Source of the DNA: Nitrospirales bacterium
GTDB lineage: Bacteria; Nitrospirota; Nitrospiria; Nitrospirales; UBA8639
Assembly: GCA_963422365.1 (NCBI GenBank)
Contig: OY729426.1
Location: forward strand, 1,344,001 to 1,408,000
Length of the DNA: 64,000 bases
Direction: 5' to 3'
The notes below the pieces were generated by a model. The model was not told where the DNA came from. It searched no databases and saw only the letters and a program-made list of their open reading frames with translations. Position numbers and translations under genes: made by a program. Positions 1-64,000 of the stretch are shown piece after piece; the first letter of the stretch is position 1; each line of letters begins with the position of its first letter.

Positions 1-30
1 TCAAACCTCCTGACCTTTTCGTAATGCGTT

Positions 31-1395
31 TCACCATAGGCGAGGATTAACGTCAAAGATATCCTTCGCCAAATATTCACGAACCAGTTCGACTGACCAC
101 GGTTCCTCCAATTGTTTGTTCTCAACGTCTTTGACGAGTTGATCGGCGGATGCGAAGCTCCCGCTGAGAGACGTCCCACGCCTCTCAAAAAACTCGGACC
201 GACTAAGAACGACTGAAATATCATCCGTTGGCGCACGCCATTCGTATGCGACGGCAACGTGCTTTGACGTCTTTCCACCGTTATCAAAATGGACTGCTCC
301 AGTCAAGCGGAGTGATGAGGATTCGACCTGGAGTCGTAGTTCCTCTTCGAGTTCCCTGACGGCGCAATGAATGAGTGCATCGCCGTTGACGGCATCTTCG
401 CATCGAACGTGTCCTCCAGCCCAAATGACGATCTTATTATGAAGGACGTTATCATTCGTTTTTTCACGGCGGCGGAGACGAAGCACGTGACCGCTCGCAT
501 TCCGAACAATGACGATCGGAAGTGCCTGGACGCGCGATGCGTCTTCTTCCACTTCATCTCTGGGGCGAAAATTGCCGTCGCTATTTTCACGGAAGTGTCT
601 GGTCAGTTCGTCTACTTGTGAATCACCAATGAAATTCCTATTGCCAAATAATTTCGTCACGACTTCCTTGGAGCATGAAAGAATATTTTCAGCGATCTGT
701 CCTTCTATCAAACTGACAATGGCTTCAGCGATTACTTCTGCCGTCCGTTTGGGATTGTCTTTGGTTTCACCATTAGAAGTATTGACTGGATATATCGGGA
801 ACTCCCGCCCAAGCTGGTCAACGCATTGTTCATTGATTTCTTGAACCTGCCGGAGCACGTCACGATTCATGATTGATCCCCCTTCTCCTTTCACAGGGAG
901 TCACCCTTGCTCGCGCTTCATGGCATCCGATGGAGATGCCAGCATCACAAAAACAGCCGAGATTCGTTTCCTCCAATCGTCAATCGTGAGGAATTGCTGG
1001 ATGAGTTCTCTTTCATCTTGGCGGATGCGCGAAATACGTTCCATCATGATCATCCAACAGATGGAGTCATAGAGTCCTCGGTCAAGAAAGAGAATCTGAG
1101 GATCGTCTGGTCGGGGTGGGTTTTGCGTTTTTTCCAAGATTTGAGCAAGTGTTGTGCAGGCAGTCCAGACGTTGAAATTCACGTGTTTCTTATCTCGAAT
1201 CGGACAAATTGAAGCACGTTCAACAACGACGTCGGTTCGGAAACCACAACGCTTGAGAAACGTCTGCACGTGTGAGATCGTGGTGGTCTTGCCCGCTTTT
1301 GGAACTCCCGCGAATTCGATGACCAATGGTTTTCGTGCCTTTTCAGCAAATTGTTCCGCTGCGCGTTCAGCGCGGATTTGAAGATTTGACTTCAT
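31..1395 (-). pseudogene. Thymidylate-kinase-like P-loop domain fused to a NUDIX hydrolase, split by one in-frame TGA at 901-903
   Basis: ORF 901..1395 has EFAGVPKAGKTT (Walker A) and FLDRG (TMK-like). ORF 31..894 continues in the same frame (REQG*LPVKGEGG) and carries a NUDIX box (AGGHVRCED...AVRELEEEL). Confidence 0.7.
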
Positions 1396-1618
1396 GGACG
1401 TGTGGTCCTCTGTATCCTCAGACGCTTGACTCCTGAAAGCTTCATTCGACAGTCTTTCATGTCTTGATGAGGATAGTGGCTATCCTTTAATTGGTTCCTT
1501 TGTCTAGGATGGGTGCAGTATACGGTTCGAAAAGTTACGATTTAACTCATTGCACTTCTTCCGTACAGCACAGCCGCGTCATACATCAGGCAGGAAGAGT
1601 GCATGGCATTGAAAACCT

Positions 1619-2932
1619 ATGAACAAACAGAAGGAATTTGGTGACTTTCAGACTCCGAACGATTTAGCGGCGTATGTGGTCGCCTTGGTTGCTGAATTGT
1701 TTGGTTGACCTGATCTTGTTGTTGAGCCGACAGTCGGTCTTGGCGCATTTCTTCGCGCATCTCAAGGCGAATGGGGTCGTGTTTGCCGTTACGAAGGTTA
1801 CGAAATCAATCATGACGATGTTTATGCAACAAGCCGGAGTTTGTCGGATTTGGGAATCAGGCTTTGCCGGCAAGATTTTTTCTCCGCTGACTGGCATCGA
1901 ATTCTCAGGAAAGAGAGTGCACACCACATTCTGGTTTTGGGCAATCCTCCTTGGGCGGGCTTGAGTCATCCAAGCTATTTCGCATTGATGCAAAAACGCA
2001 TTTTGGCGTTGCGGTTGATGCCTGCCTGTTTTTCGCTTCTGGAAAGCGTACTGAAGATCGCATCGCCACAATCTATTCCAGGCTTGACTTGGATTCCGAG
2101 GCGACGGAATTTGGATTGGTCGATGGCAATCTCGTTTCTGATGTCGAGGCCTAGACGACGTTTCGAAAACTAGATGGCGGTTCCCCTTACGCTTGGCGAT
2201 CAGGCATGAAGCATGATGCATCTCAGGTGATGGAGTTTTCACGATGGAATGGACGCTTTGTGAACGGTCTGGATGAAGCAGTCGAACTCGAGGAAGAGTT
2301 CGTATATTCCCTCCTCAAGTCTTCAGATTTAGGAAGTTGTAGAGCGACTCCTCGCAAGGTCGTGTTCGTTACGCAACGCCATACTGGTGATGACACCAGT
2401 TCAATCAGAGACGTGGCTCCTCAGACTTGGAGATACCTGGAGGATCACTCCGAGAAGCTGGATTCACGGAAAAGTTCGATCTATCAGAATCGCCCACGAT
2501 TCAGCATTTTCGGAATCGGTGACTATTCTTTTTGCCCCTTGGAAGGTCGCCATATCAGGTCTCTACAAATCTTTCACTTTTGTTGTTGTCCCCCCAGAAA
2601 ATGGTCGCCCCGTCATGGTCGATGACACATGCTATTCACTACCCTGCACGTGCGAGAAAGAAGCTCGTTTACTCTGTGACCTCTTCAATGCTGGCCCAGC
2701 ACAACACTTCCTTTGGTCCCTTGTCTTTAAGGAGATTCCAAGCGTCCAATCACGGTCGAGGTCCTGCGCCGACTTTCTTTGGTCAACGTTGCCAAAATGG
2801 GGGGCCGCATGGATGAATTGATAGAATGCATGGTATCCGAGGCCGACCTGCTGGACGGCGGGCAACAGCAACTCAGTCTCATCATGGAGAGAGAAAATAC
2901 ATATCAAACAAGGCTGTGCAGCCAACACAAAT
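1619..2932 (+). pseudogene. Degraded N6-adenine DNA methyltransferase (type II RM-like)
   Basis: Fragments read MNKQKEFGDFQTP...*PDLVVEPTVGLGAF (SAM-binding motif I), LGNPPW (motif IV), then ...RKSSIY.NRPRFSIFGIGDYSF / APWKVAISGLYK. Several stops and frameshifts. Confidence 0.8.
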
Positions 2933-3319
2933 GAGTGCCAAGCCCTGTTGTCACGCCTTGGTGATCCGTTACCATAACAGCGATTTGCAGGGATAACTGC
3001 TTTGCCGGAGAAACCGGGCTGGAAATACGGAAATCCGAATTCCCAAAAACTCAGCCACGGCGTGCTGTCCACGGCCATGAAAGTATTGACACGTATTCCT
3101 GAAAAGAGATATATAAGCATTTCGCTTCCATACCTTGACCGCCAATCCTCCTAGCACTGCGAAAACGACCATGGCAAGCTGGGTACGAGTCCGTATACCC
3201 CCCCGGAACTGCTTGCTTCTCTCACGGGTCAGCGCCTTGGAGCTCAACCATGAGACTCGAGAGGGGTCATGACGTATGAACCGTCATTGCACAAACCCTC
3301 ATGGAGTAAAAATTTTTCT

Positions 3320-4432
3320 ATGAGCAAGATCAAAGTTGCCGTTGTCGGTGTGGGGAATTGTGCAAGTTCCCTCATTCAAGGGATCTCTTATTACAGTGAT
3401 AAAAAGCCCGATGATGCCATTGGGTTGATGCATTGGGAGATAGGCGGGTATCGACCGTCCGACGTTGAGGTCGTGGCTGCCTATGATATCGACACACGCA
3501 AGGTAGGGACGGATGTCAACAAAGCCATCTTTGTCGAACCCAATTGCACGACGGTATTTTGTTCTGATTTACCGGAAACGGCCGTACAAGTCAGAATGGG
3601 GAAAATTTTGGATGGCGTTTCCCCCCATATGAGCGAGTACCCCGATCGGTACACGTTTCTTGTCGGGAAGGAACCCGAGCCGACAAAGGACGCAGTCGTC
3701 AAGATCTTAAAAGAGTCCGGCACCGAGGTGCTCCTGAACTATCTGCCGGTCGGCTCGGAGAAGGCCACGCGGTTTTATGCCGAATGTGCCTTGGAGTCCG
3801 GTGCGGCCTTTATCAACAATATCCCGGTGTTTATTGCGAGCGATTCGCTATGGGCGAAGCGGTTTGAGGAAAAAAATCTTCCTCTCATCGGCGACGATAT
3901 CAAGGCGCAGCTAGGGGCCACCATTACACACCGTGTTCTAACGGACCTCTTCAAAAAGCGAGGGGTCAGGCTGGAACGAACCTATCAGTTGAATACAGGA
4001 GGCAATACGGACTTCCTGAACATGCTCAATCACAGCCGTTTGGCCTCGAAAAAGGAATCCAAAACAGAAGCCGTGCAATCCGCTGCGGCCGAGCGGATAG
4101 ACCATGAAAATATCCATATCGGCCCGAGTGATTATGTCGCATGGCAAAAAGACAACAAGGTCTGTTTCCTTCGCATGGAAGGAAAATTGTTTGGCGACAT
4201 CCCGATGAACCTTGAGTTGCGGCTGTCCGTGGAAGATTCTCCTAATTCTGCGGGCGTGGCTATTGATTCCATTCGGTGTGCCAAGCTTGCCCTCGAACGT
4301 GGGCAAGGTGGCGTGTTAGCCGCGCCTTCCGCCTATTTTTGTAAACACCCGCCTGAGCAGTTCAGCGATAGTGACGCCTATCACATGACTCAGGAATTTA
4401 TTGACGGAGGGCGGACCTGCGGAATGGCTTGA
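3320..4432 (+). CDS. ino1: myo-inositol-1-phosphate synthase
   Basis: VAVVGVGNCASSL, NYLPVGSE, IGDDIKAQLGAT, GGNTDFLNM and VEDSPNSAG motifs. Confidence 0.95.
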   Translation: MSKIKVAVVGVGNCASSLIQGISYYSDKKPDDAIGLMHWEIGGYRPSDVEVVAAYDIDTRKVGTDVNKAIFVEPNCTTVFCSDLPETAVQVRMGKILDGVSPHMSEYPDRYTFLVGKEPEPTKDAVVKILKESGTEVLLNYLPVGSEKATRFYAECALESGAAFINNIPVFIASDSLWAKRFEEKNLPLIGDDIKAQLGATITHRVLTDLFKKRGVRLERTYQLNTGGNTDFLNMLNHSRLASKKESKTEAVQSAAAERIDHENIHIGPSDYVAWQKDNKVCFLRMEGKLFGDIPMNLELRLSVEDSPNSAGVAIDSIRCAKLALERGQGGVLAAPSAYFCKHPPEQFSDSDAYHMTQEFIDGGRTCGMA

Positions 4433-4510
4433 TGCGTCGATTCCCCACTTCGTGAAGGATGAGGAACGGATTGCGTTCATGCGCGGGAAGCAGAAGCTAA
4501 GGAGTGAATC

Positions 4511-5293
4511 ATGGACGGCAATCCCGCGATGTACGACCATTTTTCCCACGTCGCTTCTTCCTATAGACATATTCGGCAAACCGATACGGAGCCCATCCTT
4601 TTCATCAGTGAGATCTTGAAGAATCTGCCCCAGGTTCAGGCCGCGGACATTGGATGTGGCGCCGGACGATATGACGTATTGCTCTTCCAACACGTCAAGA
4701 ACTTGTATTTGACGTGTATCGACCTGAATGAGTCGATGTTGCAACAAGCCTCTGAGTATCTCACGCATCATCACATTTCACAGTTTGAAACCCTCCGGGC
4801 GAACGGCAATGAGATTCCCCTTGACGATCGGTCAATGGATTGTGTGTTGACCTTTAATGCCATTCATCATTTTGATTTGATTCGGTTTGTGGAGAATGCC
4901 GCCAGAGTGATCAAGCCCAACGGAAACATTTTCATGTACACCCGGTTGAGAAGCCAAAATGCGAGAAATATCTGGGGGCAATATTTCCCATCATTTACGG
5001 AAAAAGAAACCCGACTCTATGAACTGGATGAGATTGAAGAAGGGATACGGGCTGTTGAGGGGGTACAGCTGAAACAGGTCAAACCGTTTCACTATCAACG
5101 AAAGGCGACCGTGGCACAATTAGCGGGAAGGGTTCAGGTGAGGCATTATTCCACCTTTTCGCTCTATGACGAAGAAGAATTGAAGAACGCCTTGGAAATC
5201 TTTCAAGCCAGTCTCAAACGCGCGTTCCACGATACCGTTGAGTGGGTTGATGCAAATATATTGTTGGTTCTGGAAACGAAGAGAGGGAACTGA
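4511..5293 (+). CDS. Class I SAM-dependent methyltransferase
   Basis: ADIGCGAG motif I, IDLN motif II, FNAIHHF. Confidence 0.85.
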   Translation: MDGNPAMYDHFSHVASSYRHIRQTDTEPILFISEILKNLPQVQAADIGCGAGRYDVLLFQHVKNLYLTCIDLNESMLQQASEYLTHHHISQFETLRANGNEIPLDDRSMDCVLTFNAIHHFDLIRFVENAARVIKPNGNIFMYTRLRSQNARNIWGQYFPSFTEKETRLYELDEIEEGIRAVEGVQLKQVKPFHYQRKATVAQLAGRVQVRHYSTFSLYDEEELKNALEIFQASLKRAFHDTVEWVDANILLVLETKRGN

Positions 5294-5375
5294 TCGTTAG
5301 GTGAGTTTGGTGCCTAGCGGCCCGGTCTATGGATACGGTTTCGGGATACGGTTTCGTGAACAAATCATGAACGCA

Positions 5376-6711
5376 TCATAGACTCATCATGTTTCCGGTT
5401 CTCCCCCGATCCTCGGCCCAAATAGTGCCATTTCGGAAAATTAAAGTCGGATGTGATGGAGTTCGGCTGGAGTAGCACGGCTCCAGCGAGAAGCGGATAA
5501 TGCCCCATTCGCAAAAACGCTCAAGGGTCTCCCCTGTTTTTTCAGGAAGGCTGATGATCATGGGGACAAGAAAGTCTATAGGGCATTGGATGATGGCCTC
5601 GGGATAGGCTGCGACCAATTGAGCCCCCCCCTTCTTTTTGCAGCACGTCCCCCTTTCCATTGAACCATAGGTCCGCACTCTCAACCGTATGATGGCGGAG
5701 CAGGTCAAGCGCCTTGTCAATGAGGATGATGTTTTCTTTGAGATTGAGTTTGACGGATTTGCCGAGCCGCAAAAGTGCTGCCAGCGCATCGTCTACAAGG
5801 ATGCACTCCTCACCCTCCACCATAGGAGTTTTGACACAGGAATCATGGCGCAGGATGACCTGTTCTTTCCTCGGATCAAGGCGTACATCGAGTTCAGCCC
5901 ATGGACATTAGTGGATGTTGCAAATTACCGTAAGTGCGCCTCATCGTTCACCCCATGCCAGACAAACTGGACATGTCGAGGTAAGGTGCTTTCAGGAATT
6001 AACTCGGTAATATCATCTGTATTGCCTCTTACCGAATGGGAGGGTAAGTGTTTACGCTTGGACTCAAAGATCATACTGGCGTGGAGCAAGAGAATCTCAT
6101 GATGGATGTCCTGTTCTGAGACGGCCAGAAGATTGTCCGGCTCATTATCGATGTATCCGCATATGCGATATCCTTTTCGTTGAAAGTCCCGGACCCCTTC
6201 TGCCTTCGAATCACTGACGTTCTTTTCCCATCCATGAGGGTTCATCGACAACAGCTCATTCGCAAACGTGACCTTATATTCCTTGCCTAACGCATTAAGG
6301 GAACGAAGGGTGTCTGCTCGAAGGAGTTCGGGTTGAGGCCCACCGAGGTATTCGGTTGCATCTGAAACCATCGGATGGCCTCCATTACGCCTTCAAAGGG
6401 ACGGTGGGATTCCAGGATGGCCTCGGAGGACCAGCGACGTTCGACGTACCAGTTCATCACCGCTTCCCGTTGCGTTTGGGAAAGCACGAAGGTCCTGACG
6501 AAAGGGTCTATCTGGTTTTCATGCATCATGATCTCTGAAATCGTCAGGGTGTGAAAGAAACTGGTGGCATGTCGCTGATCAAAAGATTTGAGAACATGCA
6601 GCATCATGTACCGCATAGCCAAAATGGTCCCATTAATATCGAAGGTGACCATTCAGTGATCGGCAGGATAGAGAGTCCTTGTTTTTTCGTAATGCAAGGA
6701 AAGTTTTTTCA
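5376..6711 (-). pseudogene. Fragmented HAD-like phosphatase fused to a PLC/GDPD-like (DUF2181-type) phosphodiesterase
   Basis: Joined fragments give FDINGTI (degenerate HAD motif I), GYIDNEPDNL, then WHGVN...AELDVR...ILRHD...KLNLKE. Multiple stops and frameshifts. Confidence 0.55.
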
Positions 6712-6936
6712 TCCAATTTTGTTCTTTGAGCATCATGGCAGTCGTTACGCCCATCCTAAGGAATCGCCGGGAACAATCTCGCAAAAATCATGATGAGATG
6801 TTGCAAAAAATGCCTAGGCTCTTACTCTATGGTAGATCGGCAGTATTAAGTTGAAATGAAATGCCTATCAATACAGTGTAAAGATGAACGCTGGCTTTGA
6901 CGTGCCACGAGATGACAACAGGGAGAAGCTGACGCG

Positions 6937-7695
6937 ATGATTGCCCTCACCCGTCAGCCTGCGTTTTCGCTTGTGAATTGTGAAGTCAGGCATGTTCCTC
7001 GCCTAGGGATTGACCTTCCCCTGGCCTTCCAGCAACATGAAGCGTATTGCCGGGCCCTGCGGCAAATGGGTGTGGAGGTTGACGTTCTTCCACCCGAAGA
7101 CGCGTTTCCCGATAGTGTCTTTATCGAAGACAACGCCATGATCCTGGATGAATTGGCGGTGACGGCTTCGATGGGGACGGCGTCGCGGCAGGGCGAACCC
7201 GCGTTGCTTTTTCCCGTTCTTGCTCGACACCGTCGCCTCGTGGCGATATCGCCGCCTGCAACGATTGAAGGCGGGGACGTGTTGCGCATGGGGAAACGAT
7301 TGTACGTCGGAGTCTCGGCACGAACGAATCATGCGGGGGTGGACGCCCTCCGAGCGATCGCGGAGCCCTTGGGCTATGGAGTGACGCCTATCGAAATCCG
7401 CGGGTGCCTCCATCTGAAAACGGCGTGCACGTCTCTTGACGATGAGACGTTCTTGGTGAACCCGGCTTGGCTTGATGGGGGTGCATTGGGAACGTGTCGG
7501 TTGTTACACGTTCCGGCCGAAGAACCGTTTGGAGCGAACGTATTACGCTTGCCCATGGGCGTGCTGGTTCAGGCCTCATCCCCATTGACGCGCGAGGTCA
7601 TCGAGGCGCAGGGGTATGCCGTCGCAAGCGTTGAACTGAGCGAGTTTTCCAAGGCCGAAGCGGGCCTGACCTGTTTAAGCCTGCTCATTGAGTAA
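6937..7695 (+). CDS. Dimethylarginine dimethylaminohydrolase / amidinotransferase family
   Basis: FPDSVFIED, IEGGDV, LHLKT and C-terminal LTCLS with the catalytic Cys. Confidence 0.9.
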   Translation: MIALTRQPAFSLVNCEVRHVPRLGIDLPLAFQQHEAYCRALRQMGVEVDVLPPEDAFPDSVFIEDNAMILDELAVTASMGTASRQGEPALLFPVLARHRRLVAISPPATIEGGDVLRMGKRLYVGVSARTNHAGVDALRAIAEPLGYGVTPIEIRGCLHLKTACTSLDDETFLVNPAWLDGGALGTCRLLHVPAEEPFGANVLRLPMGVLVQASSPLTREVIEAQGYAVASVELSEFSKAEAGLTCLSLLIE

Positions 7696-7777
7696 GCCGA
7701 GATGTTTGGGTTGAGCGTAAGGGTTTTTGCTTGTCTTGCATTGGGTCTACTTCCTACCTACAATCCGGGTACGGCCC

Positions 7778-8488
7778 ATGACGCGTCCAGCCAAAACTTC
7801 TAAAAAGTCCAAATCGATTCCGTCTGCCCAAGCCAACCTTGATCGGGGAACAAAGCGACGTTTCCAAATTCGTTTGCTCAAATGGTATGACGAATGTGGA
7901 CGCGACCTGCCTTGGCGGCGGACCGTAGACCCGTACAGAATTCTTGTCTCTGAAGTGATGCTTCAGCAGACACAAGTCGATCGAGTCATTCCCAAATACC
8001 ACGAGTTCTTGGAAAAATATCCGACGCTTAAAGATTTAGCGAAGGCCGAACCTGACGACGTCCGCGAGACATGGTATCCGCTCGGGTATAACGTTCGTCC
8101 CTACCGCCTCCATAGCATTGCGTGTGAGACCGTGGCCCATTACGGGGGGAAGATTCCACGGGATTCGGAACAACTGCAGTCGATGAAAGGGATTGGCCGG
8201 TATACCGCTGGAGCGGTTCGTGCCTTTGCCTTTCATGAAGATGCGCCGATTGTCGATACGAACGTGATGCGGGTGCTGCATCGAGTCTTTATGGGAAAGG
8301 GCGATCCGAAAACGCAAAAATCTAAACTCTGGGCCCTGTCGGAAGCACTGATCCCTAAAGGCAAAGGGTATGACTTCAATCAAGCCCTCATGGATTTTGG
8401 CGCGGAGGTGTGTACCGCGCGAAATCCTTACTGTCTGTATTGCCCGATGCGAGAATTTTGTAAGGCGTATCCTATGGAACCAAAATAG
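7778..8488 (+). CDS. mutY: A/G-specific adenine glycosylase, short form without C-terminal NUDIX-like domain
   Basis: RDLPWR, VSEVMLQQTQV, HhH GIGRYTA, VDTNV and Fe-S motif CTARNPYCLYCP...C. Confidence 0.9.
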   Translation: MTRPAKTSKKSKSIPSAQANLDRGTKRRFQIRLLKWYDECGRDLPWRRTVDPYRILVSEVMLQQTQVDRVIPKYHEFLEKYPTLKDLAKAEPDDVRETWYPLGYNVRPYRLHSIACETVAHYGGKIPRDSEQLQSMKGIGRYTAGAVRAFAFHEDAPIVDTNVMRVLHRVFMGKGDPKTQKSKLWALSEALIPKGKGYDFNQALMDFGAEVCTARNPYCLYCPMREFCKAYPMEPK

Positions 8489-8499
8489 TTGTGTTGGGT

Positions 8500-8913
8500 A
8501 TGGCTGAGAAGGAGATCCTCCAGGTCGCTGCTGCGGTGATTGAACACCGGGGACGGTATTTGATCACATGTCGGGAAGCCGGTGTGCCTTTAGCGGGGTA
8601 TTGGGAGTTTCCCGGTGGGAAGCGCGAAGCAGACGAAACGTTCGAGGCCTGTGCCCGTCGCGAGGTTTTTGAAGAATTGGGAATTGAGATAACGGCGCCA
8701 AGGCCTTTGACGATTACATACCATGAATATCCAGACAAAAGCGTGGAGTTGCACTTTTTCACGTGTTCCCTGTCCCACGGTGACCCGCGACCACTGGGTT
8801 GCGTTGACTTCCGATGGGTGAGGCCCGAGGAGTTAGCCGAGTATTCCTTTCCTCCTGCTGACGTCCCGGTCGTGGCTCGCTTGATGAAACTGGCCGGGAG
8901 ACAAGACGCTTAA
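8500..8913 (+). CDS. mutT: 8-oxo-dGTP diphosphatase (NUDIX)
   Basis: WEFPGGK...ARREVFEELG and FPPAD. Confidence 0.85.
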   Translation: MAEKEILQVAAAVIEHRGRYLITCREAGVPLAGYWEFPGGKREADETFEACARREVFEELGIEITAPRPLTITYHEYPDKSVELHFFTCSLSHGDPRPLGCVDFRWVRPEELAEYSFPPADVPVVARLMKLAGRQDA

Positions 8914-8941
8914 AAGAAGCGCATCATTTCGTTGACAGCCC

Positions 8942-9658
8942 ATGAAGGTCGTGCTGGACATTGAAACCATCCAAGCGCCTCGAGAAGAATGGGCGCGTTT
9001 GGTTGGGATTGATTCGGTCGCTCTTGAATCCTGCGAAGGGGGTAACGCGGATGATTTATTTACTCATGCTGAGGCTCGGGAGCAACGGGAGAAAGAAGAT
9101 GAACGGTATGAGCGGTCGGCGTTTGATGGAACCTTCAGCCGGATTGTGTGCATTGGGCTACTCGTGTTCTCCGACTCCATGGAGTGTCACGGTGCGGTGA
9201 GTTGGTATGGAGCTCATGAGGAAAAACTCCTTCGCCGGTTTTGGGCTCGTCTGGGCGAGCTTCGCCCCTCTCTTTTTATTACCCATAATGGATTGGGATT
9301 TGATCTCCCTTTTCTCAGAAAGCGTTCGATCATTCACCACGTCAAACCATCGATGGAGATCAGTTTGGCCAAATTTCGGACGGAGCCGGTCTATGACCTT
9401 ATGGCTGTGTGGAGCAACTGGGATATGCGAGGATGGGTCAAATTGGACGTGTTGGCACGTGCGTTACAAGTCGAAACTAAATCTGGAAGCGGCAAGCAAG
9501 TGGCTGAAATGTGGGCTCAAGGACGAAGACGAGAGATCGCCGAATATTGCCTGCGCGATACGTATGTCACCTATGCCTGTTACCAACGGATGACATTTCG
9601 TTCCACGCTTGGCAGTGACGTGATCCTCAAAAATCCTCAACTGATTGAGGTGAGTTAA
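8942..9658 (+). CDS. Stand-alone PolB-like 3'-5' exonuclease (DEDDy)
   Basis: LDIET, HNGLGFDLPF and YCLRD exo motifs. Confidence 0.8.
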   Translation: MKVVLDIETIQAPREEWARLVGIDSVALESCEGGNADDLFTHAEAREQREKEDERYERSAFDGTFSRIVCIGLLVFSDSMECHGAVSWYGAHEEKLLRRFWARLGELRPSLFITHNGLGFDLPFLRKRSIIHHVKPSMEISLAKFRTEPVYDLMAVWSNWDMRGWVKLDVLARALQVETKSGSGKQVAEMWAQGRRREIAEYCLRDTYVTYACYQRMTFRSTLGSDVILKNPQLIEVS

Positions 9659-10557
9659 GAGGGTTCCGCCTCTCGTTTCTTCAAGCGTTCTAGTTCTTGT
9701 TTCTGTCTGGACAATTCTCGCCGCAAGGATCGAATTTCTTCGAGGAGATCTTGTGAGTCGGATGGGGAAGAGGGGTCCAACCGCTGGAGAGGAATGGATT
9801 GGCCCAAAGGAATGACTGTCGGCGGAACGTGGCGTGGTGTGGAGTCGGGAGTCACTGGCTCTTTTTTGCTGTCCTTTGAGAAAGCCGTTCCGTCAAGCGT
9901 AGCAAGCAAGGCCATATCAATGGTCAGGTGGTGACGAGTCGGTGTTCCCTGGTACCAAGACGACGGTTGTTTCTTGACGGCGTTCTTTGGCAGAAATACC
10001 ACAATGGGATTTGTGCCCCCCAGGGAGTCGGGTCGCCTGGGTTTGGTTTTGGATTGAAGGCCATGACCCGATAAAGCAAGGGCCATATGCAGGTCATCAT
10101 GCTTGAGGGACAGAATGCCGGTTAGGTTTTGAAAATTTGATGACGGATGCAAGGGGATACGTATGGAGACATGTTCTTCCGCCGTCACTTGAAAAAAGGC
10201 GTGCCGTAAGTGAGTGGCCCAAAAGGTGACTTGAGTCGGGGAAAACAGGGGAGTCGGTCCTGCGCCACTGTCCACGAGTCGTTGAAGCCACCTGCCGGGG
10301 GATCGTCGATAGTGAAGACCGGTTAAAACCTTTTCAAATGTTTCGACTGAGATGTCAGCGGGATGGGAAGGGTGGTATGAGGCATCCGAGACAGTTCTCA
10401 GCCATACGGAGCCTTTCTGGTCCTCGTAAATGGAAGTTTCGACTCGAGGGGGTCCCAAACATCCCCCCAAACCTCCACTGAGGAACAATGTCCCTAGAAA
10501 GGCAATCGGCAAAATCCGTGAGCGAGCATTCATAGAATCACAAGAGTCAGGATTCAT
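9655..10557 (-). CDS. Hypothetical lipoprotein with C-terminal coiled coil
   Basis: 300-aa ORF, hydrophobic signal ending LGGC, coiled-coil-like tail. Confidence 0.65.
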   Translation of the reverse strand: MNPDSCDSMNARSRILPIAFLGTLFLSGGLGGCLGPPRVETSIYEDQKGSVWLRTVSDASYHPSHPADISVETFEKVLTGLHYRRSPGRWLQRLVDSGAGPTPLFSPTQVTFWATHLRHAFFQVTAEEHVSIRIPLHPSSNFQNLTGILSLKHDDLHMALALSGHGLQSKTKPRRPDSLGGTNPIVVFLPKNAVKKQPSSWYQGTPTRHHLTIDMALLATLDGTAFSKDSKKEPVTPDSTPRHVPPTVIPLGQSIPLQRLDPSSPSDSQDLLEEIRSLRRELSRQKQELERLKKREAEPS

Positions 10558-10669
10558 ACCATATCAAAAATTTGAGCGGGTTGAAATGCCATTTTCCAAA
10601 GAAATCCGTATCCTCGGCATCTGCATCTGGTGATGCGAATTTTTGAACGCCAGTGCTTGAAGGAGAAAA

Positions 10670-10918
10670 CATGGAACTGAGTGCAAAAACTCTATGGCCC
10701 CTGTTTCCCTTGCTCCTGTTCGTGGTGGTGTGCCTGACTTCGGCCTTCGTGGTGGTCGTTCGTGGGAAGATGGATCGCGTCACTATCTGGATTCAAGCCG
10801 GAGCCCTCACGTGCATCGGCCTTTTTTGATCTTGACTCAAGTCCTGATGGTGTGGGCGATTATTCGATATTGGAAGAAACGACGGCGTTCCCTTCTTCTT
10901 TTAAACGTCATGGCGTGA
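10670..10918 (+). pseudogene. Small membrane protein, frameshifted
   Basis: GGAG RBS then MELSAKTLWPLFPLLLFVVV...IGLF*. A second hydrophobic segment (LILTQVLMVWAIIRYWKKR) continues in another frame after a T-run near 10822. Confidence 0.4.
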
Positions 10919-11025
10919 GCGGCGATTTTAGGAGATGCCGCTTTGCATTCTCTTCTCGTACGGTAAAGCACACGAGAGAGGATCGTGCCGGAAATCGACA
11001 TGTGGCCCAAGCGCGCCAGAGGTCT

Positions 11026-11775
11026 TTACGGCTGCCTGAGTCCACAGGCTCTGGCAATTCCGTTACGGTATTGGAGCCAAACATTCAACCCCGTTTCCAA
11101 TTTTTCCAAGATTAAGGCTTTGGTGTCGGACTCTCCGGCTTCTTTGACAATGAGGTCATAGGCAATGGATCGGTTACAGGGCTCGATCAACGCTTGTGCT
11201 CGAATGAAATCTAGGTGTTCCGGAAGAAGCCCATGGTAAACCGCCAAGGGATGTTTCCCCACAAGATCTTCAATGTCCGCGGGGGATTTTTGTTCTTTCT
11301 GCGTCATGACCTCTTCTCGGTCATTGACGGAGCCTTGCACAAAGATGGTGAGGACCGCTGCGCCCACGATCCAGTCTTCCCGATCGCAGATTTCATTAAG
11401 CCATTCTCGATACGCATAACTTCTTGATAACAACTCGACTTCTCGAAATTCAGCCCGCTTGTACCCTAGGCCCATCATCATTTGAAGGAATAATTCTTGG
11501 TGCGGTTTGCCAAGTGAAAGCCCTCCGATTTCTTCTTCATAAATCGTCGTTGCCAAGTGACGACGTATTTGCCATGGAGGATTTTTCCCGACGATCCTCG
11601 CAAGCAGGACCGCGAAATCTCGAAGATAGACCGCATATTCTTGACGGAAGTGAATATTCAATTGCGCTTTGGTGACGGCGCTTCCGTTGAAGAGGGCTGT
11701 CGACCAATGCTGCTTACGGCGAAGAATGTGGAAAATTCGGTCGCGAAATTGTTCAGCCGAAAGCTTCCATATCAT
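11026..11775 (-). CDS. Heme-oxygenase-like (PqqC/CADD/TenA) fold protein
   Basis: H.RQEY..Y..DF and TIYEEEIG...PHQELF pattern. Confidence 0.75.
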   Translation of the reverse strand: MIWKLSAEQFRDRIFHILRRKQHWSTALFNGSAVTKAQLNIHFRQEYAVYLRDFAVLLARIVGKNPPWQIRRHLATTIYEEEIGGLSLGKPHQELFLQMMMGLGYKRAEFREVELLSRSYAYREWLNEICDREDWIVGAAVLTIFVQGSVNDREEVMTQKEQKSPADIEDLVGKHPLAVYHGLLPEHLDFIRAQALIEPCNRSIAYDLIVKEAGESDTKALILEKLETGLNVWLQYRNGIARACGLRQP

Positions 11776-11952
11776 GGTACGGGATAGGGAGAAAATGATT
11801 GATTGACGATGGAACGCAGGTTACGGGATATGGAGGTTTTTGGACAATATCGAAACGCGAGTGACGAGGCTTGCGTCGTTCTTATTTGCGTTTCTCGTTT
11901 TTGGCACCTAGAATGCAATACACAATCATACCATAATTGAGGGAAAAACAAC

Positions 11953-12243
11953 ATGGCTTTTGATCCAGTCACGTTAGCGAATCCGGATGAAATCCTGACC
12001 TTTTTGTCGCATGTTGCCTTACGTGGAAAAGGGGTGACAACTGACAGCCTGATGGATTATGTCTTGGACCAAGGGTTTACAGAGCCGACCTATTTGAGCA
12101 CCAAAGGGGAGGATTCGCAAGCTTTTTTCCAAGGACAGCCAAACGCCTGGGCTATTTATCAAATTCGTGAGTGGAAACGGGTACTTGTGGTCAGTGGGGG
12201 GGATGAACGGGAGCGGCGGGTTCAGATTACAGAAACCCCTTAG
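11953..12243 (+). CDS. Hypothetical protein
   Basis: 96-aa ORF with purine-rich RBS and normal composition. Confidence 0.65.
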   Translation: MAFDPVTLANPDEILTFLSHVALRGKGVTTDSLMDYVLDQGFTEPTYLSTKGEDSQAFFQGQPNAWAIYQIREWKRVLVVSGGDERERRVQITETP

Positions 12244-12334
12244 GGAGAAACGGGCCTCAAGTGAGAGAAGGACGGGCTAGGGGGCAACATGGCCTAAAGG
12301 GAGCAACAAACAAAGTGAGACCGAGTGCAAGGGG

Positions 12335-12769
12335 TTATTTCCACCCCCCCACGAGGATGCCTTCTTCAAAATACAGATAGCGGTGCTGGACGGATCCGGC
12401 CTCAATCCAATCCTCATAGACCCATTCTTCCCGTCGAACTCCACGGTCGGTATAGGTAATGTTCATTTGGTAAGGTGATCCCCAGGCTTGAATGGCTTGC
12501 TCGCGCGTCATGCCCACAATGACGTCCTTCTCTTGGATGTGGCGTTCAAAGGTCGGGTCCAAGAGTCCCGGCAGAAATCCCCATGCAAGCATGAAGACGG
12601 CAAAGGTGCCCAATAAAGTATAGAGGGTAATCCGGACTGGGCGTCGGCACGGTACGGGGAGCGGTCGTCCTTGTGAGCCGTCTTCCTTGTGGGGAGGCGA
12701 CGAATCGTGGGGAGAATCCTGGAGAACTGAAGTGGGGAGCGATTCTTGCGGAGGCATAGGCGATCTCAT
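12335..12769 (-). CDS. Hypothetical membrane-anchored protein with SmpA/OmlA-like C-terminus
   Basis: One TM helix, then GMTREQAIQAWGSP...EEWVY...YLYFEEG. Confidence 0.65.
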   Translation of the reverse strand: MRSPMPPQESLPTSVLQDSPHDSSPPHKEDGSQGRPLPVPCRRPVRITLYTLLGTFAVFMLAWGFLPGLLDPTFERHIQEKDVIVGMTREQAIQAWGSPYQMNITYTDRGVRREEWVYEDWIEAGSVQHRYLYFEEGILVGGWK

Positions 12770-12813
12770 CAGAATAGCAACCGTGAACGAAGGCAGTCAA
12801 TGTAAAGGCGACG

Positions 12814-13176
12814 ATGTTTATTGAAGTGGAAGAGAATCCGAACTGCGAGACGTCGGTCTTTCTTCGGTTTAAGGAATTGGGTCCGGCGCAGCGTCTTCGG
12901 CAAGTCAAGAGTGACGAACATTCTTCACGGGGTGAATGGTGTGAGGTCGTGGGATGGACAGATCATGAAGATCGTCCGGAATGCCAGGCCATGGTGCAAC
13001 CTGTTGAAGAATCCGGGCGCGGGGTGGCATATGTGGTGTTTGGAGGAGTGTGGGGGGTGCGATTGAAAAAAGAGGGGGTCCAAGAGGCTTGGAGCCTGGA
13101 AAGCCCCAATCAGTGGGGTGACGCCTACTTGCTGTTAATGGATGCGCATGATCTTCGATTGGAAGAAGGAGACTAA
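12814..13176 (+). CDS. Hypothetical protein
   Basis: 120-aa ORF with plausible globular sequence. Confidence 0.65.
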   Translation: MFIEVEENPNCETSVFLRFKELGPAQRLRQVKSDEHSSRGEWCEVVGWTDHEDRPECQAMVQPVEESGRGVAYVVFGGVWGVRLKKEGVQEAWSLESPNQWGDAYLLLMDAHDLRLEEGD

Positions 13177-13205
13177 GGGAAACCCGGAAATGGAGCGTTC
13201 GTCCG

Positions 13206-13991
13206 CTATTCGGCGTAGACCGGAACCGGAATGGTTTTCTTGGGTTTGGGCGGTTCAGGAAGGCGTTGGGTAAATTCTGGGGAGTAGGGGTTCAGGATAG
13301 GTTCATGGGTATGATGACCGATTTGATGAATCCGCGATAGGCTTTGAACGGTAAATTCCAATCGATCGATGGAGGAGTTGATGGTCAAATAGTCTGGAAG
13401 ACCATTAAGGGAGAATAATTGATACGCCAGCGTCCAATCCCCATCCTTTTTATTCCATTGCTCTATGACGAGTTCCGCCTCCTCTGACGGAGGGCCCTTA
13501 AACAACAGGACCCACAGATTTGATCGAAACGCCGGGTCATTCGGGCTCATCGAAGGGCTGAATTCTTGGACTAACGCAGGAATGGTCTTTAAGGGAATAC
13601 TGGGAGTGAATTCGACTTCAACTCGTTTGACGTGCAGTGTGGGAAAAGCTCCTGCCTCGCGGAAATCCGGCTTATAGACAAACGAGTATCGGACCTGAAC
13701 GCCGTCACGCGAGTAGGTGTACACATCCTCGCCATTCTGAGGAGACACGAGCTTACTAAAATATTTTTCCCAGTCCTTGGGCGAATAATAGCTAAACACG
13801 CGAAGGGCAGCCTTTCTCGAACGGATGGCGTGAGGCGTCCCGAGCTTATCATGGACTTCTTGTTTTGTGAGCCCGAGAAACCCGTCTTCGAAAAAGGGTT
13901 CGGCGTGCAGGGAAACCCTCGGAAACACAACCATCAGGCCGACGGTAAAGAGCAAACACAGGGGGAATCGCTGCAAACAAAGATTGTGCAT
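13206..13991 (-). CDS. Hypothetical secreted protein
   Basis: Signal peptide (..SLHA/EP) and GLTKQEVHDKLGTP. Confidence 0.7.
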   Translation of the reverse strand: MHNLCLQRFPLCLLFTVGLMVVFPRVSLHAEPFFEDGFLGLTKQEVHDKLGTPHAIRSRKAALRVFSYYSPKDWEKYFSKLVSPQNGEDVYTYSRDGVQVRYSFVYKPDFREAGAFPTLHVKRVEVEFTPSIPLKTIPALVQEFSPSMSPNDPAFRSNLWVLLFKGPPSEEAELVIEQWNKKDGDWTLAYQLFSLNGLPDYLTINSSIDRLEFTVQSLSRIHQIGHHTHEPILNPYSPEFTQRLPEPPKPKKTIPVPVYAE

Positions 13992-14212
13992 GAATCGATC
14001 TCAATCAGACTCAAGAACTTTCATCCTAACCTTGGACTGAAGTTGAGTCAAGCAAGTGGCCTTGCCTTAGACGCGGTGAATGAAGCTTCGAGAGTTTTTG
14101 ACCGTGAGAGACGGGATCAGTATAGTCATTCCTTTTCGTCCGGAGCAGCGTTGGGAACTTTTGCAGAAGGTCGGTGCCCACTTTCAATCCGTCCTGAGTC
14201 TATGAGGATCAC

Positions 14213-17200
14213 GTGGTGAATCCAAGAACCCGAATTGAAGAACTGAAAGATTGGCTTCGTCAACGGATCGTCGTGCTGGATGGCGCCATGGGCACGATGA
14301 TTCAGAAACAGAACTTAACGGAGGCGGACTTTCGGGGAGAGCAGTTTGCCACGCATTCCTGTGATGTCAAGGGCAACAACGACCTGTTGGTTCTGACCCA
14401 ACCGGACCTCATCGGCTCGCTTCATCAGGAATATCTGGAAGCCGGCGCGGACATGATCGAAACGAATACGTTTAACTCCAATGCGATCTCCATGGCCGAC
14501 TATCAAATGGAGACTTTGGCGTATGAGTTGAACGTGGCCGGGGCCATGGTGGCGCGGAAGGCGGCAGATGCGGCTATGAAAAAAGATCCCTTGCGGCCGA
14601 GATTCGTGGCCGGAGTGATGGGGCCCACCAATCGGACGGCATCCATGTCGCCGGACGTGAATGACCCGGCTTTTCGCGCGGCGACGTTTGAACAATTGCG
14701 GAAAGCGTACTACGAACAAGTGCGGGGCTTGGTGGAGGGCGGAAGCGACCTGCTTCTCGTGGAAACGATCTTCGATACGCTCAATGCGAAGGCTGCCTTT
14801 TTTGCCATCGATCAATATCGCCAGGAACAGGGGGTGTCTCTTCCGGTCATGGCCTCCGTGACCATTACTGATCAAAGCGGGCGAACGCTCTCCGGGCAGA
14901 CGATTGAAGCCTTTTGGCATTCCATTGCCGATGCGGATCCCTTCAGCGTCGGGATTAATTGTGCCCTGGGGGCCAAGCAAATGCGTCCCTATATTGAGGA
15001 ATTGTCGAAATGTGCCCCGGTCTACATCAGTTGCCATCCCAATGCGGGATTGCCGAATGCTTTCGGTGGGTTTGACGAGACACCGGAGCGGATGGCGGAG
15101 GACTTACGCGATTTTGCCGGGAATGGGTGGTTGAATATTGTGGGCGGATGCTGCGGAAGCACACCGGACCATATTGCTGCTATTGCCCGGGCGGTGCGTG
15201 ATCGGCCTCCTCATACGGTGGTCGCACCCGATCATGCCACGCGGTTGAGCGGGTTGGAGTCGCTGACGATTCGGCCCGAGCTGAACTTCGTGAATATTGG
15301 AGAGCGGACGAATGTCACGGGCTCACCGAAATTTTCCCAGTTGATTCGCAATGGTCAGTTCGAAGAAGCCCTTGTGGTGGCCAGACAGCAGGTGGAAGGG
15401 GGCGCTCAGCTCCTTGACGTCAACATGGACGAAGCCATGTTGGATTCGGAAAACGCCATGGTGCATTTTCTGAATCTTATCGCCTCGGAACCCGATGTTT
15501 GCCGTGTTCCTCTCGTGATCGATAGCTCGAAGTGGTCGGTGATTGAGGCCGGGCTGCAATGCATTCAAGGCAAGGGCGTGGTCAATTCCATCAGCCTCAA
15601 AGAAGGCGAGGAGAAATTCAAAGAACAGGCCCGGCTGATCAAACGGTATGGCGCGGCCGTGGTGGTGATGGCGTTTGATGAAGCGGGACAGGCCGATACC
15701 ATCGACCGGAAGGTCGACATTTGCACCAGGGCGTACAAGATCCTGACGGAAGACGTTGCGGTTCCTCCGCAAGATATTATTTTCGATCCGAATATCCTGA
15801 CGGTCGCCACGGGCATTGAAGAACACAATAACTATGCGGTCAATTTCCTTGAGGCCACTCGGCAAATCAAAGCCGCATTGCCGCACTGTAAAGTCAGCGG
15901 CGGAGTCAGTAATATTTCCTTCTCGTTCCGTGGTAACAACGTCGTGCGTGAGGCCATGCACGTGGCTTTTCTGTATCACGCGATCAACGCCGGTCTGGAC
16001 ATGGCCATCGTCAATGCCGGCCAGTTGGGAGTTTATGAGGAGATCTCCAAGGATTTGCTGGACCTGGTCGAGGATGTCCTGTTGAATCGAAGGCCCGATG
16101 CGACCGAGCGGTTGGTCACCTTTGCTGAAACCGTGGAACAGGAAGGCAAGGCGGTGGTCAAAGCCGATGCATGGCGAGAAGGTCCGGTTGAAGCCCGTCT
16201 CTCGCATGCGTTGGTCAAAGGGATCGTGGACTACATCAACGAAGATGTGGAAGAAGCCAGGCAGGCATATGCTAAACCGCTCAAGATCATCGAAGGTCCG
16301 TTGATGGACGGGATGAACATCGTGGGGGAATTATTCGGTTCCGGAAAAATGTTTTTGCCGCAAGTTGTCAAGAGTGCACGGGTGATGAAAAAAGCCGTGG
16401 CGTATTTGCTGCCCTTCATGGATCAGGAAAAAGAAGCGTCGGGAAGTACGGCACAAGGGAAGGTCCTGCTGGCCACGGTCAAAGGCGATGTCCACGACAT
16501 TGGCAAAAATATCGTCGGCGTGGTCTTGGGGTGTAACAACTATGAAGTCATTGATCTCGGGGTGATGGTCCCCTGCGAAAAAATTTTGGCAAAAGCCAAA
16601 GAGGAACAGGTCGATATGATCGGCCTGAGTGGCTTGATTACCCCGTCATTGGATGAGATGACCTACAATGCGAAAGAAATGACGCGCCAAGGCTTTGATA
16701 TCCCACTCCTCATCGGAGGCGCCACGACGAGCAAAGCCCACACGGCCGTCAAAATCGCCCCAGGCTACCACGAACCGGTCGTGCACGTGACTGATGCGTC
16801 GTTGGCCGTGAACGTCGTCCGGCAATTATTGAGCAAAGAAGGAAAGCCCGGGTTTGTGGAAACGGTCCGGCAGCAACAACAGCAGTCGCGCGAAGCCTAT
16901 GAAGGCAAGAAAACCCGGAAGAAGTTGTTGCCGTTGGAAGAGGCACGGAAACAGCGAACCTCGATTGATTGGCAAACGTTGGAGAGAGCGAAGCCACGTT
17001 TCTTAGGAACACGGGTGATTGACAATCAACCGTTAAGCGACTTAGTGCCGGTGATCGACTGGTCGCCCTTTTTCCATACGTGGGAGTTGAAGGGCCGACA
17101 CCCAACAATTTTTGAAGATCCGACCATAGGGAGTAAGGCCAAGGAGCTGTTTGATGATGCCCAGGAATTGCTCAAGGAAATCATCGATAAACAGTTGCTC

Positions 17201-17893
17201 ACGGCGAAAGCGGTGTACGGATTGTTCCCTGCCAATAGTGTGGATGACGATATTGAAGTCTACAGGGATGACACGCGCTCGGAGGTGCTCGCCACCCTCC
17301 ATACCCTGCGGCAGCAGATCCAGAAACCGGAAGGAGAGGCAAACTACGCGCTCGCGGATTTTATCGCGCCCAAGTCGACGGGACTGGCCGACTATGTTGG
17401 CGGGTTTGCGGTGACGGCGGGTCTTGGCTGTGAAGCCCTGTGCGAACGATTCGAACAAGACCATGATGATTACAACTCGATCATGGCGAAAGCCATGGCC
17501 GATAGGCTGGCCGAAGCGTTTGCGGAATGGCTGCATCGAGAGGTCCGCAACGCATGGGGCTATGGACAAGACGAACACTGTTCGACTGAGGATTTAATCA
17601 GAGAGCGCTATCGTGGAATCCGTCCGGCTCCAGGCTATCCCGCGTGTCCGGACCACACCGAAAAACGGATCTTGTTTGACCTTCTGAAGGCCGAAAAGGT
17701 CACCGGCATTCATTTGACGGAAACGTTTGCCATGGTTCCTGCTTCGTCGGTCAGCGGCCTGTACTTTGTCCACCCACAAGCCAGATATTTCGCCGTGGGC
17801 AAGATTGATCACGATCAAGTGAAAGACTATGCCGCGCGCAAGCAGCTGGATGTGGCCACTGTGGAACGTTGGCTCTCCCCGAATCTGCTGTGA
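14213..17893 (+). CDS. metH: Cobalamin-dependent methionine synthase
   Basis: [25 protein letters not shown]12-binding [10 protein letters not shown] and [12 protein letters not shown]. Confidence 0.98.
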
Positions 17894-17962
17894 GAGGCCG
17901 CTACAATCGAATGGTGTCATGGCCGTATCGTATCTCCGTATTTGTAGAGCCGCATCTCATGT

Positions 17963-18046
17963 GACCCCCCCCTTGAGGGAAAGTCGGGGAGCCAAGGGCG
18001 CACACCTCTACGCCAGGCGCTTGAAGTCGGCCTCGGGGTGGGGTTC
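17963..18046. repeat. Degenerate REP-like palindromic element
   Basis: CCCCCCCTTGAGGG...GGGGTGGGG in the intergenic region after metH. Confidence 0.35.
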
Positions 18047-18269
18047 ACGGTAGAGGCCCGTGGCAGGGCCTTGGTCGCGCAGGAGGGTGACATCCACAAC
18101 TGAGGCGCGGGTGAATCGATTCGGCTTAGAGTCGGAGGCGGATGGGCGTGGGTTGTCGGTCACGCTGGCACCTACCTGGGGGCAGACCTCGAGGGTGGTC
18201 GTGGTACTGGGCCTGCTTCTTTAGACACGGCCTTGATCTAGAAAATTCCGTTGGCGTATTCTGGGAGTG

Positions 18270-18677
18270 ATGACGATCTTTCAGAAAATCCTGAACGGCG
18301 AGATCCCGTGTCACAGGGTTTATGAAGATGAGCACGTGCTGGCTTTTTTGGATATTTATCCGTTGTCCACGGGCCATACCTTGGTCATTCCGAAAGAGCC
18401 GGTGGAAACACTGGATCAACTATCGGATGAATCAGCCGCCGCCATCGGGCGGGTCTTGCCGCGTCTCTGCAGAGCGGTGCTCAAAGGCACGGGAGCCCGA
18501 CATTTTAATGTGCTCCAAAACAATGGCGTCCCGGCCCACCAAGCCGTGAGTCACGTCCATTTTCATATCATCCCGAAAGAAGACGATGGATCAGGTTTAG
18601 GGATAGGGTGGGACACAACGCCCCTTAACCATGGGGATGACTTGGCGGCGACCATCGCCGGCTGCCTGGAAACCTGA
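18270..18677 (+). CDS. HIT family nucleotide hydrolase
   Basis: GHTLVIPK and histidine triad HVHFH. Confidence 0.92.
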   Translation: MTIFQKILNGEIPCHRVYEDEHVLAFLDIYPLSTGHTLVIPKEPVETLDQLSDESAAAIGRVLPRLCRAVLKGTGARHFNVLQNNGVPAHQAVSHVHFHIIPKEDDGSGLGIGWDTTPLNHGDDLAATIAGCLET

Positions 18678-18699
18678 CCGAGTTTTGACGAATCCGATA

Positions 18700-18749
18700 A
18701 TTGCCATTCATTTGCAATAATTGACAATCCAGTGGGGGCTTGGTACCGT
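18700..18749 (+). promoter_or_regulatory. Sigma70 promoter (TTGACA-N17-TACCGT) preceded by palindrome ATTGC-N9-GCAAT, a possible Fur-family operator
   Basis: TTGACA 18721-18726, TACCGT 18744-18749, inverted repeat 18700-18718. Confidence 0.55.
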
Positions 18750-18758
18750 GTCCTCACT

Positions 18759-19121
18759 ATGGACCCGTCTCGACTTCCGTCGGTATCAGGATCATCGTTT
18801 CAAATTTCTGCGCCACCAGTGTCTGCGGGCCTCATCATCTCATTGGCCGTTGGGTCTTTGGCCTCGGTCCCTCTTGCCGGTGAGTTGGAAATCGACCATG
18901 TTTTCGGTGAGGACGGCCATCATGACCAAAAGCACCTCGATTTTGATTTGTGCACCTGGCTTGAAGTTCAAGTTTCCGTTATCCTGGCATTCGCGGTTCT
19001 TGAACTCCACCATCATTCCACGGTCTCATCGGATAAAGTTTGGGAGCCTTTCCTTGCGTTTTTACAAAAACCGGTTGTCTCCCTTCTTTCCCTCCGTGCT
19101 CCCCCTGCACTTTTCATATAA
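18759..19121 (+). CDS. DUF2946-like His-rich membrane peptide ending in a RAPP motif
   Basis: TM segment, HVFGEDGHHDQKH..DLCTW, C-terminal LRAPP. Confidence 0.65.
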   Translation: MDPSRLPSVSGSSFQISAPPVSAGLIISLAVGSLASVPLAGELEIDHVFGEDGHHDQKHLDFDLCTWLEVQVSVILAFAVLELHHHSTVSSDKVWEPFLAFLQKPVVSLLSLRAPPALFI

Positions 19122-19289
19122 CGACGGCTCCGACGACACCTTCAAGGTCTTTTCTCCTCGATGCCTCTCCTTCAAAGGTTCCTTGGGTTGACGAAATATG
19201 AAAAAGAGTTGTCGGGCACTTTCCCATGTTTTGCCGAATGAATCCGAACTTGGCCTAGCCCATTGATGTAAACGAACCAAGCGCGTATC

Positions 19290-19812
19290 TGAATACAAAC
19301 ACCGTTTCTTGTGACCATGCTGCGCTCATTTGAAGATGTCGAGATTGTCGGCCCAAAGCGGTAAAGAAACGATTCGATTGATTGAGCAAATACAACCCGA
19401 TCCGGCCTTCCTCGATTTGCAAATGCCGGAACTGGATGGGCTGTCCATCGTACGGTCCTTTCGTCATGGGCGAATTCCGCTGGTGGCCTTTGTCACGGCA
19501 TTCGATGCCCTGCTCAACCCTGTTGATCAAGGCCGCCTTTGCAAAACGATCAATCGTGCCCATGAAAGACTCGAACGGGCCGCATTCGCAGAGCAGGAAA
19601 CTGATGAGCAGTCTGTCCGTGCGGATCGTGAATCTTCGGTGCGTGCAGTGCCGTGTATCGATCGATTTCCCATTCGAAAACAGGACGATTTATGTGTTAC
19701 CCGTTCACCATATTGCATCCGCGGTCTCAGAGGGTGAGTTGAGGTATGTGACCACTCTTCGCAAGGAACGATACACGATGAACGATTGGCTGAAAACGTT
19801 GGAAGCCAATAA
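19290..19812 (+). pseudogene. LytTR-family response regulator remnant
   Basis: FLDLQMPELDG and VAFVTAFD receiver motifs, then fragment IYVLPVHHIASAVSEGEL in another frame. Confidence 0.75.
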
Positions 19813-19919
19813 TGTGTTTTTTGATGGATGGAATGAGTCCCATGGCAGCCAGAGTGAGTCGGCAATGTGTTGAGTGCACGCTTTCCGTGACTAGGGAAGG
19901 GTATAAAGAGGGTTACAAG

Positions 19920-20366
19920 ATGAAGCATGTTTGGATGGTTCTCGTGATGGCGAGTGCCTTGCTGGGAATGAGCCCCCCGTCTGTGTGGAGCCAAGTCGAT
20001 GATTCCACACATGAGTCCGATCATGTAGCGGATGAGGGCGTGGAGGTTCTTGAAACCGTACATGTGCATGGACTCAGACTGAACGAAGATCAACAGCGGG
20101 GGCCGGTCCCCAAGTACACCCCTTGGCCCACCATGCCGTCGGCGTTACAAGGCCAAGCAGTCGATGACTGGATGAAGGTGCGCATTCTTGTCAGCAAAAC
20201 GGCAGACACCATGCTTGTGGTTCTGGAGCCCGCGACGAATCGTCGACTCAACCTGGCCGGAGTTCACGCTCTCAAGCAATGGACATTCGATCCCCAAATG
20301 AATGGGGACGATCCTGTAGATGGAGCATTGACGGTCAGAATTCACTTCAGAACGCAGGAGAATTAG
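19920..20366 (+). CDS. Secreted protein with TonB C-terminal-like domain
   Basis: Signal peptide and C-terminal ALKQWTFDPQMNGDDPVDG..TVRIHF. Confidence 0.7.
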   Translation: MKHVWMVLVMASALLGMSPPSVWSQVDDSTHESDHVADEGVEVLETVHVHGLRLNEDQQRGPVPKYTPWPTMPSALQGQAVDDWMKVRILVSKTADTMLVVLEPATNRRLNLAGVHALKQWTFDPQMNGDDPVDGALTVRIHFRTQEN

Positions 20367-20467
20367 TGATCGGCCGTTTTGAAAAAACCGAAGATTGCGC
20401 GGGGCGGATATGGAGCCCCAGCCCTGCGGTAGAGCGATCGGGTTCCCTAGCAGAGAGCGAGAGGAGC

Positions 20468-21180
20468 ATGTGTAGACGGTATCCCTTCACGTGCATGCCT
20501 GAGATCGTTGCTGAGGAATTTCGCCTCGAAGAAATCCCCGATCTTCAACTTCGCTAGAACATTGCGCCCCCCCAATGGGTCTCATGTGTGAGAGTCGGGT
20601 TCCATGTACAGCAACGCGAGGCGGCCACGTTGCAGTGGGGCTTCATCCCCTCGTGGGCAAGGGTCCCCGCAAGAGGGATGGAACTCATCAATGCCGGAGC
20701 GGAAACCGTGGCGGAAAAGACATCGTTTCAAAAGCCGTTTCGAGAACGCTGCTGTCTGGTTTTCAAAAGCCGTTTCGAGAACGCTGCTGTCTGGTGCCGG
20801 CGGACGGCGACTATGAATGGAAACGGGAAGGTGCAAGAAAACAGCCCTACTCTATTCGGTTGAAAAATGAGCGCTCGTTTGCGGGGCTGTGGGATCGGTG
20901 GAATGGTGAAGATGGGAAACCCATGGAATCATGATGTACCGTGGACCACCAAGCCCAACGAACGTCTGGCCTTGATTCATAACCGGATATCGGTCATTTT
21001 AAACCTGTGGCGTAGGAGCCCCTTGGCTTGACCCCGGGTTGCAGGATGCGACTCGCCTTGTCACGTTGTTGCCAGCCTATCCGTCAGACGCCATGATCAC
21101 GGTCCCGGTCAGTAGACGGGTCAATAATCCACAAGCGGATGACGCCGCAGGGTCTCGAAGCCATAAAGACGCCGGAGGAA
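20468..21180 (+). pseudogene. SOS-response-associated peptidase (SRAP/YedK/HMCES) pseudogene
   Basis: MC.RY start, R*NIAP, LQWGFIPSW, LINA..ET, RCLVPADGDYEW, FAGLW, VSRRVNNP. Stops, frameshifts and a 35-bp duplication. Confidence 0.85.
20726..20795 (+). repeat. Perfect 35-bp tandem duplication
   Basis: TTTCAAAAGCCGTTTCGAGAACGCTGCTGTCTGGT x2. Confidence 0.95.
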
Positions 21181-21190
21181 TGAAACGCAG

Positions 21191-21994
21191 TCAGAAAATA
21201 GGCCCTTCCCGGGTTGTCTGACGGGTTATTCGCCCCGCTGCCTTGGTGAGAACGGTTCGTGGAACCCATTTCGTCAACAAAGCCGCCAGCTTCCCTTGCC
21301 AGCCAATGGTGACCATAGGGTGCTTTTTCGGTAAGGCAGCCAGGGACGTGTACGCCACTTGGGCAGCCGTTTGAATGGGAAGGAGACTGGATGGACGAAA
21401 TCCGGCGGAGCTATGAAAATCGGTCTCCGTTTGTCCCGGGCAACAGGCCTGGACATGAACCCCTGTTGCGTGCACTTCCTCGGCCAACGCTTCTGAAAAT
21501 GACAGCAAAAATGCTTTGGTGGCGGCATATTCCGCGAAATACGGGATAGGGAGCATGCCGGCGATGGAGGCCACGTTGATAATGGTGCCGGATCCACGCT
21601 CGATCATCCCCGGCAGAAACAACCGAATGCTTTCCACGACGGTTTGAACGTGCAAATGGAACATCTCCTGGATACGCGGTAGTGGGTGAGAGACGAATTC
21701 CCCATACAATCCGAAGCCGGCGTTATTGATCAGCATATCCGGCGTATGCCGGTACCGCCGGCCTTCCACGAATAATTGATGCGCGGCATGAGGCTGGGCC
21801 AGATCGACGCTGAACACGTGGGCCTGAATGCGGTGGTTCGTCTCGAGTTCATGGGAGAGTTGCGTGAGTCGCGTCTCGTTGCGGGAGACCAGCAGCAGGT
21901 CATAGCCTTGGCTTGCGAGGAGGCGGGCATATCCGGCCCCGATCCCTCGTGAGGCTCCGGTGAGAATGGCAAACGGATTCGGATCGTTGGACAT
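21191..21994 (-). CDS. Short-chain dehydrogenase/reductase
   Basis: TGASRGIG, INNAG, YAATK. Confidence 0.92.
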   Translation of the reverse strand: MSNDPNPFAILTGASRGIGAGYARLLASQGYDLLLVSRNETRLTQLSHELETNHRIQAHVFSVDLAQPHAAHQLFVEGRRYRHTPDMLINNAGFGLYGEFVSHPLPRIQEMFHLHVQTVVESIRLFLPGMIERGSGTIINVASIAGMLPIPYFAEYAATKAFLLSFSEALAEEVHATGVHVQACCPGQTETDFHSSAGFRPSSLLPIQTAAQVAYTSLAALPKKHPMVTIGWQGKLAALLTKWVPRTVLTKAAGRITRQTTREGPIF

Positions 21995-22056
21995 ATCATT
22001 CGGTGAGCAGAGAACAAACCTGCTCCGTGCAGGATAAAGCAAAGGATGCCGCAACA

Positions 22057-22626
22057 CTAAGGGGTAAGAGCAGCGCCCCAGGCTTGTCGCTGGGATTGGG
22101 CGTGGTCGGCATCCTGGTAGACCACGCGAATGATGATATTGCCGAAAGGGCGACGCACCACTTTTAAAAGAACAAAGCCGTCAGCAAACCCAATAACCAA
22201 CTCTTGGGAGATCCCCTGTTGGAAGAACGTATTTTCATGTTCGGTGGGGTGGTGGTTGACGGGGTATTGAGCGGCTAACGCTTCAAATAACTCCAAAAAC
22301 CATTCCTGAGTATAGGTGCCCATTTCAATGTCGATGCGATTCAGGGTTGCATGCGTGGTCCCGGATGGAGCGGTGGGGTCAGGTACGTCCTGTATTGATC
22401 CATAGCCTAACGTAACATAACGATTTTTCCCCAAAATGTCGTAAAGACATTCGGTCTGACTCGAACAGCCCTCAAGCGCCGCTACTTCAGCAGGGGCCAT
22501 GCCGAATTTCAATGTCCCGAATCCCTGAATCGTTGCGGCATGGGTGGAGGAGGTCAAGACCAGAAGGTTCACCAAGCTGATGGTCACAAGGGGAAGCAAG
22601 GAGATCGTTCTCAAAATATGGTTCAT
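22057..22626 (-). CDS. Hypothetical secreted protein
   Basis: Signal peptide (..STHA), GFGTLKFGM, GGAG RBS. Confidence 0.7.
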   Translation of the reverse strand: MNHILRTISLLPLVTISLVNLLVLTSSTHAATIQGFGTLKFGMAPAEVAALEGCSSQTECLYDILGKNRYVTLGYGSIQDVPDPTAPSGTTHATLNRIDIEMGTYTQEWFLELFEALAAQYPVNHHPTEHENTFFQQGISQELVIGFADGFVLLKVVRRPFGNIIIRVVYQDADHAQSQRQAWGAALTP

Positions 22627-22669
22627 GGACTCAGCTCCTTCTGCGAAGAAATAATCATGGGGCCAGCAG

Positions 22670-22905
22670 ATATGGCTTCCCTGTGTCCGCAGTGAGCCGA
22701 CCCCTTTCCGCTAAGCCTAACAGAAAATGTTTACGGCCACCACCTCTGTCACGTGCCCGGCTTGCTTGGCCCCGTGTTCCTACGCACAAGACCCCAGTCG
22801 GGCGTGGGGGTATCGGCCCTCGGTTCGGAAGTAAGGCGGCCAGATCTCACCGGCTCTCCACAGACGTCCGCTAGCCGGAGGGCCGGTCACAAACTCCGTC
22901 CCTAT
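22670..22905 (-). mobile_element. Probable orphan right-end non-coding region of an IS110/IS1111-family element
   Basis: The minus strand reads GGAGTTTGTGACCGGCC, several hairpins, AAGCCGGGCACGTGAC and ends GACACAGGGAAGCCATAT, resembling IS1111-type right ends (recognised from memory). No transposase is present. Confidence 0.45.
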
Positions 22906-22935
22906 AGTCATGTGTCGTGACCCGTTGCAACAACC

Positions 22936-23376
22936 CTAGAAGGTTTTATACTCAAGCCACTTTCCGTTTAGGGTGATCTTGCAACGATCTTCTCCCTGGC
23001 TTCCTTTGACCTTTTCCATATCCAGTGAGAAATCAATGGCACTCATGATGCCGTCTCCAAACATCTCATTGGCCATCTCCCGCAACGCATCGCCATACAC
23101 GCCAATCACCTCTAGCAGACGATATTTAAATGGATCGGCGGTATTCGGAAAGTCTGCCCGCACAGGGAACTGACTCAAGCTGGCGGTTGATTCCTGATCG
23201 AGGCCCAAGAGTGTTCCAATGGTCGCGGCTTCCTCTGGCGTGAACCGATGATTTCCATTTAAGGCAGCGGCGACAAAGGTTGGACTCTTCTGTACGGCAC
23301 CGGCTATCTGGGCAATCGTGACGTTTTTCTCCAGACGTTTGGCTTTTATGGCAGCTTTGGTACAGGTCTCTTTCAT
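22936..23376 (-). CDS. cynS: Cyanase
   Basis: N-terminal HTH-like region, DPFKYRLLE, EMFGDGIMSAIDF, TLNGKWL. Confidence 0.95.
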   Translation of the reverse strand: MKETCTKAAIKAKRLEKNVTIAQIAGAVQKSPTFVAAALNGNHRFTPEEAATIGTLLGLDQESTASLSQFPVRADFPNTADPFKYRLLEVIGVYGDALREMANEMFGDGIMSAIDFSLDMEKVKGSQGEDRCKITLNGKWLEYKTF

Positions 23377-23391
23377 GATGACGGCTCCTTT

Positions 23392-24285
23392 CTAGCGTGT
23401 TGATGCTGCTGGTTCATGCTTTTTCGTCTCCTGAGAACGAAAATTAATCTTGAGAGGCGCAGAACGACCCGATTTCGCATGATCCCCGCTCCCGTTCTCT
23501 TGTCCATGCGAGGCATGGCGGACGAGAAAATGAATGATATGGTTTCGAATCTTGTAATAATATTTATCTTCAATAATCGTTTCTCGTGACCGGGGTCGGG
23601 GGATGGTCACGTCCACGATCTCTGCAATGCGTGCCGAAGGGCCGTTGGTCATAAGCATGATGCGGTCGGAGAGCAAGATGGCCTCATCCACGTCATGCGT
23701 GACCATGAAGACCGTGTTACGGGTGGCATTCCACATCTGCACGAGTTCCTCTTGAATCACGCCCCTGGTCAACGCGTCGATTTGCGCAAACGGTTCGTCC
23801 AGCAAAAGGACCTTCGGTTCAATGGAAAAGGCGCGAGCCAGTCCGACTCGTTGTTTCATTCCTCCGGATAGGGCCGTGGGTTTTTTGGTTTCGGCCCCTT
23901 GCAGGCCGACCAGCGTGATGTATTTCCGGACGTGCGTTTTGATCTCTTGCGAACTCCAGGTGGGATAGGCCGAACGGACGGCCAGGGCGATGTTCTGATA
24001 GACCGTCATCCATGGCATCAACGCGAAACTTTGAAACACCACCATCCGATCCAATCCCGGGCCCGTGACTTCTTGTCCGTTCAGAATGGCTCCGCCTTCG
24101 GTCGGCGTTTCCAGCCCGGCGATGATATTGAGTAACGTACTTTTTCCGCACCCGGAATGCCCGATCACGGTGACGAATTCGCCCTTGTGCACCTTGACCG
24201 TGACTTCTTCAAAGATGCAGACATCGCCATCCCCTGAATGATTCGGGAAATACTTGCTCAGATGATCGATAGAGAGAAAAGACAT
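23392..24285 (-). CDS. cynD: Cyanate/nitrate ABC transporter ATP-binding subunit
   Basis: GHSGCGKST, LSGGMKQR, LLLDEPF. NrtC/D type, directly upstream of cynS. Confidence 0.85.
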   Translation of the reverse strand: MSFLSIDHLSKYFPNHSGDGDVCIFEEVTVKVHKGEFVTVIGHSGCGKSTLLNIIAGLETPTEGGAILNGQEVTGPGLDRMVVFQSFALMPWMTVYQNIALAVRSAYPTWSSQEIKTHVRKYITLVGLQGAETKKPTALSGGMKQRVGLARAFSIEPKVLLLDEPFAQIDALTRGVIQEELVQMWNATRNTVFMVTHDVDEAILLSDRIMLMTNGPSARIAEIVDVTIPRPRSRETIIEDKYYYKIRNHIIHFLVRHASHGQENGSGDHAKSGRSAPLKINFRSQETKKHEPAASTR

Positions 24286-24289
24286 AACG

Positions 24290-25177
24290 TTACTCCTGAT
24301 AGGTGACCAACCCGGCCAATTTATTAAATCCCGAATCCAAGATCACACCGACGGTCCCCACCACCAGGATGGCGAAGATGACGCCGGCAATATCCAGGTT
24401 GTTCCATTCAATCCAACTCAGATACCCCACGCCCAGTTCCCCGAGCAACATCTCCGCCGGCACTACGGCGACCAGCGCACTTCCAAACGAAATGCGGAGG
24501 CCGTTTACAATGGTCGGCGCGGCTCCGGGAAGAATCACCTTATACAGTCGCTTACCCCACGATAACTGAAGAATGGCGGCCACCTGTAAATATTCCTTCC
24601 GAAGGGTATTCACGCCAAAGGCAGTGGTGGCCAGGGTCGGCCAGACCGCGGCCATGAATACCACCAGGATCGCCGTCCATTTCGGATCCTTGACTGTGTA
24701 CAGGAGCAAAGGCATCCAGGCTAGGGGCGAGATGGGCTTCAGAATCTGAATGAATGGGTTCAACGCCCGAAACAGCATCTGGTTGAGTCCCAAAACAATC
24801 CCCACCAGAATCGCCACCCCGGAGGCAACCAGAAACCCAACCGCAAATCGTGAAACCGTATAGCCCACCAAAAAGGCAATCCCATGATCATTGGTCCCTT
24901 TCATCACAAAGGCTTCGCCCAATTCGACCCAGGCTTTCTCCATCACCGTCATGGGACCCGGTACTCCTTTGAGTTTTTCTTTTTCCGGATTCCACACGTA
25001 CTGGCCGTCGTCGGTTTGCATAATATCGCCGTTGAACTCCATGACCATCAATTCCTCTTCCGTCTTGCCCGTGGGATCGAAGGGAGGACTGATGGTGGCG
25101 ATGTGCCACGCGAACAGAAAAATCCCAAGGAAGAACGCGGAGATGAAGAACGGATGCTGTGTGTGTTTGCTACTCAT
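24290..25177 (-). CDS. cynB: Cyanate/nitrate ABC transporter permease
   Basis: NPFIQILKPISPLAWMP, AEML...G, WIEWNNL (NrtB/CynB type). Confidence 0.85.
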   Translation of the reverse strand: MSSKHTQHPFFISAFFLGIFLFAWHIATISPPFDPTGKTEEELMVMEFNGDIMQTDDGQYVWNPEKEKLKGVPGPMTVMEKAWVELGEAFVMKGTNDHGIAFLVGYTVSRFAVGFLVASGVAILVGIVLGLNQMLFRALNPFIQILKPISPLAWMPLLLYTVKDPKWTAILVVFMAAVWPTLATTAFGVNTLRKEYLQVAAILQLSWGKRLYKVILPGAAPTIVNGLRISFGSALVAVVPAEMLLGELGVGYLSWIEWNNLDIAGVIFAILVVGTVGVILDSGFNKLAGLVTYQE

Positions 25178-25197
25178 CGTGACTCGTCCTTTACCGG

Positions 25198-26547
25198 CTA
25201 CACCATGCTATGAATGGGGAAACTCTTGACGTAGTCTTCCGGGTTCATAGGATCAAATTCCCGTCCCATAATAGTATGGGTCGTCATGGTCTTGGTGTGA
25301 GAGGGATACCCCAGTTCCTTGGCCACTGTGTCGCAATCCGCTGCACGATAGACCTGCTCGGCGACCTTTTGATAATTCACGTCCCCTTTCAAATGACCCC
25401 ACCGTTTCATTTGGGTCAAGATCCAGATGGCCATGGAATGCCAGGGATACGGATCGAAATCGATGCGACTCGGAACCCTCTGAATGCCGCCTAACCCATC
25501 GGCAAACGTCCCGGTCAACACTTGTTCCAGCACGATTCGTGGCTGATTCAAGTAATTCGCCGGGGCAATCGCTTTGGCGATTTCTTTCCGGTTCCCCGGG
25601 TTCGACGCGTAATGAGTCGCATCCACAATCGCCCGGAACAACGCGAGGAACGTATTCGGATACGTCGTCGCGAATTCTTGTGAGATCGCAAACGCGCAGC
25701 ATGGATGTTGCGCCCAAATGTCTTTCGACAGCAGAAAAATAAAGCCGATGTTTTCATACACCGCGCGTTGATTAAAGGGATCAGGGGCCAGATAGCCATC
25801 GACGTTACCGGCCTTGAGATTGGCGACCATTTCCGGTGGCGGCACCACGCGAATCTGGACGTCCTTGTCTGGATGCACACCGCCGTCGGCGAGAAAATAG
25901 CGCAACAGGTAATTGTGCATGGAATAATCAAAGGGCACGCAAAAGCGAAACCCTTTCATATCGGCAGCCGTTTTCACGCCTTTATGTTTATTGTGCAGGG
26001 TAATGGCTTGCCCATTGATATTTTCCACGGCGGGCATGTAGAACGGGACCTGGGGCGATCCCGCACCCAAGGTGATGGCTAAAGGCATGGGCGAGAGCAT
26101 ATGCGCGGCATCCACGTCTTTGTTGATCGCCCAATCCCGCACCATGGCCCATCCCGCTGCCCGTTTGACCTTGGCGTTCAAGCCATGTTTGCGGTAGAAC
26201 CCCATGGGCTCGGCCATGATAATCGGCGTGGCACAGGTAATGGGAATAAACCCGATACTGAGATCCGTTTTTTCCGGTTTGCCCACAGGGTCTGCGGCCA
26301 GTGCCTGCAATTGGGAAAGAGGAAGAAACTCGCTAATCAGTCCGATCAGCGCCGCGCTTCCGACACCGGCGAGAAGTTGTCGTCGAGTCGGACCACTTGC
26401 CTGCAGCACGGCTTTCGTTACTGCGACCTCGATAGTTTTGGACAGGTACTCATCAGAGGTGAGAGGTTGCCCCTGATTAAACATGTCTGGGGCTTCGGCT
26501 CCGACTTTCGATGAAACCGGATCGTGATGGTAAATGGTGTGTGCCAT
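25198..26547 (-). CDS. cynA: Cyanate/nitrate ABC transporter substrate-binding protein with twin-arginine motif
   Basis: TRRQLL, GFIPITCATPIIMA, ENINGQAIT, YSMHNYLLRY, HPCC (NrtA/CmpA/CynA family). Confidence 0.88.
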   Translation of the reverse strand: MAHTIYHHDPVSSKVGAEAPDMFNQGQPLTSDEYLSKTIEVAVTKAVLQASGPTRRQLLAGVGSAALIGLISEFLPLSQLQALAADPVGKPEKTDLSIGFIPITCATPIIMAEPMGFYRKHGLNAKVKRAAGWAMVRDWAINKDVDAAHMLSPMPLAITLGAGSPQVPFYMPAVENINGQAITLHNKHKGVKTAADMKGFRFCVPFDYSMHNYLLRYFLADGGVHPDKDVQIRVVPPPEMVANLKAGNVDGYLAPDPFNQRAVYENIGFIFLLSKDIWAQHPCCAFAISQEFATTYPNTFLALFRAIVDATHYASNPGNRKEIAKAIAPANYLNQPRIVLEQVLTGTFADGLGGIQRVPSRIDFDPYPWHSMAIWILTQMKRWGHLKGDVNYQKVAEQVYRAADCDTVAKELGYPSHTKTMTTHTIMGREFDPMNPEDYVKSFPIHSMV

Positions 26548-26622
26548 GACTCCTCCTCTACTTCTCATACATCAGAGCGTAATGAATAATGTGAATGGGC
26601 GAACTTTGTTTGTCTGTTGACC

Positions 26623-26671
26623 AAAAAAAAACGCCAAGCCAAGAGTTTTGTGAAAAACTCAGGCCTGGCGT
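26623..26671 (-). terminator. Intrinsic terminator (attenuator) in the cynA leader
   Basis: Minus strand ACGCCAGGCC...GGCTTGGCGT followed by a U run. Confidence 0.85.
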
Positions 26672-26702
26672 CATTGCCAGAACTATGTTGACTTCTATGT
26701 CA
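26667..26702 (-). promoter_or_regulatory. ANTAR-type dual hexaloop RNA motif overlapping the terminator
   Basis: P1 UGAC-AUAGAA-GUCA, 10-nt linker, P2 GGC-AAUGAC-GCC. Both loops have A1 and G4, and P2 overlaps the terminator 5' arm. Confidence 0.8.
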
Positions 26703-26752
26703 CACTACGGTCCTTCTGCCGAAACCGTACTTTTGTCGTTGCAAAGAAGATA

Positions 26753-26768
26753 AGCAAGAAGAATGCCA
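26753..26768 (-). promoter_or_regulatory. Sigma54 (-24/-12) promoter of the cyn operon
   Basis: Minus strand TGGCAT-TCTTC-TTGCT matches TGGCAC-N5-TTGCW. Confidence 0.85.
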
Positions 26769-26823
26769 TGTTTCCGTTGTATGTAGGTATTGAATATTAT
26801 TGAAGTTTGCTGGAATGGGCATA

Positions 26824-26876
26824 TGACAATTTTGTCAGAGCCATAACTTTTTTGTCAGAAGCAGACAATTGTGTCA
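26824..26876. promoter_or_regulatory. Three phased TGAC-N6-GTCA-type palindromes (candidate enhancer sites)
   Basis: TGACAATTTTGTCA (26824), TAACTTTTTTGTCA (26844), AGACAATTGTGTCA (26863). Confidence 0.65.
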
Positions 26877-27084
26877 GGTTTTAAACAGGGCGGCGTCCAG
26901 CAAATTTCATTACTGCATGTGGTTTGGTGACCTGAAGGATTCCATTGGGGCTATTACCTTCAGAACCGCCATGATCGCAAGGCAACATGGGCAGAAGAGT
27001 ATCTCAAAGGGCCAGGGGGTCTTCCTGTCCGATTGCTAGAGAAGGCGTGAAGAAAGAAACAGAACGGCAACCCGCGCAAGAATG

Positions 27085-27540
27085 CTTTTGAGACTTATAA
27101 CTCTCTCACTTTCTGATACAGTTCCGAAAATGCATTCTGGCGAAGACGAAATTTGGTGCCGTGGTTATGGCCGGTTCTGGCATCAAAATCCACGTAGGTT
27201 TTTCCTTTCTCAAGAGCGGCAAGTAGCTTCTCTAATTGATACGATTGTACTTGAAAAGTTCTTCCTCATTTTCTTTTTTCACCGCGGCCTCGACAAAAAA
27301 GCAATTGTGCAATTTGCTTCCAGTCTTGTGAAAAAGATCGTCAAATCCCCAATAAGGTTCAGGTTCCAGTTCTCCAAGTCCTGCCCTTTCTTCTACGGCG
27401 CTTAGCCATTGTTGCTGTTCTAGACTGGCTTGACGTGAATCAAAAGAAATGATGACTTTCCGAGTTCGCCGATCAACAACGACTCCAAAGCCTCTATCCG
27501 ATCTGCTTAGGCCACTGATCGTTTGCCTAAAGCTCATTTC
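27085..27540 (-). pseudogene. C-terminal remnant of an MvaI/BcnI-family restriction endonuclease
   Basis: SFRQTI...DRGF...PYWGFDDL..K...KLHNCFFVEA, then after a stop YVDFDARTGHNHGTKFR. Confidence 0.7.
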
Positions 27541-28446
27541 CTCTTCCCAAATGATCACGTTCCGCAATTCATATCCTCTTCTCCGTAGTTCCTCGATCAA
27601 CGAAACGTGGATCGTGATACGTTCATTTTCTCACCACATGTCAGGAACGTTAATGACGCAGTGCCCTTTGGGGCGCAGCAATGGCAGGAACTTCTCAAAA
27701 ATGTCTCCCATTGCCATGGTATAGGCGTCTAAGTCCAAAATTCCCAAATCTCTCTGGTCTTGTGAATATTGCTCAATCTTTCCGAGTTGCTCGTTGTCCC
27801 TATACCGTCTGGATTTATTTTGCCTTTTTCGATTGAGTAAATTGGCATAGGGAGGCGAGGTCCAAATAAGCCCCACCGATCCTTCTTCAAGATACAGAGG
27901 AATATTCCGGGCATCGTCCTCAATGGCAATCTGCTGGCACGTATTGTACAAATTTCTGGTTTCTTCTAACCGTCTCTCGCACAGGTTGATATATCCCTTT
28001 TGTAAGTCGAAGCCCACCGCATTTCTATTTAAGTCATTGGCGGCCACTAACGTGCTGCCGCTACCAACAAAGGGATCAACCACCAGTTCTCCCGCGTGTG
28101 AAAACAATTCAATCACCTTTGTGCATAAACTAATCGGAAACGTTGCTGGATGAACGGTTTTATCCCTGATATCTCGTTTTTCAAAGAAAAATTGCCAGAC
28201 GCCCAGCTGACTTTTTAGCCATTCTTTTGCTGTCATGCAGTTCAAATGGTTTTGGCTGCATTGGCAAGTACGATTCGAGCCAATCTCAAGCTTGTGCCTA
28301 TATTCTGTACTACTTTCAGAAATGATAGAGGCACCTAGCCCTTCACCACGTTTTATATCTTTCTTAGGCGAAACCTTGTTAGGTGTTCGCAAACGTGGCG
28401 TTCTCTTTGTCGCCAACTTTTTCTTAGATTCTGACCTTGTCCCCAT
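27541..28446 (-). pseudogene. Truncated N4-C/N6-A DNA methyltransferase
   Basis: HPATFP, VDPFVGSGST, TSPPY. In-frame TGA at 27631 (DMW*ENER), continues to LRNVIIW where it joins endonuclease sequence. Confidence 0.85.
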
Positions 28447-28479
28447 TTTTCTCTGTTCCTTAGCTCAACTCTCTGTCTA

Positions 28480-28600
28480 TTGTGCAGTGACGAACCTGGA
28501 TGATGCCGCCGGCGTAGGTACTGAGACGATCATGAAGACCGTCGGTCATTCTTCGGTCGAAATATTGGTGTGCTTGTTACGCTATATCGGAGGCTCAAGG
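28480..28600 (+). pseudogene. Tyrosine recombinase (integrase) C-terminal fragment
   Basis: VTNLDDAAGVGTETIMKTVGHSSVEI....RY resembles the box II GH..catalytic Tyr region. Confidence 0.6.
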
Positions 28601-28769
28601 AGGAGAAACTTGCTGCTATGAGTTCGTTTAAACGCTCTATCGACAGATGAGCCCAACATTATAATATATTTTGGTCACGATTGACGCGAAATAGCAATTG
28701 GTAAGGAAAATAAAACCTTACTTGGGCAGTACAGAAAACTTCCAGGAGACACCATGTTACTTCTAGCAA

Positions 28770-30255
28770 ACTAGCTGTCGAACTAAAGGAGCTTCAAGTA
28801 GGAGAATATCTGGCTGAAAACGAATCAGACCTCTTGAAGGATTATTTTGTCGAAACAGCAGCCTATAACAGGGCCTTCCAAGGACAAAATGTTGTATTCG
28901 TAGGTCGAAAAGGATCGGGAAAAACAGCAAACATTTTGAAGTTGACTTCAACACTTCGTGAAGATCCAAGAAATCTAGTATGTGTAATAAAACCAATTGC
29001 TTACGAATTGGAAGGTATCGTTGAACTGATGAGAGGTTATCAAGAGCGAAATCAAAAAGGATATGTCATTGAGAGCCTTTGGGAATTTTTGATCTATTCT
29101 GAAATAGCTAAAGTACCCATTGCTCAAATAATAAATCGATCTTCCGGACAAACATTTGAGTATGAGAAGGATCTAGTTTCTTTTTGCCAAGACTTTGAAG
29201 ATTTATTGAATGAAGATTTCACAATAAGACTTGAAAAATGTGTAGCAAGGCTTATTCCAACTCCTAATAGAAGAGAGAAGTCTCAGAGTGTCGAACAATT
29301 TCGTGCGTCTATATCAGAAGGAATTCATAAAAATGTGCTAGGGAAACTTCAGTCGGCGTTAGATAAGGCCTTCAAGGAAAAACTTCGCGTAGCAATATTA
29401 GTTGATAACCTCGACAAAGCATGGGACAAAAGCAGTGACTTCGATCATCTTGCACAGTTTCTTTTGGGTTTATTAGCCGTGGCGGACCGAATTCCAGAAG
29501 CATTTAAGAAAGAAAGTTCTCGTCGGAAGCCTGTTAACCTAAGCCTTGTTCTGTTTATTCGTTCCGATATTTTTTCCCACATCATGAACCAAGCTAGAGA
29601 ACCTGACAAAATTTCCCACTCAAAACTTTCCTGGAAAGATGCCGAATTGCTTCTTAGAGTTATCGAGGAACGTTTTGTCGCCTCATAAGGTGTTGGTACT
29701 TCACCTTCGGATTTGTGGGACAGGTTGTTCATTGAAGATATCAAGGGACTTCCTATTAAAAAATTCATTGTGGATAGGATACTTCCTAGACCCCGTGCTC
29801 TCGTTTTTTTCGTGAAATCTGCGGTCGCTAAGGCTGTGAATCGAAATCACGTTAAAGTCGCGGAATCGGATCTCAAAGAAGCCGAAAAGGAATATTCCCA
29901 ATATGCTTTGGAAACCATACTCGTAGAAAACGGCATTCGGTTTGATAACCTAGAAAGGATTCTCTACGAGTTTGCCGGAGCTCCTCAATTTGTAACTGAA
30001 AGTAAGACAAAAAACGGTTTTTCTAGGGCTAATGTGGCTGCCCCAGATATTGATCAGATTATCGCCCATCTATGCGAATTGTCATTTCTAGGCCTTGAGG
30101 TTGCTGATGACGATTTCCGTTTCGCTAAGGATTCTCAGGACTATCAACGGTTAGAGGTTCAGAAAAGAAATTATCATGATGAGAGCGGGAGAGTCTTACG
30201 CTATAGTATCAATAAACCTTTCTGGGCATTCCTGGAAATAAAGAGCGTTGAGTAA
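28770..30255 (+). pseudogene. Sll1717-like P-loop ATPase, split by an in-frame TAA at 29686; 5' end eroded
   Basis: GEYLAENE..LKDYF, GRKGSGKT, VDNLDKAW, FIRSDIF, RPR. ORF 29713.. is in the same frame. The region is AT-rich. Confidence 0.7.
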
Positions 30256-30391
30256 TTCTGAAGCCCGTCAAGGGGATGAAAAGCTTGGCGAGGAGAAAAT
30301 CAATGCTACAATGGTTTGTTTGAACAAACTAATAACGCGGCGTCAGAACGCTGCCCACCAAGTCATTTAAAACACGGCATTTTGAGTCTAT

Positions 30392-30479
30392 TGGTGCCGA
30401 AGGCGGGATTTGAACCCGCACACCCCCAGGGGGCGCTAGACCCTGAATCTAGTGCGTCTGCCAGTTCCGCCACTTCGGC
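30392..30479 (-). tRNA. tRNA-Leu(CAG)
   Basis: GCCGAAGTGGCGGAACTGGCAGACGCACTAGATTCAGGGTCTAG...GGTTCAAATCCCGCCTTCGGCACCA, with long variable arm and encoded CCA. Confidence 0.97.
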
Positions 30480-30494
30480 ACGCGAGCGTCTGGT

Positions 30495-30776
30495 TCAGCG
30501 ATTATCAGCTTTTGCCGGGAGGGCGTCAAGCTGCGCGATGACATCGGCGGCGGGTTGTGCACCTGACGCGCTTCGACCTAGCTGGTTGCCTAGCGCGAGG
30601 ATTTTGAGCAGCGCAAGGATCTCCTGCATTTGCTTGTAGCTGTCGATATCCTGCATGACCACCTTGGCTTCACCGTTCTGGGTGATGACCAAGGGTTCTC
30701 CTCCGAGTGTGCGCACGATCTCGGCGGCGTGGGCCTTGAGGTAACTGATCGGCTTGATCTGGGTGGACGGTTTCAT
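30495..30776 (-). CDS. Phd/YefM family antitoxin (no adjacent toxin)
   Basis: IKPISYLKAHAAEIV...PLVITQNGEAKVV. Confidence 0.88.
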   Translation of the reverse strand: MKPSTQIKPISYLKAHAAEIVRTLGGEPLVITQNGEAKVVMQDIDSYKQMQEILALLKILALGNQLGRSASGAQPAADVIAQLDALPAKADNR

Positions 30777-30946
30777 GAGACACCTCCTTTCAGGCTAAAA
30801 ATAGACCATGAACAGGGTCAATAGACAAGACCTGTCTCCGAGGTCACCACATGCTTCCAATGCTACGCTGCTGCCTCAAGCCGTATGAGGCTCGAAGGCA
30901 GGGATGTGCCTCATTGGGTCCAAACATTTATTGTGGCGGCGACATT

Positions 30947-32428
30947 TCATGGCGCCGAAATGGCATGAGAAGGGTCGGAAAGGGGCTCCAGGCACTGGAG
31001 TCGCCACAGTTTATGAGGTCCCTGAAGGTCTTGCGTGTCTCCGGCGATGATGATCTGTTCTCGAACGAGTCCGGCGACGCCGAGTAAAAATGGGGCTGGA
31101 ATGTGGGGCGCATCTTCGGCAATCAACACATCAAAACGGACGCGTTTGAATAGAGGATCGGTCACGATTCTTCCAGGGGTCGCGGCGACCAAACGTTTGT
31201 TCTGCATAAAGGCTTGCCGATTGGTCGCCTCACCGGCTGACAATAGTTCACGAACTTTTCTGGTTCCTCCCAGCCTGGAGACTTCGTCTTTCAACTCTTC
31301 GTATTCCGGGCGCATCTCTTTCGGAATCGCGGCCTCAGGAGACAATTCACGGATACGAGCTTGCGCCGTCTCAACCTCTTTCATCAGTTCCGCAATGTTC
31401 CCTGTATAGAGCATTCGATATTCGCCCAGGGTCTCCACATTTTTTCCCATGGTCTGCATGCCGAGACGTTTCCAAATAGGCAGGTTTTCGTACTTGGCGA
31501 GCAGGTGATCAATGTCCTTGATTTTGCCTTGGAACTCACTTGCCTGGGCAAGAAGCCGCCATTCCAGCAATTTGACTTCATCCAAATCACGCTGTTTTTG
31601 CCCTTTGTAGGCCAAGATCGGGATGAGTTCTCGAAATCGCTCATATTTGCGTCGAAGCGTATCCTTCTGCAACCGGGATGTGGCGAAAAACTTGTGTATT
31701 TGGGCTTCAAAACTCAATTCACCCAAAGGGACCCCTTCGGCTTTCTTGAGAACCGAGACTTCGTAGCGGCTCAATAAGCTGTGAAAGGGCAGGGCGGCAT
31801 TCCGAAAGGTTTTGGCGAAGAACCCGAGCAAGTGATCCACGGCGTCGTGCGTGGGCGCAACCAGCAGCACGCGTTGATTGTGTCGCATCAAGGTCACCGC
31901 CAGCGTCCCGAGTTTCGTCCAACGAGTGGCTTGGTCATCATGCCAGACGGTCGTCAGCACGGCAGCCGACGCTCCGGTTCTGGCAGAGGTATTGGCTTCG
32001 CGGTGTTCCGGGTCCAGCCATGGCGCAAGCCGTTCAGCCGGCCCCAGTGCGTAGGATTCGGGATGGGCCGCCATATCGGCTAATCGCGTGGAAGCCAGGC
32101 GAAAAAATTCCGAGGTATCCGTCACGAGCGTATTGTCGACCATCGACTGCCCAAGTGTATCCAGAGTTTGCACCAAGGTGGTGTCGCCTTGGTGTCGGAG
32201 AATAAAGCCGCCGGTGGGTTCCAGGTCTCCGGGAGGTACAATGGTGACGGGCACGTCTTCAAGAACCGCGGTCCCTGGAGGGACCTCCATGGAATACAGG
32301 TGAAGGGCTCCGGCTGTCCCGATTTTTTGGGTGGCGCGGGATTCAATCAATGTGTCGAGCGCACCCGTGGCGTCTTTGTCGTTCGCCAATTGGGTGGCGA
32401 ACGAGAGGAGAAGGTCAAGCAGTTTCAT
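30947..32428 (-). CDS. Degenerate SF1 (Upf1-like) helicase-related protein with coiled-coil insert
   Basis: RVLLVAPTHDAVDHL (Ia), LVAATP (Ib), FDVLIAEDA (II-like), IIIAGD (III). No canonical Walker A. Confidence 0.65.
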   Translation of the reverse strand: MKLLDLLLSFATQLANDKDATGALDTLIESRATQKIGTAGALHLYSMEVPPGTAVLEDVPVTIVPPGDLEPTGGFILRHQGDTTLVQTLDTLGQSMVDNTLVTDTSEFFRLASTRLADMAAHPESYALGPAERLAPWLDPEHREANTSARTGASAAVLTTVWHDDQATRWTKLGTLAVTLMRHNQRVLLVAPTHDAVDHLLGFFAKTFRNAALPFHSLLSRYEVSVLKKAEGVPLGELSFEAQIHKFFATSRLQKDTLRRKYERFRELIPILAYKGQKQRDLDEVKLLEWRLLAQASEFQGKIKDIDHLLAKYENLPIWKRLGMQTMGKNVETLGEYRMLYTGNIAELMKEVETAQARIRELSPEAAIPKEMRPEYEELKDEVSRLGGTRKVRELLSAGEATNRQAFMQNKRLVAATPGRIVTDPLFKRVRFDVLIAEDAPHIPAPFLLGVAGLVREQIIIAGDTQDLQGPHKLWRLQCLEPLSDPSHAISAP

Positions 32429-32922
32429 GGCTGGCGGCCTGGACCGAGTGCCTGCTGAATACAAATGGCCACGCAGCCCAGTCCACCGGTGATTGGGCGT
32501 CGGTCATATGCGCATCCTCGATGAGCAGAGCAAGCAGCGACAAAAGGAACGTGTTGCGCGAAATCGATGTCGGCGAGTACCTGGGCCTGCAGGTGGCCAT
32601 CTTCCAGCACCGACAAAACAAGGATACGGGTATGGCGGTCATCTTCCAAAATGGCGGATTTCGGGGAAGGCGCGACCCTGGCGCGAGCCGCTTGGATATG
32701 CGGTAACTCCACGATCTCTTTGACCAAGGGCTTCGGAGGATGAATCGCCCGTTGACTGAGCCTGACGTTTAAAGATGTCCGATCAAGGACGTCCCGAGCA
32801 GGCGCATCTGTCTGCGCCCAGACAACATCCCGAGCATGTTGAGCGACAAATGCATGGGGCACGACCATGGCGAAGGCAAGACAGCCCACGCTCAGACACC
32901 ACATAACCTTGTGACGCAGCAT
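32425..32922 (-). CDS. Hypothetical secreted protein with Cys-rich C-terminus
   Basis: Signal peptide, C....C...C...C, ATGA overlap with the next gene. Confidence 0.65.
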   Translation of the reverse strand: MLRHKVMWCLSVGCLAFAMVVPHAFVAQHARDVVWAQTDAPARDVLDRTSLNVRLSQRAIHPPKPLVKEIVELPHIQAARARVAPSPKSAILEDDRHTRILVLSVLEDGHLQAQVLADIDFAQHVPFVAACSAHRGCAYDRRPITGGLGCVAICIQQALGPGRQP

Positions 32923-32976
32923 AAAGGCATTGTAGTGGACGATTGCAGGACGTGTCTAGCAGGAGAGAGACTTACT

Positions 32977-33047
32977 GTCATTCGGAGCCTTTTTTTTGTT
33001 ATCCTTCGCGTTGCTCAGGGTAACAAAAAAATAAGAGGCAGGATGAC
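32977..33047. repeat. REP-like nested palindrome
   Basis: GTCATTC...TTTTTTGTTATCCT-loop-AGGGTAACAAAAAA...GGATGAC. Confidence 0.55.
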
Positions 33048-33154
33048 CACTGTGGCCTGTTGCGCCGGTGCTTCGGTTTCAAATTGATATTTCCCTGACC
33101 GGACCTTATAATACCACACCTTCGATAGAGAATAAAAAGGGAGGCGTAGCAAAG

Positions 33155-33682
33155 ATGAAGGTGATTCTTCAAGAGAATATCGACAGTTTAGGGTATATGG
33201 GCGACATGCTCGACGTCGCCGATGGGTATGCGCGGAATTTCTTGCTCCCCCGCCAAAAAGCCTTAGAGGCAAACCCCCGTAACGTGAAGGCGTTGGAACA
33301 TGCCAAACGAGTGACGGCTCATAAGGCCAAGAAGGTCGAAGATGACCTCCAGGGACTAGCGGCGAAACTGTCCGCCGTCTTGCTCACCTTTCCGGTCCAG
33401 ACCGGCAAGGATGATAAGCTGTTTGGATCCGTCACCGCGAAGGATCTTGAAGCCGGGCTGCTGGCTGAAGGATTCGATGTGGACCGCCGAAAAATTCAAT
33501 TAGCGCATCCTCTGAAAGAGCTAGGCACGTTTGCCGTCGGCATCAAGTTGCATCGAGACATTATCGCGAATATGTCCGTGTGCCTCGTCAACCAGGGTGG
33601 AGCGGCCCAGGTTGATGAAGCCGGGGATGAGACCGACGACGCCGTTTCTCCAAAAGAGGCCCAGGAATCGCAGGACGAGTGA
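33155..33682 (+). CDS. rplI: 50S ribosomal protein L9
   Basis: MKVILQE..LG..GD...VADGYARNFLLP and KLFGSVT. Confidence 0.97.
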   Translation: MKVILQENIDSLGYMGDMLDVADGYARNFLLPRQKALEANPRNVKALEHAKRVTAHKAKKVEDDLQGLAAKLSAVLLTFPVQTGKDDKLFGSVTAKDLEAGLLAEGFDVDRRKIQLAHPLKELGTFAVGIKLHRDIIANMSVCLVNQGGAAQVDEAGDETDDAVSPKEAQESQDE

Positions 33683-34944
33683 TGGGCGACATTGTCGGTA
33701 CCCTGAAAGCGGTTCAACAAGAGGATCCTGAGGTCTATGCGGCTTTTCGCGCCGAAGAAAAACGGCAGCGTGAGAAGTTGGTCTTAATCGCTTCGGAAAA
33801 TTATGCGAGTCCCGCCGTTCTGGCTGCGCAGGGGTCGCTGCTGACCAATAAGTATGCGGAAGGCTATCCACGGCGGCGCTATTATGGGGGCTGTCAGCAT
33901 GTGGATACGGTCGAAGAGTTGGCGATGGCCCGGGCCAAGCAGTTGTTTGGTTGTGAGCACGTCAATGTGCAGCCGCATTCAGGTTCCACCGCCAATATGG
34001 CGGCGTACCTTGCGGTCTTGAAACCCGGCGATACCATCCTGGGTATGGATCTCTCGCAGGGCGGCCATTTAACCCACGGCAGCAAGGTCAATTTTTCGGG
34101 AAAGCTGTTTCACGCCTTCTCCTACGGGGTCGATCCCGAAACCGAGTTGATTGATTACGACGCGGTTCAGCAAAAGGCAGAAGAAGTTCGCCCACGCATG
34201 CTCGTGGTCGGGGCGAGTGCCTATTCAAAAATTTTCGACTTCCCGCGGTTTCAGCAAATTGCGAAATCCGTGGGGGCCTATCTATTGGCTGATATCGCAC
34301 ACATCTCTGGTTTCGTGGCGACGGGGCTTCACCCAAGTCCGGTTCCCTATGCCGACTTTGTTACCACCACCACGCATAAAACCTTGCGCGGGCCTCGTGC
34401 CGGCATGGTGATGTGTAAAGAGGAACATGCGAAAGCCGTGGATAAAATCATTTTTCCCGGACTGCAGGGAGGTCCGCTCATGCATGTGATTGCGGCCAAG
34501 GCCGTGGCGTTCAAAGAAGCCTTGGCCCCAAGCTTTACCGTCTATCAACAACGAATCTTGGCCAATGCCATGGCCTTGGCGGACGGGTTCAAAGCACGGG
34601 GCTATCATGTGGTGTCCGGTGGAACGGAGACTCATCTCTTCCTGCTGAATCTTAATTCTAAAAGGGTGACGGGCAGAGAGGCCGAGGCGGCGCTCGATGC
34701 CTCGGGGATCATCGTCAATAAAAATGCCGTGCCGTATGACGAGCGACCGCCGGCTGTGGCGAGTGGCATTCGAATCGGCACGCCCATTGTGTCGACGCGG
34801 GGGATGGAGTTGCCGGAGATGTCACAAATTGTGGCGTGGATGGATGAGGTGTTGCGCCATCCCGCGACCAAACGAGTTCAGAACCGCATTCGCAAGGAAG
34901 TCAAGGCCCTGTGTGCTCGCTTTCCGGTATTTTCGGCTTTGTAA
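33682..34944 (+). CDS. glyA: Serine hydroxymethyltransferase
   Basis: LIASENY, NKYAEGYP, GGHLTHG, TTTTHKTLRGPR. Confidence 0.98.
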   Translation: MGDIVGTLKAVQQEDPEVYAAFRAEEKRQREKLVLIASENYASPAVLAAQGSLLTNKYAEGYPRRRYYGGCQHVDTVEELAMARAKQLFGCEHVNVQPHSGSTANMAAYLAVLKPGDTILGMDLSQGGHLTHGSKVNFSGKLFHAFSYGVDPETELIDYDAVQQKAEEVRPRMLVVGASAYSKIFDFPRFQQIAKSVGAYLLADIAHISGFVATGLHPSPVPYADFVTTTTHKTLRGPRAGMVMCKEEHAKAVDKIIFPGLQGGPLMHVIAAKAVAFKEALAPSFTVYQQRILANAMALADGFKARGYHVVSGGTETHLFLLNLNSKRVTGREAEAALDASGIIVNKNAVPYDERPPAVASGIRIGTPIVSTRGMELPEMSQIVAWMDEVLRHPATKRVQNRIRKEVKALCARFPVFSAL

Positions 34945-35068
34945 CCTGCTGCCTGATTCTTTCACTTCACCGACCAATGTGGAACCCGTTACTCACCAGT
35001 CTTCCGGACGGTGAGACGGCACTTCTTTCTTTGAGGAAGATCCCGAAGTTTCGAAATGCCGGTCCGTC

Positions 35069-35533
35069 ATGAAATGTCCGTTTTGTAATCAACTCGATGA
35101 TAGAGTGATTGATTCTCGCATGACCCGAGAAGGCGAAATCATCCGTCGTCGTCGAGAATGTTTCGGCTGTCGTCGCCGGTATACGACCTATGAACGGATT
35201 GAAGAAAATCTGCCCACGATTGTCAAAAAAGACAACCGGCGAGAAATGTTCAACCGTGCCAAAGTCATGGCCGGATTAAAAAAGGCATGTGAAAAACGGT
35301 CGATCAGCAGTGCCGCACTTGAAACCTCGGTGGACCGGATTGAAAAACGCCTGCAAGATTTGGGCGAATCGGAGATCCTGACCAGGGTGATCGGAGAGGA
35401 AGTCATGCGGGAGCTCCACGCGTTAGACCAGGTCGCCTACGTCCGTTTCGCCTCCGTGTACCGCGAATTTAAAGATATTGATCAATTTATGGAAACGATT
35501 AAGTCCCTTGCGCAGGATCGGGGAAACCCCTGA
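35069..35533 (+). CDS. nrdR: Transcriptional repressor NrdR
   Basis: MKCPFC..RRRREC..C, ATP cone, VAYVRFASVY. Confidence 0.97.
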   Translation: MKCPFCNQLDDRVIDSRMTREGEIIRRRRECFGCRRRYTTYERIEENLPTIVKKDNRREMFNRAKVMAGLKKACEKRSISSAALETSVDRIEKRLQDLGESEILTRVIGEEVMRELHALDQVAYVRFASVYREFKDIDQFMETIKSLAQDRGNP

Positions 35534-35563
35534 TGCGCAATGACGCCACCGTGGTGCGCGCCC

Positions 35564-36724
35564 ATGCCCTCCTCTAACCGTTCGGTCAAACGGGCCGGAT
35601 CTCCACGGGCCTCGACCTCCGTTCCCAAACGGAAGCCCACACCGACGCGCCGACGCGCGGCGCATGCCACACGTGTGGCAATCTTAGGAGGTGGACGCGG
35701 GGGGCGGGCGCTGCTAGAGATTTTTGCGCAAGATCCGTTGGCCCGTATTGTTGGATTAGGAGAGGCCAAACCGCGAACGCTCGGCACCAAGTTTGCCCAA
35801 CAGTTGGGGGTTCCGGTCATGCAGGACTATCGGGAAATTTTGAAAATGAAGGAGGTGGACCTGATCATTGACGTGACCGGCAGTCCTGACGTCGAGCGGG
35901 CGCTGCACAAAATTCGAAAGCCGAGTGCGGCGATCATCGGAGGCGCAAGCGCTAAGTTTATGTGGCAGTTGATCGAGGCGCGGATTCGGGCGACGACGGA
36001 AATCGAAAGAACCCTGAGTCGCTACCAATCCTTGTTCCGGCGGTATGTGAAAGAGGAGGCCGAGAGCGCGGTGGATGAAGAGCGGACGCGCATCGCCTGT
36101 GAAATCCACGATGGGTTGGTGCAAACGCTGGTGGGTGTGAATTTTAAGATGGAACGCTGCGGGAATCTGATTCAGACGGAACCGACCAAGTGCTTTGCCT
36201 TGTTGAGTGAGACAAAACACCAGCTAAAACAAGGCATTCAGGAAGCACGACAAGTGGTGTTCAACTTGCGACCCGGTCAATATGAGCAGTTGGATCTGCG
36301 GGCGGCGCTGACAAATTATCTCGATGCGTATAAAAAACAAAATCATGTTCAGGTTGCCTTCTCCCATACGGGGAGCGATGCCCGCTTGCCGCCCAAGACG
36401 AAAGTCTTTGTTTTCCGAATCATTCAAGAAGCCCTGCAAAACTCATCCAAGCATGCCAAGGCGTCGAAGGTCTTCGTGCAATTAAGCATTCAACCGCATC
36501 ACCTCTCCGCCGTCATTCGCGATAATGGGAGCGGGTTCGATGTGCAGGCGGTGTTTCAGAATCCAGAAAAGTGGGATCACTTTGGATTGCGCGGGATGAA
36601 CGAGCGGGTCAAATTGCTCAGTGGCGAAGTCTCGTTGGAGTCCCGCAAAGGCGAGGGGACGACGGTCACGGTCTCGATTCCGTTGGCCAGAAAGGATAGC
36701 ACACGAAATGGCAAAAAAAATTAA
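35564..36724 (+). CDS. Soluble HisKA_3 sensor kinase with N-terminal Rossmann-like domain
   Basis: VAILGGGRGG...IIDVTG, ERTRIACEIHD, IQEALQN..KH, DNGSGF, GLRGMNER. Confidence 0.88.
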   Translation: MPSSNRSVKRAGSPRASTSVPKRKPTPTRRRAAHATRVAILGGGRGGRALLEIFAQDPLARIVGLGEAKPRTLGTKFAQQLGVPVMQDYREILKMKEVDLIIDVTGSPDVERALHKIRKPSAAIIGGASAKFMWQLIEARIRATTEIERTLSRYQSLFRRYVKEEAESAVDEERTRIACEIHDGLVQTLVGVNFKMERCGNLIQTEPTKCFALLSETKHQLKQGIQEARQVVFNLRPGQYEQLDLRAALTNYLDAYKKQNHVQVAFSHTGSDARLPPKTKVFVFRIIQEALQNSSKHAKASKVFVQLSIQPHHLSAVIRDNGSGFDVQAVFQNPEKWDHFGLRGMNERVKLLSGEVSLESRKGEGTTVTVSIPLARKDSTRNGKKN

Positions 36725-37382
36725 GGTGCTGATTACGGATGACCATCGTGTTGTGCGGGAGGGATTGTCCGCTATCCTTGAGACCAAAGAAGAAATCCAA
36801 ATTGTCGGAGAAGCCAAGGATGGCGGTGAAGCCGTCGAAAAAGCCAGACAATTACTGCCCGACGTGATCGTCATGGATGTGAGTATGCCGGGAATGACAG
36901 GGGTGGAAGCCACGCGGATCATTAAACGAGAACTGCCGCATATCGGGATTATTGCCCTGACGATGTATGAGGATCATCAATATATTTTCGACTTGGTCCG
37001 GGCTGGTGCCACGGGCTATCTCCTCAAAGACTCGGATTCCACGGAAATCGTCGCGGCCATTCGTGCCATTTCCCGTGGTGAATCGCTGATCCATCCTTCG
37101 GTGGCGAGCAAGATTTTAGCCGAGTTTTCATTGTTGGCTGAAGGCAAAAGCAAAAAAAAGTCCTTACTGGAACACGATCTCACGGAGCGCGAAATTACGG
37201 TCCTGCGATTGGTGGCGGATGGGAAGACCAACAAAGAAATTGCCAATGTGTTGGATCTCAGCGAGAAAACCGTGAAAAATCACGTTCGGAACATCTTCCA
37301 CAAGCTCCACGTCTATGATCGAACGCAAGCCGCGATTTTAGCGATCAGGAAAGGGATTATCGAACTCGAGCCGCATCCCTAA
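36708..37382 (+). CDS. NarL/LuxR-family response regulator
   Basis: DDH..., MDVSMP, GYLLK, LTEREITVL...SEKTVKNH. Confidence 0.95.
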   Translation: MAKKIKVLITDDHRVVREGLSAILETKEEIQIVGEAKDGGEAVEKARQLLPDVIVMDVSMPGMTGVEATRIIKRELPHIGIIALTMYEDHQYIFDLVRAGATGYLLKDSDSTEIVAAIRAISRGESLIHPSVASKILAEFSLLAEGKSKKKSLLEHDLTEREITVLRLVADGKTNKEIANVLDLSEKTVKNHVRNIFHKLHVYDRTQAAILAIRKGIIELEPHP

Positions 37383-37472
37383 CCCTCCCTCCCGCTGAGA
37401 TGTTCGCACAGATCGGATCGAGCGCATGCAGAATGCGTCATCGGATACGGCATTTTTGGGATGATGCACCCT

Positions 37473-37902
37473 TCAGGTCGAGCGCGACTCCACGATAAGC
37501 TCACGACCGATCACCCGTAGGGCTTTGCGAATGTGGCTTGTCGCGGTGGTGCCGTGGTGCGGATCAATCATGCGGCGGATGACTTTCTCGTTAACACCGA
37601 AACGCTGAGCCAAGGCCACGCGAGACAACCCGCTCTTACGGAATGCGAGGACAAGCGCGGCGTTGGCCGCGATATTTGTGGGACGGCAATCAAATGCTCT
37701 CCAGCGTACAGGGGACTTGGTGTCGGAATTTCCTCACCATCGTCGATGTACCCCGAGGTCGCTTCTTCCAAGGTAGTAGTGGCTGCAGCCGGCGCTTCGG
37801 TGTTGTTGGAGCCGGATGTGAGACATTCGGCAGGTCGCGGAACAAAACAATGATCTCTCCTGGGCTATCTGGCTGAAACTGTGCAGGATACAGAAAACGC
37901 AT
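37473..37902 (-). pseudogene. HicB-family antitoxin pseudogene
   Basis: MRFLYPA...IVLFRDLP / EEATSGYIDDGEEIPTPS / VIRRMIDPHH...IRKALRVIG across frameshifts. Confidence 0.75.
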
Positions 37903-37918
37903 ACTCGTCTCTCGGTAA

Positions 37919-39069
37919 TCATTGCGTAGCGTTAACAGATTTACGCAAGGCGTTAAATTGCATCGTTTCTCAAGCCTGATAGTTTTCAGGTGCTCGCCAA
38001 AATTCTTGCCATGCGGAGTTGAGAAGACTGACGACCGGGGTCAGTGTATCCGACTTTGTTGTTCCCACACCAGTCTCTTCGATACCTTCCTTCGCCGCCG
38101 AGACGATTTTAGATGACAGGGGCTTAGGGTAAGCCTGCTGGTATGCAGGCGCTGGGTCGTAGCCCATAATCTCAATAAATCCCGCCAAGCCTTCTTGATC
38201 AGCTTCATTTCCGCATCGAAGCCGGTCGCTGCCAGCATCATTAGCGCCGTGCACATCCGTGCATCATCAGCCGGATGCGTTGACTCAAATATCAGCGGCG
38301 TCTCAAAGGGATCGCCGCCACGTTTGATGCAAAGGTGATAGTGCGACCAAGCAAACGCTGGCCCCGCCATTAGTACGCCGAACAAGTCACAGAAAAACTC
38401 TTGCATCCAGAAGTTTGCCCAAAAGGTGCTCCATAGCCGAAGCTGGTAGGACTTACCCTCCGGCTTGCGCACGCGTTCGGCGGCTGTGATTTCATTGCGG
38501 AAATGCCTTATTATCTCGAACTGGCTTTGCTTGGAGGCGGCATGATACGATTCAAGTGCTGGAAGATCGGGTTCCTGCCCCCGATGAAATAAATGGCAGA
38601 ACTCGTGATAAATATCGGGCAAGTGCAGGAGAAATCGACTCTCAATCAACGGGACGCAAAGCAAATGGAATTCGACATAGGTATGAAAATAGTCCTGGGA
38701 CATATGACTGATAGTCGGAGAGATCAAAGGATAGGCGATCTCACGACCGACATCTGTAACAAGCCGGTTGAGGAAATCATCATTCTGGCCTGTTCTGCTG
38801 AGGGCAAATACGCCGACGCCTTCAACAGCCTTGAGTTGTCTCACTCTACGTTTGAATTTCCTCACACGCCGAGGCGTCTGTAACGCCGTATCGACAACGG
38901 TCTCTTTGGCCAAGCGTCGGAGAGTAGCCTGCGTTTCGTCGAGTTGGGTCAAGCAAATTCGTCGCAAGCCGTCATACTCACGCGGAGACCGTCTCTGTAC
39001 GATCTGGCGTAACTGCCGCTCCCGCTCCAGTGATTGGCCAATCGATCCAATCAAGTACTTCTCGATCAT
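37919..39069 (-). pseudogene. M48-like gluzincin metallopeptidase (HEXXH), frameshifted near the C-terminus
   Basis: IYHEFCH, QEFFCDLFG, STHPADDARM. The C-terminus continues in the 37970..38254 frame (LLNSAWQEFW) with a TGA at 37970. The start ATG overlaps the upstream TAA. Confidence 0.7.
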
Positions 39070-39433
39070 TAACGCCCCCGTAGTTGCCTGGCTACCTCCA
39101 CTCGTTCCTGTTCCAATCCTTGGGCGAGTTTCTCCAACTATCTTAGGTAGCCTGATCCACGTCCCCGTTCTGAAGTCGTTCGCCAAGTTGTTTCCAGTTT
39201 GCTAAAGGCTCACCCGTACTCGTCCTAGGCAGACTGTCAAGTGTCAAGGCTTCGATGGACTGAGACTCTAGACTTTGATCACTCGCGTCAATGAAGAGTT
39301 GTGCCAGCTTCTTCTGATCTGGATCGGTTGGATCGAACTGCCCTTGTCCTAGCCGTTCAATTACTCTGTCTATCAGGGCACCGTATGCCTCGACATTAGC
39401 GTAAACGCCTGTGAGGAAACTCAAATCGCTCAT
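39069..39433 (-). pseudogene. Small (~120 aa) helical Argonaute-adjacent protein, frameshifted
   Basis: GGAGG RBS, MSDLSFLTGVY.... After a shift near 39150 it reads LEKLAQGLEQERVEVARQLRGR*, with TAATG coupling to the peptidase. Confidence 0.6.
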
Positions 39434-40340
39434 ATTGTATACCCTCCTGAGGTTTGTCGTTGGTTTTCAATTCAATTACATCTTGATCGTATTCAGCAGC
39501 TTCGTCGAATAGGTTGCGGTCACAAAGTTTGATCGAAATCGGCAGACGCCAGTATATAAAGGGGTATCGAGGAGGAACGGCCATTTCCCATTGGTGAGCA
39601 GTACCTTGTTGAGCGCGACATTGCGTAAGCAACCAGAGAGGCGTTTGCGCTCTTCGGGCTTTACGACGTAATTAATATATCCCGCCTTCACGCGTCACGC
39701 TAGTGTAAGCTTTCCTCGACACCTCCGTGTGAATGACGGCTGCATTGAGATCGAACCGAAGAGTAAACTCCTTCACCGTCCAAGCCGCCAATTGATCTGC
39801 TGATCTCGGACGGCGATCATCGCGATGCACCATTACGAGTGCGTAGCCTGGCCTGATGTTGGCACCCTTTACAGCTTCTCTAATCGCACGGGCCAGACCA
39901 GCGAAATCACGTCTGACGTTGAGCTCGTCATAGACAATAATTTCAGGATCGTAACCCCTGCCATTGGGATAAAGGTCATCTACCTGCTTCTTGAAATTCT
40001 TGAGAAACTGCGAGTCATAGCTGTTCTCGACACTCTTGGGCAGCACGAGATATTGTCGATCAAGGAGACTCTGCTCAAAGAAACCCGCGTCTTCATCTTT
40101 CAAGAGCGTCAGCCTGCTTTGTCCATAACGGTTAATCGCAACGGGCATATTATGCCCGTTCGTTTCAAGCGACAAAGTCGCATCGTTGCCAAAACGTAAT
40201 TTAGGCGGCGAGAACGGTTTCGTTCTTGTACGCCCTGCCCGGTCCGAAACCGAGAGAGTACCATTTCTGACCGGCACCTGACTCAGAAACATTCTGACGA
40301 GTTGGTTGATCTGCCGGTGCCGATTATGAGGCTTGATAAC
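39396..40340 (-). pseudogene. Prokaryotic Argonaute remnant (L2-MID plus C-terminus; PIWI core deleted, N/PAZ missing)
   Basis: IKPHNRHRQI (L2 start), PPKLRFGND, MID alpha/beta pattern, LRNVALNKVLLTNGKWPFLL (MID-PIWI junction) and RLPISIKLCD (Ago C-terminal motif). Confidence 0.75.
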
Positions 40341-40346
40341 GAAGTT

Positions 40347-41692
40347 TATCTAAGAGATGGCGTGATAAGGAAAAGTCGGTTAAGCAAGATAAACCAGTCT
40401 CCTTTTCTGCCTTGGGCTCCCCCCCCTTCTGAATCAGGAGGGCCTCAGGCGGCCGTCTGCTCGTAGTTGTTCATGAGTGTTTCTTCCCAATCGTAGTGGC
40501 CTAGCCGGTGGGTCCGGAGTAGAGACTGAGCGTTTCGTCCAAATGCTCGCACACCAGCACCCGACACGTGACTAAGCTAGATCAGAAGGGCTGCGGCTCA
40601 ATCTGGAGTCGCAGCCCGTAGCTGACCGTGGTGTCCGCCGTGACCACGCGGGCTGCCTGTCGAGAAACAATCTTCTCCACGTCCGCCCCATGCAGCGGCA
40701 CGAAGGCCATACCTGCTTGCTGGGGGGACCGTGAACTGCCGATTGTGAAAAGGGATCCACTCCTCCCGCAAAAAGCGGTTGGCCTCTGCCCCCGTGCGAA
40801 TCCCTCGTAGCTGCAGCTCTTGGGGCAGCCGCCCCTGCCACGTGCCAAACAGCCGTTCGCCATGGCCCCGCGACTAGGGCGAGTGGGCCACGAGCAACTC
40901 GACGCCCAACGGGTCTAAGGCTGGGCCCACCTAGGTCCGCTGCGCCCGCTCCGGCGGCCCAGCCGCCTGGGGCGTGAAGACAAAGTGGCTGGCTCGATCC
41001 GTATAAAGCGTACAAAACACCTCCTGGTGCTCCACCACGGCTTTGAGGGCAGCCATCACTGTCGCCGGTGCTCTCCTCGGCCACCAACGGGGCGTAGCAG
41101 CCATCGTTGTCTGCGTCGTTCAGAACCACCAGCAAGTCCTGAGTCCTCCGTCCGGGCAGCCAGGCGTACTTGCTGGCGTCCAGATGGAGCAACATTCCCT
41201 TGAGCGGCCGCCCTCGGCCACCAAGCCTGCGGCTTGCAGTGCCTGCTTCACCCAACTCTAGTTTAACTCAATCCCTTCCTCCCTCTGCAGCTTCTCCACG
41301 AAATGGATCATGTTGAAGACCTTGTATTTGTCCCGGTACAACCCCAGCACCTGCTCCACCGTCGCCCAGGGCACCCGCTTCGGCGAGGATCTTCTTACAC
41401 GCCGATCACCCCCCCTCCAGTCGTAGCCGTGCTCCTCATAGCGACGCACCCACCGCCACATCGTCCCGGGGACTCACCCCGATGATCTCCGCCGCTTGTG
41501 CCCACGTGAGCGGCTTACGGATCACTCGCAACATCACTTCCTGTACTTTCATGGCCAGCTCCATAATGCGGGGCGGATAGAGTGTCATCCCAACCTCCTT
41601 TCTGATTGGGCAAAACGCCTCTCCTACTCCCGTGCCGCTGGACCGGATACTTCACTTGCTACAACCACCGGACACATCACATCCTACTGATA
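40347..41692 (-). mobile_element. Degenerate IS1202/ISNCY-like (IS481-related) insertion sequence, transposase about 40445..41588 fragmented
   Basis: LTWAQAAEIIGVS, RWVRRYEE (HTH), HFVEKL, LLHLDASKYAW, LNDA, AHSP*SRG.GERLFGTWQGRLP. Repeated CCGGA.A..TCAC.T.CTAC end motifs at 41643-41690. The right boundary is approximate. Confidence 0.8.
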
Positions 41693-41764
41693 AAACCCAT
41701 ACACTCGGTTGCGAGCCTTTCCGGTTAGTGCTACCATTTATTTCAGCAAAAGGAGAGCGTGGGT

Positions 41765-42019
41765 ATGGCCAATGTGACGTTATTAGTCTCTTCGACGTGT
41801 TCAGCCTGTCCTTCCGCCAAGAGTCTGTGGAAGCAATTGCGGGTGAAGCACAGTTTCAGTTATCGAGAAATTGATATCAGTACCCCCGATGGTCAGGAAC
41901 TTGCCGACCGGCATTCGGTGCGAGCCGTTCCTGCTACGATTATCAATGGGCGACTCACCTTTGTCGGCGTACCCTCACGGCAAAGCGCCGAAAAAGCGTT
42001 GGGTCAACATCGGGGTTAA
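41765..42019 (+). CDS. Small thioredoxin/glutaredoxin-like protein
   Basis: CSAC, VRAVPATIING. Confidence 0.85.
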   Translation: MANVTLLVSSTCSACPSAKSLWKQLRVKHSFSYREIDISTPDGQELADRHSVRAVPATIINGRLTFVGVPSRQSAEKALGQHRG

Positions 42020-42058
42020 CCTTTAATGCGCTGCCTGCCGGCGTCGTAGGTTCTCCCA

Positions 42059-42244
42059 ATGAGCACTTCCCTTCCGTTTGGGATGGATGAAGAGGATCTG
42101 GATCTTGAGTTTCCGATCCTACCACCTCGACAATCCATCCGCCCGCCCGATTGTCCGTTCTGTGGAGAACCGATGAGCTTTATTGATGCGGAATGGGGTT
42201 GTGCAGATTGTAACGGTGAACAGATCGGTCCTGAAACGGGGTAG
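42059..42244 (+). CDS. Small zinc-ribbon protein
   Basis: CPFC...CADC. Confidence 0.6.
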   Translation: MSTSLPFGMDEEDLDLEFPILPPRQSIRPPDCPFCGEPMSFIDAEWGCADCNGEQIGPETG

Positions 42245-42321
42245 GGCGAAAGAAAATTCGTGCTCCTTTCCGGTGACGCATAGCCCTGAGCATCGCCTCC
42301 TTCTTGTTTCTACCGCCTGCC

Positions 42322-45300
42322 ATGCTTCACGTCGTTACGGGTCTCTTTCATCCTGATCTGGAACAAGCCTTAGCCTCCGACCTTCGCTTGATCACCGTCG
42401 CCCGGCCCGTGGCGCCGTGTCTGATTCTCGTTCCGTCGGAAAGTATACGCACGCACCTCAAATGGAGCTTCTGCATGGAGAAGCTCCAGCCTCTTTTCAA
42501 CGTTCATCTCTTGACGTTTCATCAATTGGCGTTGCGGGTTCTGGAAGAACAGGGCCGTGGGGTCTCAGCCCAGCTCCGAGGCGAGTCCTTTTTTCGAGAA
42601 TGGGTGCATCAACGGTTGCGCCAGCGAGGGGAAAATCTTGTCGGGCTCAACGAACTTGTCTCGATGCCCGGCGGATGGGCAGCGCTCTGGGCCACGCTCA
42701 AAGATCTCAAGGATGCGAGAGTGGACGCCGGTTTGGTGTTGGAAGCGTTCAGCCAAAGTCCGTTCTCAACGGATTGCCGACTGCAGTCGGTCATTCGCTT
42801 GTACCAGGCGTGGTGTGATGACCAAAGCCGCCACTCGTTATATGACCACGACGACGTCGCGGTGTTGGCGCTCGATCTGGTGTCTGCTTCATTGTGGCTT
42901 CGTCAACAGGCTCATGTTTTTTACTATGGATTTTATGATTTGACCCAAGGGCAACTCGATCTCTTTCAAATGATCGTCAGGCAGTACCCCGCCACGCTGT
43001 ATTTTCCGTTACTCGACCAACATCCGGCTTTTCGTTTCGCCCAGCAATTTTTCGATCAACATATCCGCGGCCTCGCGGCGGGCCCGATCGAACGTAAGGT
43101 CGCGGCCGTCAACGCGTCTCCATGTCGAGACTTATTCGATCCTGCCCGAGTGTTCCGGTCACAGGAGCCTGAAAAGTCCGACGTGCCAGACAAGCCGAGC
43201 CGGTTTACAGACGGCATTGAGGTAAGCGGGGCGCAAGGGTTCTGTCGCCTTGTGACGGTCTCCGGCTCGAACGACGAGATCGAAGTGGTGGCGAAAGAGA
43301 TCCTGGCCTTGGCGCATGATCAGCACATTCCTTTTCATGACATCGGTGTGGTGGGGCGGACGTTGGCCGGATATGAAGACATCCTGCCCCGCGTCTTTTC
43401 GGCGCAGGGGATTCCCTTTCAGGCGACCCTGCGTCGGCCCTTGAGCCAGTATCCGTTTCCCCAAGCCGTGCTGCGTCTCCTCACGCTTCGTCTTTCCGAC
43501 TTTGATCGCAACACAACCTTTGACGTGTTGTCTTCCCCGTTCGTGAAGTGGCAGACCTTCTGCCCCGACGTCACGGCCCCGCGTCCTGATGTGTGGGAGC
43601 AGATGAGTCAACAGGTTGGGATCGAAAAAGGTCGGCAGGAGTGGGAGCGATTGGTTCGGTTTTTTGAAACAGGGGTTTCGACGCCGAGCAAGCGAAGACA
43701 AGAAGGGCACACGATTGCCGGCGAAGAAGTCAGGAACCTCTGGCACGTGATGCGTCGATTAACCCGGCTTCTTGATACCTTCCCTGACCAGGCGAGTTGG
43801 GAGGCCTTCACGGATCAAGCCCTGTCTCTGATGGATCTCGTGCTGACGGGTCCGTTGCAGCACCAAGACGCGCACGCGTCCCAAGGAGAGGGCAGCCTTG
43901 ACGTGGAAGAGACAGTCGAATTCTCGCGCATGTATCAAGCGGTGCAGGAGTGCTTTGCAGAGATGCGGACACTCACGAACGTCAGCGGGCCGATTCAGTA
44001 TGCGGAGTTTCTCGCGACGCTCAAGCGGTTCATGGAAGAACGGTTCGCATGGAATCCGTTGCAACCGGAAAAGACGGACGGGGTGCGGGTCGTCGATGCC
44101 ATGGCGGCTAGGGGTCTGTCCTTTCGCTTCTTGTTTGTGATCGGGCTCACGGATCATGTCTTCCCTCGACATATTCGAGAGGACGGATTTTTCCGAGATT
44201 CGGCGCGACGGTTTCTGGACATGCACCTGGGGTTCAAAATTCAGGAAAAGACCAGAGGGTATGATGAGGAAAAGTTATTGTTCTATCTGTTGATGCACGC
44301 GGTGCGGGAGCGGGTCGTGCTGGTCTCGCAACGGTCGGACGAGGAGGGCCGGACGACCATCCCTTCCTGGTATCTGCAGGAAGTGGAACGCTGCATGCCG
44401 GGTCTTGCTTCGGTGGAAGTGCCCAGATCCCTTCTTCATAAACCCCAAGTGGCGTTGTACGCCGATGAGTCGCGATGGACGCCGCGCGAGCGGCTCATAC
44501 GACACGTGCTGCGTCGCCATAGGCCGACTCAGGCAACCGAAGGGGACCCGGTGTGGTGGCAGATGGTGAAACAGGGGCTTGCGGCACTCCGTGTTCAGGA
44601 GAGCGAACGGCCGCAACTGAATGCCTACGACGGCATCACCGGGCCCCTGGCCGAATATGGGAAGTTTCTGGCCGTTCATGGTCTGTCGCCGACCAGCCTT
44701 GAATGCTATGCGGTCTGTCCCTTTCGATATTTCGCACAGGCCGTCCTGGATCTCCACGTGCCGAGGGCAACGCCCTTGAGTCAGGGCGTGAGCGCATTTG
44801 AGTTGGGCACGCTGCTTCATAGGATTTTAAAAGAATGGTATGGCCGGTTAGGGCAAAGCGGGTGGTTTGCGCATGCGGCGCCGTCCGATTTCAAGCCCTT
44901 GGAAATCATGGAGCAAATCGCAGAGTCCGTTTTTCGGGATTTCGAACAGCAGCACGCGGTCGGGCCTGCGTTGTTGTGGAAAATGCAGCAAGAACGCCTC
45001 ATGGGCATTCTTGAACGGATCCTGCAACAGGACAGGCAGGAGATGGGGCACGAATGGCGCCCGGTCTTGTTTGAAATCCCTTTGAACGGGGAGATGCCGG
45101 TAAAGGGGGCCAAGAGTGCGACGTTGTTCCCCATTGCCGGTCGACTTGATCGAGTGGATTGGTCGCCTTCCACCCACCGGTATCGTATCATCGATTATAA
45201 ATATACGGCGCGGACCACCGGACTCATGACGGAAAAAAGCTTAGCCAAGGATGTTGTGCAAGGGACCCGCCTGCAACCATGGATCTACATGGAATTGGCC

Positions 45301-45744
45301 AAGCAAGGCGTCCCGCAGCAGTTGCCGGAAGGGCCGAGGCCGGACATCGAGACAAGTGACTGTGAAGGCGTGTGGTTGTATGTCGTGGCCCCTCGGGCGC
45401 TCCCTGAGGACCAAGGCTTTGCGCCTGTGGCCTTTTCAGCAAACATGCGGGATAGCGTCACCCCGCAACTGGAGACGATGATGACGACGATTGTCCAAGG
45501 GATTCAGCAAGGAAAGTTTTTCATCGTTCCTGGTCAACATTGCAAATGGTGTCACGTGCGGTCGGTGTGCCACCGCACCCATCCGGAAAGCGCCCGTCGT
45601 GCGCGCGAGGATCGCGCACAGACCTCCGCGCATCGAAATCTGCGCCGCCAGCAGCCTCCATCGTCCCTCGCGACTTCCAATCCGGACTCTGACTCAGAAG
45701 GGCGGCAAGGTCATGAAAGCGAAGATGACGGATCATCTCCCTGA
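42322..45744 (+). CDS. addB: AddB/RexB-like recombination nuclease subunit
   Basis: Inactive helicase-like N-terminus, SPTSLECYAVCP, GRLDRVD...IIDYK, C-terminal CKWC.....C Fe-S staple. Confidence 0.85.
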   Translation: MLHVVTGLFHPDLEQALASDLRLITVARPVAPCLILVPSESIRTHLKWSFCMEKLQPLFNVHLLTFHQLALRVLEEQGRGVSAQLRGESFFREWVHQRLRQRGENLVGLNELVSMPGGWAALWATLKDLKDARVDAGLVLEAFSQSPFSTDCRLQSVIRLYQAWCDDQSRHSLYDHDDVAVLALDLVSASLWLRQQAHVFYYGFYDLTQGQLDLFQMIVRQYPATLYFPLLDQHPAFRFAQQFFDQHIRGLAAGPIERKVAAVNASPCRDLFDPARVFRSQEPEKSDVPDKPSRFTDGIEVSGAQGFCRLVTVSGSNDEIEVVAKEILALAHDQHIPFHDIGVVGRTLAGYEDILPRVFSAQGIPFQATLRRPLSQYPFPQAVLRLLTLRLSDFDRNTTFDVLSSPFVKWQTFCPDVTAPRPDVWEQMSQQVGIEKGRQEWERLVRFFETGVSTPSKRRQEGHTIAGEEVRNLWHVMRRLTRLLDTFPDQASWEAFTDQALSLMDLVLTGPLQHQDAHASQGEGSLDVEETVEFSRMYQAVQECFAEMRTLTNVSGPIQYAEFLATLKRFMEERFAWNPLQPEKTDGVRVVDAMAARGLSFRFLFVIGLTDHVFPRHIREDGFFRDSARRFLDMHLGFKIQEKTRGYDEEKLLFYLLMHAVRERVVLVSQRSDEEGRTTIPSWYLQEVERCMPGLASVEVPRSLLHKPQVALYADESRWTPRERLIRHVLRRHRPTQATEGDPVWWQMVKQGLAALRVQESERPQLNAYDGITGPLAEYGKFLAVHGLSPTSLECYAVCPFRYFAQAVLDLHVPRATPLSQGVSAFELGTLLHRILKEWYGRLGQSGWFAHAAPSDFKPLEIMEQIAESVFRDFEQQHAVGPALLWKMQQERLMGILERILQQDRQEMGHEWRPVLFEIPLNGEMPVKGAKSATLFPIAGRLDRVDWSPSTHRYRIIDYKYTARTTGLMTEKSLAKDVVQGTRLQPWIYMELAKQGVPQQLPEGPRPDIETSDCEGVWLYVVAPRALPEDQGFAPVAFSANMRDSVTPQLETMMTTIVQGIQQGKFFIVPGQHCKWCHVRSVCHRTHPESARRAREDRAQTSAHRNLRRQQPPSSLATSNPDSDSEGRQGHESEDDGSSP

Positions 45745-48700
45745 TAGCCACGCGCGTCATTGTGCAGTCACGGCTTCGGAGACGAATGTCGTGGTCACGG
45801 CGGGGGCTGGCACGGGCAAGACGTCGCTGCTCATTGATCGCATCCTCCATGTTCTGACCCGCCGCCGCCACCGACTGTCCTTGACGCAAATCGTCGCGGT
45901 CACCTTTACCAACAAGGCAGCCAGTGAACTGAAGCTGCGGGTGCGGCATCGGTTGCGGCTTATGAAGGATCTGGCCTCGGGTGCCTATGCCGAGGATCAA
46001 TCCCACGGTTACGCGATCCAGTCGATTCGGACGCTGCAGGAATCTTCCGGTCTCACCGACGCGGAGTTGGCGGAGGTCAGCGACACGGCGATGCGTGATC
46101 TGGAACGGGCACATATTGAAACCATTCATGGTTTTGCAGGCCATCTCTTGCGGCTCTATCCCGTGGAAGCCGGTGTCGATCCCTCGTTTCAGGAAGATGA
46201 CGGTGCGCAATTTCACGAGCATTTCAAGCGCGAGTGGGAACAGTGGGTGCAGCAGGAATTGGATGCTGGCGGACGACGGCATGACGTCTGGTGGCAGATG
46301 CTGACGCGCCATAGCTTGGATGACATGGAGCAACTCGCGCTGGCGTTGACGGACGAATTACTCCCATTACCCGTGAACGGAATTCGTACCTCGCAACAGG
46401 AGATCACGCCGCCCCTCAGATCGTGGGTGACGAAACTAGACGGACGCGGACGCACGTTGCAGGAAACGTATCAAGGCACGCTGAAGATCAATCGCATGCT
46501 CGATGACGCCGTGGCGCTGTTGGCAAGCCTGTCCACGGAAAAAACGCCGCGGGCAGAAGCAACGGATGAGAGTCCTCCTGCCACAATGCTTCAACAAACC
46601 CTTCCCGCGAAGAAGCCGAAGGGCTGGATTGAGGAAGACTATGAAGAAGCCAAGGGGCTGATCAAGGTGGCCCGGGCGATTGAACAGTCGCGTGCGGGGT
46701 CGTTATGGGACATTGTGCATCTCCTTGCCCCGTTTGTCGCGCAGTGCCGCAACTCGTTCGTGGAGAAAGGGCTGGTGTCGTTTAACGGCTTGCTCGCGCG
46801 GGCGCGGGCGCTGCTTCGAGACCATCCGCAGGTACGCGCCGAATTGAAGGCCCAGTATCAGGCGATCATCGTGGATGAATTTCAGGACACCGATCCGGTT
46901 CAATACGAGTTGATTCTGTTTGTAGCCGAGGCCTTGGGCGCCGAAGCGCGGGAATGGCGTGACGTGCAACTAGCGCCGGGGAAATTGTTTATCGTGGGCG
47001 ATCCCAAGCAATCTATTTACGCGTTTCGGCGTGCGGACATCGAAGCCTACGATACCGTCGTGCGGAACCATATTCTGTCGCCCACGGCCCAAGGGGAGCG
47101 GCATTCCTTGCAAAGCAACTTTCGAGCCCATGCCCGAGTGCTCGATCCGGTGAACCGCTGTTGCGCCAATTTGTTTCCTTCCGCTTCCGTCAAAGGAGTG
47201 CAACCGCATTACGAACATCTCGTTCCCGTTCCATCGGACTCGTCGCCCTTGCCCCACGAACGGGTGCAACTTCGCCTCGTTGCCCTTGCGCAGGAGGACG
47301 CAGATGCGGAAACGGCCAGTCGGACGGAGGCGGAAGGCTTGGCGCGTTGGTTGCGGGAGGAGGTCATAGACAAAGAGCAGCTTCTTCTGGGGCGTCGCGC
47401 CGTGACGATCCAGCCGCGCCATATTGCAGTACTGTTTCGGACGTTGACCCATCAGCGAATCTGCCTTGAAGCCTTTCGGCGGCACCACCTGCCTTGCCTC
47501 GCCGAAGGGGAAAAACACTTTTATGAACGGCAGGAGGTGATTGATTGCAGCCACGTGCTGCGAGTCCTGACGGATCCTCGTGATGAGTTGGGCGTGGTTG
47601 GGGTGTTGCGGTCTCCATACGGGGGCTGTTCCGACGTTGAGATTGAATTGATCGTGCAACGAGGCTTCCTGGATAATTGGGCGCACGAGTCGCCCCTCAA
47701 GCACCCGCCGCCGATTTTTTCCGTCCTGCGTTCATTGCACATGGAGATACAAATGCTGCCGGTTCCCGAGGCCATCCAGCGCATTTTCCAAACACTGCCC
47801 CTGGCGGAACTGGCAGCGGCTTCCCTCGACGGCGAACATGCACTCGCAAACGTGCTCAAACTACGGGACACTATGCTCGAACTGGCCGTGCGGTCCGGAT
47901 TGACGCTTCGAGAAATCATTCGCCAAGTGAGGCAATGGGTGGACGATCCGCCCGAAGAAGGGGAACGGGCCCTTGTCGAAGAAGGGCTTACTCCACAGGC
48001 CCCGGAAGGAGCGATTCGATTGTTGAGCATCCACAAGGCCAAAGGGTTGGAATTTCCCATGGTGATCGTGGCGGGCTTGCATCGGGATACCGATCATCGA
48101 GGAACGCCGGTTTGGACGTCCCACGATTGGCTGACCGACACCGTCGGACTTCGTCTTGGCCACGCAGCCGATCTCGGAGGAATTTTCATCGAAACGAAAT
48201 TAGCCGAACGACAACGAGCCGAACAGGTGCGGTTGCTCTATGTTGCCATGACCCGTGCACAACGTCGTCTCGTGTTGTCGGCGGTGCTTCCCGGAAAAGG
48301 GGCGAACAAAAAGGGAACGTTCCTGTCGTTACTCGCGCGAGGGTTGGATCTTGATTTGGCGGCAATGCTTGAGGCGGCCAAAGAACAATCCCCACATGAT
48401 CATCTTGCTGAAGACGTGGCCGTGACGACGATTGTCGTATCGGCTGATCAGCCGACGAGGAAGGATTGGCCCGCCCAACCCGTGTGGAAAGCGACCATGC
48501 CGGACGGTGCGGATCACCAACGCCGTTGGGTTGCCTGGATGAAGCAGATGGAAATGGTGCAGAGGACACCGCTGTTTCTTTCCCCGACCCAGTCCCTGAA
48601 CACGACAGGCGATCCCCTGTCGTTGTCCACGAACCCTGCAGCCGGAGAGAAGTCCATAATCCTTCTGAGGAAGAAACCGGCGTCGCAGTCGGGACCATCA

Positions 48701-49234
48701 GATCGAAGCGCGCTCATAGGGACGCTCGCCCATCGTGTCTTGCACGGGTGGGATTTTTCTGCTGCTCCGGACACGGTGCCGGTGTGGCCGGCGTGGATTG
48801 AAGCCTGCTGTCGGGCACACCTTCCCAAGGAATGGGCCTCGGAGTCGGACAATGTGTATGAAGAATTGCGAGCACTCTTCACGCATTTTGTCGCGTCCGA
48901 ACCGTATGCCGTGCTTCAACAGGCAGAAATTCTGGGCAGAGAAATTCCGTTTGCTGTGCCATGGAAGAGTGTAGGGGAAGACGCCGTGCGGACCCTGACC
49001 GGACCCTCCTGTGTGATGGAAGGGGTGATCGATGTCATGTATCGTTGGCGTCAACAAATTTGGATTGCTGACTATAAGACGCATCGGGTAGAAGAAAACT
49101 CCCTGGCACAGGTGGTGCATGAGCACCGGGCACAGATGGAGACCTATCGTCGAGCAACGGAACTGGCCTTGGGGCAGAGTCCTGTCCGAGCACAACTCGT
49201 ATTTTTACGGAGTGGACGCAGCGTCGAGGTTTAA
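45713..49234 (+). CDS. addA: AddA/RexA-like UvrD helicase-nuclease
   Basis: AGAGTGKT, VDEFQDT, GDPKQSIYAFR, HKAKGLEF, YVAMTRA, EGVID...ADYK. Confidence 0.9.
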   Translation: MKAKMTDHLPDSHARHCAVTASETNVVVTAGAGTGKTSLLIDRILHVLTRRRHRLSLTQIVAVTFTNKAASELKLRVRHRLRLMKDLASGAYAEDQSHGYAIQSIRTLQESSGLTDAELAEVSDTAMRDLERAHIETIHGFAGHLLRLYPVEAGVDPSFQEDDGAQFHEHFKREWEQWVQQELDAGGRRHDVWWQMLTRHSLDDMEQLALALTDELLPLPVNGIRTSQQEITPPLRSWVTKLDGRGRTLQETYQGTLKINRMLDDAVALLASLSTEKTPRAEATDESPPATMLQQTLPAKKPKGWIEEDYEEAKGLIKVARAIEQSRAGSLWDIVHLLAPFVAQCRNSFVEKGLVSFNGLLARARALLRDHPQVRAELKAQYQAIIVDEFQDTDPVQYELILFVAEALGAEAREWRDVQLAPGKLFIVGDPKQSIYAFRRADIEAYDTVVRNHILSPTAQGERHSLQSNFRAHARVLDPVNRCCANLFPSASVKGVQPHYEHLVPVPSDSSPLPHERVQLRLVALAQEDADAETASRTEAEGLARWLREEVIDKEQLLLGRRAVTIQPRHIAVLFRTLTHQRICLEAFRRHHLPCLAEGEKHFYERQEVIDCSHVLRVLTDPRDELGVVGVLRSPYGGCSDVEIELIVQRGFLDNWAHESPLKHPPPIFSVLRSLHMEIQMLPVPEAIQRIFQTLPLAELAAASLDGEHALANVLKLRDTMLELAVRSGLTLREIIRQVRQWVDDPPEEGERALVEEGLTPQAPEGAIRLLSIHKAKGLEFPMVIVAGLHRDTDHRGTPVWTSHDWLTDTVGLRLGHAADLGGIFIETKLAERQRAEQVRLLYVAMTRAQRRLVLSAVLPGKGANKKGTFLSLLARGLDLDLAAMLEAAKEQSPHDHLAEDVAVTTIVVSADQPTRKDWPAQPVWKATMPDGADHQRRWVAWMKQMEMVQRTPLFLSPTQSLNTTGDPLSLSTNPAAGEKSIILLRKKPASQSGPSDRSALIGTLAHRVLHGWDFSAAPDTVPVWPAWIEACCRAHLPKEWASESDNVYEELRALFTHFVASEPYAVLQQAEILGREIPFAVPWKSVGEDAVRTLTGPSCVMEGVIDVMYRWRQQIWIADYKTHRVEENSLAQVVHEHRAQMETYRRATELALGQSPVRAQLVFLRSGRSVEV

Positions 49235-49292
49235 GTAGGATAGGCAACGCCGGTTTGCCGAAACGGCTTTCTGTCATGCGGGGTTTTTATGT

Positions 49293-49318
49293 GTCATGCT
49301 GAGCGCAGCGAAGAATCT
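49293..49318. repeat. REP-like half element
   Basis: GTCATGCTGAGCGCAGCGAAGAATCT. Confidence 0.45.
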
Positions 49319-49602
49319 GTAGGGCCGCATCCCTGTTCGGGACAGGGACTGCCTCATGCTTACGCAACGAGTGTGTAGGGCGGCATTTGATGCCGCCTGG
49401 AAGAAAGTGTCATGAGATGGCGCAACGACAAATACAGAGGAGAGAACAGAAAGCGCCATGAGCCTGCCCACGACGCCCTGATCGGGGGGCTTGGACTCGA
49501 TATTTGTCATCGGGGGACGCCGCCCTACAACAAGTTGTGCAGGATGACAGCCGTACGACCTAGAACAGGCCTGTTCAAACACGTGAGGAAAGGAGAACGT
49601 TC

Positions 49603-50085
49603 ATGCCACTGAGTAGTTGGAAAATAGGATGCCTGATATGCAGTCTTGCAGTCATCGGAGCCTGTAGTAGTAGTCCGGAGAAAGCGAGAGTGCTGACCCT
49701 GAATGCTCCGGGTGGGAGCAAGCCCCAGGCGTTGTTGGCTATGAAAGCAGGCAACCAGGCCTTTGCCGCCGGACAGTGGGCGAGCGCCAAGCAGCAGTAC
49801 GAAAAAGCCGTCCTTGTCGAGAAGACCTTAGCAGAAGCGCATTACAATCTGGCGTTAACTTTGGATCGATTGGGAAACCGAGAGGAAGCCGAGGCGCACT
49901 ATACGCAAGCCGCAAATTTCGCTCCCGGGCATCCAGTCATTTGGAATTCACGGATCTACCGCCGGTATGGTGATGTCGCGACACCGCAGGGTGGCTCTTC
50001 CCTACCAGGAGGAATACCGGGACTTGGAGGCCTCGGGGGACTTGGTGGCGGCAGTCCTTCCGGTGCACCACCGGGCGGCTATTAA
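49603..50085 (+). CDS. TPR lipoprotein
   Basis: Lipobox IGAC, TPR AEAHYNLALTL, Gly-rich tail. Confidence 0.8.
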   Translation: MPLSSWKIGCLICSLAVIGACSSSPEKARVLTLNAPGGSKPQALLAMKAGNQAFAAGQWASAKQQYEKAVLVEKTLAEAHYNLALTLDRLGNREEAEAHYTQAANFAPGHPVIWNSRIYRRYGDVATPQGGSSLPGGIPGLGGLGGLGGGSPSGAPPGGY

Positions 50086-50206
50086 CCGGCTTATGTGGCT
50101 GAGAAAAGGTGCGAGCAGGCATGGTGCCTGCTTCCCCTTCCTTTGTAAGGAGTGGCCAGGGGAGGTAGATCTCCATCTTCACGCATGCTTCCCCGCCTTC
50201 CCTTCC

Positions 50207-51073
50207 CTATGCGCCTTCCCTGTTTGAAGGCGTTTTGTAGCCCGCCAGGAGCATTGTGAGCCCGAGGACGATCATGGGAAAGCTCAAGAGTTGCCCCATG
50301 GTCAGGGAACCCAACACGAACCCGAGATGCGCGTCCGGTTCTCGAAACAATTCAGCGAAGCTGCGAAAAATGCCGTACCCGGCGATAAAACTCCAAAAGA
50401 CCGTGCCGGGTGGCCTGACCTTCCTTCCCAGGAACCAGAGGACACCGAACAAGACCACCCCTTCGAGCGCTGCTTCGTATAATTGCGAGGGATGGCGACA
50501 GGCCGCTCCACCCCTTGGGAAGACCATGCACCATCCGACATCCGTGGGACGTCCGTATAACTCCCCGTTGATAAAATTCCCCAAGCGCCCCAAGCCTAAC
50601 CCGATCGGAACGGCTTGCGTCGCCAGATCCGCAATCGTGTACACTGCGAATCCCTTTTTATAACAGAACAGCCAAATCGCGAAACACGTGCCGAGTAATC
50701 CGCCATGGAAGGACATCCCGCCTTCCCACACGGCCAAAATTTTCCCAGGGTGCTGCAGATAGTAGTCCGTATTGTAAAAGAGGGTATAGCCCAACCGTCC
50801 GCCGAGAAACACGCCAAAGGCGGCATACACAATCAAATCGGACAACTGAACGGTGTGTAACGGGATGTTTCGCGCGGCGGCCCGATGCTTGATCAGAAAA
50901 TAAGCCGTCAGTAGGCCCAGCAAATACATCAGCCCGTACCAACGAAATTGCAGAGGCCCCAACCGAAAAAAGGCCGGATCGATCTCAGGGAAAGAGAGGG
51001 CCGCCCACAATGGAGGGATGAAAGAGTTCAAAACAAATATCCAGTCGAAAATCCAGACGACAGCTCTGACCAC
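50207..51073 (-). CDS. lgt: Prolipoprotein diacylglyceryl transferase (start uncertain)
   Basis: RWYGLMY, GGRLGY, GGMSFHGG, GRLGNFINGEL, HPSQLYEA. Confidence 0.97.
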   Translation of the reverse strand: MVRAVVWIFDWIFVLNSFIPPLWAALSFPEIDPAFFRLGPLQFRWYGLMYLLGLLTAYFLIKHRAAARNIPLHTVQLSDLIVYAAFGVFLGGRLGYTLFYNTDYYLQHPGKILAVWEGGMSFHGGLLGTCFAIWLFCYKKGFAVYTIADLATQAVPIGLGLGRLGNFINGELYGRPTDVGWCMVFPRGGAACRHPSQLYEAALEGVVLFGVLWFLGRKVRPPGTVFWSFIAGYGIFRSFAELFREPDAHLGFVLGSLTMGQLLSFPMIVLGLTMLLAGYKTPSNREGA

Positions 51074-51218
51074 GGCAAATGAGACAATGTGCGAAGCGTG
51101 AGTGCATCCTAGGGAGGCGTCGTTGGTTTTTCAAGGGAGGCCCGTTGTCATGCTGTCGCCGTAGGCGAAGAATTATTCCCCCGGTCAGGGACGAGGGCAG
51201 GCCGTATATAGCCTGCCC

Positions 51219-51316
51219 GTGTCATTCCCGCGGTTTTTAGCGGGAATCCAGGCCCCTTCCCCTGGAGAGAGCGGGTGGAAGAGATGGATCCCCGCTTACC
51301 CCTGCGGGGATGACAC
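51219..51316. repeat. Inverted pair of REP-like palindromes
   Basis: GTGTCATTCCCGC..GCGGGAATCCA ... TGGATCCCCGC..GCGGGGATGACAC. Confidence 0.8.
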
Positions 51317-51485
51317 GAAGAGGGCTTGGTCCCGACGTCTGTCATCGGAAGACGCTGTCCCACAAGACTGGTGTGTTGTGCGGGCGAGCAGTCTTTCCCA
51401 AAACTTGCCTCTCTGGTGTGTGACGGAGTAGAGTTTGCGCTAACAATCCTGTTGCGACTGGATACGGAACGGAAAGGATCGAGAG

Positions 51486-52367
51486 ATGAGTGACGAAGCT
51501 GTAACGCACGCGAGTCAGGGAAGCCAGGCGTCCCAAGAGGCCGTGTTGCCCGGCGTCAAATATATTATTGCGGTGGCGAGTGGAAAAGGCGGAGTCGGAA
51601 AATCCACGGTCTCGACCAATGTGGCCGTGGCGTTGGCGCAGACCGGCGCGAAAGTCGGGCTCATGGATGCGGATATTTACGGCCCGAATATTCCCATGAT
51701 GATGGGAGTACCGGAACCACCGAGGAAAGAGGGCGACAAAATCAGGCCGGCTGAAGCGCATGGCGTGAAGATCATGTCCATGGGGTTTTTCGTGCCGGAA
51801 GAAACCGCCATTGTGTGGCGGGGCCCCATGGTGCATACGGCCATTCAGCAGTTTTTTCGTGACGTGCTGTGGGGGGAACTGGACTACCTGTTGGTGGATT
51901 TGCCGCCGGGGACGGGGGATGCCCAGCTCAGTCTCTCCCAAATCGTTCCGCTGACCGGCGTCGTCACCGTGACCACGCCACAGGAAGTGGCATTATATGA
52001 CGTGCGCAAGGGCGTCATGATGTTTAAGAAAGTGAACGTCCCGCTCTTAGGCGTGATTGAAAACATGAGTTTCTTCGTCTGCGGCCATTGTGGAGAACGA
52101 ACGGACATTTTCTCGTTTGCGGGTGGAGAGCGAGCGGCGAAAAAATTCGACATTCCCTTCTTGGGGCGCATTCCCCTGGATTCTGCAATTCGAGAGGGTG
52201 GAGACGTAGGCATGCCGATTGTCTCAGCTGTTCCGAATTCTCCGCTCACCAAAGCGTTTCAGGGTGTGGCCGAAGCGTTGCAAGCACGCGTGAAGGAGTT
52301 AACGAGTGAATCAACGGGGGTAACCCTGAGTGAGATGGTGAAAAAGTTGAAAGAACCAATGGCGTGA
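51486..52367 (+). CDS. apbC: Mrp/ApbC/NBP35 Fe-S carrier ATPase
   Basis: [34 protein letters not shown]...CGHC. Confidence 0.95.
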
Positions 52368-52434
52368 TGGAAGGCACAGGTTCAAATCGAATAGGCGTTC
52401 ATTGACTCGGATGAAATAGTGGTGGAGGATCCCG

Positions 52435-52740
52435 ATGGCTGAAAGGGTCAAAGTAGCAAATACGGACGAGTTGGAACCCGGGCAAGGCATGGTCGCCGAA
52501 GTCGGCGGCAAAGAGATTGCCCTCTTCAATGTCGGCGGCATGTTTTATGCTCTGAACAATATCTGTGTGCATCGTGGGGGGCCGTTGGGTGAGGGTGAGT
52601 TGGACGGCGAAGTGGTCACCTGTCCCTGGCACAACTGGGAATACAACGTGACGACCGGGGCCTGTCTCACGAATCCGTCCACGTGTGTGGCTCAATTCCC
52701 TCTGGTGGTGGAAGGGAACGAAGTCAAGATCGACCTGTAA
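52435..52740 (+). CDS. Rieske-type ferredoxin
   Basis: CVH...CPWH. Confidence 0.92.
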   Translation: MAERVKVANTDELEPGQGMVAEVGGKEIALFNVGGMFYALNNICVHRGGPLGEGELDGEVVTCPWHNWEYNVTTGACLTNPSTCVAQFPLVVEGNEVKIDL

Positions 52741-52836
52741 CCTGTCAGAGGGTTGCCGTCATCAGATCCGCCTGTTGTAGGAGAAGGTCTACAGCGCCTT
52801 CACCAAGCCATTGCAAAGCAACCTCATTGTTGACCG

Positions 52837-54330
52837 ATGACACCCAGTGAATTACCCCCCCCCCCCCCCCCCCCCCGAAACTGTGGTGAATCGAATAGCG
52901 AGATCACCGTACCGCTGGTCGTTGACGTTGATGGCTCGCTGGTCGGCGGCGATCTGTTGATCGAAGGCGCCTTCCAGCTTCTCGCCGTCTCCCCGCTCAC
53001 ACTGTTTGCTTTCCCCTTCTGGCTCACCAAGGGCCGCGCCGTGCTGAAACGCAGGATTGCTAGGGCCATTCCGTTGCCGCCGGCAACGCTGGTGCTGAAC
53101 CCGTGCGTGATGGAGGAGATTGCCGCATCGAAGGCGGCGGGGCGCGAGGTCTGGCTGGCCTCCGCCTCCGACGAACTCGTAGTCACTCCACTCGTCGAAG
53201 CTGTCGGTGCGCAGGGCTGCTTTGCCTCGGACAGTAGCACTAACCTGGCCGGTCAGGCCAAAGCCGCGGCGCTGGTCAAAACATTCGGTGAGCGTGGGTT
53301 CGACTACATTGGCAACGAACGGCGCGATCTGGAGGTCTGGAAACATGCTAGGCGCGCTATCGGGGTCAACCTCTCAGCGGGCCTTGCGCGGGAAGTACGA
53401 GTACTGGACAACGGTGCTCGGTTCCTCCCCGGACTCGGTGGCCGTCCGCTCGACTATCTTTGGGCACTGCGTCCGCGCCATTGGATCAAGAATGCGCTTG
53501 TGTTCGCACCCCTCGTCGCAGCGCACGAGACACGTCCCGAGACGTACCTGGCCGTGGCTGGGGTGTTCGCAGCGCTGTCAGTCTGTGCATCGGGCATGTA
53601 CCTGTTCAACGACCTGCTCGATCTTCCGCATGACCGCCGGCACAGGAGCAAGCATCATCGTCCGTTGGCGGCGGGGAAGGTGCGGTTGGACTTGGCCTTG
53701 GTCATCGTTGCCGCGCTTCCGGCAGTGGGTCTTGCCTTAGCCTTCTGGTTATCCACCTCCGCGGGGCTTTGCGTCCTTCTGTATTTGGCCCTGACGGTTG
53801 CTTACTCGCTGTGGCTCAAGCGCTGGATCTTCGCCGATATAGTCGTGCTCGCCGGACTCTTCGCGATTCGCGTTCTCGCCGGGGCCCAGGCAGTTTCGAT
53901 CACGCTGTCGCCATGGTTCTTGGCTTTTTTTATGTTCGTTTTTCTCGCTTTGGCGGTAGTCAAGCGCCAAAGCGAGTTGCACGCGCTGCATGAGATCGGT
54001 CGGTCAGCAGCTGACGGGCGGGCTTATGTTGCCAAGGATCTCACCACGCTGACGTCTCTCGGGGTGGCCAGCGGCTTCGCCTCAGTCGTGGTGCTCACTC
54101 TCTACATCCAAAGTCCGGAAGTGAGCCGACTTTATGCCAGACAGGAATTCCTGTGGCTAGCCTGTCCGCTGCTGGTCTACTGGCTGGGGCGCATGACGCT
54201 GCTCGCCAATCGGGGGGCAGCAGACGACCCGGTGGTGTTCGCCATGGGAGATCGGTCCAGCTGGCTGACTGCTATCGGTATCCTCGTCGTATTCGCGCTC
54301 GCAGTATGGCCCTGGGGGTCGGCGACATGA
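52837..54330 (+). CDS. HAD-like domain plus UbiA-family polyprenyl-phosphate phosphoribosyltransferase (DPPR synthase-like)
   Basis: VDVDGSL, RPRHWIKN, YLFNDLLD..HD..H..K..RPLAAG, YSLWLK. Confidence 0.88.
   Translation: MTPSELPPPPPPPRNCGESNSEITVPLVVDVDGSLVGGDLLIEGAFQLLAVSPLTLFAFPFWLTKGRAVLKRRIARAIPLPPATLVLNPCVMEEIAASKAAGREVWLASASDELVVTPLVEAVGAQGCFASDSSTNLAGQAKAAALVKTFGERGFDYIGNERRDLEVWKHARRAIGVNLSAGLAREVRVLDNGARFLPGLGGRPLDYLWALRPRHWIKNALVFAPLVAAHETRPETYLAVAGVFAALSVCASGMYLFNDLLDLPHDRRHRSKHHRPLAAGKVRLDLALVIVAALPAVGLALAFWLSTSAGLCVLLYLALTVAYSLWLKRWIFADIVVLAGLFAIRVLAGAQAVSITLSPWFLAFFMFVFLALAVVKRQSELHALHEIGRSAADGRAYVAKDLTTLTSLGVASGFASVVVLTLYIQSPEVSRLYARQEFLWLACPLLVYWLGRMTLLANRGAADDPVVFAMGDRSSWLTAIGILVVFALAVWPWGSAT
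52855..52876 (+). repeat. C22 homopolymer in the 5' coding region
   Basis: 22 consecutive C, translated as poly-Pro. Confidence 0.9.
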
Positions 54331-55658
54331 AGCTTTCCGGCTGGGGCCGACATCCGGTGCTGGATTGCCGGGTGGAGCGCCTGCGTGAGCGCGAGGCGCT
54401 GCCCGGACTGCTCGGTCGCGGCGACACTCTGATCGCCCGCGGCAACGGCCGCTCCTACGGCGATGCCGCGCTCAATCCGGATCTCACGCTCTCCATGCTG
54501 GCGATGGACCGGATGCGGGCGTTCGATGCGAAGACGGGGCTCCTGACCTGCGAGGCCGGCGTGCTGCTAGCCGATATCCTGGACACCTTCGCGCCGCGCG
54601 GCTGGTTTCCGCCGGTTGTGCCCGGAACCAAGTTCGTCACGGTCGGCGGCATGATCGCCGCGGATGTGCACGGCAAGAACCATCACTGCGAGGGCGCCTT
54701 CGGCGCGCATGTCGAATCGCTGGTACTGGCCACCGCGGACAGCGAAGTGCGCACCTGCAGCCGTACGGAACACGCCGACCTGTTTCGCGCGACCCTCGGT
54801 GGGATGGGCCTGACCGGCGTCATCCTGTCCGCGAGCTTCCGGCTCAAACCGATTGCGACGGCCTTCGTCATGGCGCAGACGCTGGCCGGGACCGATCTCG
54901 ACGAGACGATGGCCTTGTTGGAGGCGTCCGCGGATTGGCCCTACAGCGTGGCGTGGGTCGATTGTCTGGCGCGGGGCGTGAAGTTGGGTCGCGCTCTGAT
55001 GACGCGCGGCACATTCATGGAGCCTGGGGCGCTGCCGTCCCGGCTCGCGCGCAACCCCCTGCGCCAAGCGTCGGCGGGCCGATTGGCCATTCCGGCCGAT
55101 GCGCCCTCCATGCTGCTCAACCCCTACGCGATCAGGCTCTTCAACACCCTCTACTACCGGCGGGGGCAAACGAGAGCCGGGGCACGGCCGGTCCATTTCG
55201 ATCCGTTCTTCTTTCCTTTGGACCGAATCGAGGCCTGGAACCGTCTCTACGGGCGGCGAGGATTCGTCCAGTACCAGTGCGTGCTGCCCAGGCACGAAAG
55301 CCCGACCGGTATCGCGGCCTTGCTCGAACGGGTTGCCGCGGCCGGGCAGGGCTCGTTCCTCGCGGTGCTCAAGCTGTTCGGCCCCGGCGGCGATGGGCTG
55401 TTGTCGTTCCCCATGGAGGGCTACACCTTGGCGCTCGACTTTCCGCTGCGTAAAGGCGTACTGGCGCTGCTCGACGATCTCGATGAAATCACCCACCGGC
55501 ACGGCGGGCGGGTCTATCTCGCAAAGGACGCCCGGTGCGCACCGGAACGGATGCGCGAGGGCTACCACTGCCTCGAAGAATTCAAGGCAGTGCGCGCGGA
55601 AACAACCAACGCCGGGCGCGGCTTCGCCTCCGCGCTCTCGCGAAGGCTCGAGTTGTGA
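54327..55658 (+). CDS. dprE1: DprE1-like FAD-dependent polyprenyl-phosphoribose 2'-oxidase
   Basis: LSGWG, RGNGRSYGDAA, PGTKFVTVGG..A.DVHGKNH, FFPLD, GFVQYQ, SFLAVLK, GYTLALD, YLAKD. Confidence 0.85.
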   Translation: MKLSGWGRHPVLDCRVERLREREALPGLLGRGDTLIARGNGRSYGDAALNPDLTLSMLAMDRMRAFDAKTGLLTCEAGVLLADILDTFAPRGWFPPVVPGTKFVTVGGMIAADVHGKNHHCEGAFGAHVESLVLATADSEVRTCSRTEHADLFRATLGGMGLTGVILSASFRLKPIATAFVMAQTLAGTDLDETMALLEASADWPYSVAWVDCLARGVKLGRALMTRGTFMEPGALPSRLARNPLRQASAGRLAIPADAPSMLLNPYAIRLFNTLYYRRGQTRAGARPVHFDPFFFPLDRIEAWNRLYGRRGFVQYQCVLPRHESPTGIAALLERVAAAGQGSFLAVLKLFGPGGDGLLSFPMEGYTLALDFPLRKGVLALLDDLDEITHRHGGRVYLAKDARCAPERMREGYHCLEEFKAVRAETTNAGRGFASALSRRLEL

Positions 55659-57590
55659 GCGTCGTGTCAGAAACCGGAAGAAAAATGCAAACCAGAGGGT
55701 TCACGCTGTTGGTGGTGGTTCTCGCGGTCTCAGGGGGCGTGCTGGTCTATACACAGGTATTCCCATACGGCGCCCATCTGAACACCGACTCGTTCTCATA
55801 CCTGTCGGCAGCGCGGAGCTTATTGTCGGGCGAAGGCTATCTTATATTCGGAGGGAGTGGGAGGACTGACCTGTGGCCTCCCATATACCCCGCGCTGCTC
55901 GCCTTGGCGAGCCTTGTTTCCGGAATGGACCCGCTGGCTGTCATCGACCCTTTCAACGCCATCATTTTCGGTCTGACGGTCCTCGTTCTCGGAAGATGGC
56001 TGAGCTGGCGCCTGGAGCATCGCCCCCTGATGGTATGGGCATGTCTGGCGGCCCTGTTCATCGGGCCGGTGTTTTGGATCGCGACCCACGCACGATCAGA
56101 ATCGCTCTTCATTTTGTTCACGACTCTGGCGCTGAGTAGTGCAGACAGATTTCTGAAGATATCCGGGGGGGGGGCGATCACATTTACTTGCGGCAGCAGT
56201 GTGGACCGCGCTGGCGTGCCTGACCCGCTATGCGGGCGTCACGATCGTCGCCGCAGTCGTGCCACTGCTGTTGCTTCAGCGGTCGTATGGACTTCGGGCA
56301 AGGTTCGTGCATACGGCCATGTATGCAGTGGTTTCTGTGGCGCCGTTCGCCGCCTGGTTGGTGCGAAACCTTGTGACCACGGGAAATCTTGCGGGGCCGC
56401 GTGCTCCTTCGACGGTTTCCCTATGGGAGAATCTTGGGCGTCTGCTCGCAAATATATCTGAGTGGCCTCCGGTATGGATCTTGCTGACGATGGCAGCCGT
56501 CTATGTCTTCGTCCGTTGGGTGCGTCGGGAAGATGCGGGGATGGCCATCGGATTCCGCCCATCGGTGGTCGGGGCATTCACCTTCGTCTTCTTCGGCTTC
56601 ATGCTCTGGACAACGACGACAGTTGCCATAGATCGTTTGGATCAACGACTGCTGTCTCCGGCGTTCATACCGTTGCTTGTGTGCTCCGCGCTGGCTGTGG
56701 ATCGCTGGTGGTCCAGCTATCGCGACGGACTACGATCGTCGAGACAGACCGCTGGCTTGCTCGGACAGTTACGAATGAGCTGGTGGCCTGCTATCGGCGT
56801 GGCAGTGTTGCTCAGCGCCTATGTGATGGCCGAAGGTTCCCACGTGGTCTACAAGAGCCTGCTGAAATCGGTCCGACCAGCTTCGATAGCCACGCGGCAA
56901 GGCATGCTCGAATCGCCGACGTTCCAGTATCTGCGAGCGCATCGACCTCTTGGCTTTGTCGTCTCCAACGCCAACAAGCCGTGGTTTCATGGGGGCGCAG
57001 ACATCTCTTCCGGGACGGAAGTCGTCCGGCTACCGAGACGCAAACAGGATCAGTTTGCGTTATTGCGAAGGGCGGATACCGTCGTCTGGTTTCACGATCT
57101 GTTTAGAGGCCGGCTCGACAATGCTCTCCCCTGGCTGCGTGGATTGTCGATTCTGGAGAAAGTAGCCGAGCTCGATGATGGCGTCGTCTTCCAGGTCTTG
57201 GCCGACCATCGATCAGAAGCGTATGCCCTGCCCCGCGGACATCCTGTCATACGGGGCGATTTCGATGTCTATCTCGAGGAGACCGCACTGACCTACATCG
57301 CTGAGCCCTGCCCGCGCTCGGTCACGATGCCCCGTTTCTTCTTTCATCTCTATCCGGTCGATAGAAACGACCTTCCGCCTGAGCGACAGGACCACGGCTT
57401 CGACACTCTCGATTTCCCCTTCGATCGATATGGCGTGTGGCTGAACGACAAGTGTTTGGTTCGCCGACCCCTGCCGAACTATGAGATTGCCTCCATCCGC
57501 ACCGGCCAGTACATATCCGGCGAGGGCCGCATCTGGGAAGGCAGCTTCGACTTTGCGGAGCCGGCGGGCGACGAGGAAAGCTCGCAATGA
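55655..57590 (+). pseudogene. GT-C-like membrane glycosyltransferase 1, frameshifted at a G10 tract (56165-56174)
   Basis: TDSFSY...WPPIYP, SESLF, LTRYAG, many TM helices. G9 would join ORFs 55535.. and 56199.. in frame. Confidence 0.75.
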
Positions 57591-60058
57591 CCGGCGAAGG
57601 AAAAACGGCGCTGGGATCCGGCGCCACGCATATCGGATGCGCCATCGCGCGCCGGCTGACAAGCAAGCGGTGGCGTGCGTTTGCCGCCCGCCGTGTGGAT
57701 TTGACCATGCCCACCCGGCTACACAAGGCGCTGTTCGTCCTGTTCATCGGTGGCATCCTGGTCTACGGGGCCGGGTTCGCCTGCTACCTGCTCGCCCGCT
57801 TCGACCTCGTCAACCTGCTTCGCGACGTGAATGCCGACGACTCTTTCTACTACTTTCAGATCGCCTGGAACCTGGCCGAGGGGAAGTTCTCCACCTTCGA
57901 CGGCGGCATCAGCCGCACCAACGGCTATCACCCCGTCTGGATGCTGCTTGTCACGCCGTTCTACTGGGTGTTCGACAAGGAAGCGGCGCTGTTCGCCATC
58001 AAGGCGTTCGAGATCATGCTGGTCGCCGGCGGTGTCGCCGCCATTGCCATGGCGGCCCGCCTGGCGCGCCTGCCGTGGGTGCTGCTGTTCGCCGCGCTGC
58101 CGGTGTTATATCAAAGTCGCGGTACCTGGGTGGGGATGGAGGCATCCGCGGGGCTGTTCATGCTGGGCTTGTTGTTTCTGACCCTGTGCCTGTACGCGCG
58201 CAATCCGGCACGCTGGCGCTGGGCGCTGGCCACGGTCGCCTTCGCCCTGCCGTGGGTGCGTCTGGAGTACATGGCCATATCCCTGGCGGCCACCGGCGCG
58301 CTGTACGTTATCGAATGGTCTTGGCGGGAGCGGTCGTCCGGCGCATCCCGGAGAGAGCAAGTCCGTTCCGTATTGGCGGCCGATGCCGTCATTCCATTGC
58401 TCGGTGCCCTCGCTGGCATCCTGGTCTATTTCGCCTACAACTGGCTCGTCTTCGGCGGCATCCTGCCGGTAAGCGGCGTGACCAAACACCTCTGGTCGCA
58501 AGTTCGGTGGGAATATGAAGGCGGCTACAGCCTGCCGCGGAACCTCCTGAACATCATGGAAATCCGGATGTTCAGCGGCGGCGCGCTGGCGGTTATGCTG
58601 GCGTCCTGTGCCTTCCTCCCGCTGCTCTGGTGGCTTGTCCGCCGTGCACGCAGGCGGGACGACTGGCTGCCGTTGGTTTTTCTGGTGGGCGTGTTCGGTG
58701 TGGCGGCGGGCCATCTGGGCAAATTCGCGCAGACCGTGCTTGCCGTACATCCTGCCGTCGCGAACTACTCTTGGTATTTCGTCCCGGCCTATCTGACGCT
58801 GGCGCTGTTCATTCCTGTCGGATGTTACGTAGCAGTCCGTCTGGTGCTTCGCCTTGTCACTCCAAAATCGCGTCGCGTCGCCGTGCTCCTGAGCCGGGGG
58901 ATCATCGGCGTCAGGATAGTCATCCTGTTCATCAGGGCAAACTTCACTTATCCGTTCCAGTATGTAGATCGTTCCAGCCAAAGTAACTGGGACTGGGAGG
59001 TACACTCCTACACAGGCACGCAGGCGATGAACCACATCCTTCCCGAAGGCAGCGTGGTCGGGTCGTGGGACGCCGGCGTCATCGGTTACTTCTCGCGCTT
59101 TCCGGTGGTGAATCTCGACGGTCTGGTCAACTCGTACGAGTATCTGCGCGGATACCGTGACGCGGGTCGGAAAACAGGATGGACATACAAATACAGGTAT
59201 TCAAATGCCGATCCGCTGTTCGAGAAATTCAGGGTCACGCATTTCGCCAACATGATGTATCTCGACAAGAAAATTAATAAGTTGATATATGAGGGCGTTT
59301 CATATGTACCTCCCCACGAGGGGGGATGTCCGGATGCCGATAGTGAGATACACCTTCGACCCTGTACGTCCCCGCGGGGGATGTCGTTTCAAATCTGGTC
59401 CGCCGCGCCACTGGGCAATTTTGATGCCGCCACCTGGTTTTGGGAAAAAATGGAGCCTCACTTCGACTACCGGTCGGGTGATGCCGGGCTTATCGTAAAC
59501 GGTCGGACGGTGCAGGCGTTCGCCAGGAAATGCCCATCGGACGAGGAGATCGTGTGGTCCTGGAATGGGTCGGAAGGCAAGGCGTTCGTCGGCCCCTCGC
59601 GGCGGTGGAGGAATACGCAAACCGGGTTATGCGTAGCCACCGCCGTGTTGCCCCAAAACTCAGATGCCCTGATGCGGCTTGAGCCAATGACAGCGAGCGA
59701 TTACCTGGCGGAGCTGATCAAGGATCGCCAACCGGTCATCCGCTCGAATTATGATGTGTATCTTGTCGACGACAGCCTCATCTACGTCAGGGATCAGTGT
59801 AAGGCGGCGGACACCGAGGCGCCCTTCTTCCTGCATGTCACACCCGCCCGCCGGTTTGATTTATCCGTCCGGCACTGGTCGTATGGCTACGACAACCTGA
59901 ACTTCGATTTCAAGGACCGTGGGGTCGTCTTCGACGGCAAGTGCATGGCGGTGCGCGATGCGCCGGACTACGCCATTGCCGGTATTCATACCGGACAATT
60001 CACGTCGGCGGGGCGCGTATGGCAGGGGGAATATCACCGTGATGCGTCGCATCGATAA
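57587..60058 (+). CDS. GT-C-like membrane glycosyltransferase 2
   Basis: ADDSFYY..IA.N...G, TNGYHP.W, GMEA, RLE, DAGVIGY...NLDGLVN, C-terminal repeated domain. Confidence 0.75.
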   Translation: MTGEGKTALGSGATHIGCAIARRLTSKRWRAFAARRVDLTMPTRLHKALFVLFIGGILVYGAGFACYLLARFDLVNLLRDVNADDSFYYFQIAWNLAEGKFSTFDGGISRTNGYHPVWMLLVTPFYWVFDKEAALFAIKAFEIMLVAGGVAAIAMAARLARLPWVLLFAALPVLYQSRGTWVGMEASAGLFMLGLLFLTLCLYARNPARWRWALATVAFALPWVRLEYMAISLAATGALYVIEWSWRERSSGASRREQVRSVLAADAVIPLLGALAGILVYFAYNWLVFGGILPVSGVTKHLWSQVRWEYEGGYSLPRNLLNIMEIRMFSGGALAVMLASCAFLPLLWWLVRRARRRDDWLPLVFLVGVFGVAAGHLGKFAQTVLAVHPAVANYSWYFVPAYLTLALFIPVGCYVAVRLVLRLVTPKSRRVAVLLSRGIIGVRIVILFIRANFTYPFQYVDRSSQSNWDWEVHSYTGTQAMNHILPEGSVVGSWDAGVIGYFSRFPVVNLDGLVNSYEYLRGYRDAGRKTGWTYKYRYSNADPLFEKFRVTHFANMMYLDKKINKLIYEGVSYVPPHEGGCPDADSEIHLRPCTSPRGMSFQIWSAAPLGNFDAATWFWEKMEPHFDYRSGDAGLIVNGRTVQAFARKCPSDEEIVWSWNGSEGKAFVGPSRRWRNTQTGLCVATAVLPQNSDALMRLEPMTASDYLAELIKDRQPVIRSNYDVYLVDDSLIYVRDQCKAADTEAPFFLHVTPARRFDLSVRHWSYGYDNLNFDFKDRGVVFDGKCMAVRDAPDYAIAGIHTGQFTSAGRVWQGEYHRDASHR

Positions 60059-62200
60059 CATGATGACGGAGTGGTCGACCGGGCTGCAAAGGTCGCCAAT
60101 ATTCCTGATATCGCTCTGCCTGCCATGGCTGGTTCTGCTTGGATGGCTCGCCGCTGTCGCATGGTTCTTGTGCGATGACGCCTTCATCAGCTTCCGCTAC
60201 GTCCGCAACCTGCTGGAAGGCCACGGCCTGGTCTTCAATCCCGGCGAGTACGTCGAGGGCTACACCAACTTCCTGTGGGTGCTGGAGTTGGCGGCGATAT
60301 GGAGACTGTCGGGCATCCCGCCGGAACAGGCGGCAACCTGGCTGTCCGTCGTCTGCACCGTCGGGACTATCGCGGCGATGCTGTGGTGGGTCATGCGCCT
60401 GCCGGGGGTACGCCATCGTGGTCTGGTCGCGTGGATGGCCCTCGGTTTGCTGTGCTCCAGCGCCACCTTCGCGGTGTGGACCTCCGGCGGTGGGCTGGAA
60501 ACGCGGCAGTTCACCTTCTTCACCGTCCTGGCCGTCGTTCTCCTGAGCCTTTATCGCGACCGTCGTCGGGGGTTGGCGATAGCTTCACTGAGCCTAGCGC
60601 TGGCTGCCTACACTCGGCCCGAAGGGCTGTTGATCGGCGCTCTGTGCATCGGCTGGTTCGCCGTTCAGTTGATGGTGGCGGCCTTGCCTGAGCGGCCGGC
60701 AGGCGAACGCCTCCGGCCGGATTGGCGGCGCCTGGCGTGGCTGGCGATGCCGTTCGCAGCGCTGGTGGCCGCCCACTACCTGTTCCGCTATGGCTACTAT
60801 GGCGAGTGGCTGCCCAACACCTACTACGCCAAGCACGTGCGACCCTGGTACGAGTCCGGGTTCCGCTATCTGTGGGCAGCGACGTTGGAGACCGGCCTGT
60901 ACCTGCTGCTCCCTCTGGCCGCCGTCGCCATGCGGCATCGCTGGCGCTCGCGCCGCGACGGGGCCTTCGCGCTGGTGCTGCTCCTGGTCGGCGTCCACAT
61001 GATCTATGTGATGCGGATCGGCGGCGATCACTTCGAGTACCGTCCGCTGGACTTCTACTGGCCGCTGCTGGCCGTCCCCGCCGCCCTGGGCATCGTCCAT
61101 CTCGGTTCGCGCCTTGCCGCCCGGCGTTGGCGGCCTCCCGCGTTGGGCCGGATGGGCGCGCGAACTCTTGCGGTCGCTCTCTTCGTCCCGGTGCTGTTCT
61201 ACGCCAGCGCCATCCAGGGTGCGCTGCTGTTCGCGGGTGCCGGGATTCGCGAGCAGGTTGTCAAGCTGCATATAGAACTCGACGACGACAATGCCGGGTG
61301 GCTGCTTGCCGCGCCCGCAATGCCGATGCTGGTCGCCATCTCCAACGACCTGCGTCGCCTCGCTGCCCCACAGCTCGTCGCTTCGCCCTTCGCGGAGCAC
61401 CGCGAGTTCGCCCGCGATCAACTACGAAACTGGAAACCTTACGAGAACATGCAGCGAGGCGTGATCCCCGATGACGCGCTGATATCCGGCGGCTCGCTCG
61501 GCATCCGCTTCTATTATCTACCGGACCTGAAAGTGATCGACAGATATGGTTTGACCGATGCCACGGTGGCCTGCAGCCCGGTCACCAGACCCAATCGCGA
61601 ACGTGTCATTGCCCATGATCGTTGGCCACCGCCTGGATATCTGCAAGCACGGGGAGTCAACTCACCATACGTCCTCCCGAGTCCAGCGCATACGCAGCAC
61701 TCGCCCGCGCGCGCTACGCCGTAAAGGTCGGTGCCGATCTGTGGATGCCCTTCGATTCCCCGGACGAACAGTGGGTCCTCGAGCGTTTTGGCGACCGCGA
61801 CCTGCGTATACGAGAGGAATATGCGCCAAGGTTGCGACCGCCCGGACTCGAACCGGTGATCCGTTCGAACTTCGACGTCTATTTCACCGGGAAATCCCTC
61901 GTCTACGAAAAGCAACCGTGCCGCCGTCCGACCGATGTCGAGGCGCCCTTCTTCGTGCATGTGTTCCCGATGGACCGCAACGACCTGCCCGATCGCCGCA
62001 GGCAGTCCCAATTCGACAATCTCGATTTCAGATTTCGAAGCATCGGCCAGGAAGTCGGGGGAACATGCTTCGCCGTCCGGCATCTGCCGGAGTACCCCAT
62101 CGCTACCATCCGCACCGGACAGTACACCGGCGGGGGACGGGTCTGGGAGGGCAGCTTCGATATTGCCGGGCAGGCGCGCGACGGGGAGGCCGCGCCATGA
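60042..62200 (+). pseudogene. GT-C (AftB-like) arabinofuranosyltransferase-like protein 3, 1-nt frameshift near 61662
   Basis: CDDAFISFRY..N...GHG..FN.GE.VEGYTN.LW, GLET, TRPEG, PNTYYAK, GGD, D..GLTD. The C-terminus lies in ORF 61622..62200. Confidence 0.78.
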
Positions 62201-62268
62201 CAGACAGGTGCGAAACGGCGCTGGTGCTCGGCGCCACCTCGGATATCGGCGGCGCCATCGCGTTGTGA
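62197..62268 (+). pseudogene. N-terminal stub of a DprE2-like SDR
   Basis: ATGA overlap with the previous gene. MTDRCETALVLGATSDIGGAIAL* is a Rossmann start that stops after 23 codons. Confidence 0.65.
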
Positions 62269-62297
62269 AGGACACGGGATTACCGGGAGAATTGTAG

Positions 62298-63647
62298 ATG
62301 GAAATTGGATTGCGCGACCTGCGGCCCTCCTATGATCTGATCGTCATAGGCTCAGGTCCGGCCGGATTGACTCTGGCGTACAAATACGAAGAGCGCACCG
62401 GCAATAGCGTTCTGATTCTGGAAAGCGGCGGTCGCTCGGAAACCGGCAGCGACAATGCACGAAAATTATCCCTGGTGGATGCGACTGGCGATTTGCCCGC
62501 AACCAGCTACGCTTTTCACAATCAGCGGGTCTTCGGCGGCACCTCCATCGTTTGGAATGGCTGGTGTCAGGTTCTGGAAAAACGCGCCTTCCTGAATGAC
62601 GAATGGCCTTTTCCCTATGACGATCTCTATGCGTATTATCCGCAAGCCGCCGACATCCTGGATGTGCCGGAGGCAGTCCACAGAAATCCGGAAACACCCT
62701 TCCCCGACAATGCCAATGTCGTCTACAGGCCATACTATTTCAGCCCGCCGACGCGCTTTAACGTTGCGTTCGACGAATGGGTAAGCAGCAACGCGAATGT
62801 TGACGTACTATTCAATCATTCGGTAACGAGAATCAACATCAGGGGGGACGCTGCCTCAAGTGTTGCCATTCTGGAATCATCCGAAAACCGATCGACTTCG
62901 GCAGAGGCGTTCGGAAATAAAATTGCGCTCGCGGCCGGCGGCGTCCAGAATGCTCGCTTGCTGCAACTTTCCCTGCCCAGGGACAATACACTCCCTGTTG
63001 GGCAGTACTTTTGCGAGCATCCGCATCTGTATGAATACGTTGACTTGGTGCTGGATGAACTGAAGCTCCAACAGGTGAAGGACAAATACACGCCAAAGAT
63101 CGTTCACGCCATTGCATTGTCGTCCGAGTTCTGCAACGAACATTCTTTGGCGTCCGCGACTTTCCAGGTACGCCATACTGAAAGTACCACGCACAATATT
63201 CTCGGCCGCAGCAGGCGTACTATTGCCGGGCGTACACATGTTCGGGCCGAAATGGCGTCGCTTGGGCAAAACCGAATCACGCTGTCCGATAGTCGTCGGG
63301 ACTTCCTGAACCAACCCGTCGCCCATGTCGGGTTGAAGTTCAATCCCCGGGAGATACGCGCTGCCTGCGACCATCTCAACGCGGAGCTGGTGCGTTCCGG
63401 ACTTGGCCGAATGGGTATTCGGCCTGAGAAATTCAACATCGCAGGAGGAGGACACATGATGGGATCGACACGAATGGGCGACGATCCGGGCAATTCGGTC
63501 ACCGACGCCCAGGGCCGCGTACATGGAATGGAGAATCTGTATGTTGCGGGGTCTTCGTTGTTCCCGTCGGCGGCAGCGGCCAACCCGACGCTTACCATTG
63601 TAGCCCTGTCTCTGCGCCTGGCTGACTACCTGAGCAGGAGACAATAA
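62298..63647 (+). CDS. GMC-family FAD oxidoreductase
   Basis: IGSGPAG, LESG, GGTS..WNG, AAGGVQNARLL, EHP, HMMGSTRMG, NPTLTIVAL. Confidence 0.9.
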   Translation: MEIGLRDLRPSYDLIVIGSGPAGLTLAYKYEERTGNSVLILESGGRSETGSDNARKLSLVDATGDLPATSYAFHNQRVFGGTSIVWNGWCQVLEKRAFLNDEWPFPYDDLYAYYPQAADILDVPEAVHRNPETPFPDNANVVYRPYYFSPPTRFNVAFDEWVSSNANVDVLFNHSVTRINIRGDAASSVAILESSENRSTSAEAFGNKIALAAGGVQNARLLQLSLPRDNTLPVGQYFCEHPHLYEYVDLVLDELKLQQVKDKYTPKIVHAIALSSEFCNEHSLASATFQVRHTESTTHNILGRSRRTIAGRTHVRAEMASLGQNRITLSDSRRDFLNQPVAHVGLKFNPREIRAACDHLNAELVRSGLGRMGIRPEKFNIAGGGHMMGSTRMGDDPGNSVTDAQGRVHGMENLYVAGSSLFPSAAAANPTLTIVALSLRLADYLSRRQ

Positions 63648-63648
63648 C

Positions 63649-64000
63649 ATGCAACGGCGCGGTTTTCTCTTGAGTATCGGCCTCTTAGTCGCGGCATTGA
63701 TTGGCGGCGGCAGATGGTTATTCGGCAACCGCTTCCATTGTCGAACCGACATTTCGTATGCGGAATTTCCGCAACACCTACAAGCTCTCTCGAATCAGAA
63801 TTTCGCCAGCGCATTTTCCAATCTGTCAACGGACGAGATCATCAAGGAATTGTGCGACAGAGACATCTACGACGCCGATGGGTTCCATATCCAACGAGTC
63901 CGCGATAACGCGGTTGACGAACCTCTGAGAGAATTTGCCAAATTCTCCTACACCGAATCCGAGCTTCTGCTGTATGCCATGGTCGCGCGTCTGCATGCGC
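63649..64000 (+). CDS. Small Tat-signal-like protein, probable partner of the GMC enzyme (runs off window)
   Basis: Open frame from ATG 63649 (MQRRGFLLSIGLLVAALIGGG...YTESELLLYAM) with AGGAG RBS. Absent from the ORF track because it is incomplete. Confidence 0.6.
   Translation, partial: MQRRGFLLSIGLLVAALIGGGRWLFGNRFHCRTDISYAEFPQHLQALSNQNFASAFSNLSTDEIIKELCDRDIYDADGFHIQRVRDNAVDEPLREFAKFSYTESELLLYAMVARLHA

Follow-up and report, generated by a model that had tools for sequence, protein, structure and literature searches.

The six short open reading frames (ORFs) on the minus strand between positions 37919 and 40340 of the window, i.e. the whole 64,000-nt stretch of DNA analysed here, are the decayed and recently inactivated 3′ half of a five-gene operon of the PliAgo group of prokaryotic Argonautes (pAgos). 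In intact relatives the unit reads XRE repressor, Cas4-like nuclease, PliAgo-group Argonaute, a 121-aa helical protein and an HExxH protein, with the five genes coupled in translation and hardly ever separated. The XRE/HTH regulator, nuclease and Argonaute are known already from the consulted parts of Lisitskaya et al. (2022; PMC9360449), whereas the last two genes are apparently undescribed. Since the Argonaute belongs to a published group, this is a known operon with two members not found described rather than a wholly new system; the undescribed pAgo system proposed in the first-pass annotation therefore stands for the last two genes and falls for the first three. As a whole, the data are best explained by a latent protease-plug switch in a D-R Argonaute operon, a reading that seems to us about as apt to prove wrong as right.

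Decay of the operon copy in the window

Alignment with an intact locus (L002) from an uncultured Nitrospirales of the same genus assigned the six ORFs (40292-39672, 39691-39476, 39632-39396, 39433-39143, 39186-38041 and 38254-37970) to three genes, at 76-83% DNA identity (40314-39550 at 76% and 39549-37465 at 83%). The earlier reassembly into three linked genes is correct for what is left, although the full unit has five, and every motif quoted in the first-pass annotation lies where it had been reported. The first pAgo remnant (39672..40340, minus strand), identified by matches to L002, PliAgo (7r8f) and the PADLOC pAgo_II profile, covers L2 and MID (aa ~296-517 of a 791-aa PliAgo-group protein); it has no start, ends in a +4 frameshift followed by TAA, and keeps R468 and H499 of the MID pocket. 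The second (39550..39674, minus strand; L002 alignment and PADLOC pAgo_II) represents the end of MID, aa ~513-557, with the pocket tyrosine Y531, present in 49/50 relatives, changed to Cys. It is followed at 39549..39550 (minus strand) by the junction of a 586-nt deletion (L002 6933-7518, aa 558-753). That is, two alignment blocks adjoin in the window but lie 586 nt apart in L002, which means that most of PIWI is gone, including D564, E593 and D627, three of the four catalytic residues. The third remnant (39430..39549, minus strand; L002 alignment and PADLOC pAgo_II) holds the C-terminal 38 aa with K760 and D763, and a +2 close to its end causes the natural stop to be read through. Relative to L002, the further pAgo lesions are the 5′ loss of aa 1-295, the +4 at ~39675 and the +2 at ~39440. 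The claim that the 39.4-40.3 kb fragments are Argonaute was borne out: fragment 40340-39675 matched PliAgo 7r8f with E 2.4e-32 and PADLOC pAgo_II with E 3.4e-65 (profile positions 296-511), and the next two pieces matched positions 513-554 and 749-778 of the profile. A Pfam search with eight window pieces gave no match.

The small helical gene (39069..39433, minus strand; 121 aa in relatives) was delimited by the L002 alignment and 204 homologues. As the first-pass annotation had pointed out, its ribosome-binding site (AGGAGG, 39448-39443) lies inside the pAgo 3′ end, and a TAATG at 39071-39067 couples it to the HExxH gene, whose ATG is at 39069. A −1 frameshift at ~39150 with an early TAA at 39145-39143 stops the small protein at residue 95-96 of 121. 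The HExxH gluzincin-like peptidase gene (37919..39069, minus strand; 383 aa in relatives; L002 alignment and homologue columns) keeps HEFCH (38607-38593), E224 (38400) and H265 (38277), and has a −1 frameshift at ~38179 and a TGA at 37972-37970. Altogether, deletions have removed the first 2.4 genes and the greater part of PIWI, and none of the remaining genes is free of frameshifts. The copy can thus give rise neither to a functional Argonaute or small protein nor to a peptidase of full length. The lesions are real and not assembly errors, since Logan contigs from runs X3 and X5, belonging to two studies (one possibly the source of the assembly), are identical to the window over 37436-40500, with 0 other letters and 0 gaps; the earlier statement that this copy is dead is thereby confirmed. 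It must have died recently, since its dN/dS against intact relatives (0.09-0.26) resembles that among intact copies (0.05-0.23) and 0/64 conserved peptidase columns are altered. No XRE gene, nuclease gene, missing 5′ part of the operon or second copy was found in the window's genome.

Intact relatives, which had been predicted from this dead copy, do exist: L002 occupies the same chromosomal site. The site, between a regulator gene that we take to be of NarL type and a thioredoxin-like gene, is a variable slot, and the operon is present in 2/38 same-genus genomes. For this reason the proximity of addAB (42304-49234) was taken as chance, and a functional tie to it was dropped. Downstream of the operon remnant, a HicB-like gene remnant with two frameshifts (37473..37902, minus strand; frameshifts at ~37827 and ~37679) belongs to the variable site and not to the operon; its label comes from a below-cut-off match of the L002 copy to PF15919 (E 1.2e-4). 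On the other side, an insertion-sequence end fragment (40332..40384), presumably IS1016-like to judge from the ORF of the element, abuts the pAgo break point; it is 85% identical to a 708-bp element with terminal inverted repeats, of which at least 4 copies occur in one genome (G074). Beyond it, a degraded single-copy pseudogene (40450..41590, minus strand), which we assume from its motifs to be a transposase, replaces the XRE gene, nuclease gene and pAgo 5′ half; HTH_32 (E 3e-4) was its only profile match.

Gene order in intact operons

A scan of 185,579 species genomes with a piece of the peptidase gave 7 loci from 100 candidate stretches. All 7/7 have the order nuclease, pAgo, small gene, peptidase, headed by an XRE gene in 6/7. 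Pfam recognized HTH, PDDEXK_1 and Piwi in genes 1-3 of intact units and nothing in genes 4-5, and PADLOC likewise labelled the L002 nuclease (Aga_Cas4-like_Nuc, E 1e-126) and Argonaute (pAgo_II, E 0) and left the last two genes unmatched. A metagenome search with the peptidase confirmed 376 loci among at least 599 candidate stretches, and the best 80 of the 376 were used for context counts, with flanking-gene HMMs built from at most 11 seed loci. Among these best 80 of 376, the small gene lies upstream in 72/72 loci with 300 nt of flank (8 being too short), and where the flank could be checked pAgo was upstream in 65/68, the nuclease in 37/37 and XRE in 31/32; the three pAgo misses all go back to one internally deleted locus. 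The 92 loci examined comprise 69 peptidases below 90% identity. At E 0.001 there are 897 distant peptidase homologues, the context counts covering the best 80 loci.

The association also holds in the opposite direction. Genome samples anchored on pAgo comprised 201, 401, 401, 138, 401 and 151 partly overlapping genomes, and in 7/7 genomes first found by the pAgo model the peptidase lies just downstream with a small ORF in between, which matched the small-protein HMM in 6/7. In a set of 72,556 plasmids, matches to pAgo were obtained on 13 and matches to the peptidase on 5, which are exactly those with a full-length pAgo of the PliAgo-type D-R clade (0/8 other pAgo plasmids). Weak pAgo matches had a peptidase within 1.5 kb in 0/6 cases. 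The plasmid set includes the operon of RslAgo itself, with RslAgo (WP_013921749.1) followed by the two genes (WP_013921748.1 and WP_013921747.1), complete on plasmid pRUNSL03 (RUNSL_RS28815-28795) of the cultured type strain Runella slithyformis DSM 19594. It also includes two sigma-70-type operons, from Emticicia and Spirosoma, that end in the small gene and peptidase (PADLOC PDLC02383, E 1e-215 and 1e-226). As both operon types occur on the plasmids, the two last genes are common to both D-R groups and it is the regulator that differs.

The three-gene order first seen in the window thus recurs across phyla, with homologues of the peptidase and small protein beside pAgo genes; neither of the two findings that the first-pass annotation had named as speaking against it, namely fragments unlike Argonaute and partners away from pAgo genes, was obtained. 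The start of the small gene overlaps the pAgo stop in most loci (−4 in 54/77), and the small gene and peptidase overlap by −1 or −4 in 54/77 scored junctions. There is no recurring sixth gene, the commonest neighbour family being ThiF-like (named in L019 and L022) at 6 loci, and phage records and viral contigs contained no relative of the peptidase or of the PliAgo-type pAgo clade. Decay is frequent, being seen in the window and at L007, L048, L049, L093, G630 and G817.

Argonaute, nuclease and regulator

The L002 pAgo matches PliAgo 7r8f over residues 1-782 (E 5.4e-212). The DEDD tetrad (D564, E593, D627, D763) is present in 50/50 full-length relatives, which separates them from the inactive pAgos of long-B and short pAgo abortive systems, and K760 is kept in 46/50. 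The RHSY MID pocket is conserved likewise (H499 in 47/50 and Y531 in 49/50), the misses including both sigma-type pAgos. By these residues the Argonaute of intact relatives is a predicted catalytically intact slicer of the published PliAgo group, of which the window copy, short of three of the four tetrad residues, is a pseudogene. PliAgo and RslAgo perform DNA-guided RNA cleavage, according to the parts of Lisitskaya et al. consulted (PMC9360449), and the same activity is presumed, by homology, for the Argonautes of the operon. The same source describes a PD-(D/E)XK nuclease and an HTH or sigma-70 regulator with the PliAgo group and leaves the cellular role open. A DNA-targeting reading as APACE2 was dropped on the strength of the full-length match to the RNA-cutting PliAgo.

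The Cas4-like nuclease has 313 aa, with C14, C297, C300, C306 and D179, D193, K195 present in at least 90% of 43 sequences. The XRE protein (~114 aa) itself lacks a peptidase domain; it matches PADLOC capH over positions 11-96 of 103 (E 2.4e-7) and carries [RK]-[LIFV]-G before its C-terminal helix in 28/28 sequences. Upstream of its gene, a palindrome (TGCTTGA-N4-TCAAGCA) is conserved over the −35 box. The derived pattern, TGCTTGACA-NNN-YWWGCA, covers the −35 hexamer and is followed at a short distance by a −10-like box and the start codon. It occurs with at most 1 mismatch in 31/35 XRE loci, the same loci from which it was derived, and in 0/7000 shuffles and 0/74 downstream control stretches. 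Three loci fetched later had 0, 0 and 2 mismatches. XRE-less loci L037 and L007 and both sigma loci had 4-6 mismatches, and XRE-less L020 had 2; no exact match was found in the window's genome. The XRE protein probably represses the operon through this palindrome. Sigma-type operons have no such palindrome and are headed instead by a sigma factor and a 180-aa protein; similarity between the XRE protein and this sigma partner is no more than weak (hhalign probability 6.8%). At the XRE-less loci L020, L037, G817 and G630 the peptidase has been retained.

The HExxH protein and its small partner

The sole invariant columns among 122 HExxH proteins of 22-75% identity are H155, E156, H159, E224, H265 and P266. 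In the whole model (pLDDT 97.8), residues 1-91 form a three-helix bundle at the N-terminus, and the catalytic domain has three short strands ahead of its HExxH helix. As the bundle filled the VIA results obtained with the whole model, the fold search among 48,161 chains was done with the model cut to 94-383 (pLDDT 96.6). The top ten matches were all M48/M13 gluzincins (Z 5.8-7.9, rmsd 3.6-7.7, 139-182 aligned), the best being BepA (Z 7.9, rmsd 3.6, 139 aligned) and Zmp1 (Z 7.8, rmsd 4.5, 179 aligned), with 7.9 within the middling range of the tool; PprI/IrrE ranked 47th (Z 4.1). The M48-like matches expected in the first-pass annotation did turn up in the fold comparison, alongside M13 ones, but Foldseek returned no match with the whole or cut model, and Pfam M48 (PF01435) matched 1/122 members below cut-off (E 0.0076, 16.5 bits against 20.3; BepA tied with M13). 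M78 gave weak matches in 5/122 (best E 7.7e-4). No Pfam, PADLOC or NCBIfam family was assigned to the intact peptidase at cut-off, and PDB sequence searches with the peptidase or small-protein profile found nothing significant. The model is helical after residue 140 without a GAF sheet, a layout other than the Peptidase-HTH-GAF architecture of IrrE/CapP. Given the invariant motif and the unanimous top fold matches, and despite the middling scores, the protein looks like a gluzincin (clan MA) zinc peptidase with predicted activity.

The small protein has no family at cut-off (Pfam, PADLOC, NCBIfam), no structure and no usable Atlas match, and a membrane segment above Kyte-Doolittle 1.6 occurs in 0/59 sequences. 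Its N-terminal register is fixed in 58/59, with residue 2 being Ser in 52, Thr in 5 and Asn in 2. Starts were picked near the HMM start, and they are independently fixed since most overlap the pAgo stop. Modelling of the complex, which had been suggested from the window, gave an ipSAE of 0.72 for the peptidase with the small protein and 0.00 for the best of 3 controls. The mark for such scores is reached by 116/157 solved and 2/215 mismatched pairs, rates that are approximate with the alignments and zinc used here. Runs agreed in at least 45% of contacts, and the pLDDT of the partner was 75 or more. The small protein contributes its residues 1-10 to the interface, which on the side of the peptidase includes E156, H159, E224, H265 and strand 127-133; the peptidase residues in it have a mean conservation of 0.49, against 0.54 for the rest. 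The model supports binding of the small protein across the peptidase active site, and it fits a plug or a substrate alike. The adaptor role proposed for this protein in the first-pass annotation gives way to that of a modelled active-site plug, the alternative role of substrate being retained as a rival.

A possible protease-plug switch

The last two genes probably encode a latent zinc protease and its cognate plug, which would be made first and would insert its ten N-terminal residues into the cleft of the active site. In AprI and TIMPs it is the N-terminus that binds zinc. By analogy, Met could be removed before Ser in the small protein, leaving a free amine for the zinc. Upstream of this, at somewhat less than an even chance, the Cas4-like nuclease might chop invading DNA into guides and the loaded Argonaute might find complementary RNA, whereupon the plug would disappear, through displacement by the target-bound Argonaute or through depletion once its synthesis stops. 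More tentatively still, the freed protease might cut its own regulator, i.e. the XRE protein at the R-[LIFV]-G linker or the sigma partner, and so amplify the defence, as in CapP/CapH or Craspase/Csx30. Among possible substrates the regulator is placed first, by a small margin over a host target, because an autorepressed operon needs an inducer, which no other conserved gene offers, and because of the CapP/CapH precedent. Against regulator cleavage, the peptidase persists at four loci that lack the XRE gene, one protease would need two differing regulator substrates, the fold is M48/M13-like, unlike the IrrE/CapP type known to cut XRE repressors, and the R-[LIFV]-G motif may be structural.

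The host target corresponds to abortive infection, which we regard as somewhat unlikely: a protease freed upon target recognition by the Argonaute would cut an essential host protein, as Lit does, and kill or arrest the cell. An inhibitor encoded before its enzyme with coupled translation is typical of antitoxin-toxin pairs, and the plug precedes the enzyme here in just this way; the pair is retained under either type of regulator, and an RNA-only slicer would plausibly need an ancillary effector against DNA phages. The nearest named Atlas clusters (Peptidase_U49/M48, score 0.78-0.79, a lead only) and CHAT-domain fusions in two peptidase homologues (P0126, E 4e-9; P0148, E 2e-4) point the same way. 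However, the frequent decay of the operon argues against strong addiction, and at L046, a locus at a contig end, the small gene is frameshifted but the peptidase next to it is intact, which tells against the plug switch as well. If the pair were instead an accessory guard or addiction module riding with the operon and not triggered by the Argonaute, which is markedly improbable, its survival beside lost or truncated pAgo genes (L049-051, G630) and a distant peptidase convergent to a distant pAgo in G201 (L127) would be explained. Addiction modules usually roam, whereas this pair stays with the operon, and no well-flanked locus has it without operon remnants (65/68 plus one deletion locus; best 80 of 376).

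Two further alternatives concern the pair itself. Were the small protein a substrate, cleavage near G5-L6 would turn it into an active effector or make it an unstable timer. Its residues 1-10 do occupy the cleft in the model, thermolysin-type enzymes prefer a hydrophobic P1′, which G5 (41/59) and a hydrophobic residue 6 (at least 54/59) would suit, and the conserved C-terminal RMRG tail lies outside the modelled interface. Moreover, protease-activated small effectors are common in defence according to the text consulted (PMC12642450), a precedent for such a role. We nevertheless consider cleavage unlikely: the ~105 modelled contacts over 40 residues suggest a stable complex, a cut would remove only four or five residues, and the protein is free of membrane segments. 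That the HExxH protein is no protease and serves as a metal-binding scaffold or non-peptide hydrolase would agree with the missing family assignment and with fold Z values below 8. This is very improbable in view of the full invariant gluzincin set, including the catalytic Glu and distal His, of top ten fold matches that are all peptidases, and of a polypeptide that models into the cleft.

Relation to known systems

The operon shares with the PliAgo-group D-R operons of PMC9360449 the Argonaute clade, DEDD, the H/Y of the RHSY pocket and the upstream PD-(D/E)XK nuclease and HTH regulator; the consulted text of that paper names only nuclease, HTH regulator and sigma factor, the words 'peptidase' and 'protease' are absent from the supplements searched, and the window copy is dead. 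Sigma-70 D-R operons of the PnyAgo group, treated in the same source (PMC9360449), also end in the small gene and peptidase (Emticicia, Spirosoma) and, unlike the XRE type, have the sigma factor and 180-aa protein at their head and no palindrome. APACE/ACE2 (Bobadilla Ugarte et al. 2025, PMC12094033) likewise combines a long-A pAgo with a Cas4-like nuclease, and the nuclease here, compared by features, fits the ACE2 description (313 aa, one N-terminal and three C-terminal Cys, D-DxK motif). Only APACE1, DNA-targeting and cyanobacterial, is characterized there, and 'peptidase' has 0 occurrences in the text of PMC12094033 consulted. The small gene and peptidase were not found described in the text, figures aside, of PMC9360449, PMC12094033, PMC13346755 or PMC12642450 or in literature searches, and the literature found, with most subscription papers outside its scope, names no peptidase partner of D-R pAgos.

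CapP-CapH and IrrE-DdrO also pair a (latent) zinc peptidase with an XRE repressor of a defence operon, the peptidase role here being predicted; in the parts of Lau et al. consulted (10.1101/2022.04.27.489752), CapP, triggered by ssDNA, combines a peptidase with HTH and GAF domains and an internal cysteine switch, and its cut in CapH falls between Phe82 and Arg83, where the dimerization domain begins. The modelled peptidase differs in its three-helix bundle, M48/M13-like domain, absence of GAF and separate plug gene. Type III-E Craspase (PMC9729208, in part) similarly joins a programmable RNA-targeting nuclease to an autoinhibited protease, with a sigma factor and partner in one group, but its guide is a CRISPR RNA and its protease, a caspase-like cysteine enzyme, binds the effector directly. 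The operon would have a DNA guide, an Argonaute effector and a predicted zinc protease, and has no Cas7-11 or TPR-CHAT, so that the likeness is one of analogy.

AprA is a secreted metzincin and AprI a beta-barrel inhibitor. As is proposed for the pair described here, the small inhibitor gene lies beside the zinc protease gene and its product blocks the catalytic site (PMC3161968, in part); folds and role are unrelated.

Implications

To the published operon the present analysis adds counts in both directions, with controls, and the operator; it also brings in the sigma-type operons and the locus of RslAgo itself, and proves that the lesions are real. Work on PliAgo, RslAgo and related proteins has treated them as purified tools for cutting RNA. 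Their natural role is left open in the consulted text of PMC9360449, and the absence of a recorded cellular function in the papers found may be due to assays without the two usual downstream genes. The question is directly testable, since the complete operon resides on the plasmid of cultured R. slithyformis DSM 19594. It is conceivable, though rather doubtful, that D-R Argonautes sense on behalf of a DNA-guided, RNA-activated protease, i.e. that the target-bound Argonaute pulls the plug from a gluzincin, so that the enzyme goes on to cleave either a host target or a regulator (repressor or anti-sigma factor). If true, the operon would be to Argonautes what Craspase is to CRISPR effectors, and it would give pAgo systems a protease arm for which the literature searched offers no precedent. 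The window copy is only a fossil that points to an intact system, and activation of a protease by RNA recognition would constitute a new effector class in Argonaute immunity and a programmable RNA-to-protease sensor.

The operon relic lies in a slot (window 37380-41705) that is variable within the genus: it is near-empty in many genomes, whereas about ten hold a HicB-like gene there and another genome, G028, carries other cargo. Beside the slot in L002, the same-genus genome with the intact operon at this site, a 29-nt stretch matches two other places in genome G000. Intact addB- and addA-like genes (window 42304-49234) stand 2 kb from the relic, a proximity that we take to be due to chance, and a Phd/YefM antitoxin gene (PF02604, E 9e-14) is encoded at 30495-30776. 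At six other loci the operon is adjoined by ThiF-like genes (L006, L019, L022, L037, L085 and L091), accompanied in L019 and L022 by multiubiquitin genes; these ThiF-like neighbours probably reflect residence in shared defence islands. The L018 operon directly adjoins a CBASS phospholipase.

A further decayed operon copy, L122 (G630:C1, 2991-4477), has kept its peptidase and small gene intact, and its pAgo match starts at profile position 292, near the 296 found in the window. At L046 (1-345), a contig end, the small gene is frameshifted beside an intact peptidase gene, which is either an error or a genuine exception to the proposed rule that the small protein plugs the peptidase active site.

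In the sigma-70-type operons L021 and L022, a 180-aa gene (2956-3498 and 2894-3439, respectively) separates the sigma-70 factor from the nuclease. Its product, which had no match in a Pfam search and is weakly XRE-like in its middle part, is a candidate anti-sigma factor.

Six Nitrospirales genomes (L010-L015) hold sequences that match pAgo weakly, at E values of 1e-6 to 8e-4. Lying mostly in frames of about 520 aa, these differ in type from the operon's pAgo, and none has the peptidase nearby. Among peptidase homologues, P0126, P0148 and P0155 are fusions, two with a CHAT domain whose catalytic His and Cys motifs are apparently retained, and one with a long extension carrying a second HExxH. 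At L127 (G201:C196, 2354-5999), a 798-aa distant pAgo and a 419-aa distant HExxH homologue are convergently oriented, with neither a nuclease nor a small gene recognised at the locus. This locus suggests that the association between pAgo and peptidase may reach beyond both groups of DNA-guided, RNA-cutting Argonautes.
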